Shown piece by piece: positions 1 to 64,000 of a DNA stretch of 64,000 nucleotides. The position numbers and the translations under genes are program-made. Within the stretch, counting starts at the first letter, position 1, and each line of letters starts with the position of its first letter. The notes under the pieces were generated by a model. It was not told the DNA's origin, did no database searches, and worked only from the letters and a program-made list of their open reading frames with translations. The DNA comes from Planctomycetota bacterium (lineage in GTDB: Bacteria > Planctomycetota > PLA2 > JAEUHO01): contig CBDCTJ010000007.1 of the NCBI GenBank assembly GCA_965222115.1, forward strand, positions 2,752,001 to 2,816,000, given 5' to 3'.

Positions 1-69
1 CTGATTGCCGCGACGACGAACGAGGAGATTGCCTTCATAGCGAGTCGAATCGAGCGTGAACGTGCGTGA
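1..69 (+). CDS. 3' end of an unidentified CDS (partial, runs off window)
   Basis: Frame 1 is open from base 1 (LIAATTNEEIAFIASRIERERA) to TGA at 67-69; too short to identify. Confidence 0.4.
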   Translation: MIAATTNEEIAFIASRIERERA

Positions 70-72
70 CGT

Positions 73-545
73 ATTGAGTCGCAAAATGTCGGTGGCGTGC
101 TCTTGACCGCGAAACGTGATGCCGCGCCGAGACGCGCTGACAGTGGTTCGAAACGAGGTGCGGCCCTTGGTGATACTGCGATTGCTCCGATCCTTCAGTT
201 CCCATGATTGCGCGCCCACGACAAGTGCAGACTTTGCGCGTACGCTGCCAAGCCGAACACGAATGACCGGAGCTCGTGTGCCTGCAAGTAGCGGCGGGGG
301 ATAGCGATCACCACATGCACTAAGCAGCAGGAGCAGTGCCGCACCCAGCAGCGTACCGAGGCCACGCCTCGACACGTGCCCACTCAACCGTGCCTTCACA
401 TGGGTTGCTTTCGGACTATCCGAGCGCATGGCGTTCCCTCATCCGAGCCTTGCACACGACCTCTATGGGCTTTCGTAGATTCGTGGGCTCTCGTAGATAG
501 GTCGGATACGGCACGGCATATATTCTGCAAAACCATCGACTCAAT
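73..545 (+). ncRNA. Candidate large structured non-coding element (unassigned)
   Basis: Nested complementary segments: 73-81/537-545, 87-99/363-374, 157-164/338-345, 168-174/307-313, 209-215/236-242, 243-248/288-293, 257-262/274-279, 388-394/510-516, 411-415/419-423. Non-canonical pairs are G-T on the + strand. Confidence 0.4.
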
Positions 546-567
546 TGAGAGGAGAAGCCTTCGGGTC

Positions 568-1668
568 TCATGCCGGCTCGACCTGCGTGAAGGGAAAGAG
601 GTCCGGATCACTTGAACCGGTGCCACCCGAACGGGGTCTTGGGGCGTCGGGAAACAACTCCATGCCCGCGGCGGAGAGCGCGCGTCCTCGGGGTGTCTTA
701 ACAATCAGCCCTTGGCGAAGTAGATGGGGTTCGTAGACCTCTTCGAGCGTGCGTTCGTCTTCACCCACGGTGGCGGCCAACGTCTTGAGGCCCACGGGCA
801 CACCGCCAGCACGTGCAAGGGCTTCCAAGAATAGGCGATCTACACGATTGAGGCCACGGTCGTCTACGCCCATGCGCGCCAAGCCGGCACGTGCGACTTC
901 GACCGAAATATGATTGTTCGACTCGATTTGTGCCAAATCGCGAACACGGCGAACGAAGCGATTTACGACTCGGGGCGTGCCGCGCGCACGACCCGCTAGG
1001 TACGCGGCGGCCTCCGAATCGAGGCCAACGTTGAGAATGGTGGCGGTGCGCTTAGCAATTTTGCTAAGTACGTCGGGCGCGTACGGTTCCAGTCGCTCAT
1101 GAATCGGAAAGCGCGCACGCAAGGGCGCCGACAGCAGGCCTTCGCGTGTGGTGGCGCCAACCAATGTAAACTTGGGCAAGTCGATGCGAACACTGCGCGC
1201 ACTGGGGCCTTGGTCAATCATGATGTCGATGAAATAATCTTCCATCGCGGAGTAGAGGTATTCCTCGACGGCTGCCGGTAGTCGATGAATCTCATCGATG
1301 AACAGAATGTCACCCTCTTCGAGACGCGTGAGCAGTCCTGCGAGGTCGGCGGCGCGTTGGAGCACGGGCGCGGATGCCTCGCGCAGGCGTGTTCCGCGTT
1401 CGTGGGCCACGAGATGCGCAAGCGTTGTTTTCCCCAAACCCGGGAGACCGGATAGCAACAGGTGATCCAATACATCACCGCGTTCGGCGGCGGCGCGGAG
1501 TGCCAATGCGAGATTGTCGGCGACTACACGCTGACCAAGAAATTCGTCCAAACTGCGGGGGCGAAGATGTTGCTCCAGCGCTCGTTCTGCTGCACCCACA
1601 CTGGTGGCGCCCGTGACATTCGCCTCGGTATCGGCGGCATCTTGCTCGGATCGCGGCTGCTTGGACAT
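568..1668 (-). CDS. ruvB: Holliday junction branch migration helicase RuvB
   Basis: LRPRSLDEFLGQ, Walker A GLPGLGKTT, Walker B LFIDEIHRL, FTLVGATTR, RGTPR, EEVYEPHL, KTPRGR. Confidence 0.97.
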   Translation of the reverse strand: MSKQPRSEQDAADTEANVTGATSVGAAERALEQHLRPRSLDEFLGQRVVADNLALALRAAAERGDVLDHLLLSGLPGLGKTTLAHLVAHERGTRLREASAPVLQRAADLAGLLTRLEEGDILFIDEIHRLPAAVEEYLYSAMEDYFIDIMIDQGPSARSVRIDLPKFTLVGATTREGLLSAPLRARFPIHERLEPYAPDVLSKIAKRTATILNVGLDSEAAAYLAGRARGTPRVVNRFVRRVRDLAQIESNNHISVEVARAGLARMGVDDRGLNRVDRLFLEALARAGGVPVGLKTLAATVGEDERTLEEVYEPHLLRQGLIVKTPRGRALSAAGMELFPDAPRPRSGGTGSSDPDLFPFTQVEPA

Positions 1669-1721
1669 CGGTTCCTCAGATAGCTTGAATGGCTTAGATC
1701 GTGGGCGCGCCCCGATCCGGG

Positions 1722-1780
1722 TTTTAGAGGGCTGGCTTTCGAGGGATTGGATTTCCAGGGATTGAATTTCGAGAGCGGGA
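1722..1780. repeat. Degenerate 15-bp tandem repeat (about 4 units) in the divergent ruvB/menG intergenic region
   Basis: ttttagagggctggc / tttcgagggattgga / tttccagggattgaa / tttcgagagcggga. Confidence 0.55.
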
Positions 1781-1967
1781 AAGGCACCTTCCCCCGGTAG
1801 GGCGACAGGATGGGCTCATGCTAGCACGGCCCTCTAAAGGGCCCCAAGGGGTTGGGGATTTATTGAGGATTGCCCCCAAGACATGGGCGTGTGCCTCCGT
1901 GGGGCCATGCATACGCTGCACCCGGTTCCATTGCGCCGTGCGGTGGGGGTGTTCGTAGCATCCCGCC

Positions 1968-2684
1968 ATGACAACGGCCCGGCGATTTGATGACGAGCAC
2001 GCCCGCAAGCGAGGGCGTCGCATCTCAAGGATGTTTGATCGCATTGCGCCCACCTACGACCTCCTCAATCACCTGCTGAGTCTCAATATCGACACGCGGT
2101 GGCGCAAGCAGGCCGTCAAGATGTTGAATCTCACCGGCAGCGAGCGCGTGCTCGACGCGTGTTGTGGTACCGGTGACTTGGCCGTTGCGCTTATGCAGGG
2201 TGGCGCGGGAACCGTTGCGGGTACCGATTTCAGTCCGGAGATGATTCGTCTGGCCAATGAGAAGGCTGGAGAGACGATTTCATTTCAAGTGGCCGACACC
2301 CTCGAACTACCGTTTGACGATCAGACCTTTGACGTGGCAACCGTTGGATTCGGCGCGCGCAATCTCGAAGATCTTGACGCTGGCTTTCGCTCGCTCCACC
2401 GCGTACTCAAACCGGGTGGTCGCATGTTGATTCTTGAGTTCAATCGACCCAAGAACCCCATTGTACGCACCGTCTACGGACTTTATTTCATGTTGGTGTT
2501 GCCCATGATTGGCAACATCGTCAGCGGCGGCGCCGACAACGCCTATGCCTACTTACCGCGTAGCGTGATGGCGTTCCCGAGCCCGGAGGTGTTGGCGGAG
2601 CGCATGAAAGCAGCTGGGTTTTCATCGGTAAACATTAAGCCGTTGACGTTTGGAATTGCGTATGTGCATCTTGCGATCCGCTAG
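1968..2684 (+). CDS. menG: Demethylmenaquinone/ubiquinone methyltransferase (UbiE/MenG)
   Basis: MFDRIAPTYDLLNHLLS, SAM motif VLDACCGTGD, LPFDDQTFD, GFGARN, RVLKPGG, AYAYLPRS. Confidence 0.93.
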   Translation: MTTARRFDDEHARKRGRRISRMFDRIAPTYDLLNHLLSLNIDTRWRKQAVKMLNLTGSERVLDACCGTGDLAVALMQGGAGTVAGTDFSPEMIRLANEKAGETISFQVADTLELPFDDQTFDVATVGFGARNLEDLDAGFRSLHRVLKPGGRMLILEFNRPKNPIVRTVYGLYFMLVLPMIGNIVSGGADNAYAYLPRSVMAFPSPEVLAERMKAAGFSSVNIKPLTFGIAYVHLAIR

Positions 2685-2700
2685 GATCTCTCAAGCGTAA

Positions 2701-2860
2701 TCCATCCCTCGACATCTTCTCCCCAATCTGAATTTTAATCCCTTTCCTGACTCTGTTTCCGTATTCCGTTCTCTACTCCCGTCACCGTTACCCGAAACCC
2801 GTCACCCGCGACCCGATACCCGGACTCAAGTGTGGGCGCTCGATGATCGATTCGCGCCGG
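2701..2860 (+). repeat. Composite dispersed repeat: pyrimidine-rich block + ACCCGNN heptamer array ending ACCCGGACTCAAG + about 30-nt tail
   Basis: Heptamers acccgaa acccgtc acccgcg acccgat acccgga at 2790-2824, then ctcaag. Related copies at 3446, 61518 (reverse) and 62907. The pyrimidine block matches 26162-26216. Confidence 0.8.
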
Positions 2861-3050
2861 GACGTCGGCTTCAAGTAGCGCAATAACCGCACGCGTTCGA
2901 CGTCGATAAAACACCGAACTGATTTGCTGCGTGACGTGAATGCTCACTGGGCAACACCCTTTGGGAAGTGCTACGTGCATGCCCCATTCGCCACGAGGGC
3001 GAGGGCACGCACTCGCACTCCCACGGGTGTTTCCTCGTGGAGTTTCTCGT

Positions 3051-3437
3051 ATGTCACACAGCAAACAGTTCTCGGTTACTTCCACGGCGGCTCGGCTTGA
3101 TCGATTCGATGTGTATCGAATCGCACGGCGTGCCGCGGCCAGCGTTCACAGACTTTGTGGATCGTTGCCGCGAGGCAACGCCGAGCTTGCAAGCCAAGCT
3201 CGACGAGCCTCGACCGCCGTCGTCCTAAACATCGCAGAAGGCATCGGGCGCGCTGGCGCAGGCGCCAAGCACCGTTCGTTCTCGATCGCTCGCGGTGAGT
3301 GCGTCGAGGCCGCGGCGGCTCTCGACCTCATGGATGCGATGGGCATTCTCGCGGGCGTCCACGCCGCACCAAGGCTTCGCGATCTGGACCGCGTTCGCGC
3401 GATGTTGAATGCTCTGATTCGCCGCTGGAGGGAGTGA
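3051..3437 (+). CDS. Four-helix-bundle protein (23S rRNA IVS-protein/Avd-like family)
   Basis: FDVYRIAR, LASQARRASTAVVLNIAEGIGR, FSIARGECVEAAAALDL, RVRAMLNAL; GGAG 8 nt upstream of ATG 3051. Confidence 0.88.
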   Translation: MSHSKQFSVTSTAARLDRFDVYRIARRAAASVHRLCGSLPRGNAELASQARRASTAVVLNIAEGIGRAGAGAKHRSFSIARGECVEAAAALDLMDAMGILAGVHAAPRLRDLDRVRAMLNALIRRWRE

Positions 3438-3445
3438 GGGGGATT

Positions 3446-3566
3446 CCCCGCCACCCGTCACCCGTTCCCCGAATCCCGTCACCCGGACTCAAGTTTGGGA
3501 CTCCGAAGGCGACTCACGCCAGTTCGTGGACGTGGACGTGGACGTGGACGTGGACGTTGACGTGAA
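3446..3566 (+). repeat. Heptamer array + CTCAAG followed by a (CGTGGA)n hexamer array
   Basis: Six NCCCGNN units at 3446-3487, ctcaag at 3488-3493, then 5 perfect + 2 variant CGTGGA units at 3525-3566. Confidence 0.85.
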
Positions 3567-3601
3567 AATCGCATCCCTCTGCGAGAGACGCAACCCTTCC
3601 G

Positions 3602-5398
3602 CTACCTCCGATGAAAGTGCTTCTCCAACTCGAATCGGCTGAGCGTCAAACGGGTGGGGCGGCCATGCGGACACGTGTGGCTGTGGTTCAATTGCTCGGC
3701 TTGTTCCAGGAGGGCAAGCACTTCATCGTGTGCCAATACATCGCCTGCCATTACTGCGGAGCGGCAGGCCAAGCGATCCACCGCTTCGCTAACGAATGCC
3801 GTTCGGTCCAGTTCGGCTGTGCCCGATTCGGGTAACAGGTCCAAGATCTCGCGCAGTGCCTCTTCTGGTTTTGGGGCTTTCAAAATGGCCGGTACCGCTT
3901 GGACGGCAATCGTGCCTTCGCCAAAAGGCTCCAGTAGCCACCCCAATCGTGCAAGTTCTTCTGTTGCTTCCAATAGACGGGCGCGTCGCGCGCTGCTTAG
4001 CTCCACCAGCATGGGTACAAGCAGTTGTTGGACTTCAAGTTTGCCTTCGGTTCCGAGCCGTCGGTTGATCTGATCAAAGAGCACGCGTTCATGAAGCGCG
4101 TGTTGATCGACCAATACGATGGAGTCTTTCGCTTCTAGTACAAGATAGGTGCCGAGTGCTTGTCCCAAGGGACGCAAAGGCGGTGGTTGAACGAGTGCTA
4201 CGGGTTCATCGGAAAGCGTAAATTCCGTTGCCGCGGTATGGGACGGCGAGTCGTGGTAGTGCGTGCGTTCGGCAACGGTGCTCGTTGGGCGAGCGGTGAG
4301 CGGGCGAACCGCGTGTCGCTGAGCGTGTTGTGTGTTTGCATACGGGCGGCTCGTGCTATCGGGAAATGCGCCGCCCGGCGCGCCCGTTTTGATGGGTACA
4401 CCTTCGGGTGCATCCTCAAGTACACGTCGAATCGAACGACGCACGAGGCGATGTACGCGATCACTCTCCTGCCAGCGAACTTCCGACTTGGCCGGATGCA
4501 CATTGACATCCACACCATCGGGGTCACAGGCAAGAAAGAGAAACGCAATGGGTCGCTGACCGCCGGGTGGCAAGAGATCGCGATAGGCCTGTCGAAGCGC
4601 GTGGGCCGTTGTTCGATCCGATATGTGACGCCCATTGAGGAACACCAGCTCCCAGCGACTATCACGGCGTGTTTTTGACGGGGGACCGACCCAACCCTCC
4701 AGCGTGAGGTCGTCGTCTACCGCCTCTACCTGGAGCAACGCGTCTGCCGTCTCCCGTCCGTAGAGCCGCTCGATGCGTTTGCGACGATCCTGTTCCGGCG
4801 GAACGTCAAGTATGACTCGCGTGCCCTGTTCCAAGCGAAAGCCGATTTCAGGATAAGCAAGCGCGAAGCGACCCATGGCGTCGCGAATGTGTCCAAGCTC
4901 CGTTGCGGCGGTGCGCATGAACTTGCGCCGTGCCGGAACACTTCGAAATAGATGTTCGACGCGTACCGTCGTGCCGGGCGGCCCTGCGGCCGGTTTCGGT
5001 GTCTCGATCGAACCACGATCATTCACGAGTCGCATAGCACCGCTATCGCTCGTTCGTCGCGTCGTGATGACGACACGGGCCACGCTTCCAATGCTCGCGA
5101 GTGCCTCGCCGCGAAATCCCATGGACGCAATGTGTCGCAAGTCTTCCACATCGGCGATCTTGCTCGTGGCGTGCGGAGTAAACGCGAGCGCCAAGTCGTC
5201 CGGTGACATACCGCCGCCATTGTCACGCACCTCAATCAGCGTGCGCCCGCCATCATCGGTCACGACGGTAATGGTTGTTGCGTCAGCATCGATGGCGTTC
5301 TCGACGAGTTCTTTGACGACACTTGACGGTCGTTCCACCACCTCCCCGGCCGCGATTTGATTCACTACATGCGGATTGAGTACGCGAATGCGTGCCAT
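3602..5398 (-). CDS. mutL: DNA mismatch repair protein MutL
   Basis: NQIAAGEVVERPSSVVKELVENAIDA, GFRGEALASI, VDVNVHPAK, endonuclease motif DQHALHER, ACR, CPHGRP. Confidence 0.97.
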   Translation of the reverse strand: MARIRVLNPHVVNQIAAGEVVERPSSVVKELVENAIDADATTITVVTDDGGRTLIEVRDNGGGMSPDDLALAFTPHATSKIADVEDLRHIASMGFRGEALASIGSVARVVITTRRTSDSGAMRLVNDRGSIETPKPAAGPPGTTVRVEHLFRSVPARRKFMRTAATELGHIRDAMGRFALAYPEIGFRLEQGTRVILDVPPEQDRRKRIERLYGRETADALLQVEAVDDDLTLEGWVGPPSKTRRDSRWELVFLNGRHISDRTTAHALRQAYRDLLPPGGQRPIAFLFLACDPDGVDVNVHPAKSEVRWQESDRVHRLVRRSIRRVLEDAPEGVPIKTGAPGGAFPDSTSRPYANTQHAQRHAVRPLTARPTSTVAERTHYHDSPSHTAATEFTLSDEPVALVQPPPLRPLGQALGTYLVLEAKDSIVLVDQHALHERVLFDQINRRLGTEGKLEVQQLLVPMLVELSSARRARLLEATEELARLGWLLEPFGEGTIAVQAVPAILKAPKPEEALREILDLLPESGTAELDRTAFVSEAVDRLACRSAVMAGDVLAHDEVLALLEQAEQLNHSHTCPHGRPTRLTLSRFELEKHFHRR

Positions 5399-5400
5399 AC

Positions 5401-6591
5401 CTAGCTGCTCACTTTCGTTGGTTGCACCCAGCCGCCGGCGACAGAGGTCGCCAGTCGTTCGAGCGCAATCTGTGCTGGGACGCGTCCCGATTTCACACCG
5501 CGATCTGCCTCAAAAAAGGCGCTGTGGCATGCCCGCCACTGCGCGGCGGAGCGTTTACGAACGCGGGCGAGGAAGGGGCCGACCAAGAATGGCGCTACGC
5601 CGGCACGCTTCGCGACCTCTGCATCGTCTGCGCCCGACGCCAGCAACTCTGCGGCGAGCGCGTGCTGTCGATAGTTGCGATATAGCGTCGCCAAGACGAG
5701 GGGGAACATGGACTCATGCCGCCGTTCTACGCGACCGTCTTGTGCGGTGAGCCCATTGGTGGCGAGCATCTCGATGTGGCGACGGGTTTCGTTTCTGTCG
5801 CCACCGAGTATGGCCTCGAGGAAGGGCCACACCGCGTCACTTCGTCTGTCGCTAAAGGCCGTGAGCACCTGTTCACTTGTAATGGTCTGTCCCGCCGATG
5901 CCGCAGAGAGGGACGCCAGGGCATCGTCCAACTCACTCAGCGCGGTACCCACCCGTGAAACCAATGTGTGGGCTGCCTGCAGATTCATGCGCCCGCCATG
6001 GTTACGTTTCATGCGGAGCGACAAAAAGCGTGTGAGTTCGGTGTCGTGCGGCGCGGCATGTCGCTCCCAGGGCGCGGGTGCAGCATAAAGCGCGCGACAG
6101 TCCACCAACACAACACCGGCATCGATCAGTTTCTTTGCCGAAACACTCCCGCGTCCTTTGACGGGCTTGCTCGTACACAACACAAGCAACCGGTGCTCTA
6201 CCGGACACGCTGCCGCCTCAAGGGCGAGCTTAGTAAACGGTGCGAGCTTTCCCGGTCGTCCTGACGGCATCAGTTCGGCGCGATCCACGATGACGATCTG
6301 CTGATCGGCGAATAGTGAGGCGCCTCGCATGGATTCGGCGGACGCAAGCACGGCATCCTTGTCCTCGGAACGCCCAGCGTCGAGTCGCGAAATGACCCCG
6401 CCCGGATCGCCGCCCGGAAGAACTGTGGCAAGGAGTGTCTGGAGCGCCTCACGCTGAAACCAAGGCTCACTTCCCGCGAAAACGACGCACGAAGGCACGG
6501 TGTCCTTTTTCGCTAGGGCGTCGAGCCGGTCCGCGAATACGGAGGCGGGAATCGCGGCGGGACCTCGGGATGGGGATCGACGGCGGGGCAC
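5401..6591 (-). CDS. holA: DNA polymerase III delta subunit (HolA-like), divergent
   Basis: VFAGSEPWFQ, SLFADQQIVIV, central clamp-loader-like helices, C-terminal ADRGVKSG..ALERL. Confidence 0.7.
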   Translation of the reverse strand: MPRRRSPSRGPAAIPASVFADRLDALAKKDTVPSCVVFAGSEPWFQREALQTLLATVLPGGDPGGVISRLDAGRSEDKDAVLASAESMRGASLFADQQIVIVDRAELMPSGRPGKLAPFTKLALEAAACPVEHRLLVLCTSKPVKGRGSVSAKKLIDAGVVLVDCRALYAAPAPWERHAAPHDTELTRFLSLRMKRNHGGRMNLQAAHTLVSRVGTALSELDDALASLSAASAGQTITSEQVLTAFSDRRSDAVWPFLEAILGGDRNETRRHIEMLATNGLTAQDGRVERRHESMFPLVLATLYRNYRQHALAAELLASGADDAEVAKRAGVAPFLVGPFLARVRKRSAAQWRACHSAFFEADRGVKSGRVPAQIALERLATSVAGGWVQPTKVSS

Positions 6592-6644
6592 GCCCCCAGT
6601 ATCGCGGCGCCGTCGGACCCTCCAGCGCCCGATTCGGGGGGCCG

Positions 6645-7421
6645 ATGTACCGGAATATGCCGAGGACCGGTCCGCCCCCAGAGAGCCTCTTTGAGTACGA
6701 CTACGTGTCGCGTACCCGGAACCTGCCCGTCAACCTCATGGTGCTGGTGCCCTGGATCGTGTTCTACGAGTTTTCACTGATTGGTACGCGCAGCCCGGTC
6801 GAGAACGCCGCCGCGTCGTGGATTCGCTCGTTGGTCGCCGCGATGGGCCACCGCTACTTCGTGCTCACATCCCTTTTGACGGCGCTCGTACTCATGCTCG
6901 TGGTGTTGCTTCGACACCGAGAAGCCACGCGCGACCCCGGCATTTTCGCTGGCATGTATATCGAGTCCGCGTGTTACGCCGCCCTGTTGGGCGTGGTCTC
7001 TAGCGTGCTGGCCAGTGCACTTCCCATGGGCCGCCTCGTACCGTTATCCGGTACGGCGGGGTTTTATGAACCGCTGCACGGCATGAAGTTGGGCTTGCGC
7101 GATTTGGGCTTGGCCGTGGGCGCGGGCGTGTTTGAGGAACTCGTCTTTCGCGGACTGTGTGTGGTTGCCCTGGTGTGGATCTTGCGCCACGCCTTCGGAC
7201 TCGATCGCATTAGCAGTTCGTTCCTCGCCATCTTGGCAGCTGCCTATCTGTTTAGCGACTATCACCACTGGGGTCGCTTTGGGGAGCCCTACACTCAAGG
7301 CGTCTTTGCGTTCCGCTTCTATGCCGGCGTCTTGCTCGGCGTGATCTTCCTTACGCGTGGATTGGGCATTGCCGCGTTGACTCACGCATTCTACGACATG
7401 GTGTTGATTCTACGCGCGTGA
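6645..7421 (+). CDS. CPBP family (CAAX-protease-like) intramembrane metalloprotease
   Basis: Multiple TM helices, AGVFEELVFRG (EExxxR), FSDYHH (FxxxH), HAFYD; start codon uncertain (6645 or 6657). Confidence 0.8.
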   Translation: MYRNMPRTGPPPESLFEYDYVSRTRNLPVNLMVLVPWIVFYEFSLIGTRSPVENAAASWIRSLVAAMGHRYFVLTSLLTALVLMLVVLLRHREATRDPGIFAGMYIESACYAALLGVVSSVLASALPMGRLVPLSGTAGFYEPLHGMKLGLRDLGLAVGAGVFEELVFRGLCVVALVWILRHAFGLDRISSSFLAILAAAYLFSDYHHWGRFGEPYTQGVFAFRFYAGVLLGVIFLTRGLGIAALTHAFYDMVLILRA

Positions 7422-7460
7422 CACGTGCGGCGTGCCGGCAGACAGGGAATACGCAATGGC

Positions 7461-8042
7461 TTACTCCGAGCCGGCGTCGACTCTGACCCATCGCTTCATG
7501 GCGATGGCATTGGCCGTGTCGCGCTGAATGGCGAATGGTGGCAAGCGATTGGCCAATAATGCCCCCTCGTCAACAACGCCCTCGTGAACAAAGAACGTGC
7601 CGTGCTGGTCCACGTAATAGGTGCGGTAGCCACTATTCGACGGGCGGAGCGGTCTCGCGACCAACGCGACATACGTCGTAGCCAGTTCGTCGCTGGGTAC
7701 GTCCTTCCCGAATGGGGTAATCGCGATGGCTCCTTTGGATGCCGCGCGGTAGGGAAGCAGAACATCAATGCGGTAGACATCATCGACCAAGATCGCCTGC
7801 TCGTCGTTTAGTACGAAACCCTCCAGCAGGTTCTCTTTCACTAGCTCACTTGCCCACGCATACGTGTTGTGTCGCTCGTGATAGCGGCGCTCCGCGTCCA
7901 ACACCACACGCAGCACCTTTTGTGCCGCATCCTCCTGCGTCACAATCTTGGACGCCGCTACAAGCTCGCGATTCAACCACCCGTACGTCGCCGCAATGGC
8001 AAGGGCGATGACCAAAAGGGGTAGGCCGATGCGACTCTTCAT
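7461..8042 (-). CDS. Membrane-anchored protein with a pilin-globular/DUF2950-like domain
   Basis: N-terminal TM (IGLPLLVIALAIAATYGWL), AAQKVLRVVLDAERRY, ARPLRPSNSGYRTYYVDQHG. Confidence 0.5.
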   Translation of the reverse strand: MKSRIGLPLLVIALAIAATYGWLNRELVAASKIVTQEDAAQKVLRVVLDAERRYHERHNTYAWASELVKENLLEGFVLNDEQAILVDDVYRIDVLLPYRAASKGAIAITPFGKDVPSDELATTYVALVARPLRPSNSGYRTYYVDQHGTFFVHEGVVDEGALLANRLPPFAIQRDTANAIAMKRWVRVDAGSE

Positions 8043-8145
8043 GGGTGGGCAGCGTACCAGCGGGCGGTGAACCGAAGTGCATGGGGGTTGGCGGCCATCC
8101 TGGTATGGTGCCCGTCGGACCCTAATTTCTGATGAGGAGTCGTTC

Positions 8146-9537
8146 GTGACATCCGCAGTCGCTGCCGCCAAGCGCCGTGAAGCCGTCGCCATTGCGCGAA
8201 CGCTCCGCGATGGGGGACACGAAGCGTTGCTGTGCGGCGGCGCCGTCCGCGATCACCTCATGGGCCGTGAGCCCAACGATTTCGACGTGGCCACGTCGGC
8301 GCCGCCGGAAGTGGGGCAGAGGCTCTTTCCGGAAGCGGTATTGGTGGGCGCGCAGTTTGGCGTCTTGATCTTGCCGCGGCCATCGGGGCCCGTGGAACTT
8401 GCTACGTTTCGCGCAGATGGTCTCTATGTGGATGGCCGACGTCCCGAGACCGTGACGTATTCGGACGCACCCACCGATGCCTCCCGTCGCGACTTTACGG
8501 TCAATGGGCTGTTTCAAGATCCACTCACGGGTGAGATCCTTGACTACGTTGAGGGCCGGCGCGACCTCGAGGCGCGCTTGGTTCGTGCGATCGGCGACCC
8601 ATGGGCGCGTTTTGAAGAAGATCATCTGCGGATCCTGCGCGCCGTACGCTTCGCCGTGCAGCTCAACTTTGCCTTGGCGCCCGATACGCGTGCAGCGGTC
8701 GATGATATGGCCGAGGCAGTCCAGACCGTTTCGGGTGAACGCATACGCGTGGAGTTGCTAAAGATTTTGCGACACGGTCGGGGCGCGGGCTTACGCCTCT
8801 TACGCGACACGGGCCTCCTGCGCGTTGTTTTGCCGGAAGTGGAACGTATGGTGGACGTCCCGCAGCCGCCGCAGTTTCACCCTGAAGGTGACGTGTTCGT
8901 GCACACGTGTCTTGTACTTGACGGGCTGGAGACTCCCGCAATTGAAGCGTCGATGTCAGCAGAAGAACGAAAAGCTGTCGAAGCAAAAACCGACGACCTC
9001 ATCATGTCGTGTCTCTTGCACGATGTGGCAAAGCCGACGACGTACACGCGCGATCCCGATGGTCGTATTCGATTCAATGGACACGATGCCGACGGCGTGC
9101 GCATGAGCGAGACCATACTCGAGCGCTACCGTTTTCCCCACCGTGCCAAAGAACGCGTGGGCGCGCTGATCGGCAATCACATGAAGATTGCGGCCGTCCC
9201 CAACATGCGCAAAGCGAAAATGCGGCGGTTCTTGGGCCAAGACGACATCGACCTGCACCTTGCTCTGCATGCCGCCGATTGCGGTGCCAGCCATGGGGGC
9301 TCGGAGATTCTTGATTTCTGTCGTTCGAAACTCGCCGAGTACGCGGATGAACCGGTGATTCCACCACCTCTCTTGACGGGCAAGGACTTGCTTGCGCTTG
9401 GGTACGAACAGGGACCTCGATTCGGAACGATCTTGCGTTGGGTGGTTGATGAACAGTTGGAAGGTCGCCTGGACGACCGTGAAAGCGCGGTACGGCGCGT
9501 GCAGGAGGAGTTTCCAACGCATGACGCTTCCGACTAA
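8146..9537 (+). CDS. cca: CCA tRNA nucleotidyltransferase with HD domain
   Basis: GGAVRD, DFDVAT, RRDFTVNGL, RFEEDHLRILRAVRF, FHPEGDVFVHT, LLHDVAKP; GAGGAG RBS before GTG 8146. Confidence 0.9.
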   Translation: MTSAVAAAKRREAVAIARTLRDGGHEALLCGGAVRDHLMGREPNDFDVATSAPPEVGQRLFPEAVLVGAQFGVLILPRPSGPVELATFRADGLYVDGRRPETVTYSDAPTDASRRDFTVNGLFQDPLTGEILDYVEGRRDLEARLVRAIGDPWARFEEDHLRILRAVRFAVQLNFALAPDTRAAVDDMAEAVQTVSGERIRVELLKILRHGRGAGLRLLRDTGLLRVVLPEVERMVDVPQPPQFHPEGDVFVHTCLVLDGLETPAIEASMSAEERKAVEAKTDDLIMSCLLHDVAKPTTYTRDPDGRIRFNGHDADGVRMSETILERYRFPHRAKERVGALIGNHMKIAAVPNMRKAKMRRFLGQDDIDLHLALHAADCGASHGGSEILDFCRSKLAEYADEPVIPPPLLTGKDLLALGYEQGPRFGTILRWVVDEQLEGRLDDRESAVRRVQEEFPTHDASD

Positions 9538-11680
9538 TCGCGCGCTACGCCCAGACAGGTCACCGTCCGCACAGGTGATGAGGGCGAAGTGTGTCAACGT
9601 CGTTACGTTGCGTTGCGATGACACCACATCATCCTTACGAAAAAGCAACAGGCGGTGTGTGCGGTTGAGCGCCCTCGTCATGTTGGCGGCACTCTTGATT
9701 GGGCTGTGCACCCCTCGAGGCGGCCTCGAAGCCAAGGAACCTCCCGCGGGGGAGGAAGGGACGAACCCAAGCGAGGACGCGTCAAGTGAAACGACGCTCG
9801 ATGATGCCGAGTTGCGCCGTCTCCTCAGTGTTGTTCGCGGAAGCAATCGGGAGCTTCCCGAACGCGTAAGCGCCGCCAAGCGTGCGCTGGCGGGTGGTGC
9901 GAAACGTGTGGGCCGCGCCGCACTCTATGCGGGGCGGGCGTTGTTGCCAGCTTCCCCTGCTCATGGCGTTCCCCTCATTCGTGCCGGGCTATCCAAGCTA
10001 GCCCAAGACGAACGCGCGGAGCTGCGCGAAACGGTGCTCGCCTTTGCCGCACGTCATACGTCTGCCAATAGACATGGAGACGCAAAACAAGATCTGGGTC
10101 CGGTATGGGCATTGGCCATGGACCTCGGAGCGCTCGATGATGGTGTTGTCACGGGGCTGTTGGCAACGTGGCCAGCGTCAAAGGAAACGCTTGCGGCCAT
10201 TGAGCATACATTTGCATTGCAGGATGCCGCCGCAAGTAAGGGCGAACTGCTAAAACAGCTTCAAGAACGTCTCCCCGTTCTACGCACACTCGAGCAAGCC
10301 AACGCCGACGACCCCAAAGTCGCGGGTCCCGCGCTCGATGCGTTGGTCAGCATGGGAAAGAATGCGCTGCCACTACTTCACGACGTCGCGCTCCAGGCAG
10401 CGGGCGCAACGCCCGAGCGTACGCACGAGCGCGCGTTGCGGGCCGTACTCGTGTTGGGCTTCATCGGTGATCCATCAAGCATTTCCGTCTTGGGCACGTG
10501 CCTGGCATCAAAGACCAACGGTTGGTTGCGTGCACGCGCAGCGGTTGCTCTGGGCGACACGGGCTTACCTGCAGCCGCACCGGCGCTGGCGTGGCATCTA
10601 TGTGTTCTCAGTGATCTCTTTCGCAGCCGCGATCAATGGGATTATCCGGGCCCGAAAGAGACCACATTGACTGCCGAGGAATGGCCTAGCGCGCACTACT
10701 TTTCTGTGGATGCCCACGCGGCAGACGCGCTACTCCGTCTCGGAATCCCCGGTGCGGCGGGTTATTTGATTGAGGAGAAGCTAAACCCCGACAAGGCCAA
10801 CTTTCGCGTGCGGGTCTTACAAGACGCGATTGACGCACTGCGGCGCAATGTCAAGGGACTCGACACAACCATTTACAACGTCGATCAGGGCACGCCCCAG
10901 CGCACGAAGGCGTATAGAGCATTGCGTGCATGGTGGCGATCAACCGGTCCCGCTTCGGTCAAACTCCACGCGTCATTCGATGAGAACGATCCCCAGTTTG
11001 CAGACGTGTCTGACCAATTGTCGGCGCGCCTGCTGCGCAAGGATGCACGCGAGTTTATTATCACAAAAGCCGCGTGTGAGCTATTGGGCACTGTCATGAC
11101 ACCGAGCCTGCTGCGGACGCTCGCGAAGACAGACAAACTTCGCGCACGTTGTGAGTTGGCGGTGGCCTTGGGACGCGTGGGGGATCCGCGCGCGATCGAT
11201 CCGCTCCTTCAGTTGGCGCGCGACAAACGCGAGACGGTGCGTGCCAAGGCGTTAGAAGCACTCAGCGCGTATGTCGCTAAGCATGAACGCGTGCAGGCGA
11301 GGCTCTTGGAGGCACTCAAGGAGGCCGGCGAAGCGGGTCGTGTGGCGGCCATGAAAGCACTTGTGATGGCCCCGCGCAGTGCATCCATCAAGGCGTCGAT
11401 CCAGGCAGCAAACGGAGACGACCCCGACTTTCAGCGCGCCAAAGACGTAACTCTATTTATTCAGGGCGATGATTCGCGTTGGCAGGCAATCGATGTCGGC
11501 CTCAAGCACAAGCAACGTGTCGTTCGACGATCGTGGTGGGAGCTCCTCAAACGCGGTCTGGCGATTCCAGCGACCGTTTTCAATGCAACCGCTGTCCCGG
11601 GGAGTATTCCGGACAATCAAGTTACGCTCGATGTTCTCAAAGAGTATCGCGATGGATCAACCGACGAGGGGACCAAGTAA
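9521..11680 (+). CDS. Exported HEAT-repeat protein
   Basis: Hydrophobic signal-like segment LSALVMLAALLIGLC; HEAT repeats LRARAAVALGDTG, RCELAVALGRVGDPRAIDPLLQLARD, VRAKALEAL; start uncertain. Confidence 0.7.
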   Translation: MTLPTNRALRPDRSPSAQVMRAKCVNVVTLRCDDTTSSLRKSNRRCVRLSALVMLAALLIGLCTPRGGLEAKEPPAGEEGTNPSEDASSETTLDDAELRRLLSVVRGSNRELPERVSAAKRALAGGAKRVGRAALYAGRALLPASPAHGVPLIRAGLSKLAQDERAELRETVLAFAARHTSANRHGDAKQDLGPVWALAMDLGALDDGVVTGLLATWPASKETLAAIEHTFALQDAAASKGELLKQLQERLPVLRTLEQANADDPKVAGPALDALVSMGKNALPLLHDVALQAAGATPERTHERALRAVLVLGFIGDPSSISVLGTCLASKTNGWLRARAAVALGDTGLPAAAPALAWHLCVLSDLFRSRDQWDYPGPKETTLTAEEWPSAHYFSVDAHAADALLRLGIPGAAGYLIEEKLNPDKANFRVRVLQDAIDALRRNVKGLDTTIYNVDQGTPQRTKAYRALRAWWRSTGPASVKLHASFDENDPQFADVSDQLSARLLRKDAREFIITKAACELLGTVMTPSLLRTLAKTDKLRARCELAVALGRVGDPRAIDPLLQLARDKRETVRAKALEALSAYVAKHERVQARLLEALKEAGEAGRVAAMKALVMAPRSASIKASIQAANGDDPDFQRAKDVTLFIQGDDSRWQAIDVGLKHKQRVVRRSWWELLKRGLAIPATVFNATAVPGSIPDNQVTLDVLKEYRDGSTDEGTK

Positions 11681-11681
11681 C

Positions 11682-12863
11682 GTGAAGCTGGACCTCGACC
11701 TCGTTGGCATTTCCAAGCGCGTGGGCGGTCGCAGCGGACCGCGTGTGCTTGATGGACTCGATCTTCGTGTCGAGGGCGCCACGGCGATGGTGCTGCTGGG
11801 TGAGAGTGGAGCGGGCAAGACCACGTTGTTGCGAATTATTGCCGGCCTCACGCACGCCGATGCCGGACGGGTGGAATTGGGTGGGCAGGTACTTAGCAAT
11901 CCGGGTGTGGTCGTTCCCCCGCGCGAGCGTGGTGTGGGTATGGTGTTTCAGGAGCTTGAGCTCTGGCCACATATGACCGTGGCCGAGCATCTGGGTTTTG
12001 CTTTGCCTAGCCGACCGAAGAAGCGCGCTGCTCTTGAGAGTCCCGCTGTATGCACACTCGCCGAATCCGTGGGACTCGACTCACGGCTGCTCGCACGCAG
12101 GCCCGAGGCATTGTCAGGGGGTGAACGGCAACGTGTAGCGATTGGCCGTTCGTTGGCCGCGAAGCCACGTGTGTTGCTATTTGATGAGCCCCTCGCCAGC
12201 CTTGACCCACGCCGCCGCAGTGCATTGCGACTGCTCATTCGGCAGGTTGTTGAGAATCACCAGACCACCGTGGTGTATGTGACGCACGATGCTGAAGACG
12301 CGCTTGAGCTGGGGGATCGTGTTGCGATTCTCGCCGACGGCAACGTCGCTGCTGTGGACACGCCTCATGCGCTGTATCGAAATCCGACCTCGCTTCGCGT
12401 TGCTCGTGCTTTGGGGCCCGTTACGGCACTTCGCGCAAGTGTCCAGGGTGATCGGATTCACACCGCGTTGGGCACATTTGACGGCACAGGCTCCGCCACG
12501 ACCAGATGGGGGCAAACGCATGGGCAGCCGCTCTTGGCACTCGTGCGACCGGAACACATCGAACTCGTGCACACGCCGAACCGTGATGATCGCACGGCAA
12601 CCGTATATCCCATTCGCTCAACGCCAGCGCGTCATGGTTGGCGCGTCACGGCGTTGAGTCACGTTGTCGATGGTGCAGCCGAGCGATGCACATTCTTCAC
12701 GGAGGACAATCTGCCTGCGGACGGCTCTTCGGTGGCCGTACGACTTACGACACGGCCAACGCTCGTACTTGCACAACCTGGCGACGGGCCGGTTGCTTTG
12801 GACCACGCGACCCGCGATACGAAGAACGACGTTCGCGACGAGGAGCTAACCGTTGGGCGCTAA
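11682..12863 (+). CDS. ABC transporter ATP-binding protein (PotA/FbpC-like)
   Basis: GESGAGKTT, VFQ, LSGGERQRVAIGR, LLFDEP, YVTHD. Confidence 0.9.
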   Translation: MKLDLDLVGISKRVGGRSGPRVLDGLDLRVEGATAMVLLGESGAGKTTLLRIIAGLTHADAGRVELGGQVLSNPGVVVPPRERGVGMVFQELELWPHMTVAEHLGFALPSRPKKRAALESPAVCTLAESVGLDSRLLARRPEALSGGERQRVAIGRSLAAKPRVLLFDEPLASLDPRRRSALRLLIRQVVENHQTTVVYVTHDAEDALELGDRVAILADGNVAAVDTPHALYRNPTSLRVARALGPVTALRASVQGDRIHTALGTFDGTGSATTRWGQTHGQPLLALVRPEHIELVHTPNRDDRTATVYPIRSTPARHGWRVTALSHVVDGAAERCTFFTEDNLPADGSSVAVRLTTRPTLVLAQPGDGPVALDHATRDTKNDVRDEELTVGR

Positions 12864-14211
12864 CCGCAACAACCAAGTAGCAACACAATCCAGTTGGGCG
12901 AGCCGATTCAGCTGGGCAACCCGATGGTGGCTTCCGCTCGCAACGGCAATCCTCGTGGCCGCTGTGCTCGTGGCGTGTGGCGATGAGAAATCGCCAGTCG
13001 AATCGCCGGATAGGGGCAAGCGGAAATCCAGTAGCCACAACTCGTCAAATTCGGCGGATATCAGTTCAGATGAGGCCGGTAAGAACGATGGCGACCCACA
13101 GGTCGATGGAAGGAACGCAGAGACGGACACAGATCTGCCTAAGCCTGGTGACGACCCCAATGAACCTGCGTTTCGAAGCGCCGCCCAGTGCGGAAAGTGT
13201 CACGTAGCGATCTACAACGAGTGGAAGGCATCGTTTCACGGGCGCGCGATGTCGGATCCGTTGTTTCTTGAAATGGCGGATGACGCCAACAATCCGGAAG
13301 AGTGCATTCGTTGTCACGCACCGATTCCACTGCGGGAAGCCGACTTTGACACACCGATAGCGCGTACCGCCCGTCGAGCGGATGCGGTGTCGTGTCTCAC
13401 GTGTCATCAGAGTGGTGGAAATGTCGCGGGGCCTTTCGGTGGCTTGTCCGGCGCGTGCCGTCCGGTTGGGGACGAAGCCCAGCGCAACGTCGTAAAGATG
13501 TGTTTTCCTTGCCACAACCAACATGACACCGGCAACGAGTGGATTGGGGGTCCTTGGTCACCCGAGGCCGCCGATCCGCGAAAAGCACCTAGCAAATCGT
13601 GCCTCGACTGCCACATGCCCGAAGTCGAGCGACCCCTCGTCAAAGGCGGACCGGTTCGCAAAGGACGGCGGCATACGTGGTTGGGGGGACACAGTTTTTC
13701 TCAACTCAAACGCGCCGCAACGCTCGACGTAGAAGTCGCGAGTTTTGTGAGCAAAACGACGGGCGAGAAAGACTGGGACTTCCGGGTATTCGTTACCAAC
13801 GTTGGCGCCGGTCACTCCATTCCCACCGATGCACGGCATCGATCGTTTGATACGTACATCAAGTTGTGGGACGACAAAGGCACGGTGCTGCTTGATCCCC
13901 TCAATCCCAGGCAACAGGCCAAGGCACATCTGGCCACATTTCGTAAGTACTATCGCAACTCCGGCAAAAAGGATACGCAGATTGCGCCGCTGGCGCGCGT
14001 TAGCACCAATGGCGATGGCCCTGGAAGGTACACATTGAAAGGCGTGAAGAAGGGGCGTGGCGAAGCGTGGCTTGTGTATCGCTTGACACCGCGTGATTGG
14101 CTTACCGAAGACAGTCTCAAGGCGGAAAGCGGTCCCGACGACATTCAGGACGTGCAGACCGCGCGAGTCGTTCATCGTGTGACGTTTACCTTTGGTGAGG
14201 AGTCAAAGTAA
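12853..14211 (+). CDS. Multiheme (5 CxxCH) c-type cytochrome lipoprotein
   Basis: Lipobox LVAC; CGKCH, CIRCH, CLTCH, CFPCH, CLDCH; C-terminal VTNVGAGHSIPT domain. Confidence 0.88.
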   Translation: MGANRNNQVATQSSWASRFSWATRWWLPLATAILVAAVLVACGDEKSPVESPDRGKRKSSSHNSSNSADISSDEAGKNDGDPQVDGRNAETDTDLPKPGDDPNEPAFRSAAQCGKCHVAIYNEWKASFHGRAMSDPLFLEMADDANNPEECIRCHAPIPLREADFDTPIARTARRADAVSCLTCHQSGGNVAGPFGGLSGACRPVGDEAQRNVVKMCFPCHNQHDTGNEWIGGPWSPEAADPRKAPSKSCLDCHMPEVERPLVKGGPVRKGRRHTWLGGHSFSQLKRAATLDVEVASFVSKTTGEKDWDFRVFVTNVGAGHSIPTDARHRSFDTYIKLWDDKGTVLLDPLNPRQQAKAHLATFRKYYRNSGKKDTQIAPLARVSTNGDGPGRYTLKGVKKGRGEAWLVYRLTPRDWLTEDSLKAESGPDDIQDVQTARVVHRVTFTFGEESK

Positions 14212-14216
14212 GTATC

Positions 14217-15182
14217 GTGATGCGCCGCACTACCCCAATCCGTTCTTTGCCACGCCTTGCGGTATTGGTGCTGGGCGTGGGGTGCCTATCGAACACCGGG
14301 TGCGCGAGTACGCCGCTGGATGGAATCAGAGGCGAGAACACCTCGGTCCGTGGAAAGACGCGCCCGTTTTCTTCGAAGGATGACGCGGGCCTTCGAGATG
14401 AAATACAAGCGCTTCTCTCCAGTGACACGCGCCGCAGCCAGCAAGCGGAGCGCAATCTGCGTGGTCTCAATGAAGACGAACGCACGCGATTGTTGCAAAT
14501 TGCACGTGAACGGCCCGCGGAACGTGATCCGCGCTGGTTGAGTCTCATGGAAGACTTACACGGACCCGTGTTGTTGTCGCCGGACGAAGAATGGCGCTAT
14601 TTGAGTTGGCGTGTGGCGCAGCCCGATCGGGTGCGTGCCATGCGCGCACAAAGTCGATTGGCAGATCTCGCACACACACACCCCGAACCCTTGCTGCGCG
14701 CCGCCTTGCAACGTGAACCGGGCTACGAAGCTGCGGTCCTGGCACTGGCTTCCGCGCGCCATCCTCACGCGGCGCAAGAGTTTGTACGTCGCTATCGATC
14801 GCCACTCACCCACGACGAACGAAGGCTTATGGCGGAAGCGCTGGCGGTCTGGACTGGGGATCGTCTGATTCCGCGTACGGTTGGCGAGCCGTGGGAGATC
14901 GAAGCCGATGCGTCGCGCATAACCACCATGGTGGCGTCGCTTACGCCCCATCCGACGCCCTCCATGCCGGGAAACGCCTCGCTCCCCGCGACGTCGCTCC
15001 CACCAATCTCACCGTTCCCACCAATCCAGCCCAATGCGAATGCAAATGGAGGTGCAGGTGATCCGTGGGCGGGCACGCTCGTCCCTGCACCACCACGTGG
15101 AACGTCTGATGTCGAGTTTCCGACGAAAGGACCCGAGCCTGGACCGACGACCGGCAACGAAGGAGGGGGCCATGACCGCTAG
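14217..15182 (+). CDS. Putative lipoprotein, helical, with Pro-rich tail
   Basis: Signal peptide with NTGC/GVGC lipobox; tightly coupled to both neighbours. Confidence 0.6.
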   Translation: MMRRTTPIRSLPRLAVLVLGVGCLSNTGCASTPLDGIRGENTSVRGKTRPFSSKDDAGLRDEIQALLSSDTRRSQQAERNLRGLNEDERTRLLQIARERPAERDPRWLSLMEDLHGPVLLSPDEEWRYLSWRVAQPDRVRAMRAQSRLADLAHTHPEPLLRAALQREPGYEAAVLALASARHPHAAQEFVRRYRSPLTHDERRLMAEALAVWTGDRLIPRTVGEPWEIEADASRITTMVASLTPHPTPSMPGNASLPATSLPPISPFPPIQPNANANGGAGDPWAGTLVPAPPRGTSDVEFPTKGPEPGPTTGNEGGGHDR

Positions 15183-16863
15183 GCACGTACGCGTCTCGTT
15201 AATCAGCGCCGCGGTTGGATCTTGCGCGCTACTCATCGCTGTGATGGCGTTGTACAGCCACGATGTCCACGCCGAAGAGTCTGACGGTGTCGCCCGTCTT
15301 GTCGATTCACTTAAAGACGCCAGTCACGAGGAAGCCATTTCGAAATTGGAAGAGGCGTTGGCCGAAGCGCACGACACGAAACGCGTAACGCAATTGCGAC
15401 GAGCGTTGGCGCAGCGGTTGGTTGCCGCTGACAAACTCGGGGACGCGGTGGCCATGTACGAAGCCCTCACGCGCGGTAGTGACTCCCATGAAGCCACAGC
15501 GAGCGATCTGATCGAGCTCGGTGCAGCACGTTTCGCGCTCGCACGGCATGAGGCCGGGCGGGGCGGTGTGAACGCTGTTGTCACGCCGCTTTTGATTGAC
15601 GCTGTGGACGCAACCAACGGCCTTTCCGTCAAGCCCGATTCGTCATTGAGTTCCGCGTTGCGGCGATCCCTTCTGACGTCGCGTGCTGGCGCCCTTCGTT
15701 GGCAGGGCAAACATAAAGAAGCGGCCAACTTGTTCCAAGCCGCCAATCCAAACTCCTTTGACGAGACGCATCGCAAGAGCTTGTGGGATCAGTGTGCGCG
15801 CGCCCACTACGGCGCCAAGAACTACAAAGAGGCCGCCAAGGCCTTTGCGCATGCTGGAAATCCACGGGGTGCCGCTGCCGCGTGGTCCGCCGCAAAGAAC
15901 CGCGAAGAGGCGCTGAAGGTCTACCGTTCACTGATGCAAGACGCCTTGTCGAGCCCGGACAACAAGGGTGCAGCGTCGTTTGCCACTGTCTCGGCCGAAG
16001 CATTTCGATCGTCCCGCTTCTTTCATGGATTCGCCGAACTGGATGCCATTGCCGAGGCCCTCAAGCCGGCAACCGAAACGCAGCGTGCACACGTTCTTGC
16101 ATTTCGCGCGTCCATTCGCGAGGCGCGGGGTGACGAGGCCTCCGCTATTGCCTTGTTACGAAAGTCACTGGCTGTGATTGAGAAGCGCGGTACGCCCGCC
16201 GAAGTTGCGCGCACGCGTGTCAATCTCGGTCGGTTGCTCGTCGCAGTCACCGGCGACGGTGCAGACGAGGCGCGTAAGCAAGCCGTGGATCATTTTCTTG
16301 CGGCCATTGACGAGCCGAGCACCAAGGCGGATGCCGTATACATTCTGGGGCAACTTGCCGGCATCTATGACCGTCGCATGTGGATGGATCCCGATGCGGT
16401 GGAGGCCTGTCTTCGCATTCAGCGTGCGTTGACAAAGGCCGCGCCTGAGAACGCGACGGTGTGGAGTAATCTTGGCAACTCACTGCGTCGCGCCGGACTT
16501 ACGAAGGACTCGCTGGAGGCCTACGAAAAGGCAGCGGCACTTGATGACGAAGATCCCGTACTGCGTAGTGACCATGGCCTCGCGCTGGCCGCGGCAGGCC
16601 AATTCGATGAAGCGTTACGCGCATTTGAAGCGTCGGTCGCCATCGACGAGAGCTACTTGGCTGGGTATCAGAACGCCGCCCGGCAACTCGTCTTACTGGG
16701 CAACGCGAACAATGCCCCCGTCAACAGTGCTCCCGTCAAAAGGGCCAGCGCCCACTTGGGCAGGGCGGTGCAGCTGGCGCGTCGCGAAGACCGCCGCCCC
16801 GGAACCTATCGCTTCCTTTGGGAGCAAGCCTGGAGAATTCAACGTCGTTCGGCGCTTCGCTAG
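15172..16863 (+). CDS. Secreted TPR-repeat protein
   Basis: Signal peptide ending VHA; TPRs VWSNLGNSLRRAG..YEKAAALD, DHGLALAAAGQFDEALRAFEASVAID; AGGAGG RBS. Confidence 0.75.
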   Translation: MTARHVRVSLISAAVGSCALLIAVMALYSHDVHAEESDGVARLVDSLKDASHEEAISKLEEALAEAHDTKRVTQLRRALAQRLVAADKLGDAVAMYEALTRGSDSHEATASDLIELGAARFALARHEAGRGGVNAVVTPLLIDAVDATNGLSVKPDSSLSSALRRSLLTSRAGALRWQGKHKEAANLFQAANPNSFDETHRKSLWDQCARAHYGAKNYKEAAKAFAHAGNPRGAAAAWSAAKNREEALKVYRSLMQDALSSPDNKGAASFATVSAEAFRSSRFFHGFAELDAIAEALKPATETQRAHVLAFRASIREARGDEASAIALLRKSLAVIEKRGTPAEVARTRVNLGRLLVAVTGDGADEARKQAVDHFLAAIDEPSTKADAVYILGQLAGIYDRRMWMDPDAVEACLRIQRALTKAAPENATVWSNLGNSLRRAGLTKDSLEAYEKAAALDDEDPVLRSDHGLALAAAGQFDEALRAFEASVAIDESYLAGYQNAARQLVLLGNANNAPVNSAPVKRASAHLGRAVQLARREDRRPGTYRFLWEQAWRIQRRSALR

Positions 16864-16916
16864 AGACGCCGTGCGCACGCAACGTACGCCATAGAAACAT
16901 GTTAGGATGAATCGAT

Positions 16917-17100
16917 GGACTGAGACGCGCCACCCGGCGTGCGCTGGTGAGGCATGGCGGCGCTCCCCGCCGTACACTCCTCGGCCTGCGCCTTCCGGCG
17001 TAGTCGTCCTGGTGAGGTCTTCTCGACGAGCGAGGCCTTCGCTAGGAGTTTCGGCTCGACGAGTCATTCCGGCACGCGATGCCGGCAGATGGCGCGGTCC
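16917..17100 (+). ncRNA. Candidate structured intergenic RNA / 5' leader
   Basis: Nested pairs 16917-20/17097-100, 16926-32/17090-96, 16934-40/17079-85; hairpins 16954-73, 16986-17003, 17007-47, 17053-65; G-T wobbles on the + strand. Confidence 0.35.
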
Positions 17101-17161
17101 TAGACAGCGAGCGAGATTGTTGGGTGTTCGTGCCCTGCAATCCCCAAGAGACGGAGACGCG

Positions 17162-18865
17162 ATGAAACTCGTTCCGATGAACAACAACCGCCATGGATAT
17201 GTGAGGGCTACAGGCGCGGCGCCGCGGGCCACGTTAATGATTGCCCTTGTCGCGCTTGGGATCGTGATGGTTGCGCCAATTGGTGCGCTCAACATCGCTG
17301 CCGCGAAGGGCGAAGACAAAAAGAAGACCGAACCCGCCTTTGTGAATGACCCCAGCGTCGATCTCATGAAGGACGTCGAGGCCAATCCAAAGCTGTACAA
17401 GAAACTCATAGAAGCGGCGCGAGACTACTTCGACGTCGATGAAGAAAAGTGGAAGTCGCGTCTGGCATTTATCGGCGCCTTGGAAATGCTCCAGGCACAA
17501 AAGAAGCGCGATCCACTATCGGACACCAAGTTCTTAAGCTGGCTCTGTGCTCAGTCGCGCGCATTCCACCCGCAAATGGCGGAAACCAAGTGGCGCAAGG
17601 GCCAAAATATTACGTCGTTCAAGAAACACTCGGGCACATCGTTTACCATCAAAACGCCCTCGTACTGGATGCACGTATCGCCGCCGAAGAACTACCCCAA
17701 GAAAAACAAAGAATTTGACGCCTTTCCGCGTGCGAAGCCATGGCCCACGTTGATTTCACTTCACGACAAGTCGGACTATTCGGGCAAAGAGTATCCGGGC
17801 ATGACGATGTTGAAAAAGCGCTGGCCCAAGGGCGAATTTGGGGAACTCTATCAGAAGTGGCTCGTGTGCGCCCCCATCACCGCGGCAGGTCAATTTGTTC
17901 GTTCGGGTCAGGTGGATCGAGGAAGTTTCGATAGTCCTTGGGCGATGGTGTTTCGCCACTATCACGTCGATTTCGACCATGTTGTTCTCGACGGTGTTGC
18001 GCCCATCGTTACGACCATTGCCGCGTCACGTGCGGTTTACTTGTCGGGCATCATTGTGCGTTCGGGCTTTCTCACGGACGACGACAAGGCAATTGTTCAA
18101 AACTATGCCCACACACCGGTTTATGTCGTGGACGACAAGAAGCTCGCAAAAACCATGCGTGAGGCGGGTCACAAGAACGTGACGGATGGCGATGGTAAGG
18201 ATCTGATGACATGGATGAGTGCGCTGCGTCGCAAACGGCCCACCACATTCACGTGGAACGCAAATACCGACGACAAGGTGCTGGCGCATTGGATCAGTAT
18301 CGCCAGCCTGGATCACCGCGCATCGGAAAAGACACTCGACGTTAAGGTAGACAACAACGACATCGACATTCGGGCGCGCGGCGTTACCGAAATTGCCCTC
18401 TTTCTTGACGATACACTTGTTGACTTGGACAAGCCGGTCAAAGTCACAATCAATGGGCATCTGGCTTACAAGAGTGCCGTCGTGGGCAAGCCCGACGACG
18501 ACCAGACCAAGCTAACCCGTCCCTTCGATCTTATCTTTGACCGCAAGCCGATTGAGTTGCGACAGAGTATGTATTTCGGATGGCTCATGCCCGGACGCAT
18601 CGTCGGTTTGGAAGTGCGTCCACCTGCGGATGCCACCACGGATAAGAAGAAGCCCGACGATAACGCCTCGTCCGTTGAACCCAAGAAGTTCGAAGCGTCC
18701 GAGAAAGAAGAGAATGACGCGAAGCGTTACTTCACCAAGGCGCAAGAAGCGCACAAATCGGGCGACAAGGGGAAGGCGTCGCGACTGCTCAAGAAGGTCT
18801 TGGGGCTGCCCCACAACCGTCAGAGCGTAGCGGCAAAGAAATTGTTGGCCGAGATCGAGGGATAA
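17162..18865 (+). CDS. Secreted protein with a degenerate alpha/beta-hydrolase-like region
   Basis: Signal peptide; PKNY..KPWPTLISLH, YHVDFDHVVLDG, C-terminal GVTEIALFLDDTLVDLDKPVKVTING. Confidence 0.55.
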   Translation: MKLVPMNNNRHGYVRATGAAPRATLMIALVALGIVMVAPIGALNIAAAKGEDKKKTEPAFVNDPSVDLMKDVEANPKLYKKLIEAARDYFDVDEEKWKSRLAFIGALEMLQAQKKRDPLSDTKFLSWLCAQSRAFHPQMAETKWRKGQNITSFKKHSGTSFTIKTPSYWMHVSPPKNYPKKNKEFDAFPRAKPWPTLISLHDKSDYSGKEYPGMTMLKKRWPKGEFGELYQKWLVCAPITAAGQFVRSGQVDRGSFDSPWAMVFRHYHVDFDHVVLDGVAPIVTTIAASRAVYLSGIIVRSGFLTDDDKAIVQNYAHTPVYVVDDKKLAKTMREAGHKNVTDGDGKDLMTWMSALRRKRPTTFTWNANTDDKVLAHWISIASLDHRASEKTLDVKVDNNDIDIRARGVTEIALFLDDTLVDLDKPVKVTINGHLAYKSAVVGKPDDDQTKLTRPFDLIFDRKPIELRQSMYFGWLMPGRIVGLEVRPPADATTDKKKPDDNASSVEPKKFEASEKEENDAKRYFTKAQEAHKSGDKGKASRLLKKVLGLPHNRQSVAAKKLLAEIEG

Positions 18866-18919
18866 GTCGGTCTCGGTTCTCTCGTAGTTGCTCGTGTCTC
18901 ACATTGAGGAATAGAACAC

Positions 18920-21211
18920 ATGAGGCTTTTCCGCGGCGCTGTCGCGTTCGTCGCGGGATTTGTCATTGTCGCGCTTGAGTTCGCCGCGATCCGTCTCATG
19001 GCACCTCAATTTGGCCAATCCACATGGATATGGGCCAATGTGATCGGTGTCATTTTGGCGGCGTTGGTTGTGGGGTATCGGCTCGGGGGACGAACGGGTC
19101 TCTCGAGTTCAAGTTTCAAGCCTCTTACGCTGTATTACGTTGTGGCGTCGTGCTGGATTGTTGGCGCGGTGCTCTGGGGTCCCTCGTTCATGGCGGGCAT
19201 GATGCCGTCGGGCGTGTTTCCCGATCGCACCCTTCCACTAGCATTCTGGCCAAGCCTTGCGACCACCGTCTTGCTATTTGCACCTCCTGTGGTGTTGGCC
19301 GCGACGACAAGCCCCATTCTCGTGCAACGCGACGCACGTCGTGGCGCCGAGGGATCGAGTGCGGGCTGGATCTATGCCATCGGTACATTGGGAAGTCTTG
19401 CGGGGTGTTACGCGGCGCCCATCTACATGTTGCCTTGGTGGGGGACGCGCCTCACGTGTTTTGTGTTGGCCGGCTTGCTATTCGTCCTCGGCCTCGTGCT
19501 CTATTTCGTACCGACGAAATCGACTGATGCGTCGTCCCGCGCAACACCGGTTTCCGGATCCCAGAAGGCACCTAGACGATTGTTCTTGGTGGCGCTCGCC
19601 ATGGGACTCGCCATTACCGTGATCGAGTTTGCGGCAATCCGCATGATGTCGCCCTGGGTCGGTCAATCCAACCTTGTGTGGGCAAATGTGATTGGTGTGT
19701 GCTTGCTCTCGATTGCCATTGGGAGTCACTTGGGGGGTCGCTTCATCGACGCCCGTCCTCAATCGCTGCCGTTTGCACGTATTCTCGCGATAGCCGCTGG
19801 TTGGCTTCTCTTGGCATTGGCACTCACGCCTATCGTTATGGAGTGGTTGGTTCCCGTAACGCTGTCCAATGCCTACGTGCTTGGTGTGTCCTTGTGGGGA
19901 AGTCTTGCGGCCACCCTCTTGCTCTTTGCTCCGCCATTGACCGTGGCGGGCATGGCGGTTCCAGTGGTGATTCGTTTGGCCTCTCCGCAGGGACGCGCGG
20001 GCGCGGTAGCGGGTCGCGTATTCGCGTGGAATACCGTGGGGGGGCTGATCGGATGCGTCATCTCGGCATCGCTCTTGGTTCCGGCCATTGGCTCGCGTGC
20101 GACCATCGCGCTCTCGGCCGTATTGCTGACACTGTGTGCATGGTCGCTTGGTACGCGACCCATCGGGGAGACGACGGCAAAGCAGACACCGCGTGGAAAA
20201 GCCATGACGTTTGGCGGCGCCCTCGCGCTATCGGTGGCGGCATTGTTGACCCTCGCCATCTGGCGCCCGGCCCTACTCCACGACAAAGGACAACTCGCGG
20301 AAGTGGAATCCGCGTACCAAACGATTCGTGCTGCGGAACAAATGCAGGTGGCCGTGTATCCCGCCAAGCCGCCGTCGGAGTGGCAACCCACGAATCAGAT
20401 TCCCATGCGCTTCTTACGCCACGACGAGGATCATGAGACGTATCAGAGTGCATGGCTCAAAGACAAGCACGCCACACAACTCACCGGAGGGCGGTACTTC
20501 GAACATATGGCGATTGGCGCCCAGTTCTATCGCGCGCAGCGTAAAGACAAGCGGCTTGACGTATTGATCATCGGCCACGCGGGCGGCACTGTGTACCGCG
20601 TGCTGCGAGACACAGTGCCCAAGGAACGCGACTTGCACTGCATCGCCGTGGAGCTTGATCCGGAAGTCGTGAACGTCGCGCGTGCATACTTGGATCACAA
20701 AACCCTTGAAGACGAACGACTTACGCTCATTACGGGGGAAGATGGGCGCACCGTGGTCAACGCGCTTCCCGACGACCGGCGTTTTGATTTGATTCTGGTG
20801 GATGCCTATACCCGAACCAACTACGTTCCTTTTCAACTGGCCAGCCGTGAGTTTTTCGCACACGTTCAGGGCCATCTCAAACCGGGTGGTTGGCTGGGAC
20901 TCAATGTGCTGGGTGGGGGAGCGAAGAGTCCGGTAGCGCGCGCGGTGTCGGCTACGGCCAATGATGTCTTGGGCAGTGCGTTTCTGACGCCCAATCCCTC
21001 GTTTCCAGGCAATGTCATTATCTGGGCATCACCCAACGCGCCACGTGGGCCGCGCGTGGACGGCGGCGCCACACTTCATCCCCAACTTCGCACCGCGGTA
21101 TTTGCCCTTGAACGTCTCACGTGGCGCTTTCGGTCACGCGAAAACGAACTCCTATTGACTGACGATCGTTCGCCCGCCGAACAGATCGCCGACGAGGAGT
21201 TTGGACTGTGA
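18920..21211 (+). CDS. Fused membrane/spermidine-synthase-like SAM-dependent protein with duplicated TM module
   Basis: Two copies of EFAAIR.M.P..GQS...WANVIGV; C-terminal VLIIGHAGGT, VELDPEVV, EDGR, FDLILVDAY, HLKPGG, LLTDDRSP. Confidence 0.85.
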   Translation: MRLFRGAVAFVAGFVIVALEFAAIRLMAPQFGQSTWIWANVIGVILAALVVGYRLGGRTGLSSSSFKPLTLYYVVASCWIVGAVLWGPSFMAGMMPSGVFPDRTLPLAFWPSLATTVLLFAPPVVLAATTSPILVQRDARRGAEGSSAGWIYAIGTLGSLAGCYAAPIYMLPWWGTRLTCFVLAGLLFVLGLVLYFVPTKSTDASSRATPVSGSQKAPRRLFLVALAMGLAITVIEFAAIRMMSPWVGQSNLVWANVIGVCLLSIAIGSHLGGRFIDARPQSLPFARILAIAAGWLLLALALTPIVMEWLVPVTLSNAYVLGVSLWGSLAATLLLFAPPLTVAGMAVPVVIRLASPQGRAGAVAGRVFAWNTVGGLIGCVISASLLVPAIGSRATIALSAVLLTLCAWSLGTRPIGETTAKQTPRGKAMTFGGALALSVAALLTLAIWRPALLHDKGQLAEVESAYQTIRAAEQMQVAVYPAKPPSEWQPTNQIPMRFLRHDEDHETYQSAWLKDKHATQLTGGRYFEHMAIGAQFYRAQRKDKRLDVLIIGHAGGTVYRVLRDTVPKERDLHCIAVELDPEVVNVARAYLDHKTLEDERLTLITGEDGRTVVNALPDDRRFDLILVDAYTRTNYVPFQLASREFFAHVQGHLKPGGWLGLNVLGGGAKSPVARAVSATANDVLGSAFLTPNPSFPGNVIIWASPNAPRGPRVDGGATLHPQLRTAVFALERLTWRFRSRENELLLTDDRSPAEQIADEEFGL

Positions 21212-21870
21212 TCCGTTTCGGACGAATGCTTGCATGGATCTGTGCCGTGGGGGCCTGTCTACTTGGTTCCTTGCCCGCGGCAAATGCCAATGAAGCCACC
21301 GAGGCGATCGAAATCGCGTACGTTGAGGGGCGCTTTGACGACGTCGATTTCGCGTCGGCTTCATTACCGCCGAAAACGCTTCGCTATCTCAGGGCCTTGC
21401 GCGACTTTGCGTGGCGACCCTCCCATCAGCGTGCGATCGATGTCCAAGCGCTGGATTCTTCGCTGCAGGTGGAGGCGTGGTTGAGCGATTCCACGCGAAT
21501 CGATTCGCCCTTCACTGAGGATGAACCCGATCCGGCGCCCACAGCCACGATCTTGCTTCAGGACCGGCGCGTTCGCGAGAGCGCTAGCGAAACTCCCCAG
21601 AAGCGAAGCGCATCGTTGCTCCACAGTTGGCGGGTGAACGCGCCTCGGCTCGGCCGGGCAATCGATATGAGTCTGATCAAGTACGACGCCATTTACGGGC
21701 CCCAGCCAACCATCGAAAGCGTGGAGCAGGCCAAGGCCCACGCACATGCCGCGCGAAACAAGGCGCGCTGGGTGGCACTGATTGCTCTGGCTGCCCTGAT
21801 TCTCACTGTGCTACTGATTTCGAGGCGCTTGCTCAAACCGGGCGATGAATGTGCCTCGGCTGCCCTCTAA
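21208..21870 (+). CDS. Hypothetical protein with signal peptide and C-terminal TM anchor
   Basis: GTGA overlap with the upstream gene; AANA signal end; WVALIALAALILTVLLISRR. Confidence 0.6.
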   Translation: MIRFGRMLAWICAVGACLLGSLPAANANEATEAIEIAYVEGRFDDVDFASASLPPKTLRYLRALRDFAWRPSHQRAIDVQALDSSLQVEAWLSDSTRIDSPFTEDEPDPAPTATILLQDRRVRESASETPQKRSASLLHSWRVNAPRLGRAIDMSLIKYDAIYGPQPTIESVEQAKAHAHAARNKARWVALIALAALILTVLLISRRLLKPGDECASAAL

Positions 21871-22080
21871 GCCCTAGAAACTCGGCCAGCGAGCTTAAGT
21901 ACGTGGACGGGCGCCTCTATGACCCCCACACCAACAACACAACATAATATAGATTATCAGACGTTAGAAATGTGGTGAGAAGACCCCGAATCGTCGGCTT
22001 CCCGTACCCTCTCTAGGTTGCACGTTTCCTGTTTGAATCGAGCTGTCAATGATGAGTAGTCGAGTGGAGAGTATTCGTTC

Positions 22081-22572
22081 GTGACGTCAACTGAACCCAG
22101 CCGCAGCGACGCAGGTGTGCGTCTTGACCGGATTCGTGCCATTGTGCTCGATGGCGCTATGAATCAGGCCGAAGCCACCATGACCGCTTTACGCAAGCGA
22201 TTGGATGCGGTTGATGACGACGCCAACTCGCGGCTAGAGCAACTCAGGGCGACACTCGATCGGCATAGAGAACTCGGTATGGCCGAGGCTCGACAGCACG
22301 CTCGCGAGGCGGCCGACGCGGTGACGGAGGAAGTTCGCGCGCTCCGGGGCGACATGATTCGAAAGCAGACCATCCTTGAAGAGGAAATTGCAGAACTCAA
22401 GAATGCCGTGGAACACCTGCGGATGCGCACCGAAGGGTTGGATGACTTTGAGGCACTGATGACCCGTCGCATTCGTGAACTTGCGGCTGCCGACGGGGCA
22501 TTCATGACGAGCGCTGATGTTCAAGCGCTCATTGCTGAGCTGATGGCACGGCGCAAGAAGCGGCGGTGGTAA
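22081..22572 (+). CDS. Coiled-coil protein, first gene of the small-GTPase operon
   Basis: LDRIRAIVL followed by heptad-rich helices; GGAGAG RBS; abuts the next gene. Confidence 0.7.
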   Translation: MTSTEPSRSDAGVRLDRIRAIVLDGAMNQAEATMTALRKRLDAVDDDANSRLEQLRATLDRHRELGMAEARQHAREAADAVTEEVRALRGDMIRKQTILEEEIAELKNAVEHLRMRTEGLDDFEALMTRRIRELAAADGAFMTSADVQALIAELMARRKKRRW

Positions 22573-24549
22573 TTGGTTCCCGACAAACACACCACCGCAG
22601 AAGTTCCCACGGAGTTGCCCGCGGACGCTTCGCGGCATGCATCGAATCGTGAACTCGACGACGCCGCAAGGGACGTCGCGACGCCGAGACGCTCCACGCC
22701 CCCACTACGTGTTGAAGTCCATCAACTCGAAGCCTTACGAGAACTGTTGCTCGAAGAAGAACAGTTGGATATTGAAGCGCTTCAACGGCGACTCGACGAC
22801 GTGACGGTGCGTGCCGAAGAGATGGCCACCGCGCTCCCTGCGGCTTTTTCGTTGGGCGCCAAGGAACGCTTGGCGGCAGCCATGATGCCCACGGTTGAGT
22901 CCGCGCTGCATGAGTCTGCCAACCGCAATCCACACGCATTGGCCGACGCCATTTTCCCGGTCATGGGTCCCGCTATTCGTCGCGCCATTCGGGATGCCAT
23001 TGGCTCACTGGTGGAGAATGTCAATACCACGATTGAGTCACGCTTTACGGCCCGTGGACTCAGGTGGCGCCTCGAAGCCAAGCGAAGTGGCCGCACCTAT
23101 GCCGAGGTCGCACTCGCCCACAGCCTGCTCTATCACGTGGAGGAGGTCTACCTCATTCACAAGGAGACCGGACTGCTTCTGTTGCACGTTCAAGAGGGAT
23201 CGGCCACTCAAAACGATGCCGATCTTGTCTCCGGTATGCTCACGGCTATTCAGGATTTCGTGCGCGATAGCTTTCATATGGACGACGGGGATGTACTGGA
23301 ACAGTTTCAGGTCGGTGACGTGACGGTCTTGGTCGAACAAGGGCCGTCAGCCGTGTTGGCCGCCGTGGTACGTGGGACGGCACCGCCCACCGTGAGGCCG
23401 TTGATGCAGAAAGCGCTTGAGGACATTCACGGACGGCACGCGCGTGTGCTGAAGTCCTTTGATGGCGACGCCTCCATCTTGATGGGTGAACGGAAGACCC
23501 TTGAGGCCTGCCTCGTTCGTCGCGACAAGGCCGACAGGCGCAAGCGCACACAGCGCTTTGGACCTTTTGGATTCCTGGCTTCTATTTTGCTCTTGTCGCT
23601 GCTGATCTATGGCGGCTATGCGCTGATTGGCAATCACATTCGAACGCGGGATTTGCGACAGCGTTTCTCCGCGCTCACGGAGCGCATCGAGTCCGAGCCG
23701 GGATTGTCGGTTGCGTGGGAACGGGAGTACGACGGTCGTTTTACGCTTCTTGGCCTCAGGGACCCCAACGCACGGGATCCCGCAACGCTCATCCAAGAGA
23801 CGCTTCACGAGGGCGATCCCGTGGCCATTCGATGGATTCCAACAACGGCCAGCGAACCTGCGATCCTTGAGCGGCGCTGGCGGAGGCACCTGTCGCCCCC
23901 ACCCACTGTCACCTTCGATATGCAGTCAGATGGCCCCCGCCTGCACGGCGTGGCGCCGCGCACGTGGCTTCGCCGCGCTCGACTTGTTTCCTCGGTGGTA
24001 CCGGGGCTGTCACAGATTGAAATGCGCGACGTGCTGGCGAGTGAGGATGCGTATTGTCACGACACCATCCGATCGATTCAAGCGGTGCGGTTGCGTCTTG
24101 ATCCAGCACCGGGTAGCGCTGTTTCGGATGCCGCCCTTGACCGACTTCGCAATCAGGTAATGAAACCCATTCAGCGCATCCTCGACCATCCGTCCAAGAA
24201 GCGCCGTGTAACAGTCATCGTGCGGTCAGCGGGCCAATCGTCCGAAGCGCTTTCTTTGGCCGGTTCCGGCATCGGGCGCATCGTGACGTATCTGCGGAAG
24301 TCGTTTTCCGATAGGTCGGCGACGATTCACATTGAAGCGAAACAACCCCAACGTTTTGCGCGCGGAGACGTTGGGCTTGCCGATGCCCCCACCTCGTCAG
24401 ACAATACGCGTGTGCGCTTGGCTCCGGTCGAGCCCGAAGATGCTGCGCCTGCGGTGATGTTTGACATTGAGATGTCACCCGCGACGTCACCCGCGACGTC
24501 ACCCGCGACGTCACCCACAATGCGCGAGCGCGACTCGACCGGAGATTGA
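22573..24549 (+). CDS. Membrane protein: cytoplasmic helical + longin/roadblock-like domain, single TM, periplasmic BON/OmpA-like region
   Basis: LADAIFPVMGPAIRRAI, YHVEEVYLIHKETGLLL, DADLVSGMLTAIQDFVRDSF, VEQGPSAVLAAVVRG, TM FGFLASILLLSLLIYGGYALIG, GLRDPNARDP. Confidence 0.7.
   Translation: MVPDKHTTAEVPTELPADASRHASNRELDDAARDVATPRRSTPPLRVEVHQLEALRELLLEEEQLDIEALQRRLDDVTVRAEEMATALPAAFSLGAKERLAAAMMPTVESALHESANRNPHALADAIFPVMGPAIRRAIRDAIGSLVENVNTTIESRFTARGLRWRLEAKRSGRTYAEVALAHSLLYHVEEVYLIHKETGLLLLHVQEGSATQNDADLVSGMLTAIQDFVRDSFHMDDGDVLEQFQVGDVTVLVEQGPSAVLAAVVRGTAPPTVRPLMQKALEDIHGRHARVLKSFDGDASILMGERKTLEACLVRRDKADRRKRTQRFGPFGFLASILLLSLLIYGGYALIGNHIRTRDLRQRFSALTERIESEPGLSVAWEREYDGRFTLLGLRDPNARDPATLIQETLHEGDPVAIRWIPTTASEPAILERRWRRHLSPPPTVTFDMQSDGPRLHGVAPRTWLRRARLVSSVVPGLSQIEMRDVLASEDAYCHDTIRSIQAVRLRLDPAPGSAVSDAALDRLRNQVMKPIQRILDHPSKKRRVTVIVRSAGQSSEALSLAGSGIGRIVTYLRKSFSDRSATIHIEAKQPQRFARGDVGLADAPTSSDNTRVRLAPVEPEDAAPAVMFDIEMSPATSPATSPATSPTMRERDSTGD
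24474..24516 (+). repeat. In-frame 12-bp tandem repeat (gtcacccgcgac x3.6) encoding SPAT repeats
   Basis: Directly visible; protein tail SPATSPATSPATSPT. Confidence 0.85.
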
Positions 24550-25046
24550 GAACCGTGATTCAAAAGAAAATTTGCATGGTCGGCTCCTTCGCCGTGGGCA
24601 AGTCGAGTCTGGTGGCTCGATATGTTCAAAATAAGTTTTCCGAGAAGTACCAAACCACCGTGGGCGTGAAGATCGATCGCAAAGAGATTGATATTGACGG
24701 CGTCCCGGTACGACTGATTTTGTGGGACCTTCACGGCGAAGATGATTTTCAAAAGGTGCGCGCCACGTACCTGCGAGGCTCATCCGGCATTCTGCTGGTC
24801 GCCGACGGAACGCGCCCCGAAACCATGGCAGTGGCCCGTCGCCTAAAAGACACCGCCACGGAGGCCGTCGGAGAAATTCCTTTCGTTCTACTTGTCAATA
24901 AGTGTGATCTCACCACCGAATGGGCCGTGGACGATGCCGCCGCGAGCACCGAGTTCGCCTGCCCCGTGCTTCGCACAAGCGCCAAGACCGGCGAGAGCGT
25001 CGAAGATGCCTTCATGATGCTCACACGAGAAATGGTGCAACGTTGA
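24546..25046 (+). CDS. Rab/Ras-like small GTPase
   Basis: G1 GSFAVGKS, G2 YQTTVG, G3 WDLHG, G4 NKCD, G5 SAK; Rab-like RLILW and YLRGS. Confidence 0.93.
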   Translation: MRTVIQKKICMVGSFAVGKSSLVARYVQNKFSEKYQTTVGVKIDRKEIDIDGVPVRLILWDLHGEDDFQKVRATYLRGSSGILLVADGTRPETMAVARRLKDTATEAVGEIPFVLLVNKCDLTTEWAVDDAAASTEFACPVLRTSAKTGESVEDAFMMLTREMVQR

Positions 25047-26161
25047 ACTTGGCCACCTCACGGTTTCCGGCGCCCGTGCAGTCGTATCTGGCGCATCAAC
25101 TTGATCTCGCGCGCCACGTCGCGTGGTTTGAGGTGGATGAGAATCGCATCGTTCGCGCAGTGGGCGGTCGGTCCACGTTCTATCGCTTTGATGCCGCGGT
25201 CATCGGCCAACATGCGGAGGTGGCCTTTCCCTACCTCACCGGCATGTTCGAAGATGTTGCGCCCCGGTATGTGTTTCCGTTCGTTCAAATGCCCAGCGGT
25301 GGACTGGCCGATATTCACGTGGTGTCGGTCCGCGGCGAGCACGGCGGTATCGAGAGCACGTTCGCCATCATTTTGGACACGAGTTCCGAAGCCTATCGAC
25401 TGGAAGCCGTTCAACAGTCGCGCAATGAACACGCGCTACGTGGCATTTCACCCATGCACGCGAGCCTCCTCACGCTCCTGGGGGCGCGCGACGCGCTCTT
25501 GTTAGAGCCGGCACGCGACACGCAACAGGAGGCATCACCTGCTTTTGCTTGGCTGCGCGTCCTGTCGCCGCTCCCAACGTGGGCCGATGCATTGACGCAG
25601 AGCAAGCACGTCGATTCCGCCGCGGCTACGCGCACGGCTGCGGATGGCAAGATGCTACTCCATGTAGACACGTTTCCATTTTTGGAAGCGTTTCTTCCCG
25701 AAGCGGTGGAATTCTGGCGTTCCAAGTCACGAGGCCTCTTGCAGAGTACGCCGTGGGTGCAAACCGACGGCAACGGCAATGAGATCTCCCTACAAGTTTC
25801 CGCCGTTCATCTCGAAAATCATGGCGGCCTCTTGATCGTGGAAGTCCTCGGCTCGACCTATCACGAAAAGCGTTCCCTGCTCCAACGGGCGCGCGAACGC
25901 AGCCTGGAACAAGAGCGACTCAGTCGTGCCCTGGCCCACCAGCAGTACATGCTGGATTATATTTCTCGCGATCTTGCCGAACCCGTGCAGCGTTCCTTGA
26001 TTCGCATCGAAGAGCTTCTCGCCGAACGCAACGTGCAAGGGCCGGTCGAAGAGATCCTTGAAGCCGTGCGTCGCGAGTGCCATGAACATGTGGACGGCGT
26101 TCGGAAAATTTTGGCCGTCTTCGGCCGCCACACATCGATTGATGAGAACTACAACGCCTAG
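25043..26161 (+). CDS. PAS-like sensor protein ending in a degenerate HisKA helix pair, no ATPase domain
   Basis: TTGA overlap with the GTPase stop; FPFLEAFLPEAVEFW, LLQRARERSL, LDYISRDLAEPV, then stop about 55 aa later. Confidence 0.6.
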   Translation: MNLATSRFPAPVQSYLAHQLDLARHVAWFEVDENRIVRAVGGRSTFYRFDAAVIGQHAEVAFPYLTGMFEDVAPRYVFPFVQMPSGGLADIHVVSVRGEHGGIESTFAIILDTSSEAYRLEAVQQSRNEHALRGISPMHASLLTLLGARDALLLEPARDTQQEASPAFAWLRVLSPLPTWADALTQSKHVDSAAATRTAADGKMLLHVDTFPFLEAFLPEAVEFWRSKSRGLLQSTPWVQTDGNGNEISLQVSAVHLENHGGLLIVEVLGSTYHEKRSLLQRARERSLEQERLSRALAHQQYMLDYISRDLAEPVQRSLIRIEELLAERNVQGPVEEILEAVRRECHEHVDGVRKILAVFGRHTSIDENYNA

Positions 26162-26263
26162 TCCTTCCCTAATTCTTCTCCCTTCCCTCATCTGAATCTC
26201 AATCTGTCCTGATCTGATGCTTGTGTCGCTCTGCGCCTCTACAACGTTGCGTCTCTGCGTGAG
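26162..26263 (+). repeat. Dispersed repeat modules: pyrimidine block (as at 2701) + 35-nt CTCTGCGCCTC...CTCTGCGTGAG unit
   Basis: 26162-26216 aligns with 2701-2755; 26229-26263 aligns with 61649-61684 and with the reverse complement of 61470-61504. Confidence 0.75.
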
Positions 26264-26290
26264 GTGCAAGGGTGTTGCACGCGTGACGCC

Positions 26291-27952
26291 TCAATTCTTT
26301 CGGACGCGATATTCCCCGCCACCAATTTGGGCAAGTTCGCGCATGAAGTCGGCGTCGTGGTCCTCGCCAATGCCTACGGCGTGAATGCGCAACTTCAATG
26401 AGTCATTCCACTCGCGCACCGCATCAAGAATGCGTTTGCTATCGAGCAGGCGACCCGCGGTAGGACGGCCGTCGGTGAGAAAGAAGATGGTGTCAACGAC
26501 GGGGCGACCCGTTACGGTGGAAGCGAAACGAAATCCCGCTTCCAGCGCGTCGTGGATGTTGGTGCCCCCCACGGGCTTCTGTTTCGTGACCCAGCCTTGA
26601 ATGACCTTCTTGGTGCCTTCGCTGGCAGTCTTGGCCTTGGATTGCCAGGGAATCACCGAATGATTGAAGAAGATCACGCCGAACTGATCGGTTGGATTGA
26701 GTCCATGGATAGCACCCATCAGCTCACGCTTGGCCACGTCCATTTTCGTTTGACGCTTGGCGGCTTCCTTTCGGGGGACGCGGTCCATCGAACCTGAAAT
26801 GTCGATGATGTAGAGGACGCGATCACTGAATGTTGGAATGCCGTAGAACGTGCCGCCCTTTTTGCTTTGATCACTCACTGTGTGGGGCACGGGGTTTTTT
26901 GGCAGGATGAACTGCTCACCATGCTCATCCCACCACGTCTTCCAAGGCCCGGGGTAGGGACCGTGCTTCAATCCGGTGAGCGACGTGAGCGCGCGCTGCG
27001 CATCCTCGCGAAGTCGGGCGATATCTTCGCGTCCCAAAAATGTGATCAGCGGCATGATGCAACGCTTGTCGTGCATACGCGCCAGGGCCTCGATGCCATC
27101 GAGCGTCAAATTGCTCTGGTCGGGCGGCAATTTCAGCGTGGCGATGGCGCGTGGGAAGGTGCGCCCATCGCCATGCGCAGCAAGCACACGCAGGGCGAGG
27201 CGGCGGATCGATGGCGGCGTCTCGCTGTTGTCATAGACGGCGACCAGACGTTCATCCACTTCGGGCTTTCGTACATCCCACACCGCATGGAGCCAACGAA
27301 CACGGTCCGGAGGTTTCTTAGACAAGAGCCACGCGTTTTCGATTTGCGTGAGCGACTGAATGAGCGCGTCCCCGTCCAGCGTGCGCAACATCGCCGTTGT
27401 GACGAGCGTGGCGGACTGCATCAGCGCGTCGTTCTGAGCGTATTGATTTTCTAGATCTTTGAGTGTTTTGAGAATGGTCTCCTGTTGTTTGCCAACCTTC
27501 TTCGACTTCTTGTTGAACCGGTCAATGTCGTGCCCCGACTTCGTGCTCATATCGAACTGCTCTTGGAGACTTTGCAGTTTGTCAATGCAGTTTTCGTACT
27601 TCTCTTCGCACGATCGCTGAAGCTTCACCAGTTTCTGTCGTTGCCCCGCAACCCGCTTCACGCCGCCAAGAAGCAACTCGATGGCCCGAGGACCTGCCAT
27701 GGGGCGGAGCAACTCAAAGGCACGTGCGCGCACTGCGGGATCTTTGTCGCTCAGGGTGCTCTTGAACTGTTTTTCAATGCGGTTTTGCTCTTCCTTGGAG
27801 AGCGGGCTCGATGTGGCGGGTGCGTCGTCCTTGGCCCACGCGATATCCGGCGCACATCCAAGCAGCACAAGTCCCGCGAGGAGCGCTATCGCGCCGAGCG
27901 TGCGTGCGACCCGACGATCTTCGAAGAAAGCCATCATGTGCCTGCTAACCAC
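26291..27952 (-). CDS. Secreted HEAT-repeat + von Willebrand factor A domain protein
   Basis: Signal peptide; TFYGIP, MIDAS DISGSM, GGTNIHDALE, FFLTDGRPT, IHAVGIG. Confidence 0.85.
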   Translation of the reverse strand: MVSRHMMAFFEDRRVARTLGAIALLAGLVLLGCAPDIAWAKDDAPATSSPLSKEEQNRIEKQFKSTLSDKDPAVRARAFELLRPMAGPRAIELLLGGVKRVAGQRQKLVKLQRSCEEKYENCIDKLQSLQEQFDMSTKSGHDIDRFNKKSKKVGKQQETILKTLKDLENQYAQNDALMQSATLVTTAMLRTLDGDALIQSLTQIENAWLLSKKPPDRVRWLHAVWDVRKPEVDERLVAVYDNSETPPSIRRLALRVLAAHGDGRTFPRAIATLKLPPDQSNLTLDGIEALARMHDKRCIMPLITFLGREDIARLREDAQRALTSLTGLKHGPYPGPWKTWWDEHGEQFILPKNPVPHTVSDQSKKGGTFYGIPTFSDRVLYIIDISGSMDRVPRKEAAKRQTKMDVAKRELMGAIHGLNPTDQFGVIFFNHSVIPWQSKAKTASEGTKKVIQGWVTKQKPVGGTNIHDALEAGFRFASTVTGRPVVDTIFFLTDGRPTAGRLLDSKRILDAVREWNDSLKLRIHAVGIGEDHDADFMRELAQIGGGEYRVRKN

Positions 27953-29147
27953 CCTTTGCGTTCACGGTCTCGGGGTCCGTCGGTTCCGTTGTGGATGGCG
28001 CGTTCGACGCCTCACCATTCTCGCTACCGTCATAGCCGTCGGTTGCGTCGTAGCCATCGAACGTGGGTAGACAGAGCTGGCGCGTGAGCGACTTTTTGGC
28101 GCGCACCATCTTCAGAAACGTCTCGCGCAATTCATCAAACCGCGCTTCGGCTTCGGCGCTGTCGCCCACGATGGGTACCTGGGCCGCAGCAAACGTGTCG
28201 TGCCCCCCACCATGGCCGTCGCTGATCGCACGGGCGACGGCCCCCGCGGCCAAGTCGGGATCGTTGCTCTTCACGCTGCGGAGTGAGCAGTACAGCACCG
28301 GCGATTCACCTTCTGGCGGAACATGGTAGCCCGCCGCAAGTGCCCACTTCACCCCCTCGAGTCGGAAGAGCAAGTCGGCAACTTCTGCTACCAGGTCGGC
28401 GTGGGCAATGGTGCCCAAGTAGGTAGACACGGTGAAGTCGGTCACCAGCGCTTGCTGAAGCGCGCGGGCCATCGTGACAAAATAGGTTTGGGGTACGCGG
28501 GCACGTTCGATGCGCGCCAGGATCTGTTTATCGGAAAGCTTGTAGACCTGTTCATACACCCGTTCGTCTTCCGAACTCACACCGCGCGACAAGTCCATGG
28601 TATCGGTGCGGATGCCGTACGTGAGGGCGGTAGCGAGTACCCGATCCATTGGAATGTTGTGATCGACAAACAGCGCCCCCACCATGGTGCTGGTGCTACC
28701 AAACGTTGGATCGCAGTATGGAAACGGGATGCCTACTAGCGAACTTACGCCAGGGTGGTGGTCAATCACAATGTCGGGCGTTACACCCTGAGGCAGCCGA
28801 CAGGTTCCCGCGCCGGGATGCGTGTCCACCACAATGATCAAGTCAAAGTCGTCGTAGTTCAGGCGGTAGGATGGTCGTATGGAAATGGCGAGATGACGAA
28901 GCATGGCACGGTTTTCAACCCGTCCGACGCGGCCCGTGTAAGCCAGCACCGCATCCACTTCAAACAGCCGGCGCAACAATACCCGGAGCGCCTCGGCCGA
29001 CGCGAGCGCATCGGGATCGGGGTTGTGCTGCAAATGAATGAGCGGGCTCTGCTTGCCGCGGGCGATCTCGATGAGCCGCAGCAGCGGCGAACCGCTGGGC
29101 GGGGCGGTCGCCGACGGCGCCTGGGTGGTGTTACTGGCTTCAGCCAC
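27945..29147 (-). CDS. DHH/DHHA1 phosphoesterase (NrnA-like)
   Basis: HNPDPDALAS, VVDT, IDHH, YGIRTDT, GGGHDTFAAA. Confidence 0.9.
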   Translation of the reverse strand: MAEASNTTQAPSATAPPSGSPLLRLIEIARGKQSPLIHLQHNPDPDALASAEALRVLLRRLFEVDAVLAYTGRVGRVENRAMLRHLAISIRPSYRLNYDDFDLIIVVDTHPGAGTCRLPQGVTPDIVIDHHPGVSSLVGIPFPYCDPTFGSTSTMVGALFVDHNIPMDRVLATALTYGIRTDTMDLSRGVSSEDERVYEQVYKLSDKQILARIERARVPQTYFVTMARALQQALVTDFTVSTYLGTIAHADLVAEVADLLFRLEGVKWALAAGYHVPPEGESPVLYCSLRSVKSNDPDLAAGAVARAISDGHGGGHDTFAAAQVPIVGDSAEAEARFDELRETFLKMVRAKKSLTRQLCLPTFDGYDATDGYDGSENGEASNAPSTTEPTDPETVNAKGG

Positions 29148-29234
29148 ACGTCGAAGTCTACCCCGAGGCCCTCGGCCCTTCTCGCTCGCGACGGGGCTGC
29201 CTCAGATTGTCGTAAGCCATTATGGTGAAAAGTC

Positions 29235-29630
29235 TTAGCCTCGATCGGCCCTTCGTTCATAGCCGAGCTCTTTTAGGATTCCCAATACCTCGGACCACGT
29301 AGGGAAGGATCGCCCACTGCGCTCCTTGAAGCGATTGATGGCGCGGATGAACTCGAGCGTCTCTTCTTCCATGTCGTATTGATTGATGCTGCGCGGCCGC
29401 CGGCGAGGTCCGGCGCGTCGATCCGCCGTCTTGCGCCGATCGGGATCCACCTTGATGTTTTTCTGGCGACGTTCGCCCTTTCGGCGTTCCCTGCGCACCC
29501 GACGGTCCATCTCGGGAGTCGGCACATCGGAATTAGAGGGCGACGTTTGGTCCGGTACTGCACGAGGGGCGGCGGACTCATCGTGTCCGGGCGGCTCATC
29601 GTTGACTTCGCTCATGACGTCAGGGTACAC
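29235..29630 (-). CDS. Conserved small hypothetical protein with repeated DRR/ERR motifs
   Basis: DRRVRRERRKGERR, DRRKTADRR, C-terminal EFIRAINRFKERSGRSFPTWSEVLGILKELGY. Confidence 0.75.
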   Translation of the reverse strand: MYPDVMSEVNDEPPGHDESAAPRAVPDQTSPSNSDVPTPEMDRRVRRERRKGERRQKNIKVDPDRRKTADRRAGPRRRPRSINQYDMEEETLEFIRAINRFKERSGRSFPTWSEVLGILKELGYERRADRG

Positions 29631-29702
29631 GGGCGCACCATGGAATTGTGCGTTGATTGTGTGAGGAGGTAGGGCCTGCGCCCACGGAGCCTTTGCACGG
29701 CG

Positions 29703-31793
29703 TTATCCGCCTTCCTTGAAGACGATTTGGATGGCTTTGACTTCGCCGCTATTTACACGCTCTTTGTCGGCTGCCTTCCAGTTGGTGCCGACAACATAGG
29801 CACGAACCTCAATGGGACCCGGTGGTACCTCAATCTCTCCATCACGTGAGAGACCTTGCACGCGCTTGAACTCGCCCGTGCCAACCTTCATTTCCAAGAT
29901 CACCATGCCTTTGGGCCGTCGTCCATCGGCCGTCACAAAGCCGGCAAACCGGAGCTTTGCAAAGCGCTTCAATATGAGCGCACTCAACTCAGTGTGTTCG
30001 CCCGCTTCGACAACAAACGGCGGCGACTCGGCGGTTACGAAACCTACTGCCGAGACGCGCAACTTGTAGCGCCCGGGTGCTACGCCGCGGGCGTCGATCA
30101 TCCCTTCGCGCGATAAAAAGTTACCGAGCTCCGATTCCGGGCCTGGTGGCGTGGCATTGCCCGTCTTGGCGGGCGCCAAGCGAATCAGTTTGGCCATCGC
30201 GGGATCCACGACATGGGCGCCGTCGCCATCGAGGGGCAAGATGAAGCTTCCGCCGCCCTCCATATCGAACTCGACCGCCGCGGTACCCATTGGCTTTACG
30301 TCGAACGTAACGGGTTGCGAAGATTCAGATTCCACCGTGCACCAAGCCTCGTACGATCCAGGTGAGATCTCAGACAAGGCAAATGTCTGATCGGCGCGCA
30401 GCACGGCGCGACGAAGCGAGCGAGCGAGTACGTGGCCATTCTCGTCCCGCTGCGTCATATGGACGCGAACGGGCCCCCCCGCGTGTCGTCGTGCGCCACC
30501 TTTGAGTCGCGCGACCAACGCACTCTTGCGCTCCGCAACCATCACCAGATCATCGGTCCCAGGTTTCACGGCGTATTCATGCAAAATGCCAATCGCCGGG
30601 TGCCGCGCTTCCAGATTGTGGACCTCGGTTGCGAGACCCGCGACGCGAAAGCTGCCGTCGCTGCCCGTGATGGCCTTTCGGGGCCGGCCATTGACGTAAT
30701 ACGTATGGCGCGGCGTGGCGACGATGCTGCGCGCGTGGATTTCGACACCGGCCACGCCGCGGCCGTCCCCGTCAATGACTTTGCCCGAGATCTCGCCGCC
30801 CTTCTTGAGCCGCAATTCGCGATGGGCGGTTTTACCCGGTGTAACAATCAGGCGCCGCGGCGCTTTGGAGCCGCCATCGGGACGATCCATATCGGTCCAG
30901 GCGTATTCGGGATGGGTGACGACAAACTCGAGTTGCACCTCATCGCCGAGTGGACCGATTTCGAAACGGCCCTGTTTGTCAGTATACAGACGTAACGAAC
31001 TGCCTCCCTCGTAGCGAATACCCCACACGCGCTCGCCCAAATGCTTTGCAATGAACTGTACCAACTGCGGAATCTGCGAAAATCGCGGTCGCATTTCGGG
31101 CGTCCACGTGCGGGTTCCGACGTGTTCGCCTTCCTCTGGCGTATCGATCGGGGGCACGGTGATGGATTGAAGATTGACTTCCACAAGCGCGTCGGCAACA
31201 GGGGCGCCGCTCTCGTCGTCTACGACGCGGCCCTTGACGCGCCCCCCCTCCTGCAAATGAAACAGGAGATCGTCGCGACCGTGCTTGGACGTTTCGTCGC
31301 CACGGACATCGAGCACTTGAAGAAAGTACCCATCGTGAAATGCCACCACATGGCTAATCATCTGGCCGGCATCGGCTGCCAACGTGAAATGTCCATCACC
31401 GTCGCTACGGGTTTCCGCGGCGATGCCATTGTTTCCTACCAAGGCTACGCCGTACGGGTTGATGGAGTCGTCCGATTCTTCATCCGGATCGAGTCCCGCG
31501 GGCCCACCCTTCAAAAGCCCGGTTGAATATTCAACCAACAACACGGTGGCGCCTTCAATCGGGGTGTCGGATCGAGTCAGCACCCTGCCTGCATACACGC
31601 CGCCCGCTTGCGGGCGGAGCGCGCGAGCCCCCTTCATGTATTCAGGCATAGGCGCTGGATCGGGCGTGTGTTCTTTGGAAGGGGTAGGCAGCGCCTCATA
31701 GTCAGGCGGCGTCGCATTGCCCCCAAAGAGGATGAATGTGACGAGGGCCGCAGCTAGGGCGATCAACACAGCGAGGATTGCAACGGTTCGCAT
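29703..31793 (-). CDS. Membrane-anchored protein with carboxypeptidase-regulatory-like (transthyretin-fold) repeats
   Basis: N-terminal TM; repeats GRVLTRSDTPIEGATV, GRVVDDESGAPVADA, SGKVIDGDGRGVAGV, TDKQGRFEI, TGSDGSFRVAGL. Confidence 0.8.
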   Translation of the reverse strand: MRTVAILAVLIALAAALVTFILFGGNATPPDYEALPTPSKEHTPDPAPMPEYMKGARALRPQAGGVYAGRVLTRSDTPIEGATVLLVEYSTGLLKGGPAGLDPDEESDDSINPYGVALVGNNGIAAETRSDGDGHFTLAADAGQMISHVVAFHDGYFLQVLDVRGDETSKHGRDDLLFHLQEGGRVKGRVVDDESGAPVADALVEVNLQSITVPPIDTPEEGEHVGTRTWTPEMRPRFSQIPQLVQFIAKHLGERVWGIRYEGGSSLRLYTDKQGRFEIGPLGDEVQLEFVVTHPEYAWTDMDRPDGGSKAPRRLIVTPGKTAHRELRLKKGGEISGKVIDGDGRGVAGVEIHARSIVATPRHTYYVNGRPRKAITGSDGSFRVAGLATEVHNLEARHPAIGILHEYAVKPGTDDLVMVAERKSALVARLKGGARRHAGGPVRVHMTQRDENGHVLARSLRRAVLRADQTFALSEISPGSYEAWCTVESESSQPVTFDVKPMGTAAVEFDMEGGGSFILPLDGDGAHVVDPAMAKLIRLAPAKTGNATPPGPESELGNFLSREGMIDARGVAPGRYKLRVSAVGFVTAESPPFVVEAGEHTELSALILKRFAKLRFAGFVTADGRRPKGMVILEMKVGTGEFKRVQGLSRDGEIEVPPGPIEVRAYVVGTNWKAADKERVNSGEVKAIQIVFKEGG

Positions 31794-32043
31794 GGGATTT
31801 CATCCGAGAGACTGGCACTTCCAAGAAAGCGACGTAGAGCGGACTCGGTACATCGCGGATGCCTATAGGTCACGGCGGCAAGTGACGTGCCGCGCGGAGT
31901 CGTACCGTAACGCCAATCGGAGGGCACCGACATGCCGATGCCGTGCGATGCCGCACGGCGGACACGCGGGTGCGTCGCACTGAATTGCGTGAATGCTAAC
32001 GATTCAGGGCATGGTAGCCCGGACGATTCGTGAAGAGTCCGGG

Positions 32044-32451
32044 TTAGAGGCCATGTTGGGCCAACCGAGCTACGAGCGTCGAGCGATCAAAGGCCGAACT
32101 CTCCTCCCCGGGGACGCGGTAAGAGTCACTGTCCTCGTGATGGGTGCTGAACTCAATGATCTCTGAGTCTTCCAGTCCCCAGAAGCGGTGTTCGACGCCA
32201 ACAGGAATGTGGTGGTGGTCACCGGGACGCATGACGCGCTCGCCGTCCCCCAACTCAAGGAATACCAGTCCCCGCGCGACGTAAAACGTCTCGTCTTTGA
32301 TCTTGTGAAAGTGCAGGCTGCAGCGATAGCCCTTCTTGAGCATGAGACGCTTACCGCAATAGGCCGCGTTGACCAGCCAATGCTCCTCGCCCCACACCTT
32401 CTGAACGCGTTTGGCCGGGGTCTGGGAAAGCACATTCTTCATCGAACTCAT
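32044..32451 (-). CDS. Cupin-domain protein (sugar-isomerase-like)
   Basis: VQKVWGEEHW, CSLHFHKIKDETFYV, IPVGVEHRF, EFSTHHEDSDSYR. Confidence 0.8.
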   Translation of the reverse strand: MSSMKNVLSQTPAKRVQKVWGEEHWLVNAAYCGKRLMLKKGYRCSLHFHKIKDETFYVARGLVFLELGDGERVMRPGDHHHIPVGVEHRFWGLEDSEIIEFSTHHEDSDSYRVPGEESSAFDRSTLVARLAQHGL

Positions 32452-32579
32452 GCGAGGGTCCCGATACGCGTGTCGACTGCACCTGACACAAGCAACAGTC
32501 ACTCGTCTAGTCTCGCACCTACCGGGGGCGCCGCAAGGACTTCATTTTGCCCGAGATCCCCTTGATCAAGTAGTCCGGC

Positions 32580-33905
32580 CTAGCTCGCCACGCTCGACGT
32601 ACGGATCAACGCCTGAATCAGCGCGGGAAAGGGGAGGCCTGCCACGGCAGCCGCCTGAGGCACCAAGCCGCGAGACGTCATGCCCGGGAGCGTATTGACC
32701 TCAAGAACGGTTAGCTCACCCTCGGGTGTCAACATCAGATCCGTACGGGAGAGACCTCGCAGGCCAAGAATTTGGTGCACCACGCGACCAAGGGCTTGCG
32801 CTTCATCCGCAAGGTCGTCCGAAATGGGCGCCGGGCAGATTTCTTCGGCGCCCTGCGTGCTGTATTTTTCGTGATAGTCGAAGAACTGACCACTGCGGGG
32901 CCGAATCTCAACGATTGGCAAACTTGTTAGTCCATCGACGACAACCCCGTCTGGACATGGCGCCCCCTCTAGCACACCGGCTGTAAGCTCGCGCCCCTCG
33001 ACAAAGCGTTCGATCAAGAGCGAGTCCGCCTCGGGGGCCAACTCGTCAATGACGGCTGTGGCTTCTCCGGCATCTCGAACAAGTCGAACTTCTAGCGTGC
33101 TGCCGCCGCACGGATTCTTAATCACAAGCGGTAGACCAAATGCTTCAAGCCATTGATCCACATGGTTGGTTCTTGATGCTAGTACATCCGACGTCTTGGC
33201 AACGAGGAAGTCGGGTGTGGGAATGCCGTGAAACGAGAGCACTTCCTTCGTTCGCACCTTGTCAAACGCCAGGGCACTTCCCTTAACACCGCTGCCTACA
33301 AACGAGAGCCCCGCCGCGCGCAAGCAAGCCTGGATGGTTCCATCCTCGCCAAACGCACCGTGAAGGACGGGAATCACAATGTCGACGCACCAATCTTTGA
33401 GCGCCGATATGCCATCCCATACGCCGTCGTAGGATCGCCAGCCTTCCGTCTGCCGTGGATCGAATCTGGACGTGGGTTGTGGCGCTCCAGAATGGCGCCT
33501 CCCCACTCGCGCATGACTCCCGCGAGGCAGCGCGCGCAATTCCGACACAGCCTGCGTAGACGTAGATCCAGAACTCTCGGCGCGCCATCCCTTTGGCGGC
33601 GTCAACCAACGACCGTCGCGCCCAATGACAAAGGGTCGAACCGCGAAGTGGCGCTGAAAGAGGGCGGCGACCACATTGGCACCGCCTTGCAGACTGACTT
33701 CGTGTTCGCTGCTGGGTCCGCCCATGAGGACAGCGATACGAATGCCATCGGCTCGACGCGCACCGCCTCGCTCGCGTGCATCGCGCGCCCGGCGATCGCG
33801 ATAGGAAGCGGGATTGGGTCGCACGCAGCTCTCCTGTGGATTCGAGGTCCCCTTACTTTGGATCGGCTCTCCGACAGGGCCACTGGCGTCAGCTTTTCCA
33901 TTCAA
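32580..33905 (-). CDS. ddl: D-alanine--D-alanine ligase
   Basis: MGGPSSEHEVSL, LHGAFGEDGTIQ, FDKVRTK, GRELT, FFDYHEKY, EVNTLPGMT; true start probably downstream of 33905. Confidence 0.9.
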   Translation of the reverse strand: MNGKADASGPVGEPIQSKGTSNPQESCVRPNPASYRDRRARDARERGGARRADGIRIAVLMGGPSSEHEVSLQGGANVVAALFQRHFAVRPFVIGRDGRWLTPPKGWRAESSGSTSTQAVSELRALPRGSHARVGRRHSGAPQPTSRFDPRQTEGWRSYDGVWDGISALKDWCVDIVIPVLHGAFGEDGTIQACLRAAGLSFVGSGVKGSALAFDKVRTKEVLSFHGIPTPDFLVAKTSDVLASRTNHVDQWLEAFGLPLVIKNPCGGSTLEVRLVRDAGEATAVIDELAPEADSLLIERFVEGRELTAGVLEGAPCPDGVVVDGLTSLPIVEIRPRSGQFFDYHEKYSTQGAEEICPAPISDDLADEAQALGRVVHQILGLRGLSRTDLMLTPEGELTVLEVNTLPGMTSRGLVPQAAAVAGLPFPALIQALIRTSSVAS

Positions 33906-33935
33906 TGCGAGCGTCGCAAGGGCTGAATGGCGAAT

Positions 33936-35261
33936 CTACTGCGAATCCACTTGATGGGCTTCGGACCCGTCGAGTTCTCGCGGGCGAAGGGCGATGGGAA
34001 ATGTGGGCTCCCGTCCGAGTTCGTTGTGCCATCGCACGACTTCCTCGCCGACGAGTGCTTGAGCCGACGCGAGACTGTCCACGCCCGTCGCGTGCTTCAC
34101 CGGCGCAAACTCCCACGCGCGACAGACCTCATGTACTTCGAGACGAGGCGCCTCGGGCAAGATGTCGAAGATGAACCGCTCAAGCTTGGTGGCATTGGGA
34201 GCGGTGGGATGCACAAGGCCGGTGGCCTTGGTCCAGTAGGGCGACTTCTTTGTCGCGCGATGCAGTGGCCCCACATAACCGCCCGCATACGTGGCTTGCA
34301 GCCAGCGCAGGCTCATGGCGTGGATCGCGATACTCCCGAGGGTCAGATCGTCCGCGCCCTCATCGGGCAACTCGGAGTACTCGACAATTCGGTGGCGCCC
34401 CTGCAGGTCGCGCGCGAATACCCCAACGCGTTCATCCGGGGACGCCTTGGCCACCGCTTTGGTCACCACGTGAGCCCGGCGTTCTAGCATCCAGCCCAGC
34501 ATCACGGGATCGAGTGGACGCGCCAGTGGATTGTCCACTTGAAACGTAGAGATCACCTCAACGCCCGCGTCGAGCAGACGATCCATCGCGCCAAAACGAT
34601 GTAGCGCCGTGTGAGCGCCGCCGTGGCCGTCGGGTGCGGTGGCGAGTTCCCCGGGTGCCGCCAACAATGCTCGACCGTCCGCGTCAAAGCAGGGGAGCCG
34701 GCCTTGCACGAGGATCGTGGTTTGATCCGGCTGGAGACCGAAGGAAGTGCCGTGTTTGCTGAACGTTTCGCGTGTTGCTGCTTCGGTGGCCTCATTGACC
34801 AGCACGAGCAACGGAACGGCATGGCCGGTGCGTTCGCTCCAGCGCGCAACGCGCTCGGCATGAATGCGATAGAGCGTTCGACCTGCGTCGGGCCCGAACT
34901 CGACATTGCCCTTGGGCCCATCAAGGCCCAGCCGCGTGCCCTGACCGCCTGCCAGCAAGAAGGCCGCCACTTTCCCCTTGTGTAGGAGTTCGAGGCCGCG
35001 ACGTGCAAGGCGTGCGCGCAACCCACCCTCCGCTCGTTGCCGCTTCCAACGCAGTGCAATGGGTGGACGCAAAACAGCGCTGCTAGCAGGCGCGGGGGCA
35101 TGTAGCGCGGCGTGGCATTCGGTCCACGGCACCCGCGCGAGTTGCTCTTGAAACCGGGCACGTGCCGCATCGCTGAGCGTAGCTACGTGCGAAAGCAGAT
35201 GCGATTGCTCGGCGGCGCGAAGCTGCTGCGCTAATGAGTCGTCAATCACAGTTATTGTCAA
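33936..35261 (-). CDS. UDPGP-family nucleotidyltransferase (eukaryote-type UDP-N-acetylglucosamine pyrophosphorylase-like)
   Basis: LLAGGQGTRLG..GPKG, APDGHGG, QVDNPL, ERVGV, VEYSEL, KLERFIFD, EFAPVK. Confidence 0.88.
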   Translation of the reverse strand: MTITVIDDSLAQQLRAAEQSHLLSHVATLSDAARARFQEQLARVPWTECHAALHAPAPASSAVLRPPIALRWKRQRAEGGLRARLARRGLELLHKGKVAAFLLAGGQGTRLGLDGPKGNVEFGPDAGRTLYRIHAERVARWSERTGHAVPLLVLVNEATEAATRETFSKHGTSFGLQPDQTTILVQGRLPCFDADGRALLAAPGELATAPDGHGGAHTALHRFGAMDRLLDAGVEVISTFQVDNPLARPLDPVMLGWMLERRAHVVTKAVAKASPDERVGVFARDLQGRHRIVEYSELPDEGADDLTLGSIAIHAMSLRWLQATYAGGYVGPLHRATKKSPYWTKATGLVHPTAPNATKLERFIFDILPEAPRLEVHEVCRAWEFAPVKHATGVDSLASAQALVGEEVVRWHNELGREPTFPIALRPRELDGSEAHQVDSQ

Positions 35262-35356
35262 TTGCTCGTATTGTCTATAGCTCGCTGCGTGTGCCGATCT
35301 AGCGCTGCTTTCGAAGCATCGACAAGAGCGCTAAGCCACGCTGGCGCCACCCGCTA

Positions 35357-35608
35357 TTCTACACCTTGCCGAAGGCAACGGTGACCCTAAATCTTGCCGA
35401 AGGCAACGGTAACCCTAAATCTTGCCGAAGGCAACGGTAACCCTAAATCTTGCCGAAGGCAACGGTAACCCTAAATCTTGCCGAAGGCAACGGTAACCCT
35501 AAATCTTGCCGAAGGCAACGGTAACCCTAAATCTTGCCGAAGGCAACGGTAACCCTAAATCTTGCCGAAGGCAACGGTAACCCTAAATCTTGCCGAAGGC
35601 AACGGTAA
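35357..35608. repeat. 28-bp tandem array (8 identical + 1 variant unit) copying the fabF 3' end
   Basis: ccctaaatcttgccgaaggcaacggtaa starts at 35385, 35413, 35441, 35469, 35497, 35525, 35553, 35581; variant unit at 35357; no spacers. Confidence 0.97.
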
Positions 35609-36842
35609 CATTGTGGCCGCCAAAGCCTAGGCTGTTGCTCAATGCGTAGTTGATCTTGAGATCACGCGCTTCATTGGGAATGTAGTCGAGGTCACATTCA
35701 GGATCGGATTCGAACTGGTTGATGGTGGGATGAACCTTGCCCTCAGAGATGCTCATGGCCGTGAACACAGCTTCCACGCCGCCGGAACCGCCCAACAAGT
35801 GTCCTACCATGGACTTGCTCGATGAGATACAGAGCTTGTAGGCGTGATCGCCAAACACGCTCTTGATCGCCGAAGTCTCTGCAGCATCGTTGAGCGCCGT
35901 GCTTGTGCCGTGGGCATTGATGTAATCGATCGTGTCCGGATTGAGCTTGGCGTCCTTGAGTGACAGGTCCATGGCGCGCATGGGGCCAATTCCGCCTGGC
36001 GCGGGTGCGGTAATGTGGTGCGCGTCGGCTGACATACCCGCACCCAACACCTCACAATAGATCTTGGCGCCGCGCTTCTTCGCGTGCTCGTACTCTTCGA
36101 ACACCAACATGCCCGAGCCTTCGCCCATAACGAAACCGTCGCGGTTCTTATCAAAGGGGCGACTGGCTTCTGTCGGCTTGTCATTCCTTCGGGACATGGC
36201 GCGCATGGCATTGAATCCGGCCATGCCCATGGAAGTAATGGTGGCCTCCGTACCGCCCGTTATGCACACGTCCTGTTCGTCCGTGCGAATGCTTCGAAGC
36301 GCTAACGCCATGGCGTGATTGCTTGAGGCGCACGCACTTGCGGTAATGAACGAGGGACCTTGCAAGCCAAAGCGTATGCTCAAGTTGCCTGCAATGGCAT
36401 TCGGCATCATCTTGGGCACAAAGAACGCACTCACGCGTTGTGGCCCCTTTTCCATGATCTTGGTGTGGGTCTGTTCTATTGAGTCCAGACCGCCAATGCC
36501 CGTACCTACGATGGCGCCCGCGCGCTCCGCTTGAAAGGCGTCGCCCTTTTCATTGTCAGGCGAAACAAAGCCCGCGTCGGCCCACGCCTTATCGGCCGCC
36601 GCGATGCCATAGAGCACGCTTAGGTCGAGCTTCTTGATGTTGCGCGCTTGGACGTAGTCGGTGGGCTCGTAGCCTTTGAGTTCGCCCGCAATCAAGCAGG
36701 GCATTTCCATGCCGACGGCGTCAAAACGCGAGATACGTGCGATGCCACTCTCGCCGCGAACAACGCGCCCCCACGACTCGCTCACGCTGAGCCCGCAGGG
36801 GTTGACGGTGCCCAATCCGGTAATGACAACGCGACGGCGCAT
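35583..36842 (-). CDS. fabF: 3-oxoacyl-ACP synthase II
   Basis: RRVVITGLG, SACASS (catalytic Cys), RDGFVMGEGSG, INAHGTST, GHLLG, NSLGFGGHN. Confidence 0.97.
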   Translation of the reverse strand: MRRRVVITGLGTVNPCGLSVSESWGRVVRGESGIARISRFDAVGMEMPCLIAGELKGYEPTDYVQARNIKKLDLSVLYGIAAADKAWADAGFVSPDNEKGDAFQAERAGAIVGTGIGGLDSIEQTHTKIMEKGPQRVSAFFVPKMMPNAIAGNLSIRFGLQGPSFITASACASSNHAMALALRSIRTDEQDVCITGGTEATITSMGMAGFNAMRAMSRRNDKPTEASRPFDKNRDGFVMGEGSGMLVFEEYEHAKKRGAKIYCEVLGAGMSADAHHITAPAPGGIGPMRAMDLSLKDAKLNPDTIDYINAHGTSTALNDAAETSAIKSVFGDHAYKLCISSSKSMVGHLLGGSGGVEAVFTAMSISEGKVHPTINQFESDPECDLDYIPNEARDLKINYALSNSLGFGGHNVTVAFGKI

Positions 36843-36904
36843 GCGGTACTACCCATCCTTTCGACGTGCTCAAAAAGCGGCGCGCGCTTCACGAATCAAT
36901 CGGG

Positions 36905-37153
36905 CTAATCTTCTTTGTCGAGGTGCTCTTCGATGTAGCGAACCGCATCGCCGACGGTCTTGATTTTCTCGGCCTCTTCATCGGGAATGCTGGTCTTGAA
37001 CACGTCTTCAAGCTCCATCACAAGCTCGACCGTGTCGAGGCTGTCGGCGCCGAGATCTTCGATGAATGACGTTGACTCGGTGACCTTGTCTTCGCTCTGA
37101 CCCATCTGTTCACAGACGATCTTAATGACTTTTTCCTTGATGCTCTCGCCCAT
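36905..37153 (-). CDS. acpP: Acyl carrier protein
   Basis: [32 protein letters not shown]. Confidence 0.97.
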
Positions 37154-37420
37154 GGCAAATCTCCTAGAACTGAATCGCCACCGAATCGGGGCTCCGCGTT
37201 GCACAGCAAACCCGTGTTCGCGGTGCGGTCAATGGGAATCCTCGATCAGCGACCGCAACTTGCGCGGCGGGCGCAAGAAACCATCCCCGGCAGGGATTCA
37301 CAAGCATGATCGCCGGACCGTACCCGGAAATCCGCGCATGCGGACGCATTCGCCCCGGTGGGCCCAAAAAACACGCCGCAGACAGCCGCTCCGGGCTCGG
37401 ACGCCATTCGTCGGGTCCGA

Positions 37421-38173
37421 CTATGTGATCATGCCGCCGTCCACCGGCAACACTTGCCCCGTGATGTATCCCGCACCGCTCGATGCCAGAAACACCACCG
37501 CCTGAGCCACGTCCTCGGCATCACCGAGGCGCGCCAAAGGGATGCGACTCATGAGCTCGTCCGCCGCGCCGTCTGGAAGGCCTGCGGTCATGTCGGTCCT
37601 GATGAATCCGGGCGCAATAGCGTTCACCGTGACGCTGCGGCCTGCCAGTTCTTTGGCGGTCGCTTTCGTGAAACCAATGATGCCAGCCTTGCTAGCGGCG
37701 TAGTTGGACTGTCCCGCATTGCCGGTGACCCCCACCACCGACGTGATGTTGATAATGCGCCCGCGTCTACTTTTCATGATGCGTCGGCACGCGGCGCGGG
37801 TCATCTGAAAGGTGCCCGTGAGATTCACGTCGAGCACGCGTTGCCAGTCTTCATCGGACATACGCATCAAAATGCCGTCCCGCGTAATGCCCGCGTTGTT
37901 GACGAGAATGTCCAGTCCCCCGCCGTGCTCAACGGCAGCGGCAACGGCGGCGTCTGCGTCTTCACGCTTGCTCACGTCGCTTGCCTGAAAGCAAACACGT
38001 GTCGCGTCACTGCACGTCGCAATGGTTTCCTTAGCGGCTTCGGCGTTTGTTCCCGTGAATAACACCTTGGCACCCTGATCGACGAGCGCCTTTACGATGG
38101 CGCGCCCAATACCACGCGTGCCACCCGTTACGAGCGCCGATGCGCCTTCTACATGCATGAACGGCGTCGTCAC
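37421..38173 (-). CDS. fabG: 3-oxoacyl-ACP reductase
   Basis: TGGTRGIG, NNAGITRD, GQSNYAASKAG, APGFIRTDMT; fab cluster context. Confidence 0.95.
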   Translation of the reverse strand: MTTPFMHVEGASALVTGGTRGIGRAIVKALVDQGAKVLFTGTNAEAAKETIATCSDATRVCFQASDVSKREDADAAVAAAVEHGGGLDILVNNAGITRDGILMRMSDEDWQRVLDVNLTGTFQMTRAACRRIMKSRRGRIINITSVVGVTGNAGQSNYAASKAGIIGFTKATAKELAGRSVTVNAIAPGFIRTDMTAGLPDGAADELMSRIPLARLGDAEDVAQAVVFLASSGAGYITGQVLPVDGGMIT

Positions 38174-39135
38174 TGCGCGCTCCTCTCAGATTGGTTGTTG
38201 ATAAACTCGTCGAGCGCCTCGGTCGACGAGACATTGGTAACGGGCATATCGTCGAGGATGCGACGTACCAATGCACTGAGTACACGCCCGGGCGCTGATT
38301 CGATCATGGTTGCCACCTTCATGGACGCTGCGTGGCGCACGCAGTCCATGAACAAGACCGGGCTTGTCACCTGACGAATCACATTGGCGCGCAATACATT
38401 GGCGTCGGTCGATGCTTCCGCCGTGACATTGGAAATGACCGGTACGCGCGGCGTTTCAACGGTGACGTGGTCAAGCGCAGCCTCGAGACGTTTGGCTCCC
38501 GGTGCCATGAGGGAACTATGGAAAGCGCCCGCAACCTGTAGGCGGCGCGGGCGGCGAATGCCTTCGTCGGTCGCAATCCGCTCGGCCGCTTCCAAGCTCG
38601 GCGCATCCCCACTAATGACGACTTGCCCGGGGGCATTCAAGTTGGCAACCCCACATACGCCGCCCGTTTCTTCACGAACGGCCGTACACACTGTCTCGGC
38701 CTGTTCGCGTTCGCAGCGCAAAGCAAGCAGGCCCGACGGCGTGGCTTCGCTTGCCTCTTGCATACCGATGCCACGTTCACGCACCAGAGTGAGGGCGTCG
38801 CGCAACGACAGGGCGCCCGCCGCCCAAAGTGCCGTGAACTCGCCGAGGCTCAAACCGAAACAGACAACCGTATCGTCGTCGGACAACGCGCCCGCCTCAC
38901 GCATCGCCTCCACCGTGGCCGCGCCTGCGGCCAAAATCGCCGGTTGTTGGATGTCGGTGCGTACGAGCGCCTTGAGTGGTCCCTCGCGACAGAGCGTGAG
39001 TAGGTCAATCTCCAAGACATCGGAGGCTTCAGCGAATACCGCCGCGGCGCGCTCGTAGCGGTCCGCAAAATCGACACCCATGCCAACGTGCTGGGCGCCT
39101 TGGCCCGGAAAGATCAACGCGGCGCGACGGCTCAT
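38170..39135 (-). CDS. fabD: Malonyl-CoA:ACP transacylase
   Basis: FPGQGAQ, QPAI, GLSLGE, ANLNAPGQVVISG, VAGAFHS. Confidence 0.95.
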   Translation of the reverse strand: MSRRAALIFPGQGAQHVGMGVDFADRYERAAAVFAEASDVLEIDLLTLCREGPLKALVRTDIQQPAILAAGAATVEAMREAGALSDDDTVVCFGLSLGEFTALWAAGALSLRDALTLVRERGIGMQEASEATPSGLLALRCEREQAETVCTAVREETGGVCGVANLNAPGQVVISGDAPSLEAAERIATDEGIRRPRRLQVAGAFHSSLMAPGAKRLEAALDHVTVETPRVPVISNVTAEASTDANVLRANVIRQVTSPVLFMDCVRHAASMKVATMIESAPGRVLSALVRRILDDMPVTNVSSTEALDEFINNQSERSAQ

Positions 39136-40157
39136 GAAGCGGCCCCTCTTAGGTCGGCGGGTGGATCATTGGCGAGACGCTCAACGATGCGCTCGCTCAC
39201 ACGCCCAAGAACAAATTTTCGAATGGCTCCGACGGCACTTGTGAAGGCGTGCGCACGGCTTCGCCCGTGACCAATCATGTAGCCGCCTCGAACGCCAAGC
39301 AAGGGGGCGCCGCCGTATTCGGAATAGTCCACACTTTGGATCATGCTGGCGAGGATTTCCTTGGGATTGATGCCCTTGATCTTCGCAAGGATGGGCGCTA
39401 AACCCGCAAGGACAAACTCCGCCATCGCTTCCGCGGATTTGAGCGCGATGTTTCCCACGAATCCATCCGCAACAACAACGTCGGCATAGTCCGTAAACAA
39501 CTGACGCGGCTCGACGTTGCCGATGAAACCGGGCACGGGGTTGGCACGAAATGCCTCCCACGCGGCTTCCACCATGCGGTTGCCCTTGTGCTCTTCTTCG
39601 CCAATCGACAGAATGCCAATCTTGGGCGATGCAGTATCAAAGGCGGCACGGACATATTCCGAACCCATGGCGGCATATTGGTGGAGATGGCTTGGCCGCG
39701 CATCGGGGTTGGCGCCGCCGTCAATCACAATCGTGGCGCCTTCGCGCCGAGGAAACGGCACGGCGATGCCGGTGCGCTTTACGCCCTGCAATCGACGGCA
39801 ATACAACGTAGCGGCGGCAACGGCCGCACCCGTGCTACCCATATTGACTACGCCATCGACTTCATCGGCACTCAGCAGTTCTGCGCATACACGCGCGCTG
39901 CATGTGGGATCACTTCGAATGGTGCGTACCGGATCATCGTTCATGCCAACCACGCCGGGTGCTTCGACAACACGGAATCGCGGTTGTAGCGCATCGACGT
40001 CTGTCGCGCGTGCCAACTCCGTCTCAATCGCATCGGGGGCGCCGACGAACGCGAGTTCCACGTCGTCATGAACACGGAGCGCTTGCAGGGCGCCGGCAAC
40101 CGGTTCGGCGGGAGCGAAATCGCCACCCATAGCATCGATGGCGACTCGAATCGGCAT
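39132..40157 (-). CDS. plsX: Phosphate acyltransferase PlsX
   Basis: IDAMGGDFAP, GSTGA, DGGAN, IGEEEHKGN, DGFVGNIALK, YGGAPLLGV, HGRS. Confidence 0.95.
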   Translation of the reverse strand: MPIRVAIDAMGGDFAPAEPVAGALQALRVHDDVELAFVGAPDAIETELARATDVDALQPRFRVVEAPGVVGMNDDPVRTIRSDPTCSARVCAELLSADEVDGVVNMGSTGAAVAAATLYCRRLQGVKRTGIAVPFPRREGATIVIDGGANPDARPSHLHQYAAMGSEYVRAAFDTASPKIGILSIGEEEHKGNRMVEAAWEAFRANPVPGFIGNVEPRQLFTDYADVVVADGFVGNIALKSAEAMAEFVLAGLAPILAKIKGINPKEILASMIQSVDYSEYGGAPLLGVRGGYMIGHGRSRAHAFTSAVGAIRKFVLGRVSERIVERLANDPPADLRGAAS

Positions 40158-40280
40158 CCGTACTCCCTACGCGCGTTGATCTAGCTTCGTCTTGCGGAGT
40201 GAACCCAACACGTAGCCTCAAATGAGAACTGAAGCTTGACGCGCCGCTGGATCCTGTCGGCAGAAACCGCTAGTTCTCTC

Positions 40281-40463
40281 CTACTCGTCTTCTTTGTTGA
40301 AGACTTCGCGACCCCGGTAGTAGCCGCAATTGTCACAGACGCGGTGCCGCGGACCGCGTGTTCCACAACGGGGGCAGTCGCGTAGATTCTTTGCGGTGAG
40401 GGCGTGGTGGGCTGCGCGCATGCGCGTGCGACGCTTGCTCAGCTTGCGCATCGGGACGGCCAT
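40281..40463 (-). CDS. rpmF: 50S ribosomal protein L32
   Basis: MAVPMRKLSKRRTRMR, CPRCG..HRVCDNCGYYRGR. Confidence 0.95.
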   Translation of the reverse strand: MAVPMRKLSKRRTRMRAAHHALTAKNLRDCPRCGTRGPRHRVCDNCGYYRGREVFNKEDE

Positions 40464-40634
40464 GATCGCTCCTCTGTTTCTTCTGCGTTCTGCTTCCCGT
40501 GGCCGCTTCTGGGCGGCTGCTCGTGGGTGGCGGCGCGGGTTGCGGGTGCTCGTGAGGACGACGAAAACCGTCGACACACGGACGCGGAGATTACCCCTGA
40601 CGTCGGGTAGGTCAAGCGTCCTCGGCGGGTCACC

Positions 40635-42185
40635 TCAGGAAACCGCCTCGGGTGCCCATGACCGCTGCCCGTTAAGTGCCCGTTCGCGCGTGCCCAGTGA
40701 CCGGCAAAGCGCCAGCGCCGCGTCATGTGCCATGTAAGGAATGGTCACGACCGCGCCGTCGTTGCCCCCCGCTACATCGATCCGCATGGTGGCATGGCCG
40801 TAACGTCGATCAAAGGGCGAGTGGTGAATCGAGCTGCCTTGCACACGATGAAAGGGCAAGAGGGTCGTCGCTCGTGTCAATACCCCTCGCTGCCAATGAA
40901 TGCCCCACGGCGAAGTGCACCATCGCATAGCGCGATACGTCGCTCCGGCCCACCACCACGCCAGGGGTACGCCTGTCAATAGCGCGAGTTTGCCCCACGT
41001 CCCGAGCCACAACGCGGCAGGCAACAACAACAGAAGCGAGAGCACGACGCCGCGCTTTCGAAGCCGCCGCTTGGCACCGGCCGCGAGGGACTGCCAGTCC
41101 TCGCCCCCCCACCTGGCGCCATCAAGCACTTGCGGCAGCAAGCCCTCAAGTTGTTCTGTTTTGAGTATGGGTGCGATGCGATGGGTCGCGATCGTGGCGG
41201 CCGTTTCACTGGCGCCTGCCGGCGCCGCAGATGACGCCTGCAATGCGGCGAAGCCAAGCTTTCTAGGAATGAGTGGCGCGTGTACGACCAATGCTTGAAT
41301 GCGCGAGCGTGGCACTGTGGCACGAATTCGCGTCCAGAGTCCGCACGCAACGTGCAGATCGTCGCCATCACGAGTAAGTGTGAATTTGTAGTAGCGTACT
41401 AGCGCCCACAGCACAGACAGGCCAATCAACATCGCTCCGATGACCAAGGCAAACACCGCAACAAATGTCAGCGCGCCCACAACGCCCCGCGCGCTAAGCG
41501 AGTCGTACCACGCGCCGAACGGTAGCGATTCGATGAGGCCGTCGATCGCCCCCGTCTGCTGCACGGCCATATAGGATCCCGCGACGACCGCGAGTCCCTT
41601 GCCGGCAACGAGCCCGAGGATGGCGATGTGATCCCCGGGAACACGGAGGAGAACGTTTTCCGGGGCGGCATCCTGTGTGTGCACCGACGCGGGTCGTTCT
41701 TCGTCGCTCGCGGCCCCTGTCGCTACGTTCGCGCGTGCGACTTCGGCTTGTAGGCGCTCGACATGACGCAAATGAATCACGCGCAGCTTGGCTTCCGCAT
41801 CGGCGCCCGACGCACTCTCAATACGCACTTCGGCCACACGAAAGAACTGATGTATGGGGTTTTGGATAACATTGAGGTTTTGAACGCGGTCCCACGGCAG
41901 ACGCCGGTCCTGCTTCCAAATGAGCCCGGTGCGAATCACCAATTCCTTGGGTTCAATCGTCCAGCGCAGCGATATGTAGCGCGCCAACGACGTAAGAACA
42001 CTGACGCCAAAGATGGTGAGTACAAAGATCAGCAACGCACCCTGGAAGGATCCGAACACCATGAGCACGATGGGGAGTGCCGCACTCCACACCGCTTGAA
42101 TCAAATCAAAGACAAGCGTCGAAGGATGAAGGCGACGCGTTACGGGTTCTACGTTTGCGTGAGCAGATGGCGCAGCGTTAGACAC
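40635..42185 (-). CDS. YdbT-like membrane protein with bacterial PH domains
   Basis: RRLHPST, RTGLIWKQDRRLPWDRVQ, VPRSRIQ, HRVQG..SPFDRRYG; start approximate. Confidence 0.8.
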   Translation of the reverse strand: MSNAAPSAHANVEPVTRRLHPSTLVFDLIQAVWSAALPIVLMVFGSFQGALLIFVLTIFGVSVLTSLARYISLRWTIEPKELVIRTGLIWKQDRRLPWDRVQNLNVIQNPIHQFFRVAEVRIESASGADAEAKLRVIHLRHVERLQAEVARANVATGAASDEERPASVHTQDAAPENVLLRVPGDHIAILGLVAGKGLAVVAGSYMAVQQTGAIDGLIESLPFGAWYDSLSARGVVGALTFVAVFALVIGAMLIGLSVLWALVRYYKFTLTRDGDDLHVACGLWTRIRATVPRSRIQALVVHAPLIPRKLGFAALQASSAAPAGASETAATIATHRIAPILKTEQLEGLLPQVLDGARWGGEDWQSLAAGAKRRLRKRGVVLSLLLLLPAALWLGTWGKLALLTGVPLAWWWAGATYRAMRWCTSPWGIHWQRGVLTRATTLLPFHRVQGSSIHHSPFDRRYGHATMRIDVAGGNDGAVVTIPYMAHDAALALCRSLGTRERALNGQRSWAPEAVS

Positions 42186-42702
42186 CACCGGCTCCCACAC
42201 CTTCCCCTCGAAGTTCATCGCGGAGCGCTGACGCCGTCTCGTGAGGAAGGCCGTAAATGGTTACGACCGCATCCGACGTACCGGCCGTATGGAGATGCAG
42301 CCGCCCGAGCCGAAACGCACGCTCGAGAGGTCCCTGCGTAACGTCAAAGTATTGAATCCGGCTACGAGGCACGAGGTAGTGGTTTCGCCACCACGCCCCC
42401 TCGCGGTACTCCACGCGATCATCAAAGACGGCGTAGCCCGCATGGCGAAAGTGAAGTTGCGGAACGATCACCAAGAGCACGGCATCGACCACGATCCATG
42501 CGATCCCCAGCGCAAGGAGCACGCCGCGCACGGCCGGCGTGAACCACGCCTCGGAATACATGATCAGGCTACCGACACCGACGACTAAACACTCCATCAC
42601 GATCCGAATCAACCCCGAACGACGTAGATAGGGTACGACATTCGGGTCCAGGGATTGCCATGCCGGCGTGGCGGGTCCATCGACTGTTCGTTCGTCGCTC
42701 AT
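42178..42702 (-). CDS. YdbS-like membrane protein with bacterial PH domain
   Basis: Two TMs; VPRSRIQYFDVTQGPLERAFRLG, TAGT, IYGL. Confidence 0.85.
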   Translation of the reverse strand: MSDERTVDGPATPAWQSLDPNVVPYLRRSGLIRIVMECLVVGVGSLIMYSEAWFTPAVRGVLLALGIAWIVVDAVLLVIVPQLHFRHAGYAVFDDRVEYREGAWWRNHYLVPRSRIQYFDVTQGPLERAFRLGRLHLHTAGTSDAVVTIYGLPHETASALRDELRGEGVGAGGV

Positions 42703-42779
42703 CCGCGTAGCCTATATGCCCAGTGCGGCGACTAGCGCGATTCAGCCGGTCGCTGGACACGACGAGGAGGTAACGACGG

Positions 42780-43508
42780 ATGACTCAAGAGTGGCGCTAC
42801 GAAGCATCGCTGCCCGGTGACATGACGCACACGATTCAGGTGGAAACCGAGGCAGACGATGTGGATTTCAATCTCGTCGTATTGGATGAGCAGGGGAACG
42901 AAGTGGCGCGCGACGACAGCCCTCGTTCGGATGCGCACGTCGCGTTCGATACCAGCGAAGGTGGGGCCTACGTTATCGTTGTTGAACTGGTGAAGGGGCG
43001 AGCGGGATTCAGTCTCAAGGCGTCATCGAAATCTCGGAACGTTCCCGATCCCTTGGCGACGATAGAAGCGATACAGACTGTCACGGCGGCGGAGATCGAT
43101 GAATTGATCGCTGCACACAATCGGTGGCGTGCGCGGTACGGTGTCGCACCGCTGTCTTGGTCTGATGACCTGGCAACGGTTGCATCCGATTGGGCGCGTA
43201 CCCTAGCTACATCCGGCATGAAGATGCGTCACCGCACGCCCAATCGCTACGGAGAAAACATCTATTGGTGTCGAGGGAAGCAAGCGAGCCCGGACGACGT
43301 GGTGGATGCATGGGGCAGCGAAGTTGAGTACTACGATGAAGCCAAGAACAACTGGTGGCCGCGCGCAGGCCACTGGAGCCAAGTCGTTTGGCACAACACA
43401 ACACACGTCGGTGGCGGTGTCGCACGCGTGGGCGACCAAGAGATGTGGGTCTGCAACTACGCTCCACGCGGAAATTGGAGCGGTGAACGCCCGTTTTCCG
43501 CACACTAG
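42780..43508 (+). CDS. PPC-domain + CAP/SCP (PR-1-like) protein
   Basis: DFNLVVLDEQGNEVARDD (PPC-like); AHNRWRARYGVAPLSW, YGENIY, GHWSQVVW, VCNYAPRGN. Confidence 0.85.
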   Translation: MTQEWRYEASLPGDMTHTIQVETEADDVDFNLVVLDEQGNEVARDDSPRSDAHVAFDTSEGGAYVIVVELVKGRAGFSLKASSKSRNVPDPLATIEAIQTVTAAEIDELIAAHNRWRARYGVAPLSWSDDLATVASDWARTLATSGMKMRHRTPNRYGENIYWCRGKQASPDDVVDAWGSEVEYYDEAKNNWWPRAGHWSQVVWHNTTHVGGGVARVGDQEMWVCNYAPRGNWSGERPFSAH

Positions 43509-43535
43509 CGCTCCGCTAGCAAATCCTCGGTCGAC

Positions 43536-43970
43536 TTACTTGTCGCGTACTTCTTTGATTTTTTCCTGTAGTGCGTTCCACGCAGCATCAAACTTGTCAC
43601 GTGCGCCGTCCCACGCGTCGCCGCTGGCATCCTTGGCCGCAGCGAGGGCATTCTTCGTATCTTCCCATCGCGCGGCCAGGGAGTCTTTCGCGTCGGCGCC
43701 AAGTTTGGATGCCTTCTCCTTGGCGCTATCAAGTGTTGATTCCGCATTCTCCATAGCTTTTGAGAACAACGCGACCGCTTCATCTTTGCGTCCCGCGGTG
43801 TAGTTCGATATCGCGTTCCACGTCTTCTTGAGACCCGCGCCGATCTCCTTTGCGTCACGTTTCGCGTCGGCGCCGCAGCCAGATAGTGCGAAACATGCCA
43901 CGGAAAGTGCGGCCACAGTCAGTCCGATTCGAAAGGATGTTGAGCGTTGAATCATGGCTTCGTCCTTCAT
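43536..43970 (-). CDS. Small helical lipoprotein (apolipoprotein/YtxH-like repeats)
   Basis: Lipobox LSGC; amphipathic 11-mer-like repeats. Confidence 0.7.
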   Translation of the reverse strand: MKDEAMIQRSTSFRIGLTVAALSVACFALSGCGADAKRDAKEIGAGLKKTWNAISNYTAGRKDEAVALFSKAMENAESTLDSAKEKASKLGADAKDSLAARWEDTKNALAAAKDASGDAWDGARDKFDAAWNALQEKIKEVRDK

Positions 43971-44043
43971 CTCGCGCGCGCCTCACCGATCGAGGCGTAC
44001 ACCACAAGTGTATGTCGACGTCAAGGGGAACGACGCCGGCTCA

Positions 44044-46725
44044 TTACTCGCCGGCAAGCGCGTTGCTTACGTAGGCACGAGCCGCGGCGAATGCGTCATC
44101 GAGTTGCTTTCGATCCTGGCCCATCCCCTGAGCCATTTGCGGGCGACCGCCGCCACCCCCGCCGAGCACGCGGGTGGTCGATGCGAGGAGATCGTTCGCG
44201 CTCAAACCACGCGCAACCACGGAATCGTTTAGCGCTGCCAGCAGAGGCGCCTTGTCACCTGCCTCACCTGCAATCAGTGCTACGTCAACACCGGCCTTCT
44301 TGAGTGTGTCCCAGACGCCTTTGAGTGCTTTGCCGTCCGCACCGGGTATGGCCGCAATCAACACCTTGATGCCGTCGATGGTCTCCGCCGACGACGCCAA
44401 ACCTGCCGCAGCTTGCTGCCCGGCCTCAAGTCTCGCGCGTTCCGCCTCACGTTTGAGTCGCTTGACTTCCCTTCGAAGCGCGTCCACGCGCTCGACGATT
44501 TCATTGGGCTTGGCCTTGAGCATGACACCGAGCGACTGCACAACGTCGCGAGCGCGCTGTGCGGCTTCAGCCGCACCGAGTCCGGTCACCGCTTCGATGC
44601 GCCGCACACCCGCTGCAATGTTGGTTTCCGTCGTCACATGAAATGTGCCGATGTCACCCGTGCGCACACAGTGCGTACCGCCGCAGAGTTCTCGCGAACC
44701 ACTGGCCACGTGGACGACGCGCACCTCGTCGTCGTATTTTTCACCGAAGAGCGCCATGGCGCCACTGGCTTTGGCGGCGTCCAAATCCATGACATCTGTC
44801 TCGACAGAGTCGTTGGCAACAATCCAACGGTTGACCACATCCTCCACGCGCTCGATCTCTTCGGGCGTCATGGCCTGTTCGTGATGAAAGTCAAAGCGCA
44901 AGCGATCGGGCGCCACAAGGGAACCCTCTTGGCGAACGTGATCACCCAACACGCGATGAAGGGCCGCATGCAGCAAATGCGTTGCTGTGTGATTGCGCCG
45001 CACTGCGTCTCGTACAGCGCCGGCTACACGCGCATGCACGACATCACCTACACGAAAACTCCCCTGCCGAAGTGAGCCGCGATGGAGAATGTAGCCTTCG
45101 GCGCTGGTTGTATCAAAGACCTCAAACGACGCCGCGTCGCTCGTAATGACGCCGCGATCTCCCACTTGTCCACCGGATTCGGCGTAAAAGGTGGATTGAT
45201 CCAAGACCAACACAACCTCGTCTTCAGGGCGATCGATGTGTTCTAGAAGATCACCGCCTTCACCAAACATACCGACAATATGCGCGTCGGTCTCAATGCC
45301 TGGATGCGCGTGGCCCAAAAAGGTGGTGGCGGCGACGCCCTTCGCCTTGAGTTCCATCAATGGACCACCAGCGAAAATGTCGCCCGCAATCTTACTGCCC
45401 GCGCGCGCGCGCTCGCGCTGGGCCTTCATTGCAGTTTCAAATCCCTTGTGATCGACGGCAAGCCCGCGCTCTACGAGTATTGCCTCGGCAAGATCTAGCG
45501 GAAAGCCGTAGGTGTCATACAGGCGAAAGGCCGCTTCGCCGGAGAGTGTCTTGTCGGATCCGAGTTTTCGTACTTCGCCTTCCAAATAGCGAAGGCCGGT
45601 GGTGTATGTTTCACGAAATCGCTTGTCTTCGCCCGCCAGTGTGCTTCGAAGTACGTCGGCGCCCTCGCACCACGTCGGATACGCCGTGCCCATGACCGAG
45701 AGTACCGGATCCACCATGTCGGCCAGGAACGGCTTCTCAAGTCCAAGTTGAATGCCATCGCGAATGGCACGCCGAAGGATGCGGCGAAGCACATAGCCTC
45801 GTCCTTCATTGCCGGGTTTGACTCCGTCTGCAATAAGCGCGCATGCTGCCCGCGAGTGTTCGGCAATGCGACGCATGCGCGCAGGATCCTCGCCGGGCGT
45901 CTGCAAGCCCTTGGGATCAAAAGCATAGGGTTTGTCCGCCATGCCCGCAACGTGTTCGATCATGGGGCGAAATAACGTTGATCCAAAGGGTGATTGCTCG
46001 CCCTCGATGGCAGCAACGAGGCGCTCGAATCCTGCGCCGCAGTCAATGTTTTCTTGCGGCAAGGGCTCCAGGTCGTTCACACCGCGGCGATTGAACTGTG
46101 TAAACACTGTGTTCCAAATCTCTACGAAGCGCCCGGAGTCGAATTGGTTTTCGTTCTCGTCCCCCAGCTCCGCGTCCTTGCCGTAATCGAAGAATATTTC
46201 TGCGCAAGGGCCGCACGGACCGTTGGGCCCCTTGCGGGGGGCATCGGCGGGCCAATAGTTTTCAGCTGCGTCAAAGCGGCGAATCGAGTCGCGCGACACC
46301 CCCGTTTTGATCCACGCCTTGTAGGCGACGTCGTCGTCCTTGTAGACCGAGACGCGCAAACGGTCGGCCGACAGGCCAAGTTCTCTGGTAAGAAACTCCC
46401 AGGCCCACGGAATCGCATCGTCCTTAAAGTAGTCGCCGAAACTGAAGTGCCCAAGCATCTCAAAGAACGTCAGGTGGCGTGGCGTCTTGCCTACATTGTC
46501 CAAATCACCTTGGCGAAAACACTTCTGAATTGTCGCCGCCCGCGAAAATGGCAGATCGCCCTTCCCCAAAAACATAGCCTTGAACTGATTCATGCCTGCG
46601 CCGGTAAACAGCAGCGTGGGATCGTTTTCAGGCACCAGCGAGGCACTCGGGTACACCGTGTGACCACGCGCTTCAAAAAACGCGCACCATGAAGCACGCA
46701 GCGCATCGGCGTTCGTAGAAGGCAT
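44044..46725 (-). CDS. alaS: Alanine--tRNA ligase
   Basis: DPTLLFTGAGMNQFK, HLTFFEMLG, YDTYGFP, FYAESGGQVGD, NHTATHLLH, ELCGGTH, GGGGGRP. Confidence 0.98.
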   Translation of the reverse strand: MPSTNADALRASWCAFFEARGHTVYPSASLVPENDPTLLFTGAGMNQFKAMFLGKGDLPFSRAATIQKCFRQGDLDNVGKTPRHLTFFEMLGHFSFGDYFKDDAIPWAWEFLTRELGLSADRLRVSVYKDDDVAYKAWIKTGVSRDSIRRFDAAENYWPADAPRKGPNGPCGPCAEIFFDYGKDAELGDENENQFDSGRFVEIWNTVFTQFNRRGVNDLEPLPQENIDCGAGFERLVAAIEGEQSPFGSTLFRPMIEHVAGMADKPYAFDPKGLQTPGEDPARMRRIAEHSRAACALIADGVKPGNEGRGYVLRRILRRAIRDGIQLGLEKPFLADMVDPVLSVMGTAYPTWCEGADVLRSTLAGEDKRFRETYTTGLRYLEGEVRKLGSDKTLSGEAAFRLYDTYGFPLDLAEAILVERGLAVDHKGFETAMKAQRERARAGSKIAGDIFAGGPLMELKAKGVAATTFLGHAHPGIETDAHIVGMFGEGGDLLEHIDRPEDEVVLVLDQSTFYAESGGQVGDRGVITSDAASFEVFDTTSAEGYILHRGSLRQGSFRVGDVVHARVAGAVRDAVRRNHTATHLLHAALHRVLGDHVRQEGSLVAPDRLRFDFHHEQAMTPEEIERVEDVVNRWIVANDSVETDVMDLDAAKASGAMALFGEKYDDEVRVVHVASGSRELCGGTHCVRTGDIGTFHVTTETNIAAGVRRIEAVTGLGAAEAAQRARDVVQSLGVMLKAKPNEIVERVDALRREVKRLKREAERARLEAGQQAAAGLASSAETIDGIKVLIAAIPGADGKALKGVWDTLKKAGVDVALIAGEAGDKAPLLAALNDSVVARGLSANDLLASTTRVLGGGGGGRPQMAQGMGQDRKQLDDAFAAARAYVSNALAGE

Positions 46726-46861
46726 GAGCGAATCTCCGGCAAAACGGGTTCGCCGGATTATTCACGAAGGGCTAGCAACTGCGCGATTCTGCCGGAACGC
46801 AGACAAAGTATGCCTCCTGGAGTGGTGACGGGATGCGGGGAATCTGACGAGAAAGGAAGCG

Positions 46862-47449
46862 TTATGGCTTCGAAAGCTCGGGCTCGGCTCTCGAAGCGCG
46901 TCGCAGGACGTCTTCAAGCTCTTTGATGTCCGCTTCGCTCGGCGCATGGATCTCAATGCAACCATCGTCATCACGTTCGACATCTCCAATGCCAGGGTGC
47001 CCGGCCTCAAGCTTGCTCATCGACGCTCGGCGTCGGCGTTCCGATTCCACGAATCGCGTAGCGCCCTTTAGCAAGAGTTGGTAGTCAAGTGCCTGCCGGA
47101 TTGCTCGATGTAGCGTCGCGCTGTCGCACGGTTTGGTGAGGAGCCGAAAGACATGCCCCTCGTTCACCGCGCTCATAGCGGCCTCCATCGATGCGTAGCC
47201 AGTCAAGAGTATGGTGGCCACGTGCGGAAAATCGACGCGACTCCGTGCAAGTAACTCGCGGCCGCGGATCTCCGGCATGCACTCGTCGCTCACCAGGACG
47301 TGAATGTCTCGGGTGGCAAGTATTTCGAGTGCTTCGGCGGCTGACGTGACAGCGTGCACGTCTGCGTCCAACGGAGTAAGCATGCGGCGATGAAGTTTGA
47401 GGATGGTGGGCTCATCATCTACTAGTAGTATTTGGGGCTTCGTTGTCAT
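46862..47449 (-). CDS. Response regulator (receiver + short C-terminal tail)
   Basis: LLVDDE, VSDECMP, LLTGY, AVNEG, LTKP. Confidence 0.9.
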   Translation of the reverse strand: MTTKPQILLVDDEPTILKLHRRMLTPLDADVHAVTSAAEALEILATRDIHVLVSDECMPEIRGRELLARSRVDFPHVATILLTGYASMEAAMSAVNEGHVFRLLTKPCDSATLHRAIRQALDYQLLLKGATRFVESERRRRASMSKLEAGHPGIGDVERDDDGCIEIHAPSEADIKELEDVLRRASRAEPELSKP

Positions 47450-47486
47450 GTGATGTCCTTCACTGAATCACGTATCCTTCACTGAG

Positions 47487-49433
47487 TCATTGGGGCTCGC
47501 GCGTGGTGCTCGCGATGCGGGACGCGCCGAGGGCGTCTTGAACTGCGTCAATGAGCTTGGCTGGGGCAAAGGGCTTGCGGATGAGCTGATGGCGATCCCC
47601 ATCAAACTCATGCGCGTCCAACTTGGAGCGCGTGTGGCCCGACATAAACAAGATGGGAAGGTGCGGGTGCGTGCGGCGTACGGCTTTGGCAACTTCAGGG
47701 CCGCACGTGCCTGGCATGACGACGTCCAAGAGAAGCAATTCGGCGGGCCGCGACGTGTTCGTCACCGCGTCCATGACCTGGTTGGGCGAATCGCAGAGGA
47801 TCACCTCAAAACCGCGTGCGGACAGAATTCGTTCGCAAAGACGCCGTATGCCCGGCTCGTCTTCCAGAACGACAATGCGCGCACCGTGCATGTGCGCTTC
47901 AGACGAGGTCCGCTGTCCATCGGTGGCGCTGCTCGATCGCTCACAAAGCGGAATCTGCACGTCAAACCGAGTACCTGAGCCCACACGGCTGTGGACGTCG
48001 ATGGCGCCGCCAATGTCCGATACGACCCCGTAGACGATCGCAAGTCCCATCCCCGTGCCTTCGCCGACCTCCTTCGTGGTGAAGAACGGCTCAAAAACGC
48101 GCCCGCGCGTCTTTTCGTCCATGCCCATGCCCGTATCGGAAACACTAAGTACCGCACAGGGCACGGAAGCATCGGGCTTGGGTCCCCCGGGCTCGGTGGG
48201 AATGAGCGCCATAGTACGTCGCGTTGAGACGACCAACCGTCCACCGCGAGGCATGGCATCCTGGGCATTGATTACCAGGTTCATGACCACTTGCTCCAGT
48301 TCACTGGGATCGGCGATAATGGGCAGCTCACCGGACGACAGATCGCACTGAAACTCAATGTCCTCGCTCAGCAGGCGACGAAGCATATTGAGCATGTCTT
48401 CGACGACTTGATTGAGATTGACGTGCTGGGTACGCACGCGTCGTCCTCGGCCGAATACCAGCAATTGCCGTGTGAGCTCGGCCGCGCGATTCCCGGCCTC
48501 GAGAATGGCGTCTACATCCCCGCGTTGCCGCGTTCCGTTTGAGAATTCGTGGCGCAATTCGGCGCCATAGCCAAGAATGAGGGTAAGCAAGTTGTTGAAG
48601 TCATGCGCTACGCCTGCCGAAAGACGCCCCACCGCTTCTAGCTTGGTCGACCGCACCAGACGCTCTTGGGTCTGACGCAGTTCTTCGAGGCTGCGTTGCA
48701 GCGCATCATTGCTTTCAGACAGCTTGATGCGTTCACGCCGCAGCGAATTGGTCTGTCGTCGATCGTTTATCAGACGCGCCATGTGGCGTGCCACAAGCGA
48801 AAAGAACGATGCGTCACTCTCACTCGGAGCCGCGACATAGTGCGACATACGGCCTTTGGCGAATGTGGCAAGAATCAGAAACCAATGCTTGGACCCTGCG
48901 GAGGGTCGAATCGGCACGATTACATAGCGGTCACCACCATCGGGCGACAGTGGTAAGACGGGGTCCATGGCCTGAAAGAAGGACGTGATGCTCGACATCG
49001 TTGTGGATGCAGATTCGATCACAACGGTGACATCCTGTATGGGCGCGAGGACTTGACCGAGGCGTTGGTCGAGATTGTTGTTGACTCGCGTGCTTGGTGT
49101 CTTGACGCGCAAGCCTTGCGAGGCCCTTGGTACGTACTGGATCTCACGCCTTTCGATTTCAGCTTCCAACGTGGCGCACGCATGGACGAGAAAATGCTCT
49201 TCCATAAATTCCACGAGTTTGGCCAAAACGCCGACTTCATCTTCGCGAATATCGAAATCGGCAAACATGCGTACGGCGCCCTCAATACGCTCCAACTGAC
49301 GCTGGACCGTTGATTGGTAGATCGAGAGTCGATGCTCCGTACGCACGAGCAGTTTGACCTGCTCTTCAAGCGCCGTATTCTCACGGCGGAGTGCCTCAAT
49401 CTTTTGTTCGAGGGATGCCTCGCCCTGCGTCAT
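47487..49433 (-). CDS. Hybrid sensor histidine kinase (HisKA-HATPase-receiver), soluble
   Basis: GVAHDFNNLL, NLVINAQDAM, DTGMGM, FEPFFTTK, GTGMGL, LEDE/LLDVVMP/FMSG/KP. Confidence 0.93.
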   Translation of the reverse strand: MTQGEASLEQKIEALRRENTALEEQVKLLVRTEHRLSIYQSTVQRQLERIEGAVRMFADFDIREDEVGVLAKLVEFMEEHFLVHACATLEAEIERREIQYVPRASQGLRVKTPSTRVNNNLDQRLGQVLAPIQDVTVVIESASTTMSSITSFFQAMDPVLPLSPDGGDRYVIVPIRPSAGSKHWFLILATFAKGRMSHYVAAPSESDASFFSLVARHMARLINDRRQTNSLRRERIKLSESNDALQRSLEELRQTQERLVRSTKLEAVGRLSAGVAHDFNNLLTLILGYGAELRHEFSNGTRQRGDVDAILEAGNRAAELTRQLLVFGRGRRVRTQHVNLNQVVEDMLNMLRRLLSEDIEFQCDLSSGELPIIADPSELEQVVMNLVINAQDAMPRGGRLVVSTRRTMALIPTEPGGPKPDASVPCAVLSVSDTGMGMDEKTRGRVFEPFFTTKEVGEGTGMGLAIVYGVVSDIGGAIDVHSRVGSGTRFDVQIPLCERSSSATDGQRTSSEAHMHGARIVVLEDEPGIRRLCERILSARGFEVILCDSPNQVMDAVTNTSRPAELLLLDVVMPGTCGPEVAKAVRRTHPHLPILFMSGHTRSKLDAHEFDGDRHQLIRKPFAPAKLIDAVQDALGASRIASTTREPQ

Positions 49434-50707
49434 TCGAGTGCATCCTCACGTGGTTTGGGAGGCAACACGGCACAGACGACCGCCGTGTAGTTGTGGTAAC
49501 TGGTTTGGCCGTGGATGGGCGCGATTTCACCGTAGGTGTGGCAGCCAATCCACGGAACCGTGGGCGCCATCGATCGCCGAACGGGCGCCACAATTTCTTC
49601 TGAAGCACATCCGCCAAAGAGAATGCGTCCGCGACCTGCGCAGTCGAATTGCAAAACCATGAGCGGTGATCGGTCGGCGATTCGCTCACGCATATGCGTT
49701 GCCGATTCCTCTAGCGATTGCCGTATCGTCGTCGGGTCTCGGCGCATCATGCAAACGGCGGTGCCCGTATCGAGTCCGCCTCCAGGAACGCGTAGTGCTC
49801 CTGTAGACTTATCGAGGTCAAGCGGCGTGCGGACAATGTACTTATCGCCAATGTCACCCTCTTCATGTTCCGTGGGAATGCCAATACATAGATGGACGAT
49901 GCCCTGCGCGTTTAGGTCCTGCGGATCCCCGGACAAGTAGGTGCGCAAAACGTCCCACGCCGGTACACCATCGATTTCATGGACCCAGCCGTCACTGCCG
50001 CGCGTGATCTCGCGCTTGGATCCAAGTGGCGTACATCCGTGGCTAAGGGCGATCTCGATCTCAGGCCCACCTGAGATGAGCATGGCTCCGACGGCGCCGG
50101 TGTATGCGCGGCCACGCGCGTACTGATACGTTCGCTCGAACAACATGCCATCGGCAGCGGCTCCACCTATGACCGTGATATCGGGCTTGAGGCTTTCCTT
50201 TAGTGCGGCAAGCATCGCCGTGCAATCGCCACGGAGCCCGTCGGGAAAGAGCATGAGTAAGGCCGGCTTGTCGCCTGCATCCGTATTGGCTTCATCGGCG
50301 AGGCGCTTACCGATCTCTCGTGGAGCGTCGTCGAAGGCCTCATGAAGGTAGGCGTGGAAATCGAGCTGCGGGCTGTGGATCGCCAGTACGGAGCAGGCGT
50401 AGTCTCGCTCGAGTGACTCGTTTCCTGCAATGACCCCCTCGCCGGAACAACCGGCTATGGGGATGTCGCCAAGCACAGTGCGGATGGATCGCAAGAGCAC
50501 GGCTTGATCGTGGGCGGCGGTGGCGAAGACGATGGCGCCGTTGGGCTTGGGACGTTGCCTGTTGCCACTATCGCCGAGCGCGGCGAGCGCAGATTCGGCC
50601 GCTACCCGTCCAGCGGTTGCCGAACAGCGTTCAAGTGACAACCCAACCGCCGATCGTGAGCCGGTAGATGATGTCTGCAGGGTGGAATTTTCTGTGTGTG
50701 TGCTCAT
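49430..50707 (-). CDS. FIST-domain (NosP-like) sensor protein
   Basis: AGCSGEGVI, GGAAADG, SHGCTPLG, EIDGVPA, FDCAGRG, GCHTYGEIAP, HNYT. Confidence 0.88.
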   Translation of the reverse strand: MSTHTENSTLQTSSTGSRSAVGLSLERCSATAGRVAAESALAALGDSGNRQRPKPNGAIVFATAAHDQAVLLRSIRTVLGDIPIAGCSGEGVIAGNESLERDYACSVLAIHSPQLDFHAYLHEAFDDAPREIGKRLADEANTDAGDKPALLMLFPDGLRGDCTAMLAALKESLKPDITVIGGAAADGMLFERTYQYARGRAYTGAVGAMLISGGPEIEIALSHGCTPLGSKREITRGSDGWVHEIDGVPAWDVLRTYLSGDPQDLNAQGIVHLCIGIPTEHEEGDIGDKYIVRTPLDLDKSTGALRVPGGGLDTGTAVCMMRRDPTTIRQSLEESATHMRERIADRSPLMVLQFDCAGRGRILFGGCASEEIVAPVRRSMAPTVPWIGCHTYGEIAPIHGQTSYHNYTAVVCAVLPPKPREDALE

Positions 50708-51051
50708 GAACGCGAGCCCTAATGCTTGGAGCTCCGCCACAACCGAATCGAGTTCTTATCGACGATTGCGTTTGTCGATTTGACTGTGTTCGCCGATTTG
50801 ACGTCTGATTCGTTGCTACTCGCGCACAAGTCGTCCTTTGTGAATCATTGGCGACGATTTGCGTTGCGCACACAGTACCGTGCGCCGCCCAGTAAATGCG
50901 ACGACGCGCGGTACAAACCTCCGTTCGGATGCTGGTGAGTCACCGTAGGTAGGACGTTTACGCTGCTTCCGCTATCTGCCAGTTTCGCTATCTGAAACGT
51001 GACCCATGCCCGATAAGTTGTGCACTCATAAAACGTAGGTGCTGGTCCCCA

Positions 51052-51115
51052 GAGTGAAGGAGTTAGGGAGTGAAGGAGTTAGGGAGCGAAGGAGTTGGCG
51101 AGTGAAGAAGTCAGC
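51052..51115. repeat. 16-bp tandem repeat x4 downstream of recA
   Basis: gagtgaaggagttagg x2, gagcgaaggagttggc, gagtgaagaagtcagc. Confidence 0.85.
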
Positions 51116-51164
51116 ACGCGGCGGTGCGGATAGCCCGTCATTACGAGACGGTCGTTAGGATCCG

Positions 51165-52400
51165 TCAAGATGACGAGGTTTCTGCCGTTTCTGGTTTCTC
51201 CATCAGTCCATGCTTTTCAAGCAGTAGCGGAATGCCCAGCGCCTGCGCCGTTTCTTTCTCAAGACCCGTCAAGATGTCCTCATTTTGGCGCAAGAACTCG
51301 CAGGACTTCTCCTTGCCCTGGCCAAGTCGCGTCTCTTTCCACGAGAACCACGAACCGCTCTTTGTGGCGACACCGCCATTCACGGCAAGGTCCAACAAGT
51401 CACCCACGCGATCGATGCCGCGACCGAACATGATGTCGAACTCGGCAATGCGGAAGGGCGGTGCAATCTTGTTCTTGACCACCTTGGCGCGCGTGCGGTT
51501 GCCCATGACTTGGTCGCCCGGGCCCTTGATGGAACCAATACGACGCATGTCGATGCGGACGGATGCATAGAACTTGAGGGCACGTCCCCCACTGGTGGTT
51601 TCGGGACTGCCAAACATGACGCCGATTTTCATGCGGATTTGATTGGTGAAAATCATGGCGGCGTTGGACTGACGGATGGCGCCACCGAGCTTACGCAGTG
51701 CCTGGCTCATCAACCGGGCCTGGAGACCCACGTGGGTGTCTCCCATTTCGCCCTCGATTTCGGCCTTGGGAACCAGCGCCGCCACAGAGTCGATCACCAC
51801 CACGTCAACCGCGTTGCTGCGAATGAGCGCTTCGGCGATTTCTAGCGCCTGCTCACCCGTATCGGGCTGGCTGACCAACAACTCGTCGAGATTTACACCC
51901 AAATTCTTGGCATAGGACGCATCAAAGGCGTGCTCAGCATCGATGAACGCGCACGTACCCCCTTGCTTCTGTGCGCTGGCAATGATGTGACTACACAGCG
52001 TGGTCTTACCGGAACTCTCTGGGCCATAGATCTCGGTAATGCGTCCGCGCGGAATGCCGTAGCCACCGAGCGCAACATCGAGCGAAATGCTGTGGGTACT
52101 GATACCGTCGATCCCAACGGCACCCTTCTCACCAAGGGTCATAATGGAACCCTTGCCGTAGTTCTTTTCAATCTGAGCAAGCGCGAAGTCGAGCGCCTTC
52201 TTCTTTTGCGTGTCGCCGCTTTTCGTGCTTCCCTTTTGGCCGCCCTTCGCACTGCCTTTGCTAACACCACTGCCTTTGCCAACACCACTGGCATTGCTAT
52301 TTCGGCTGGGTTTCTTTGTGCCCGCACTTCCCTTCGCGGAGGAACGCCCGGCAGGTGTGCTCGCCTTTTTGCCAATCACCTTCTTGTTCTGAACCACCAT
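51165..52400 (-). CDS. recA: Recombinase RecA with Lys/Gly/Ser-rich N-terminal extension
   Basis: [58 protein letters not shown]. Confidence 0.98.
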
Positions 52401-52530
52401 GGCCTAAGCCCTCCTTCTGCTTCCTTGCTGCTTACTGCTTCACTACGGACCTACTCATACGTCGCATAACGACGAGTTCGGCCACACCCACAAAGCAGCG
52501 CACTCAGGGGCACGAACTGCGATACGCGGA

Positions 52531-53094
52531 TCAGCCTGAGAGTTGCTGCGTTGTTAGGTCAATGTAACGGTACGCTCCGACAGCGGGGTCGGAAAGAATA
52601 AGTTTCACCTCCGACACCCAGTCCTGGGCGAGGTCGTCGGGCTCTCCATCGCTTGTAAGTAGCTGCATGGTGGCTGGTTGTGGCCGCTGATGAACACGGG
52701 CGAGCGTCACATGCGGATGAAATTTTCTGCGATCGGGCGGATAGCCGAGGTCGCCGACCGCGCGGTGAATGGATCGCGCCACGTGTTCGAGCGCCTCGGC
52801 GGCCTCGGGATCAACGCCCGCCCACAACACGCGAGGACGCTCGGGGCGCGGAAACGCGCCCACCCCACGATAGGTCACACCAAAGGGCGGAATGTCTTCC
52901 ACGGCGTCGGCCATCGCACGACCAATATCGGCCACGTCGCGTTCGTCCGTGTTGCCCAAGAAATGCAGCGTGATGTGAAAGTCGTTCTCGTGCGGCACTC
53001 GCAACGCTCGGTCGTTCGCCGCCCACGCGGTCGCCAATCGACAAAGCGATTTCGCCGCCGCCCTTCCACAACGAATCGCAGCGAACGTGCGCAT
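52531..53094 (-). CDS. thpR: RNA 2',3'-cyclic phosphodiesterase (2H family)
   Basis: Two HxT motifs, FHITLHFLG and PHVTLAR; GAFP..PRVLWAG; upstream of recA. Confidence 0.9.
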   Translation of the reverse strand: MRTFAAIRCGRAAAKSLCRLATAWAANDRALRVPHENDFHITLHFLGNTDERDVADIGRAMADAVEDIPPFGVTYRGVGAFPRPERPRVLWAGVDPEAAEALEHVARSIHRAVGDLGYPPDRRKFHPHVTLARVHQRPQPATMQLLTSDGEPDDLAQDWVSEVKLILSDPAVGAYRYIDLTTQQLSG

Positions 53095-53104
53095 GGCCCC
53101 CTGC

Positions 53105-53701
53105 CTACCCACGAGGAATCACAAAGGGCGCCGATGTGTCGGAATACATCGCACCGCCCAGACGTCCGAGGGCATTGAGTTTGGCGGGATCGGGCAATCC
53201 ATCGCTCACGATTTCATCTTCAATGTGCAGGTACACAACCTCCAAAAAGAACAAATCCACCGGCCCATGGCCCATTTCCATGTGTTTGGTAAGACGTGCT
53301 TCCATCGCGATCGGTGCATTCGCCAAACGCGGAGGCCCAACCACGTCACTTGGCGACACCAACAAGCCGGTTAGCGATACCTCGTCGGCATCCGGCCCGT
53401 CGTCACGCGACGTCATGACCATTTCCTGCTGCAACGCCGATGGCGGGATGTGCACGACCGCTTCACGTGTCGTCAACAGATTCTCTGCGGTGTCTTTGCG
53501 CGCGCCCGAAGAACGTCGGCCAACGCTCACCATCACGGTCATCGGATGCGTCGTCACACCGGCGAAAAAGGAAAAGGGAGCCAAATTTCTTCCACCCTCC
53601 GCATTCAGCGTCAGCACCCACGCGATGGGCCGAGGAATGACGCACGCGATCATCGTCAGGTAGCTCTCCTTGGGGCTGAGAACGTTGGGGTCGATACGCA
53701 C
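53105..53701 (-). CDS. Flavin reductase-like FMN-binding protein
   Basis: PRPIAWV, NLAPFSFF, KDTAENL, LGRLGG..Y. Confidence 0.9.
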   Translation of the reverse strand: MRIDPNVLSPKESYLTMIACVIPRPIAWVLTLNAEGGRNLAPFSFFAGVTTHPMTVMVSVGRRSSGARKDTAENLLTTREAVVHIPPSALQQEMVMTSRDDGPDADEVSLTGLLVSPSDVVGPPRLANAPIAMEARLTKHMEMGHGPVDLFFLEVVYLHIEDEIVSDGLPDPAKLNALGRLGGAMYSDTSAPFVIPRG

Positions 53702-53763
53702 GAAATGTCTCCGTCAGGGCGTGGGCGGGGCACAGCCTACGCCGTGAGAACGCAGGTAGGCGA

Positions 53764-54753
53764 GTGTTTGCCTACGATGAACTCGATTACGTCCCTCGAC
53801 GAGCCGTCCAACCCCCGTTCCATGGAGAAATCGAATACACTGAGCGCGCATTGAATTCGTCTGCCAAACCGCCATCCCCCAACTCCGTGTCCTGGGACCA
53901 CGTTCCCGATGCGGTCAAACGCTGCATTGAGCGTCACTGGAAAGCGGCGTGCCGCGAAACGGGATCGGTTCCGCTCTCGTTGGAAGTGTTTGGCACATCG
54001 GTTTTGGCGGGCTGGCAGCGCGGTCGCGTGCGACGGGAACAGTCCATCGAGTTCGAAGAGTTTGTAGACGTCGCTGACGCCATGTGCTGGGATGACCTCT
54101 TGTTGGCCACGCGATGTGAACAAGGGGATGAAGCTGCGTGGCGCTTGTTTCATGAGCGTTACCAGCCCGACTTGGAGGGTGTGTTGGCTCGCCGTGTGGG
54201 AACGGCCAATGCAGAGAGCGAAGCGGCGGCGGTCTTGGCCGACATGGCACTTCCGCCGGCCAAAGGAACATTCAGGACGCAACTCGGCGCCTATGAGGGC
54301 ACCGGCCCGCTTTGGGCTTGGCTCGCAACCATCGGCCTGCGACGCGTTAGTAAGCGGAGAAAGCGCGACCCCGTGTCCATGGATGAAACCGCCGGTCCCG
54401 TGCCTGCCAAAGAGGGACCCAACGCGTCGGCACTGGATTGGGGCGCCCGGCTTCGTGCGTTCGCCCTGGCGCTTGACAAGGCCTGGGCCGACATGGAACC
54501 CAAGGAACGCATGGCACTCAGCCTGCGTCACAATCAGGGGCTCAACGGGCGCCAAATCGCGACCGCCCTAGGCACTTCGCCCCCCACGGTGACGCGAATT
54601 CTGCAACGCGCCGTCGTGAAGATCAGAGGCCAAGTAATTGCGGCCTTGGGGCAAGATCCCATCCAAGATCCGGGGCTCTGGACGCGGATGGAATCGGCGC
54701 TCGTAAGTCATTTTGAAATTTCAGACGGCGAGCGGCACAGGAAGGCGGAGTAA
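53764..54753 (+). CDS. ECF-like sigma-70 factor
   Basis: DLLLATRCEQGDEAAW, YEGTGPLWAWL (region 2), region-4 HTH GLNGRQIATALGTSPPTVTRILQRA; start uncertain. Confidence 0.8.
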   Translation: MFAYDELDYVPRRAVQPPFHGEIEYTERALNSSAKPPSPNSVSWDHVPDAVKRCIERHWKAACRETGSVPLSLEVFGTSVLAGWQRGRVRREQSIEFEEFVDVADAMCWDDLLLATRCEQGDEAAWRLFHERYQPDLEGVLARRVGTANAESEAAAVLADMALPPAKGTFRTQLGAYEGTGPLWAWLATIGLRRVSKRRKRDPVSMDETAGPVPAKEGPNASALDWGARLRAFALALDKAWADMEPKERMALSLRHNQGLNGRQIATALGTSPPTVTRILQRAVVKIRGQVIAALGQDPIQDPGLWTRMESALVSHFEISDGERHRKAE

Positions 54754-54755
54754 CC

Positions 54756-55775
54756 GTGCACGAATCTCAGGAACCATTTTGGGAGGACCTCGCAGCGCGC
54801 TTGGCGCGTCGGGGTGAACGTGCTACCGCAGCTCAAGTAGATCCGAATGACGTGCTCGATCCCAATGAGCTGGCCACGCTCATGCACACAGAGCTTTCCC
54901 AGGAAGAACGGGAAACATACCTACGAGCGCTAGAACATTCGCCCCATGACGGTGACGTGTTTGCGGACTTGTTGGAGTACGCCGAGACACGCACACCGCA
55001 GGAGCGCACACGCGATGTCGAACACAAGCAGGGAACGCCTGCCTCGAAAAGACGATTGTCATGGCTCGCGGTGCCCCTCGCTGCCGCCGCCGCGATTGCT
55101 CTTGCCTTTACGCTGTTTCCATTGCTGAAGAAGAAGGACGAGCCAACACGATTCGTCGCCAACGTCTGGGACGACGCCACGCTGACCCGCGCGTTTGACC
55201 ATCTCAAGGCCAGCGACCCGGACGCGTTTCAAGACCTTCACCCCATTCTGAGCAAAGAACAGAAACAGGGGGGCAACGGTGTCTACCGCGGCGGGATTGC
55301 CGTGACCTCGCCACGCGGCGCCATCACGAAACAACCTACACTTGCATGGCAATCCGTAAAGGGCGTTGATGACTACCAAGCGCGAGTCGTCAGTGATGAC
55401 GGCCAAACGGTGTTCTCCAAGGTAACGCATCAAACGAGTCTGACGCCGTCCGCCGATGCGTTGCCACTCGCTAAAGGCACTCACTATGTGCTCCGCATCG
55501 AGGCTGAGGCTGGTGGCGTAGCGCTAAAGGGTGGCTCACCCTTTCATTGGATCCACGACGAAGAGTTTGAGAACTACAAGGCTGGACTGCGTGCCATCGA
55601 CACTGCTGTAAATGATCCGGGTGCTCGTGCGCTTCTCGCCGCGCACCTCGCGGCCCGTTACGAGCTATGGGAGCAAGCGCGAGCGCACCTTGAAGTTGAC
55701 GAGGACGTCACGACAGCCTCGAACGAACGAGGAGAGTTCCTCAACTACCTAGACCGTATGCACACTCAGAAATAG
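54756..55775 (+). CDS. Putative transmembrane anti-sigma factor with DUF928-like periplasmic domain
   Basis: N-terminal anti-sigma-like helices lacking Zn cysteines, TM WLAVPLAAAAAIALAFTLFPLL, SPRG..PTLAW, LAKGTHY. Confidence 0.65.
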   Translation: MHESQEPFWEDLAARLARRGERATAAQVDPNDVLDPNELATLMHTELSQEERETYLRALEHSPHDGDVFADLLEYAETRTPQERTRDVEHKQGTPASKRRLSWLAVPLAAAAAIALAFTLFPLLKKKDEPTRFVANVWDDATLTRAFDHLKASDPDAFQDLHPILSKEQKQGGNGVYRGGIAVTSPRGAITKQPTLAWQSVKGVDDYQARVVSDDGQTVFSKVTHQTSLTPSADALPLAKGTHYVLRIEAEAGGVALKGGSPFHWIHDEEFENYKAGLRAIDTAVNDPGARALLAAHLAARYELWEQARAHLEVDEDVTTASNERGEFLNYLDRMHTQK

Positions 55776-58700
55776 GTGCGACGCATGACTTGCGGATCGA
55801 CGAGCAGCGTGGAGGACCCCCTTTCGCGATTGCGCCCCACTTGGATAATGGGCCTGCTTTGCATCCTCGTCGCGATTTCGCCGACTGGCGCGCTCGCCAA
55901 GAAGCAGGAGCGGCGGCGCCTGCCGGTATGGCGACCGTATCCCAAAGTGGCACACGAAGTCACGCAAGCGTTTGAATCGAGGAACATTGATCGTATCCGT
56001 CGACTCGCGAGTGAAGACCACGACCATACGGGTGTACTTTCTGCCATTCTGTTTCGCCCGAACGCGCCACGGGAAGCGCAACGCGAAATCGCAAGTGCCT
56101 ACGTCAAGCACCTCAAAGAAGACAACCCGGCTCGAGCCTTTGGAGCCTATTGGCTGCAAGCAGAAGAGGCTGACTACAAACGGGAGCGAGCCTATTGGCG
56201 TCACACCGGCCAGATCGCGAAACGCCTGCGGACAGAGCCTGTGGAAGACGTCCTACGTTTTCTCGATTCGCAAATGAGCTCGGTGAGAAACGATCGACAT
56301 TCTTACGCGCGATTCATGCTTTGGAGTATGTACATCAAACTTCTGCGTCGATCCAAACGACTTAAGGAGGCGATCAACGAGCGTGAGCTCATGATTCGCG
56401 CTGCCACGGAATCGGGAGATCACGCACGGGCGGCCGAGTTTTGTCAGGAGCGTTTCGAACTCATGCGCTATGCGGGAGCGTTCAAGGCGGCCGAACAAGA
56501 AGGTAAGCGTGCTGCGAAACTTCTCATTCGATCAAGGCGGTGGGGTCGGGCGGCCACCGTGCTCACAGCGCTCGCGGACGCCGCTCGTGTACGGCGCGAT
56601 TACAAGGCGGCAGAGCGTCACATTGGAAGTGCGATGGCCATCGCCACAGACACGAACGATCCCACGCTCATTGCGAGTGTGTGTCTCGCTCGAAGTGAAA
56701 TCGCGGTGGCGCGACGTGAGTACACGCATGCCATCGAACTCAAGATTCAGGTGTGGAAGATGGTGCGAGGGCTTCTTGACAATCCGGAGGCTCGTACGTT
56801 GGTCGTCCGATCGCTCACTCACCTCGTGAACTTGATGCGACTACAGGCACTGATGCAAGAAGCAATTCGTTATGGACACCAACTCGACGCAGCGCTTTCA
56901 AGTGTAGACGGCGTTCATCAAAGTTATGTGGCGAGGGCAAGACTCTCCATCGCATCACTAGAACTCTCGCTCGATAACCAACAGCAGGCGTATGCCCATT
57001 TCAAGGGCGCAAGAGCCTTGCTGAGCAATCACGCATTATTGATGGATGACCGCGCGATGGCGATGCGCGGTGAGTTGTTGACGCGCACACCGGACAAAGA
57101 CAATACGTCCGAGAACGATCAGTTGCTTGAAAAGTATAGAGAGCTTACACGTCGCATCATCAAGACCAGGCCCTCCTCATTTGCCTGGGCAAGTCTAAGT
57201 CGTGTCGAGTTCACCCTAGGGCATCATGCCGCAGCACGCACATCGGCAGAGAAGGCCCTGGAGCTGGCCAGCGAATCGTCCCCATCCGCTTTCCATGCCA
57301 TACGCGCACGCGTTGCGATGGCCCACGTGCACATTCACGATCACAAGTGGGAAGAGGCTATTGCGTGCCTGAAACCCACGACCTCACAAACGTTACGTCC
57401 ACAGAGCGTTGCATACGCGCACTCATTGTCCGGGAGCTGCGCGCTCAAACTTGGACGCTTTTCAAATGCTATTGACCACTTTCGCGAAGCCATTACGAAA
57501 AAGAGTCAAGTATGGCGCGGTGTCGGCCTGCTTAGCAGGAATGCACAACGCCATACGGTGAACAACTTGGCAGGCGAAGGTATGCGGGCAGCATTTGAGT
57601 GGAGCCGCGCGGACCCATCTAAGCAAGCGCAAGCGCTGGAAGCCGCCTGGTGGTTTGGAGAGGCGGGGCGCGCGCAAGCGATGGCGCAGGCCTTGGTGTC
57701 TGGCAAGCCGACGAATGATTCGGAACTGCGGAATCAGTATGAAACAGCGATGGAAAGGGTGGAAACACTCCAGCGGGAGCACGTCTTGGCGCTTGCGTAT
57801 GGGGAAACGAAGCACCAACAACGGCTTCGCCCCCAGCTCGATGCAGCGCTAAGGGCTGCACACGAGGCGGCAAAGGCTCTCGACGCCCGACGCCGTCCTC
57901 CCGCAACAATGCCGACGCTTGTCTCTCTTGAAGAGGCACGAGGCGCATTGAATGACGACGAGTGCGTGCTCCGCTTTCATCTCGCCCAGGATGAGTTTTG
58001 GGGCATGGCAGCCAGCAAGCGCGGTGCGTCCATCGCCCGAATTGGCTCGACGAACGACATTGCAGAACTCATCACTGCGTGGCGCGACCTTGCATCGATT
58101 CCGGGCGGTCGGGATGAGAAAGTGGCCCACACCCTCTACAACCGACTCATTGCGCCGTTTCAGAATGTGATCGGTGATGCCAAGCACCTATGTGTTGTTC
58201 CCGACGGTGCCATCGCGACCATTCCAGTGGATGCCCTCGTAGCTGAAATAGGTGGCAAGCCTCGGCCCACGCGTGTCATTGAACGGTTCAGTGTGTGCTA
58301 CGCACAATCGTATAGCGTCTACAAGCTCCTGCGTGCACGGCGCAGTGAACAGAGTGTGCCGCGAGGTATTGTAGCACTTGGCGGCGTTCCCTATCCCCAC
58401 GATGCAAGTGTGCTTGTCGACGAGGGACGCGTCCTTGCGAGCAGGCTCCGAGGCGGACTTACACTCCCTCCACTTCCTGCCACGCGCGCAGAGGTCGAGC
58501 GCATCGGCGCACTGTTTGCCAGTGAGCACCGTGAAGTACTAACGGGTAAGGCTGCGACGATTCCGAATCTCATGAAGCACGTACGGGATCGATCAACGCC
58601 ACTGGACGTCCTTCACATTGCAACCCATGGGCTGGCCGACAACGCCACGCCCTCGCTATCCGGTCTGGTATTGGCTGGCGGCAGTGTGCTCACCGCCGAG

Positions 58701-59021
58701 CGCATCGAACGCACTCGCATTCCAGCGCGCTTGGCTGTTCTCTCCGCGTGCGACTCCGGCAGCGGCACCCATTCACCCGGGGAGGGTTTACTGGGCCTTA
58801 CGCGCTCTCTGATGGCGGCGGGCGTTTCGCAAGTTGTGTGTTCCACTTGGCAACTGGCCGACACGCACGCCGCAGAATTCATGGTGGCCATGCACAAGCG
58901 CCGCAAGGCATTGAAGCGTACGAGCGAGGCCCTGCGACAAACTCGCCTCGATGTCCTCCGCAAGCCGGAGACGACGCATCCGTTCTATTGGGCGGGGTAT
59001 CAGCTTTGGGGTGGCGACTAG
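55776..59021 (+). CDS. TPR + CHAT (caspase-like) protease
   Basis: VVPDGAIATIP, LPATRAEV, catalytic His VLHIATHG, catalytic Cys VLSACDSG, GEGLLGL, HPFYWAG. Confidence 0.92.
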   Translation: MRRMTCGSTSSVEDPLSRLRPTWIMGLLCILVAISPTGALAKKQERRRLPVWRPYPKVAHEVTQAFESRNIDRIRRLASEDHDHTGVLSAILFRPNAPREAQREIASAYVKHLKEDNPARAFGAYWLQAEEADYKRERAYWRHTGQIAKRLRTEPVEDVLRFLDSQMSSVRNDRHSYARFMLWSMYIKLLRRSKRLKEAINERELMIRAATESGDHARAAEFCQERFELMRYAGAFKAAEQEGKRAAKLLIRSRRWGRAATVLTALADAARVRRDYKAAERHIGSAMAIATDTNDPTLIASVCLARSEIAVARREYTHAIELKIQVWKMVRGLLDNPEARTLVVRSLTHLVNLMRLQALMQEAIRYGHQLDAALSSVDGVHQSYVARARLSIASLELSLDNQQQAYAHFKGARALLSNHALLMDDRAMAMRGELLTRTPDKDNTSENDQLLEKYRELTRRIIKTRPSSFAWASLSRVEFTLGHHAAARTSAEKALELASESSPSAFHAIRARVAMAHVHIHDHKWEEAIACLKPTTSQTLRPQSVAYAHSLSGSCALKLGRFSNAIDHFREAITKKSQVWRGVGLLSRNAQRHTVNNLAGEGMRAAFEWSRADPSKQAQALEAAWWFGEAGRAQAMAQALVSGKPTNDSELRNQYETAMERVETLQREHVLALAYGETKHQQRLRPQLDAALRAAHEAAKALDARRRPPATMPTLVSLEEARGALNDDECVLRFHLAQDEFWGMAASKRGASIARIGSTNDIAELITAWRDLASIPGGRDEKVAHTLYNRLIAPFQNVIGDAKHLCVVPDGAIATIPVDALVAEIGGKPRPTRVIERFSVCYAQSYSVYKLLRARRSEQSVPRGIVALGGVPYPHDASVLVDEGRVLASRLRGGLTLPPLPATRAEVERIGALFASEHREVLTGKAATIPNLMKHVRDRSTPLDVLHIATHGLADNATPSLSGLVLAGGSVLTAERIERTRIPARLAVLSACDSGSGTHSPGEGLLGLTRSLMAAGVSQVVCSTWQLADTHAAEFMVAMHKRRKALKRTSEALRQTRLDVLRKPETTHPFYWAGYQLWGGD

Positions 59022-59228
59022 CTCGGGGCCGCGCTTCATGAACACACTGGGTCTGCCACATTGCCGTGCGCAAGTTGCGGATATCCCGTCGTGGGCACGT
59101 TGCTGCGTTGGCATCCGCGCATCTTCGTCTCAGGTCCGCTTGCAGAACTTGAGTTGGGACCCACCTCGCGAAACATCGCGGGCGCACGGCGGGCAGGTGA
59201 CCGGCTCGTTCATGCCGTCCGTAAGCGT

Positions 59229-61379
59229 CTACTTTGAGGACAACCACCACACGTCGTCAAACGCTTCTGCGCTGTCCTGCTTTTGTTGTTCCATACACTT
59301 CGCGGTGAGCAGCATGCTCACGGCATAGAGCGGATTGGACGCATCAATCTCTTCTAACGCGGCCAGCGCATCGCCGAAACGCGCATCGGTGTAGGAAGTC
59401 AATGCACGTTCGTAACTCTTGGCCGCCGACAAGACATCGTCGGGAACGTCTCCACGTCGTCCAAGGGGCTGATACACGGGCTCGGGCTTCGTTTTGCCCT
59501 TGACCCCCACGCGGTGGAGCCTTAGCCATTCAAACTCGTCGGCGGATTGATCCCGCGTCTTCTTTGAGCAGAGAATCGTGCTTCCGAAGACCTTGTTGGC
59601 ACCCTCCAATCGTGCGGCGAGATTCACAACATCGCCAAGTGCCGTAAAGTTCAGTCGGGACGGTGAGCCAAAGTTGCCGACGAAGGCGCGGCCCGAGGCA
59701 ATGCCGAACCCCGTCCATAGCGGTGGACGCCCCTGCGCCTCACAGCGCGCATTAAACGCCTCGACAAATGATGCGCAGCGCAATGCGGCCCGAACGGCGC
59801 CGGCACCGTGATCGTCACGTTCGACCGGAGCGCCCCACATCGCCATGATGGCGTCACCCACCATCTTGTCCACCACCCCGTGTTCTTCCCGAATGATCTC
59901 GAGCATGCCTTCGAAGTAGGCCGAGAGGTGTTCGGAGAGATCGGTATTCGACATGCCTTCTGAAATGGTCGTGAAGCCACGAATATCGGTAAACAAGATC
60001 GTCACCGGCATGGCTTCGCCGCCGAGCTTGGCCGCCTCGCCGCGACGAAGCAGTTCCCGCACCACTTCCGTGGGAATGTACTTCGAAAAGCTCTCCAAGG
60101 CCGTGCGCATGTTCTCCTGCGCGCCCGCCAACAGATGCGTTTCCAGTACGTGCGACTCAATGGGCTTGCCGGGGCTCAGGTCAAGCGAACGAATGCGTTC
60201 GCTTTCTTTGGCCAATTGCCGTAGTGGTCGCCCGTACATGCGGGCCATGAGGGCTGCGAGGCCAAGTGCAATAAGCAGGGCCAACCCGGACACCCACAGG
60301 ATGTTTCGTTGTTGCTCCTTCACTTGGCCCAGGAAATCAGCTTCGGGTACTACCACACCAATCCACAGGGGCGGCCCTTGTTCTAGCGTGTACGGTTCGA
60401 ACTGAACGCGCCATGCCTCGCCGTCAATTTCCAAGCGACGACGAGAAGGCTTTCCGGTGGCTTCAATCGATTCGTACAACTTACGCACGCCGGCAAGTGA
60501 TGGTTGACCCACTTCGTGAAGCTCCGGCATGCGGTTGCCGAGTGCCTTGACGTGGGCCAGTCGCTTTTCTGCCGTGTTGTATTCTTCCGTCGCCGGAAAA
60601 CCCACAATGCGACCATCTTTGGTCAATACCATCGCCATGCTGTTGGGCGTGGGACGAAGAGATGCCGTAAAGTTACTCAGTTTTGTCAACATGACATTGA
60701 ACGTCATCATGTAGACGTCGTTACCGGGCCCCTCATAGGGGAGTGAGGCGGCGATACCGGGGTTTTTGCTGGTGTTGAGAATGAATGGATCGGTCCAGGC
60801 CATCTTCGTGTTGGCAACGTCGCCGTCCGCCAGTTCCAACTGCTTACGTGCACCCGCGTACCATGGTCGTTTACGAGGATCGAATTTGGTGGCTTTGCTG
60901 TATTCCTCAAGCACCTCGCCTTCCGGCGTCACAATGAAATAGTCGGCCGGACGTCCTTTCTCCCCGGCGTATGTCAGACGATTGAGATAGTTGTCACCCT
61001 TTGCACCAAGTCGGTAGCTGTATCCGCCGGTATTGCCGGTTGCAATGGAGGTGACCTGCGGCATCGCCTCCAACACGGGCAAATACACTTTGTTGGAGCC
61101 GTGCATATCCTTCGGTTCCACCACGTGCGACCGCGCCCAGGCGCGGCCATTTCGAATGCCCGTCATCACAGGTAAAAAGAACCCCCCGAGCTTTTCCACG
61201 ACGACATCTCGCGTCTTGTCGAGGTAGCGTCCGCCGAGGTCCTCTGCGATGGCCTTCCCCGCCCGGTGATTCACGAACAAGAGCGCTGCCACCAGCGCCA
61301 AAATTAGCGACATTAGCAGTGTAAGTAGACTGGTACGAATGCGAACCCGAGGCACGCAGGGGAGCCTACAGGAACGCAT
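59229..61379 (-). CDS. Membrane class III adenylate/guanylate cyclase (Cache sensor, HAMP)
   Basis: Two TMs, FDPRKRPWY, WTDPF; FTDIRGFT, DKMVGDA, FTALGDVVNLAARLEGANK, VKGK; start approximate. Confidence 0.92.
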   Translation of the reverse strand: MRSCRLPCVPRVRIRTSLLTLLMSLILALVAALLFVNHRAGKAIAEDLGGRYLDKTRDVVVEKLGGFFLPVMTGIRNGRAWARSHVVEPKDMHGSNKVYLPVLEAMPQVTSIATGNTGGYSYRLGAKGDNYLNRLTYAGEKGRPADYFIVTPEGEVLEEYSKATKFDPRKRPWYAGARKQLELADGDVANTKMAWTDPFILNTSKNPGIAASLPYEGPGNDVYMMTFNVMLTKLSNFTASLRPTPNSMAMVLTKDGRIVGFPATEEYNTAEKRLAHVKALGNRMPELHEVGQPSLAGVRKLYESIEATGKPSRRRLEIDGEAWRVQFEPYTLEQGPPLWIGVVVPEADFLGQVKEQQRNILWVSGLALLIALGLAALMARMYGRPLRQLAKESERIRSLDLSPGKPIESHVLETHLLAGAQENMRTALESFSKYIPTEVVRELLRRGEAAKLGGEAMPVTILFTDIRGFTTISEGMSNTDLSEHLSAYFEGMLEIIREEHGVVDKMVGDAIMAMWGAPVERDDHGAGAVRAALRCASFVEAFNARCEAQGRPPLWTGFGIASGRAFVGNFGSPSRLNFTALGDVVNLAARLEGANKVFGSTILCSKKTRDQSADEFEWLRLHRVGVKGKTKPEPVYQPLGRRGDVPDDVLSAAKSYERALTSYTDARFGDALAALEEIDASNPLYAVSMLLTAKCMEQQKQDSAEAFDDVWWLSSK

Positions 61380-61469
61380 CCCTATTTAGAAATCTAAGAT
61401 ATGGGCTCACATTCGCTGATTGAATCGGACTCGGCGTTCCTGCGCACCCCCGTGTCGAACGCCGTTCAT

Positions 61470-61684
61470 CTCACGCAGAGGCGCCGGGTTGCGGAGGCGC
61501 AGAGCGCAGGTTTGAGGAACGCCGGACGAATCGATCATCGAATGCTCATCCTTGAGTCCGGGTGAGGGGGAACGGTTCACGGGTGACGGGGATACGGGGA
61601 AACTCAATCCCTATGAAGCCGAGCTTGCAGCCAACGGAACACACTTCTCACTGCGCCTCCGCGCCCTCAGGGGCTCTGCGTGAG
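61470..61684. repeat. Composite MITE-like repeat: two inverted 35-nt units flanking a reversed heptamer/CTCAAG module
   Basis: 61470-61504 and 61649-61684 are imperfect inverted repeats; 61518-61603 is the reverse-complement homolog of 62907-62978 and 2777-2860. Confidence 0.75.
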
Positions 61685-61731
61685 GTAACCCACTCCCGAC
61701 GAACACGTACTCGATTCGAACGCAATAGAGT

Positions 61732-62070
61732 TCACTCATCATCCGTTGCCCACACCACATCAAGCGCCCCCATTCGCCGCAGCAGCCCGACCAATCGGCG
61801 ATGCGTTTCACGGGTTTCGAGCGCAATGGAAACGACGCGTCCGACAGCCTTTGCATGGGGCACGAACTCCCAATCGGTGTCTTCACTCAATATCCACGCG
61901 TACTCATCGGGATCGATTTCCTCAAACCCGTCCCATTGCAGCTCCGTTTCGCCATCCACCAACCGGCGAAACCACGCGTTCAATGCATCCTGCGCTTCGA
62001 TGGCATGGGCATCGTCGCGGAAGGTGCCGCGGATGCCGGTGACGGGGGCCGCTTCATTCATGTCGAGCAT
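61732..62070 (-). CDS. Acidic hypothetical protein
   Basis: ATG overlaps the comF stop (TAATG); 112 aa starting MLDMNEAAPV. Confidence 0.55.
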   Translation of the reverse strand: MLDMNEAAPVTGIRGTFRDDAHAIEAQDALNAWFRRLVDGETELQWDGFEEIDPDEYAWILSEDTDWEFVPHAKAVGRVVSIALETRETHRRLVGLLRRMGALDVVWATDDE

Positions 62071-62864
62071 TATGCACCACGTTCTGTGCGACAGGCCACG
62101 ACAACGACCACGCGAAGTGCGCCCGCGCGAAGCAGTGCATAGGAGACTGCGCGGGCGGTGGCGCCGCTCGTGATCACGTCGTCGACCAGCATGACGCATC
62201 GCCCCGCTACCGCACGGCGCTTCGCGACAAAGCCACCGCGTGGTCCCAGTCGTCGCTGGGCTTTGGAACGTGTCGTTTGAGGCGGGCCGTGGACGCGTCG
62301 CTTTACCGCTCGCGAGGCAACTGGAATGTGCAAACGCCGACCAAGTGCCTTGGCCAGTAACGCGGATTGGTTGTAGCCCCGTTCTCGCATTCGCTTCGCG
62401 GATAGTGGAACTGGAACCAACAGGTCGCCGGGAATGTCGGCGGCTCGAAGCGCCTCCTCCATCGGACCCGCAAGCATCTCAGCAAGATGGCAGCCGTCTC
62501 GAAACTTGAGCCCAAGGACAAGTTGTCGTGCGCTTTCTCGATACGAGTAGGGCGCAATCACTCCGGCAATCACGTCTCGCCGACGCGGCACACGCGACCC
62601 GATCGCATCGAGCTCTGCTGAGGGTCCCAAACATTGCGGGCAGGACTCAAGCGACACACGCGGCCCCACACTCCTCCCGCAACGTCGACATCGCGGTCGC
62701 CACATAGGCAGTGCCGCCATGCAGCCATCGCAGAATCGACGATCAGGTGCATCCCACGTGTCCACGCCGCAGAGCACACAGCGAGGTGGAAACCACGTGT
62801 CGATGAGGCCGGTGATGAACGCTTTGATCACAGGCCTACTACGAACCAAACCTCGATTGGCCAC
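62070..62864 (-). CDS. comF: ComF family protein (zinc ribbon + phosphoribosyltransferase)
   Basis: FPPRCVLC, CDGC, CRRCG, CPQC, VPVPLS..RERGYNQS, LVDDVITSGAT. Confidence 0.9.
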   Translation of the reverse strand: MANRGLVRSRPVIKAFITGLIDTWFPPRCVLCGVDTWDAPDRRFCDGCMAALPMWRPRCRRCGRSVGPRVSLESCPQCLGPSAELDAIGSRVPRRRDVIAGVIAPYSYRESARQLVLGLKFRDGCHLAEMLAGPMEEALRAADIPGDLLVPVPLSAKRMRERGYNQSALLAKALGRRLHIPVASRAVKRRVHGPPQTTRSKAQRRLGPRGGFVAKRRAVAGRCVMLVDDVITSGATARAVSYALLRAGALRVVVVVACRTERGA

Positions 62865-62906
62865 ATCTCGTTGCTAGCGGCAGGTTGTTCAAGTTGTCCG
62901 TACGCC

Positions 62907-63029
62907 GTTTCCCCTTACCCCGTATACCCGTCCCCCGAACTCAAGGATGAATGTTCAACGATCGATTCTTCCAGCGTTTAAGACGTGGACGTGGACGTGG
63001 ACGTGGACGTGGACGTGGACGTGGACGTG
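62907..63029 (+). repeat. Heptamer/CTCAAG module followed by (CGTGGA)7
   Basis: ccccgta tacccgt cccccgaa ctcaag gatgaatgttcaacgatcgattc; seven CGTGGA units at 62984-63025. Confidence 0.85.
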
Positions 63030-63072
63030 TTGGTCCAGTCTGCGCATGTCTTCGATACACGATGCCTCTAGA

Positions 63073-63391
63073 TTGGTCCTTCGATGCGCACTACGCGGAT
63101 CAAAGATCCGCTAGTGCTTACTCAGGATCTCCGGTCAATGGGCATAGCCCATTGACCTCCGACACGCCCCTTGAGGTTGAGATATCGCGTGTTGTAGGAA
63201 TCGACCCGTACACACCTCAGAAATTGAGACTATCTCAGGGGACCGCGCCTAAGGGAGACTCCATCTAGATTAGGCGTCAACATCGAATGGCGCGTGTCGG
63301 AGACAAGGAGGGTCGAAGACCCGACGTAGTCGGAGATCCTGAGTAAGTCCAAGCGGACCAAGGGTCCGCGCTGGACGCATCGAAGGGCCGA
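63073..63391 (+). ncRNA. Highly structured multi-branch non-coding element (RNA or ssDNA), unassigned
   Basis: 16-bp closing stem 63073-88/63376-91, perfect 17-bp stem 63117-33/63331-47, 11-bp stem 63157-67/63292-302, hairpins 63089-116, 63133-157, 63310-322, 63347-376. Confidence 0.65.
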
Positions 63392-63448
63392 ACTACGAAT
63401 TTCGTAAGTCACACGGAGACGATGAACTTGATACGTCAAATGGGCTAG

Positions 63449-64000
63449 TCAGACGTCATGAACCGTCCCAAGCGCCACAGCGCGTGTCGCGCCGGTTGCA
63501 CTCGGTAAGTTTCCGGGAAGCCCCAGGAGCCGTCGATCAGCAAGCAACGCAAAGCCCACGGCCTCTTTGGCGTCAATCCACGCATCGGGAAGCGTTCGAG
63601 TTTCGATGTCGAGCGCGCTCAGCTTCTCACTGATGCACTCCATCAGATAGCCATTGCGACAACCCCCACCGCTAAACAGAAGTCTTCTGAGTTCCTGATG
63701 ACGAATGAGCACATGGTTCTCAATGCCATCGCGGAGAACTTCGGCTGTGAATTCGGTTGCAGTCGCCACTAGAACTTCGGGAGGCACGTCAGGATGCTTA
63801 CGCTTGATTGCCTGAACGAGTGCGGGGCCAAACGTGTCGTAGCCCGCGCTCTTGGGCGGCGACGCAGCAATCCACTTCGCCCGCGACGTATAGAGTGACA
63901 ACAAGACATCTTCCGAAACTGTTGTTGCGCGTGCTATGGCGCCGTCTTTATCAAATCGAGGATGCCCTTCCGTATCGGATGCGAATGCGTCGATCAGTGC
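63449..64000 (-). CDS. anmK: Anhydro-N-acetylmuramic acid kinase (3' part; runs off window)
   Basis: Frame open to window end: ALIDAF, FDKDGAIA, PPKSAG, ATATEFTA, SGGGCRN, DAKEAVGFALLA, GNLPSATGA. Confidence 0.9.
   Translation of the reverse strand, partial: ALIDAFASDTEGHPRFDKDGAIARATTVSEDVLLSLYTSRAKWIAASPPKSAGYDTFGPALVQAIKRKHPDVPPEVLVATATEFTAEVLRDGIENHVLIRHQELRRLLFSGGGCRNGYLMECISEKLSALDIETRTLPDAWIDAKEAVGFALLADRRLLGLPGNLPSATGATRAVALGTVHDV

What the first reader, a model, noticed from the sequence alone, without database searches (positions are those of the whole stretch)
63073..63391. About 320-nt element folding into a four-way junction with long perfect stems and triloop hairpins
Seen: P1 63073-88/63376-91 (16 bp, G-T wobbles), P2 cacta-c-gcggatc-AAA-gatccgc-tagtg, P3 63117-33/63331-47 (17 bp perfect) and P4 gtcca-a-gcggacc-AAG-ggtccgc-gc-tggac meet with essentially no unpaired linker. 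P2 and P4 are near-twin arms. P3 leads to a second junction with ggtcaatgggc-ATA-gcccattgacc, ctccgacacgc/gcgtgtcggag, gggtc-GAA-gaccc and gac-GTA-gtc, and an inner domain with tgaggt/acctca, tgaga-CTA-tctca and cgcctaa/ttaggcg. Most loops are 3 nt, which is more typical of ssDNA hairpins than of tetraloop-rich RNAs. It starts about 45 nt after the H-X repeat module and matches no RNase P, tmRNA, SRP or 6S hallmark that I can see. Inference: an undescribed ncRNA or ssDNA-folding element (Holliday-junction mimic, HUH/relaxase substrate or RT template), possibly cargo of the repeat system.
Basis: partly seen in the sequence, partly recalled or inferred. Interest (0 to 1): 0.78.

Follow-up and report, generated by a model that had tools for sequence, protein, structure and literature searches.

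The report
Inverted pair of widespread hairpin repeats
The 320-base "four-way junction" is two back-to-back copies of a small DNA hairpin repeat that occurs about 45 times in this planctomycete genome and, with the same odd bulges, in at least seven other bacterial groups, where it often sits beside a tiny nuclease gene.

Summary
The fold is real (z about -14 as RNA, -12 as DNA) and matches no Rfam family. It is not a unique RNA gene.

- **Anatomy.** The element is an inverted pair of a roughly 105-nt "arm". The genome holds 45 arms: 37 solo and 4 inverted pairs. P1 and P3 are the conserved half-sites of one arm pairing with those of the other. P2 and P4 are each arm's own variable hairpin.
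- **Conserved unit.** The structure kept in evolution is the single-arm hairpin: CC-TT(C)-GATGCGC, a variable hairpin, then GCTTA(C)TCAGG, with fixed bulges and G.T and C.T mismatches.
- **Distribution.** This hairpin covaries strongly across Acidobacteriota, Bacteroidota, Planctomycetota, Omnitrophota, Gemmatimonadota and others.
- **Neighbours elsewhere.** It abuts tRNA CCA ends, interrupts one RNase P RNA gene, and lies just upstream of small GIY-YIG nuclease genes (31 of 139 loci, 7 protein clusters).
- **This genome.** No such nuclease gene was found here.
- **Resemblance.** The core equals the E. coli REP half-sites apart from the bulges.

Best reading: a REPIN-like dimer of a REP/Ssn-type single-strand DNA hairpin repeat, a new variant of a known kind. 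Earlier work in this scan found related GIY-YIG/hairpin systems on other DNA, but not this motif.

The parts
63073..63391 (.). Whole element: an inverted dimer of two arms around a poorly conserved centre
   Evidence: Fold z -14 (RNA) and -12 (DNA). Inverted repeat 63069-63133 / 63331-63395, 65 nt, 77% complementary. A full-length relative lies at G000:C7:2420889-2421202, 69% identical.
63060..63167 (+). Left arm: 5' flank, core hairpin, second hairpin, then TCCGACACGC
   Evidence: nhmmer hit C7:2815060-2815167, E 2e-27. First row of alignment A1.
63074..63132 (+). Left core hairpin (conserved bulged helix plus P2). The same motif is found across phyla.
   Evidence: Covariance model R2: 63.9 bits, E 1.5e-17. 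Covariation counts.
63133..63157 (+). Left second hairpin, ggtcaatgggc-ATA-gcccattgacc. Its sequence varies between copies while the pairing is kept.
   Evidence: In RNAalifold 10-14 of 33 arms changed both sides of these pairs.
63168..63291 (.). Centre: filler with local hairpins, weakly conserved
   Evidence: The alignment with the C7:2420k copy shows little conservation here. Pfam on the two ORFs that overlap the element gave one weak, sub-threshold hit: EBNA2_Core, E 0.053, 13.2 bits against a 35-bit cut-off.
63292..63405 (-). Right arm. Its second hairpin is the gggtc-GAA-gaccc type.
   Evidence: nhmmer hit C7:2815405-2815292, E 1.5e-18. It starts 44 nt after the anmK stop codon, on the same strand as that gene.
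63332..63390 (-). Right core hairpin (conserved bulged helix plus P4)
   Evidence: R2: 58.9 bits, E 5.6e-16.
62985..63026 (-).
   Evidence: It is one of 41 such arrays in the genome. By my reading, about 12 of them are directly preceded by an arm.
62885..62984 (-). Conserved 'tail' module that follows hexamer arrays (..GAATCGATC..CTTGAGT.. then G-rich GGGTNAC-like repeats), here upstream of the comF-like gene
   Evidence: Compared by eye with the tails printed. The boundaries are approximate.
63449..64000 (-). 3' part of anmK, the gene upstream of the element on the - strand
   Evidence: Pfam AnmK, E 2.5e-29.
62070..62864 (-). comF-like gene (double zinc ribbon plus phosphoribosyltransferase), downstream on the - strand
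   Evidence: Pfam DZR_2 E 3.1e-10 and Pribosyltran E 3e-6.

Best explanation
The element is a REPIN-like inverted dimer of a small palindromic DNA repeat (the 'arm').

**Working unit (shown).** The unit is the single arm, not the four-way junction. When the DNA is single-stranded, each arm folds into an imperfect hairpin with these parts:
- a lower stem, NNCC/GGNN;
- a conserved irregular helix, TT(C)GATGCGC / GCTTA(C)TCAGG, with a TC bulge, a C bulge, a G.T pair and a C.T mismatch that never vary;
- a freely varying upper hairpin.

**Mechanism (inferred).** The fixed asymmetric irregularities give the hairpin a strand and an orientation. They are the kind of feature read by a structure-specific single-strand DNA enzyme. 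In other phyla the candidate is the small single-domain GIY-YIG nuclease encoded right next to the hairpin, as in the Ssn/NTS systems. Copies spread and are kept alike through that enzyme or through replication-fork processes.

**Dimer (shown).** Pairs of copies facing each other are the commonest arrangement. In such a pair the conserved half-sites of the two arms are complementary. Any single strand of it, DNA or RNA, therefore computes as a very stable four-way junction, which is a by-product of the pairing.

**This genome.** No small GIY-YIG gene was found (shown). The 45 arms are therefore orphans or are served by another enzyme (inferred).

**Possible side effect (not shown).** If the anmK-comF spacer is transcribed, the structure could affect the stability or processing of that RNA.
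For: **A repeat, not a gene**
- There are 45 arms in the genome: 4 inverted pairs and 37 solo.
- None was found in 39 other genomes of the order, apart from one marginal hit.
- 2 of 150 other Planctomycetota genomes sampled have it.

**The same core in many phyla**
- The exact pattern occurs in 42 stretches of species-representative genomes, against about 3.5 expected by my own arithmetic, and in 107 metagenome stretches.

**The single-arm hairpin is what selection keeps**
- On 68 sequences, 86.7% of cells pair against 29-40% with slid partners.
- The covariation score is 0.372 against 0.07-0.09, and 0 of 500 shuffles reach it.
- Pair 4-58 is CG 35 / UA 26. Pair 12-51 is UA 54 / CG 13. Pair 16-47 is CG 53 / UA 12. 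The G.U is 68 of 68.
- Within the genome, both hairpins show compensatory changes.

**Enzyme link elsewhere**
- A small GIY-YIG ORF lies within 1.5 kb in 31 of 139 distinct loci.
- These ORFs fall into 7 clusters at 60% identity, and the hairpin usually sits 7-80 nt upstream of the start codon on the antisense strand.
- Pfam GIY-YIG scores are E 1e-8 to 6e-21.
- Ssn nucleases are small GIY-YIG proteins that cut only single-stranded DNA next to their own flanking hairpin repeats (PMC11893778, sections read).

**Behaviour like inserted DNA**
- One copy lies inside an RNase P RNA gene.
- One copy abuts the CCA end of a tRNA-Val gene and one follows a duplicated tRNA-Ser 3' end. In Acidobacteriota, variant copies directly follow the tRNA-Glu CCA end, by my reading of the sequences.

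**The dimer is typical**
- Of 61 neighbouring copy pairs in other organisms, 33 are convergent as here, 23 tandem and 5 divergent.

**REP-like placement**
- 37 of 45 arms are intergenic by a crude gene caller.
- 20 arms lie within 120 nt downstream of a co-directional gene end, against 6 near an opposite-strand gene.

**Strand bias with replication**
- The top strand of the arm lies on the G-poor strand in 30 of 45 arms (p 0.036) and in 26 of 35 solo arms (p 0.006). Only 41% of genes lie there.

**Shared core with E. coli REP**
- The half-sites CCT.GATGCG / CTTA.TCAGG, including the G.T and C.T positions, equal those of an E. coli K-12 REP copy.
Against: - No small GIY-YIG gene exists in this assembly, which is 90% complete. 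PF01541 hits only a 608-aa frame, which I take to be UvrC by recall, and tblastn and a profile search found nothing.
- The two Y1 transposase genes are far from any arm.
- The hairpin does not fit the published Ssn-related motif: 0 of 45 arms and 0 of 141 instances elsewhere.
- Model R2 does not find the E. coli REPs.
- The GIY-YIG link is partly one orthologous acidobacterial locus: 22 of 34 ORFs fall in one cluster and 30 of the nearby tRNAs are tRNA-Glu. 86 of 139 loci have neither a nuclease nor a tRNA nearby.
- No insertion polymorphism or empty site was seen.
- The invariant G.T (a G.U in RNA) and the co-orientation with upstream genes would also fit an RNA role.
- Arms near duplicated cassettes are not independent, so the strand-bias p-values are overstated.
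- No binding or cleavage was tested.
Confidence: 0.6

Rival explanations
1. The arms act mainly as RNA. Transcribed in the 3' untranslated regions of upstream genes, the hairpins, and in dimers the long duplexes, protect mRNA 3' ends, stop read-through, or provide RNase III/E processing sites between anmK and comF.
For: - The RNA fold is very stable.
- The invariant G.U is tolerated only on the 'top' strand.
- 20 arms lie within 120 nt downstream of a co-directional gene end, against 6 near an opposite-strand gene.
- REPs are thought by others to work partly this way (Di Nocera 2013, abstract read).
Against: - No U-tract terminators or promoter-like sites were found in 62700-63600.
- Copies occur in both orientations and as inverted pairs.
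- In other phyla the canonical copies lie antisense to the adjacent tRNA and GIY-YIG genes: 40 of 47 and 37 of 39.
- The family is absent from close relatives, which is unlike a housekeeping RNA signal.
- No RNA data exist for this organism.
Confidence: 0.2
2. A passive palindromic repeat. The units spread by recombination, template switching and segmental duplication near the replication terminus. The hairpins are kept by intrastrand gene conversion, with no dedicated enzyme and no function.
For: - No cognate enzyme gene is present in this genome.
- Arms are joined in a mosaic way to other repeat modules: hexamers, tails and 'type C' tails.
- 30 of 31 arms on contig C7 lie at 2.27-3.07 Mb, around the GC-skew maximum at about 2.70-2.75 Mb.
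Against: - The same 21 core bases, with invariant bulges and mismatches, recur in at least seven phylum-level groups. Drift and conversion alone would not hold that.
- Mismatches should be removed, not fixed, by intrastrand conversion.
Confidence: 0.12
3. A classical MITE: terminal inverted repeats recognised as double-stranded DNA by a DDE transposase encoded elsewhere.
For: A 65-nt terminal inverted repeat, a size of about 320 bp, and multiple copies.
Against: - 37 of 45 arms are solo.
- No direct repeat flanks the element (flanks read).
- No longer element with these ends and a transposase gene was found.
- The compensatory changes inside the 'TIR' point to a folded single strand.
Confidence: 0.05
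4. A single structured non-coding RNA gene whose four-way junction is the functional fold.
For: Extreme fold stability and no known family.
Against: - The junction helices P1 and P3 cannot form in 37 of the 45 copies of their sequences.
- The centre is not conserved.
- There are no homologues in relatives.
Confidence: 0.03

Closest known systems
Enterobacterial REP / PU sequences, their BIME clusters and REPIN doublets, moved by RAYT (Y1 HUH) transposases (Di Nocera et al. 2013, PMC3733652, abstract and passages read; REPIN and RAYT details recalled)
   Same: - Short imperfect extragenic palindromes in many copies.
- Mostly downstream of genes and between convergent genes.
- Often paired in opposite orientation so that they fold into larger structures.
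- The core half-sites CCT.GATGCG / CTTA.TCAGG, with the G.T and C.T mismatches, are letter for letter those of the E. coli K-12 copy at L255:5565-5600.
   Different: - No GTAG/CTAC or CGTC tag next to the hairpin (alignments).
- Two fixed bulges that E. coli REPs lack.
- A long variable upper hairpin and a second hairpin.
- Model R2 does not detect the E. coli REPs.
- No RAYT gene lies beside any arm.
Ssn nucleases with NTS/SRM hairpin repeats (Chenal et al., Nat Commun 2025, PMC11893778; abstract and sections 5 part 1, 10, 12 and 17 read)
   Same: - Hairpin repeats with an oriented, conserved non-palindromic part.
- Dispersed in tens to hundreds of copies.
- They flank a roughly 95-110-aa single-domain GIY-YIG gene in several phyla.
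- Some repeat-rich genomes lack the gene (19% in that paper).
   Different: - The hairpin does not fit the SRM search sequence: 0 of 45 and 0 of 141.
- The best solved relatives of the neighbouring nuclease are UPF0213 proteins 1ZG2 and 1YWL. Whether it belongs to the Ssn clade (cd10448) could not be tested.
- This genome has no such gene.
- No biochemistry was done.
Rickettsia palindromic elements and other palindromic inserts that land inside genes for proteins and stable RNAs
   Same: A self-contained hairpin that can sit inside a structured RNA gene. One copy interrupts an RNase P RNA gene.
   Different: RPEs are longer, specific to their lineage, and mostly lie in frame within protein-coding genes. 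Here 37 of 45 copies are intergenic.
Integron attC sites (recalled)
   Same: Single-strand DNA hairpins in which conserved paired boxes carry extrahelical bases that set the strand choice, topped by a variable terminal structure. Small gene cassettes lie nearby.
   Different: No integron integrase lies beside the arrays (one search shows tyrosine recombinases elsewhere). Arms do not mark every cassette boundary. The attC core was not compared because no attC model was available.

Membership tests
REP / BIME / REPIN | Short imperfect palindrome, many copies, mainly extragenic | tested here: met
   45 arms. 37 of 45 are intergenic by a crude codon-usage gene caller.
REP / BIME / REPIN | Unpaired GTAG or CGTC tag at one end of the hairpin | tested here: not met
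   No conserved GTAG/CTAC or CGTC stands next to the core in A1 or A4. This was inspection only. CGTC occurs in the adjacent (GTCCAC)n arrays of some arms.
REP / BIME / REPIN | Copies flank a RAYT (Y1 transposase) gene | tested here: not met
   The Y1_Tnp genes are at C7:1.41 Mb and 1.07 Mb. No arm lies there, and the flanks carry a different repeat.
REP / BIME / REPIN | Inverted doublets as a recurrent unit | tested here: met
   4 inverted pairs in this genome. 33 of 61 neighbouring pairs elsewhere are convergent.
REP / BIME / REPIN | Sequence and structure likeness to E. coli REP | tested here: inconclusive
   The half-sites are identical, 9+9 nt, once the bulges are removed. Model R2 nevertheless finds no E. 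coli REP at E up to 10 in 50 kb.
Ssn / SRM system | Repeats flank a small single-domain GIY-YIG gene | tested here: inconclusive
   Met in other phyla: 31 of 139 loci, 7 protein clusters. Not met in this genome.
Ssn / SRM system | The repeat fits the published SRM degenerate sequence | tested here: not met
   0 of 45 arms and 0 of 141 instances elsewhere. The whole genome has 19 matches against 16 in its reversed sequence.
Ssn / SRM system | The nuclease belongs to the cd10448 clade and cuts only single-stranded DNA beside the hairpin | not testable with these tools
   No CDD or tree of the superfamily was available. The nearest solved chains are UPF0213 proteins.
MITE | Terminal inverted repeats with target-site duplication, and a matching autonomous IS | tested here: not met
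   The TIR is present. There is no flanking direct repeat, no IS with these ends, and solo arms predominate.
Any Rfam RNA family | A match at the curated gathering score | tested here: not met
   0 matches in the window. Across 12 loci from other phyla, only tRNAs and one RNase P RNA matched.

The most novel reading that the evidence does not exclude
The bulged hairpin is the DNA recognition module of an undescribed, cross-phylum mobile system. Its enzyme is a UPF0213/SLX1-like small GIY-YIG nuclease, a sister of Ssn. The system docks on the CCA ends of tRNA genes and can enter other stable-RNA genes. Its core is the same as that of enterobacterial REPs. That would mean that RAYT-linked and GIY-YIG-linked palindromic repeats either descend from one ancient hairpin or exploit the same conserved host factor. 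In this planctomycete the hairpin has outlived its nuclease, multiplied around the replication terminus, and fused with the boundaries of four-helix-bundle gene cassettes.
Probability: 0.2. Interest if true: 0.75.

Novelty: new variant of a known kind. Interest (0 to 1): 0.45.

Why it matters
**For annotation.** The result removes a false candidate for a new large ncRNA. It shows how two inverted repeat copies can imitate an elaborate junction.

**For biology.** It defines a hairpin family with an unusually well conserved, asymmetric core that is shared across distant phyla. The family is linked to tiny GIY-YIG nucleases and to the ends of tRNA genes, and its core matches the classical E. coli REP.

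**If the nuclease link holds.** It would add a new enzyme/site pair to the recently described site-specific single-strand DNA nucleases, which are of practical interest. It would also bear on the old question of what makes REP-type sequences spread and stay uniform.

Tried and rejected
**Expression data**
- No RNA holder is listed among the public runs. The four holders are contigs from one study.
- Laying those contigs showed only other arm copies and assembly breaks at the hexamer array. No empty site or joint was informative.

**Known RNA families and motifs**
- Rfam in both modes: nothing.
- Hammerhead, k-turn and sarcin-ricin (AGUA/GAA) readings of the reverse-complement core were rejected. 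The registers do not fit, and the U of AGUA covaries as a Watson-Crick pair.
- The 11-nt identity of the reverse-complement core to Thermus thermophilus 23S helix 13 (PMC4227780, passage read) is probably chance. This genome's own helix 13 reads differently.

**Known repeat definitions and collections**
- The published SRM pattern: no match.
- The exact pattern in viral contigs: 0.
- BLAST of the element against 60 relatives: only short chance matches, best E 0.007.

**Neighbouring genes**
- Four-helix-bundle genes beside the motif in other phyla: 0 found by phmmer with two of this genome's proteins as queries. Distant members could have been missed.
- An integron attC reading was considered but not tested, because no model was available.
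- Promoter and terminator scans: none.

**Literature**
- Five searches found no description of this motif. Supplementary files of the Ssn paper, which list the SRM variants, could not be seen and may hold it.

**Slips corrected**
- One search failed on a file-format flag and was rerun.
- Six rows of alignment A3 had wrong coordinates. The alignment was remade as A4.

Full report
**Observation.** P1 has 16 pairs with two G.T. P3 has 17 perfect pairs. P2 and P4 are twin triloop hairpins, and the inner hairpins are also there. The minimum-energy fold reproduces them. As RNA on the + strand it scores -180.5 kcal/mol against -106.5 +/- 5.3 for 100 dinucleotide shuffles (z -13.99). The - strand gives z -12.31 and DNA parameters give z -12.19. 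No Rfam family reaches its gathering score anywhere in the window. A permissive scan of 62700-63700 gives only a chance mir-52 match at E 6.8.

**It is a repeat.** BLAST of the element against its own genome (4.55 Mb, 7 contigs, 90% complete) gave 72 matches. One is a full-length relative at C7:2420889-2421202, 69% identical. Most of the rest cover only the first or last 60-110 nt, on both strands. Three rounds of nhmmer converged on 45 copies of an 'arm' of about 105 nt (38, 44 and 45 hits).
- The arm reads TCGGCCC-TTCGATGCGCAC, then hairpin 1, then GTGCTTACTCAGGATCTCCG, then hairpin 2, then TCTCCGACACGC.
- Eight arms form four inverted pairs: this element, C7:2420873/2421218, C3:313945/314265, and a roughly 600-bp one on C1. 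The other 37 are solo.
- The element is therefore two arms facing each other (inverted repeat 63069-63133 / 63331-63395, 65 nt, 77% complementary) around about 120 nt of centre. That centre is poorly conserved in the other full-length copy.
- P1 and P3 are the conserved half-sites of one arm paired with those of the other. P2 and P4 are each arm's own hairpin 1.
- Folding the whole element is 43 kcal/mol (RNA) or 29 kcal/mol (DNA) better than folding the arms separately. This explains why the junction wins in any energy calculation.

**Which structure is conserved.** Solo arms cannot form P1 or P3, yet they keep the same sequences.
- RNAalifold on 33 arms predicts a hairpin within the arm. The lower helix CCCTTCGATGCG / GCTTACTCAGGG is nearly invariant. 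Hairpin 1 has compensatory changes (CG to UA in 4 arms, GC to AU in 5). Hairpin 2 changed both sides in 10-14 of 33 arms per pair.
- The family is lineage-restricted by similarity search. 60 relatives gave only short chance matches. A covariance model of the arm hit only this genome among 40 genomes of the order, apart from one marginal match at E 7.7e-4.

**The core is widespread.**
- The exact pattern TTCGATGCGC-N18-30-GCTTACTCAGG occurs in 42 stretches of the species-representative genome collection. My own arithmetic for 596 Gb, both strands and 13 gap lengths gives about 3.5 expected by chance. About four hits, which lie in coding sequence without a hairpin, look like that background.
- The pattern also occurs in 107 metagenome stretches.
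- Record titles name Acidobacteriota, several Bacteroidota lineages, Ignavibacteriales, Balneolaceae, Omnitrophota, Gemmatimonadaceae, Bdellovibrionales and another Planctomycetota MAG.
- Allowing two substitutions per half gave 186 distinct instances.
- On an alignment of 59 of these plus 9 arms of this genome, I named a 16-pair structure: lower stem, irregular core helix, and the first four pairs of the upper hairpin.
  - 86.7% of cells pair, against 29-40% when partners are slid.
  - The covariation score is 0.372 against 0.07-0.09, and 0 of 500 shuffles reach it.
  - Pair 4-58 is CG 35 / UA 26. Pair 12-51 is UA 54 / CG 13. Pair 16-47 is CG 53 / UA 12.
- The irregular positions never vary: a TC bulge, a C bulge, a G.T pair (68 of 68) and a C.T mismatch.
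- A model built from this alignment finds exactly the two arms in the window (E 1.5e-17 and 5.6e-16).
- Among 150 other Planctomycetota genomes it finds copies in only two. The distribution is patchy.

**Neighbours in other organisms.** Of 139 distinct loci, 31 have a small GIY-YIG ORF within 1.5 kb, 40 have a tRNA gene, 18 have both, and 86 have neither.
- The GIY-YIG ORFs are 62-186 aa as called, most of them about 91-109 aa. The six tested score E 1e-8 to 6e-21 against Pfam GIY-YIG. The nearest solved chains are UPF0213 proteins 1ZG2 and 1YWL.
- They fall into 7 clusters at 60% identity. 22 of the 34 belong to one acidobacterial cluster at a tRNA-Glu locus, so the counts are not independent.
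- In nearly every cluster a hairpin lies 7-80 nt upstream of the start codon, on the antisense strand. Some genes are bracketed by copies.
- In a Bdellovibrionales MAG the hairpin sits inside the RNase P RNA gene, just before the 3' strand of P4. It is an insertion relative to the Rfam consensus.
- In two Planctomycetota genomes a variant follows a tRNA CCA end, and CCA/TGG replaces the lower stem. One copy directly abuts the CCA of an intact tRNA-Val gene. The other follows the CCA of a duplicated tRNA-Ser 3' end. In Acidobacteriota a variant copy likewise directly follows the tRNA-Glu CCA end, by my reading of the sequences.
- Neighbouring copies are most often convergent, as in this element: 33 of 61, with 23 tandem and 5 divergent.
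- The exact pattern is not in the viral contig collection.

**Known systems of this kind.**
- Ssn proteins are roughly 94-aa single-domain GIY-YIG nucleases. They bind and cut only single-stranded DNA beside their own oriented hairpin repeats, which flank the gene and are scattered over the genome.
- 81% of repeat-rich genomes carry the gene.
- The architecture is the same here, but this hairpin does not fit their SRM search sequence: 0 of 45 arms and 0 of 141 instances elsewhere. The genome has 19 matches against 16 in its reversed sequence.
- The other close comparison is the classical REP. Two E. coli K-12 copies read from the record show that CCT.GATGCG / CTTA.TCAGG, including the G.T and C.T positions, is identical to the present core once its two bulges are removed.
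- There are three differences from E. coli REP: there is no CTAC/GTAG tag here, the new model does not detect the E. coli copies, and no arm lies near either Y1 transposase gene of this genome.
- Di Nocera et al. 2013 (abstract and passages read) describe REPs as mostly downstream of genes, between unidirectional and convergent ORFs, and often paired in opposite orientation. That description matches this family.

**This genome.**
- No small GIY-YIG gene was found. PF01541 hits only one 608-aa frame, which I take to be UvrC (a name from recall). tblastn with 34 neighbouring nucleases and a profile search of all frames gave nothing.
- By a crude codon-usage gene caller, 37 of 45 arms are intergenic. 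20 lie within 120 nt downstream of a co-directional gene end, against 6 near an opposite-strand gene. The right arm of this element starts 44 nt after the anmK stop codon.
- GC skew places the origin of contig C7 near 0.6 Mb and the terminus near 2.70-2.75 Mb. 30 of the 31 arms on C7 lie at 2.27-3.07 Mb.
- The arm's top strand is on the G-poor strand in 30 of 45 arms (p 0.036) and in 26 of 35 solo arms (p 0.006). Only 41% of genes lie there. Duplicated cassettes make these arms partly non-independent.
- About a dozen arms run directly into (GTCCAC)n arrays. 7 of the 18 four-helix-bundle (PF05635) genes have an arm within 600 nt.
- No promoter-like or terminator-like site lies in 62700-63600.
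- The ORFs that overlap the element have no family match above threshold.
- No RNA run holds this DNA.

**Verdict.** The fold is real but is a by-product. The element is a REPIN-like inverted dimer of a hairpin repeat belonging to a widespread, apparently undescribed family. The hairpin itself, its covariation, its distribution and its neighbours are shown. The reading that it works as a single-strand DNA site for a small GIY-YIG nuclease is an inference from neighbourhood and from the Ssn precedent. That reading is weakened by the absence of the gene here. An RNA role in 3' untranslated regions remains a serious rival.

**Earlier work in this scan.** Earlier notes describe related GIY-YIG/hairpin/tRNA systems in other genomes. 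Sequence look-ups found no earlier record of this motif.

Noticed in passing
window 3526-3555 and 62985-63026; L038 1080-2561; G000:C7:2.27-2.85 Mb: 41 (GTCCAC)n arrays (2-33 units) are each followed by a conserved tail and by G-rich GGGTNAC-like repeats that look able to form G-quadruplexes. They bound roughly 700-bp cassettes that carry 23S_rRNA_IVP four-helix-bundle genes in either orientation. All 18 such genes lie in one 0.6-Mb region. One array starts right after smpB and what I read as the 3' end of tmRNA (no tmRNA caller was run on that locus), and another starts after a tRNA 3' end.
   Followed up: partly
L120 6305-6769 (-), a Bdellovibrionales MAG: An RNase P RNA gene (225.9 bits) lacks P18 and carries the hairpin as an insertion of about 75 nt just before the 3' strand of P4.
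   Followed up: partly
L257 about 1273-1557 (G088) and L258 about 1501-1632 (G146): In one planctomycete genome a variant hairpin abuts the CCA end of tRNA-Val, so that CCA/TGG forms the lower stem. In another it follows a duplicated tRNA-Ser 3' end, which looks like the scar of an element integrated at the tRNA gene.
   Followed up: partly
G000:C7:1411691-1412035 and flanks; arms at C3:462543, C5:77563, C7:2094389, C7:3067325: The 153-aa Y1 (IS200/RAYT-like) transposase gene is flanked by a repeat (..CAGGGTTCG..CACCCTT.GCTATCAGCTT..CCTTCGG..). The same repeat forms the tail of four truncated 'type C' arms. A second repeat family, possibly RAYT-linked, is therefore spliced onto this one.
   Followed up: no
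G000:C7 whole contig: Cumulative GC skew has its minimum near 0.55-0.6 Mb and its maximum near 2.70-2.75 Mb. The arms, hexamer arrays and four-helix-bundle cassettes all crowd around the presumed terminus. None of the 45 arms lies in the first 2.09 Mb of C7.
   Followed up: partly
G000:C6 (48,116 bases): This contig has 39.7% G+C against 55-59% for the other six. It may be foreign DNA, a plasmid, or a binning error.
   Followed up: no
L255 5565-5669 (E. coli K-12) compared with window 63077-63130: The E. coli REP half-sites CCTGATGCG / CTTATCAGG, with their G.T and C.T mismatches, are the same letters as the core of this family minus its bulges.
   Followed up: partly
L131 5610-5928; L132 2452-2781: In Acidobacteriota and Bacteroidota MAGs the hairpin forms head-to-tail arrays with periods of about 90 and about 50 nt.
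   Followed up: no
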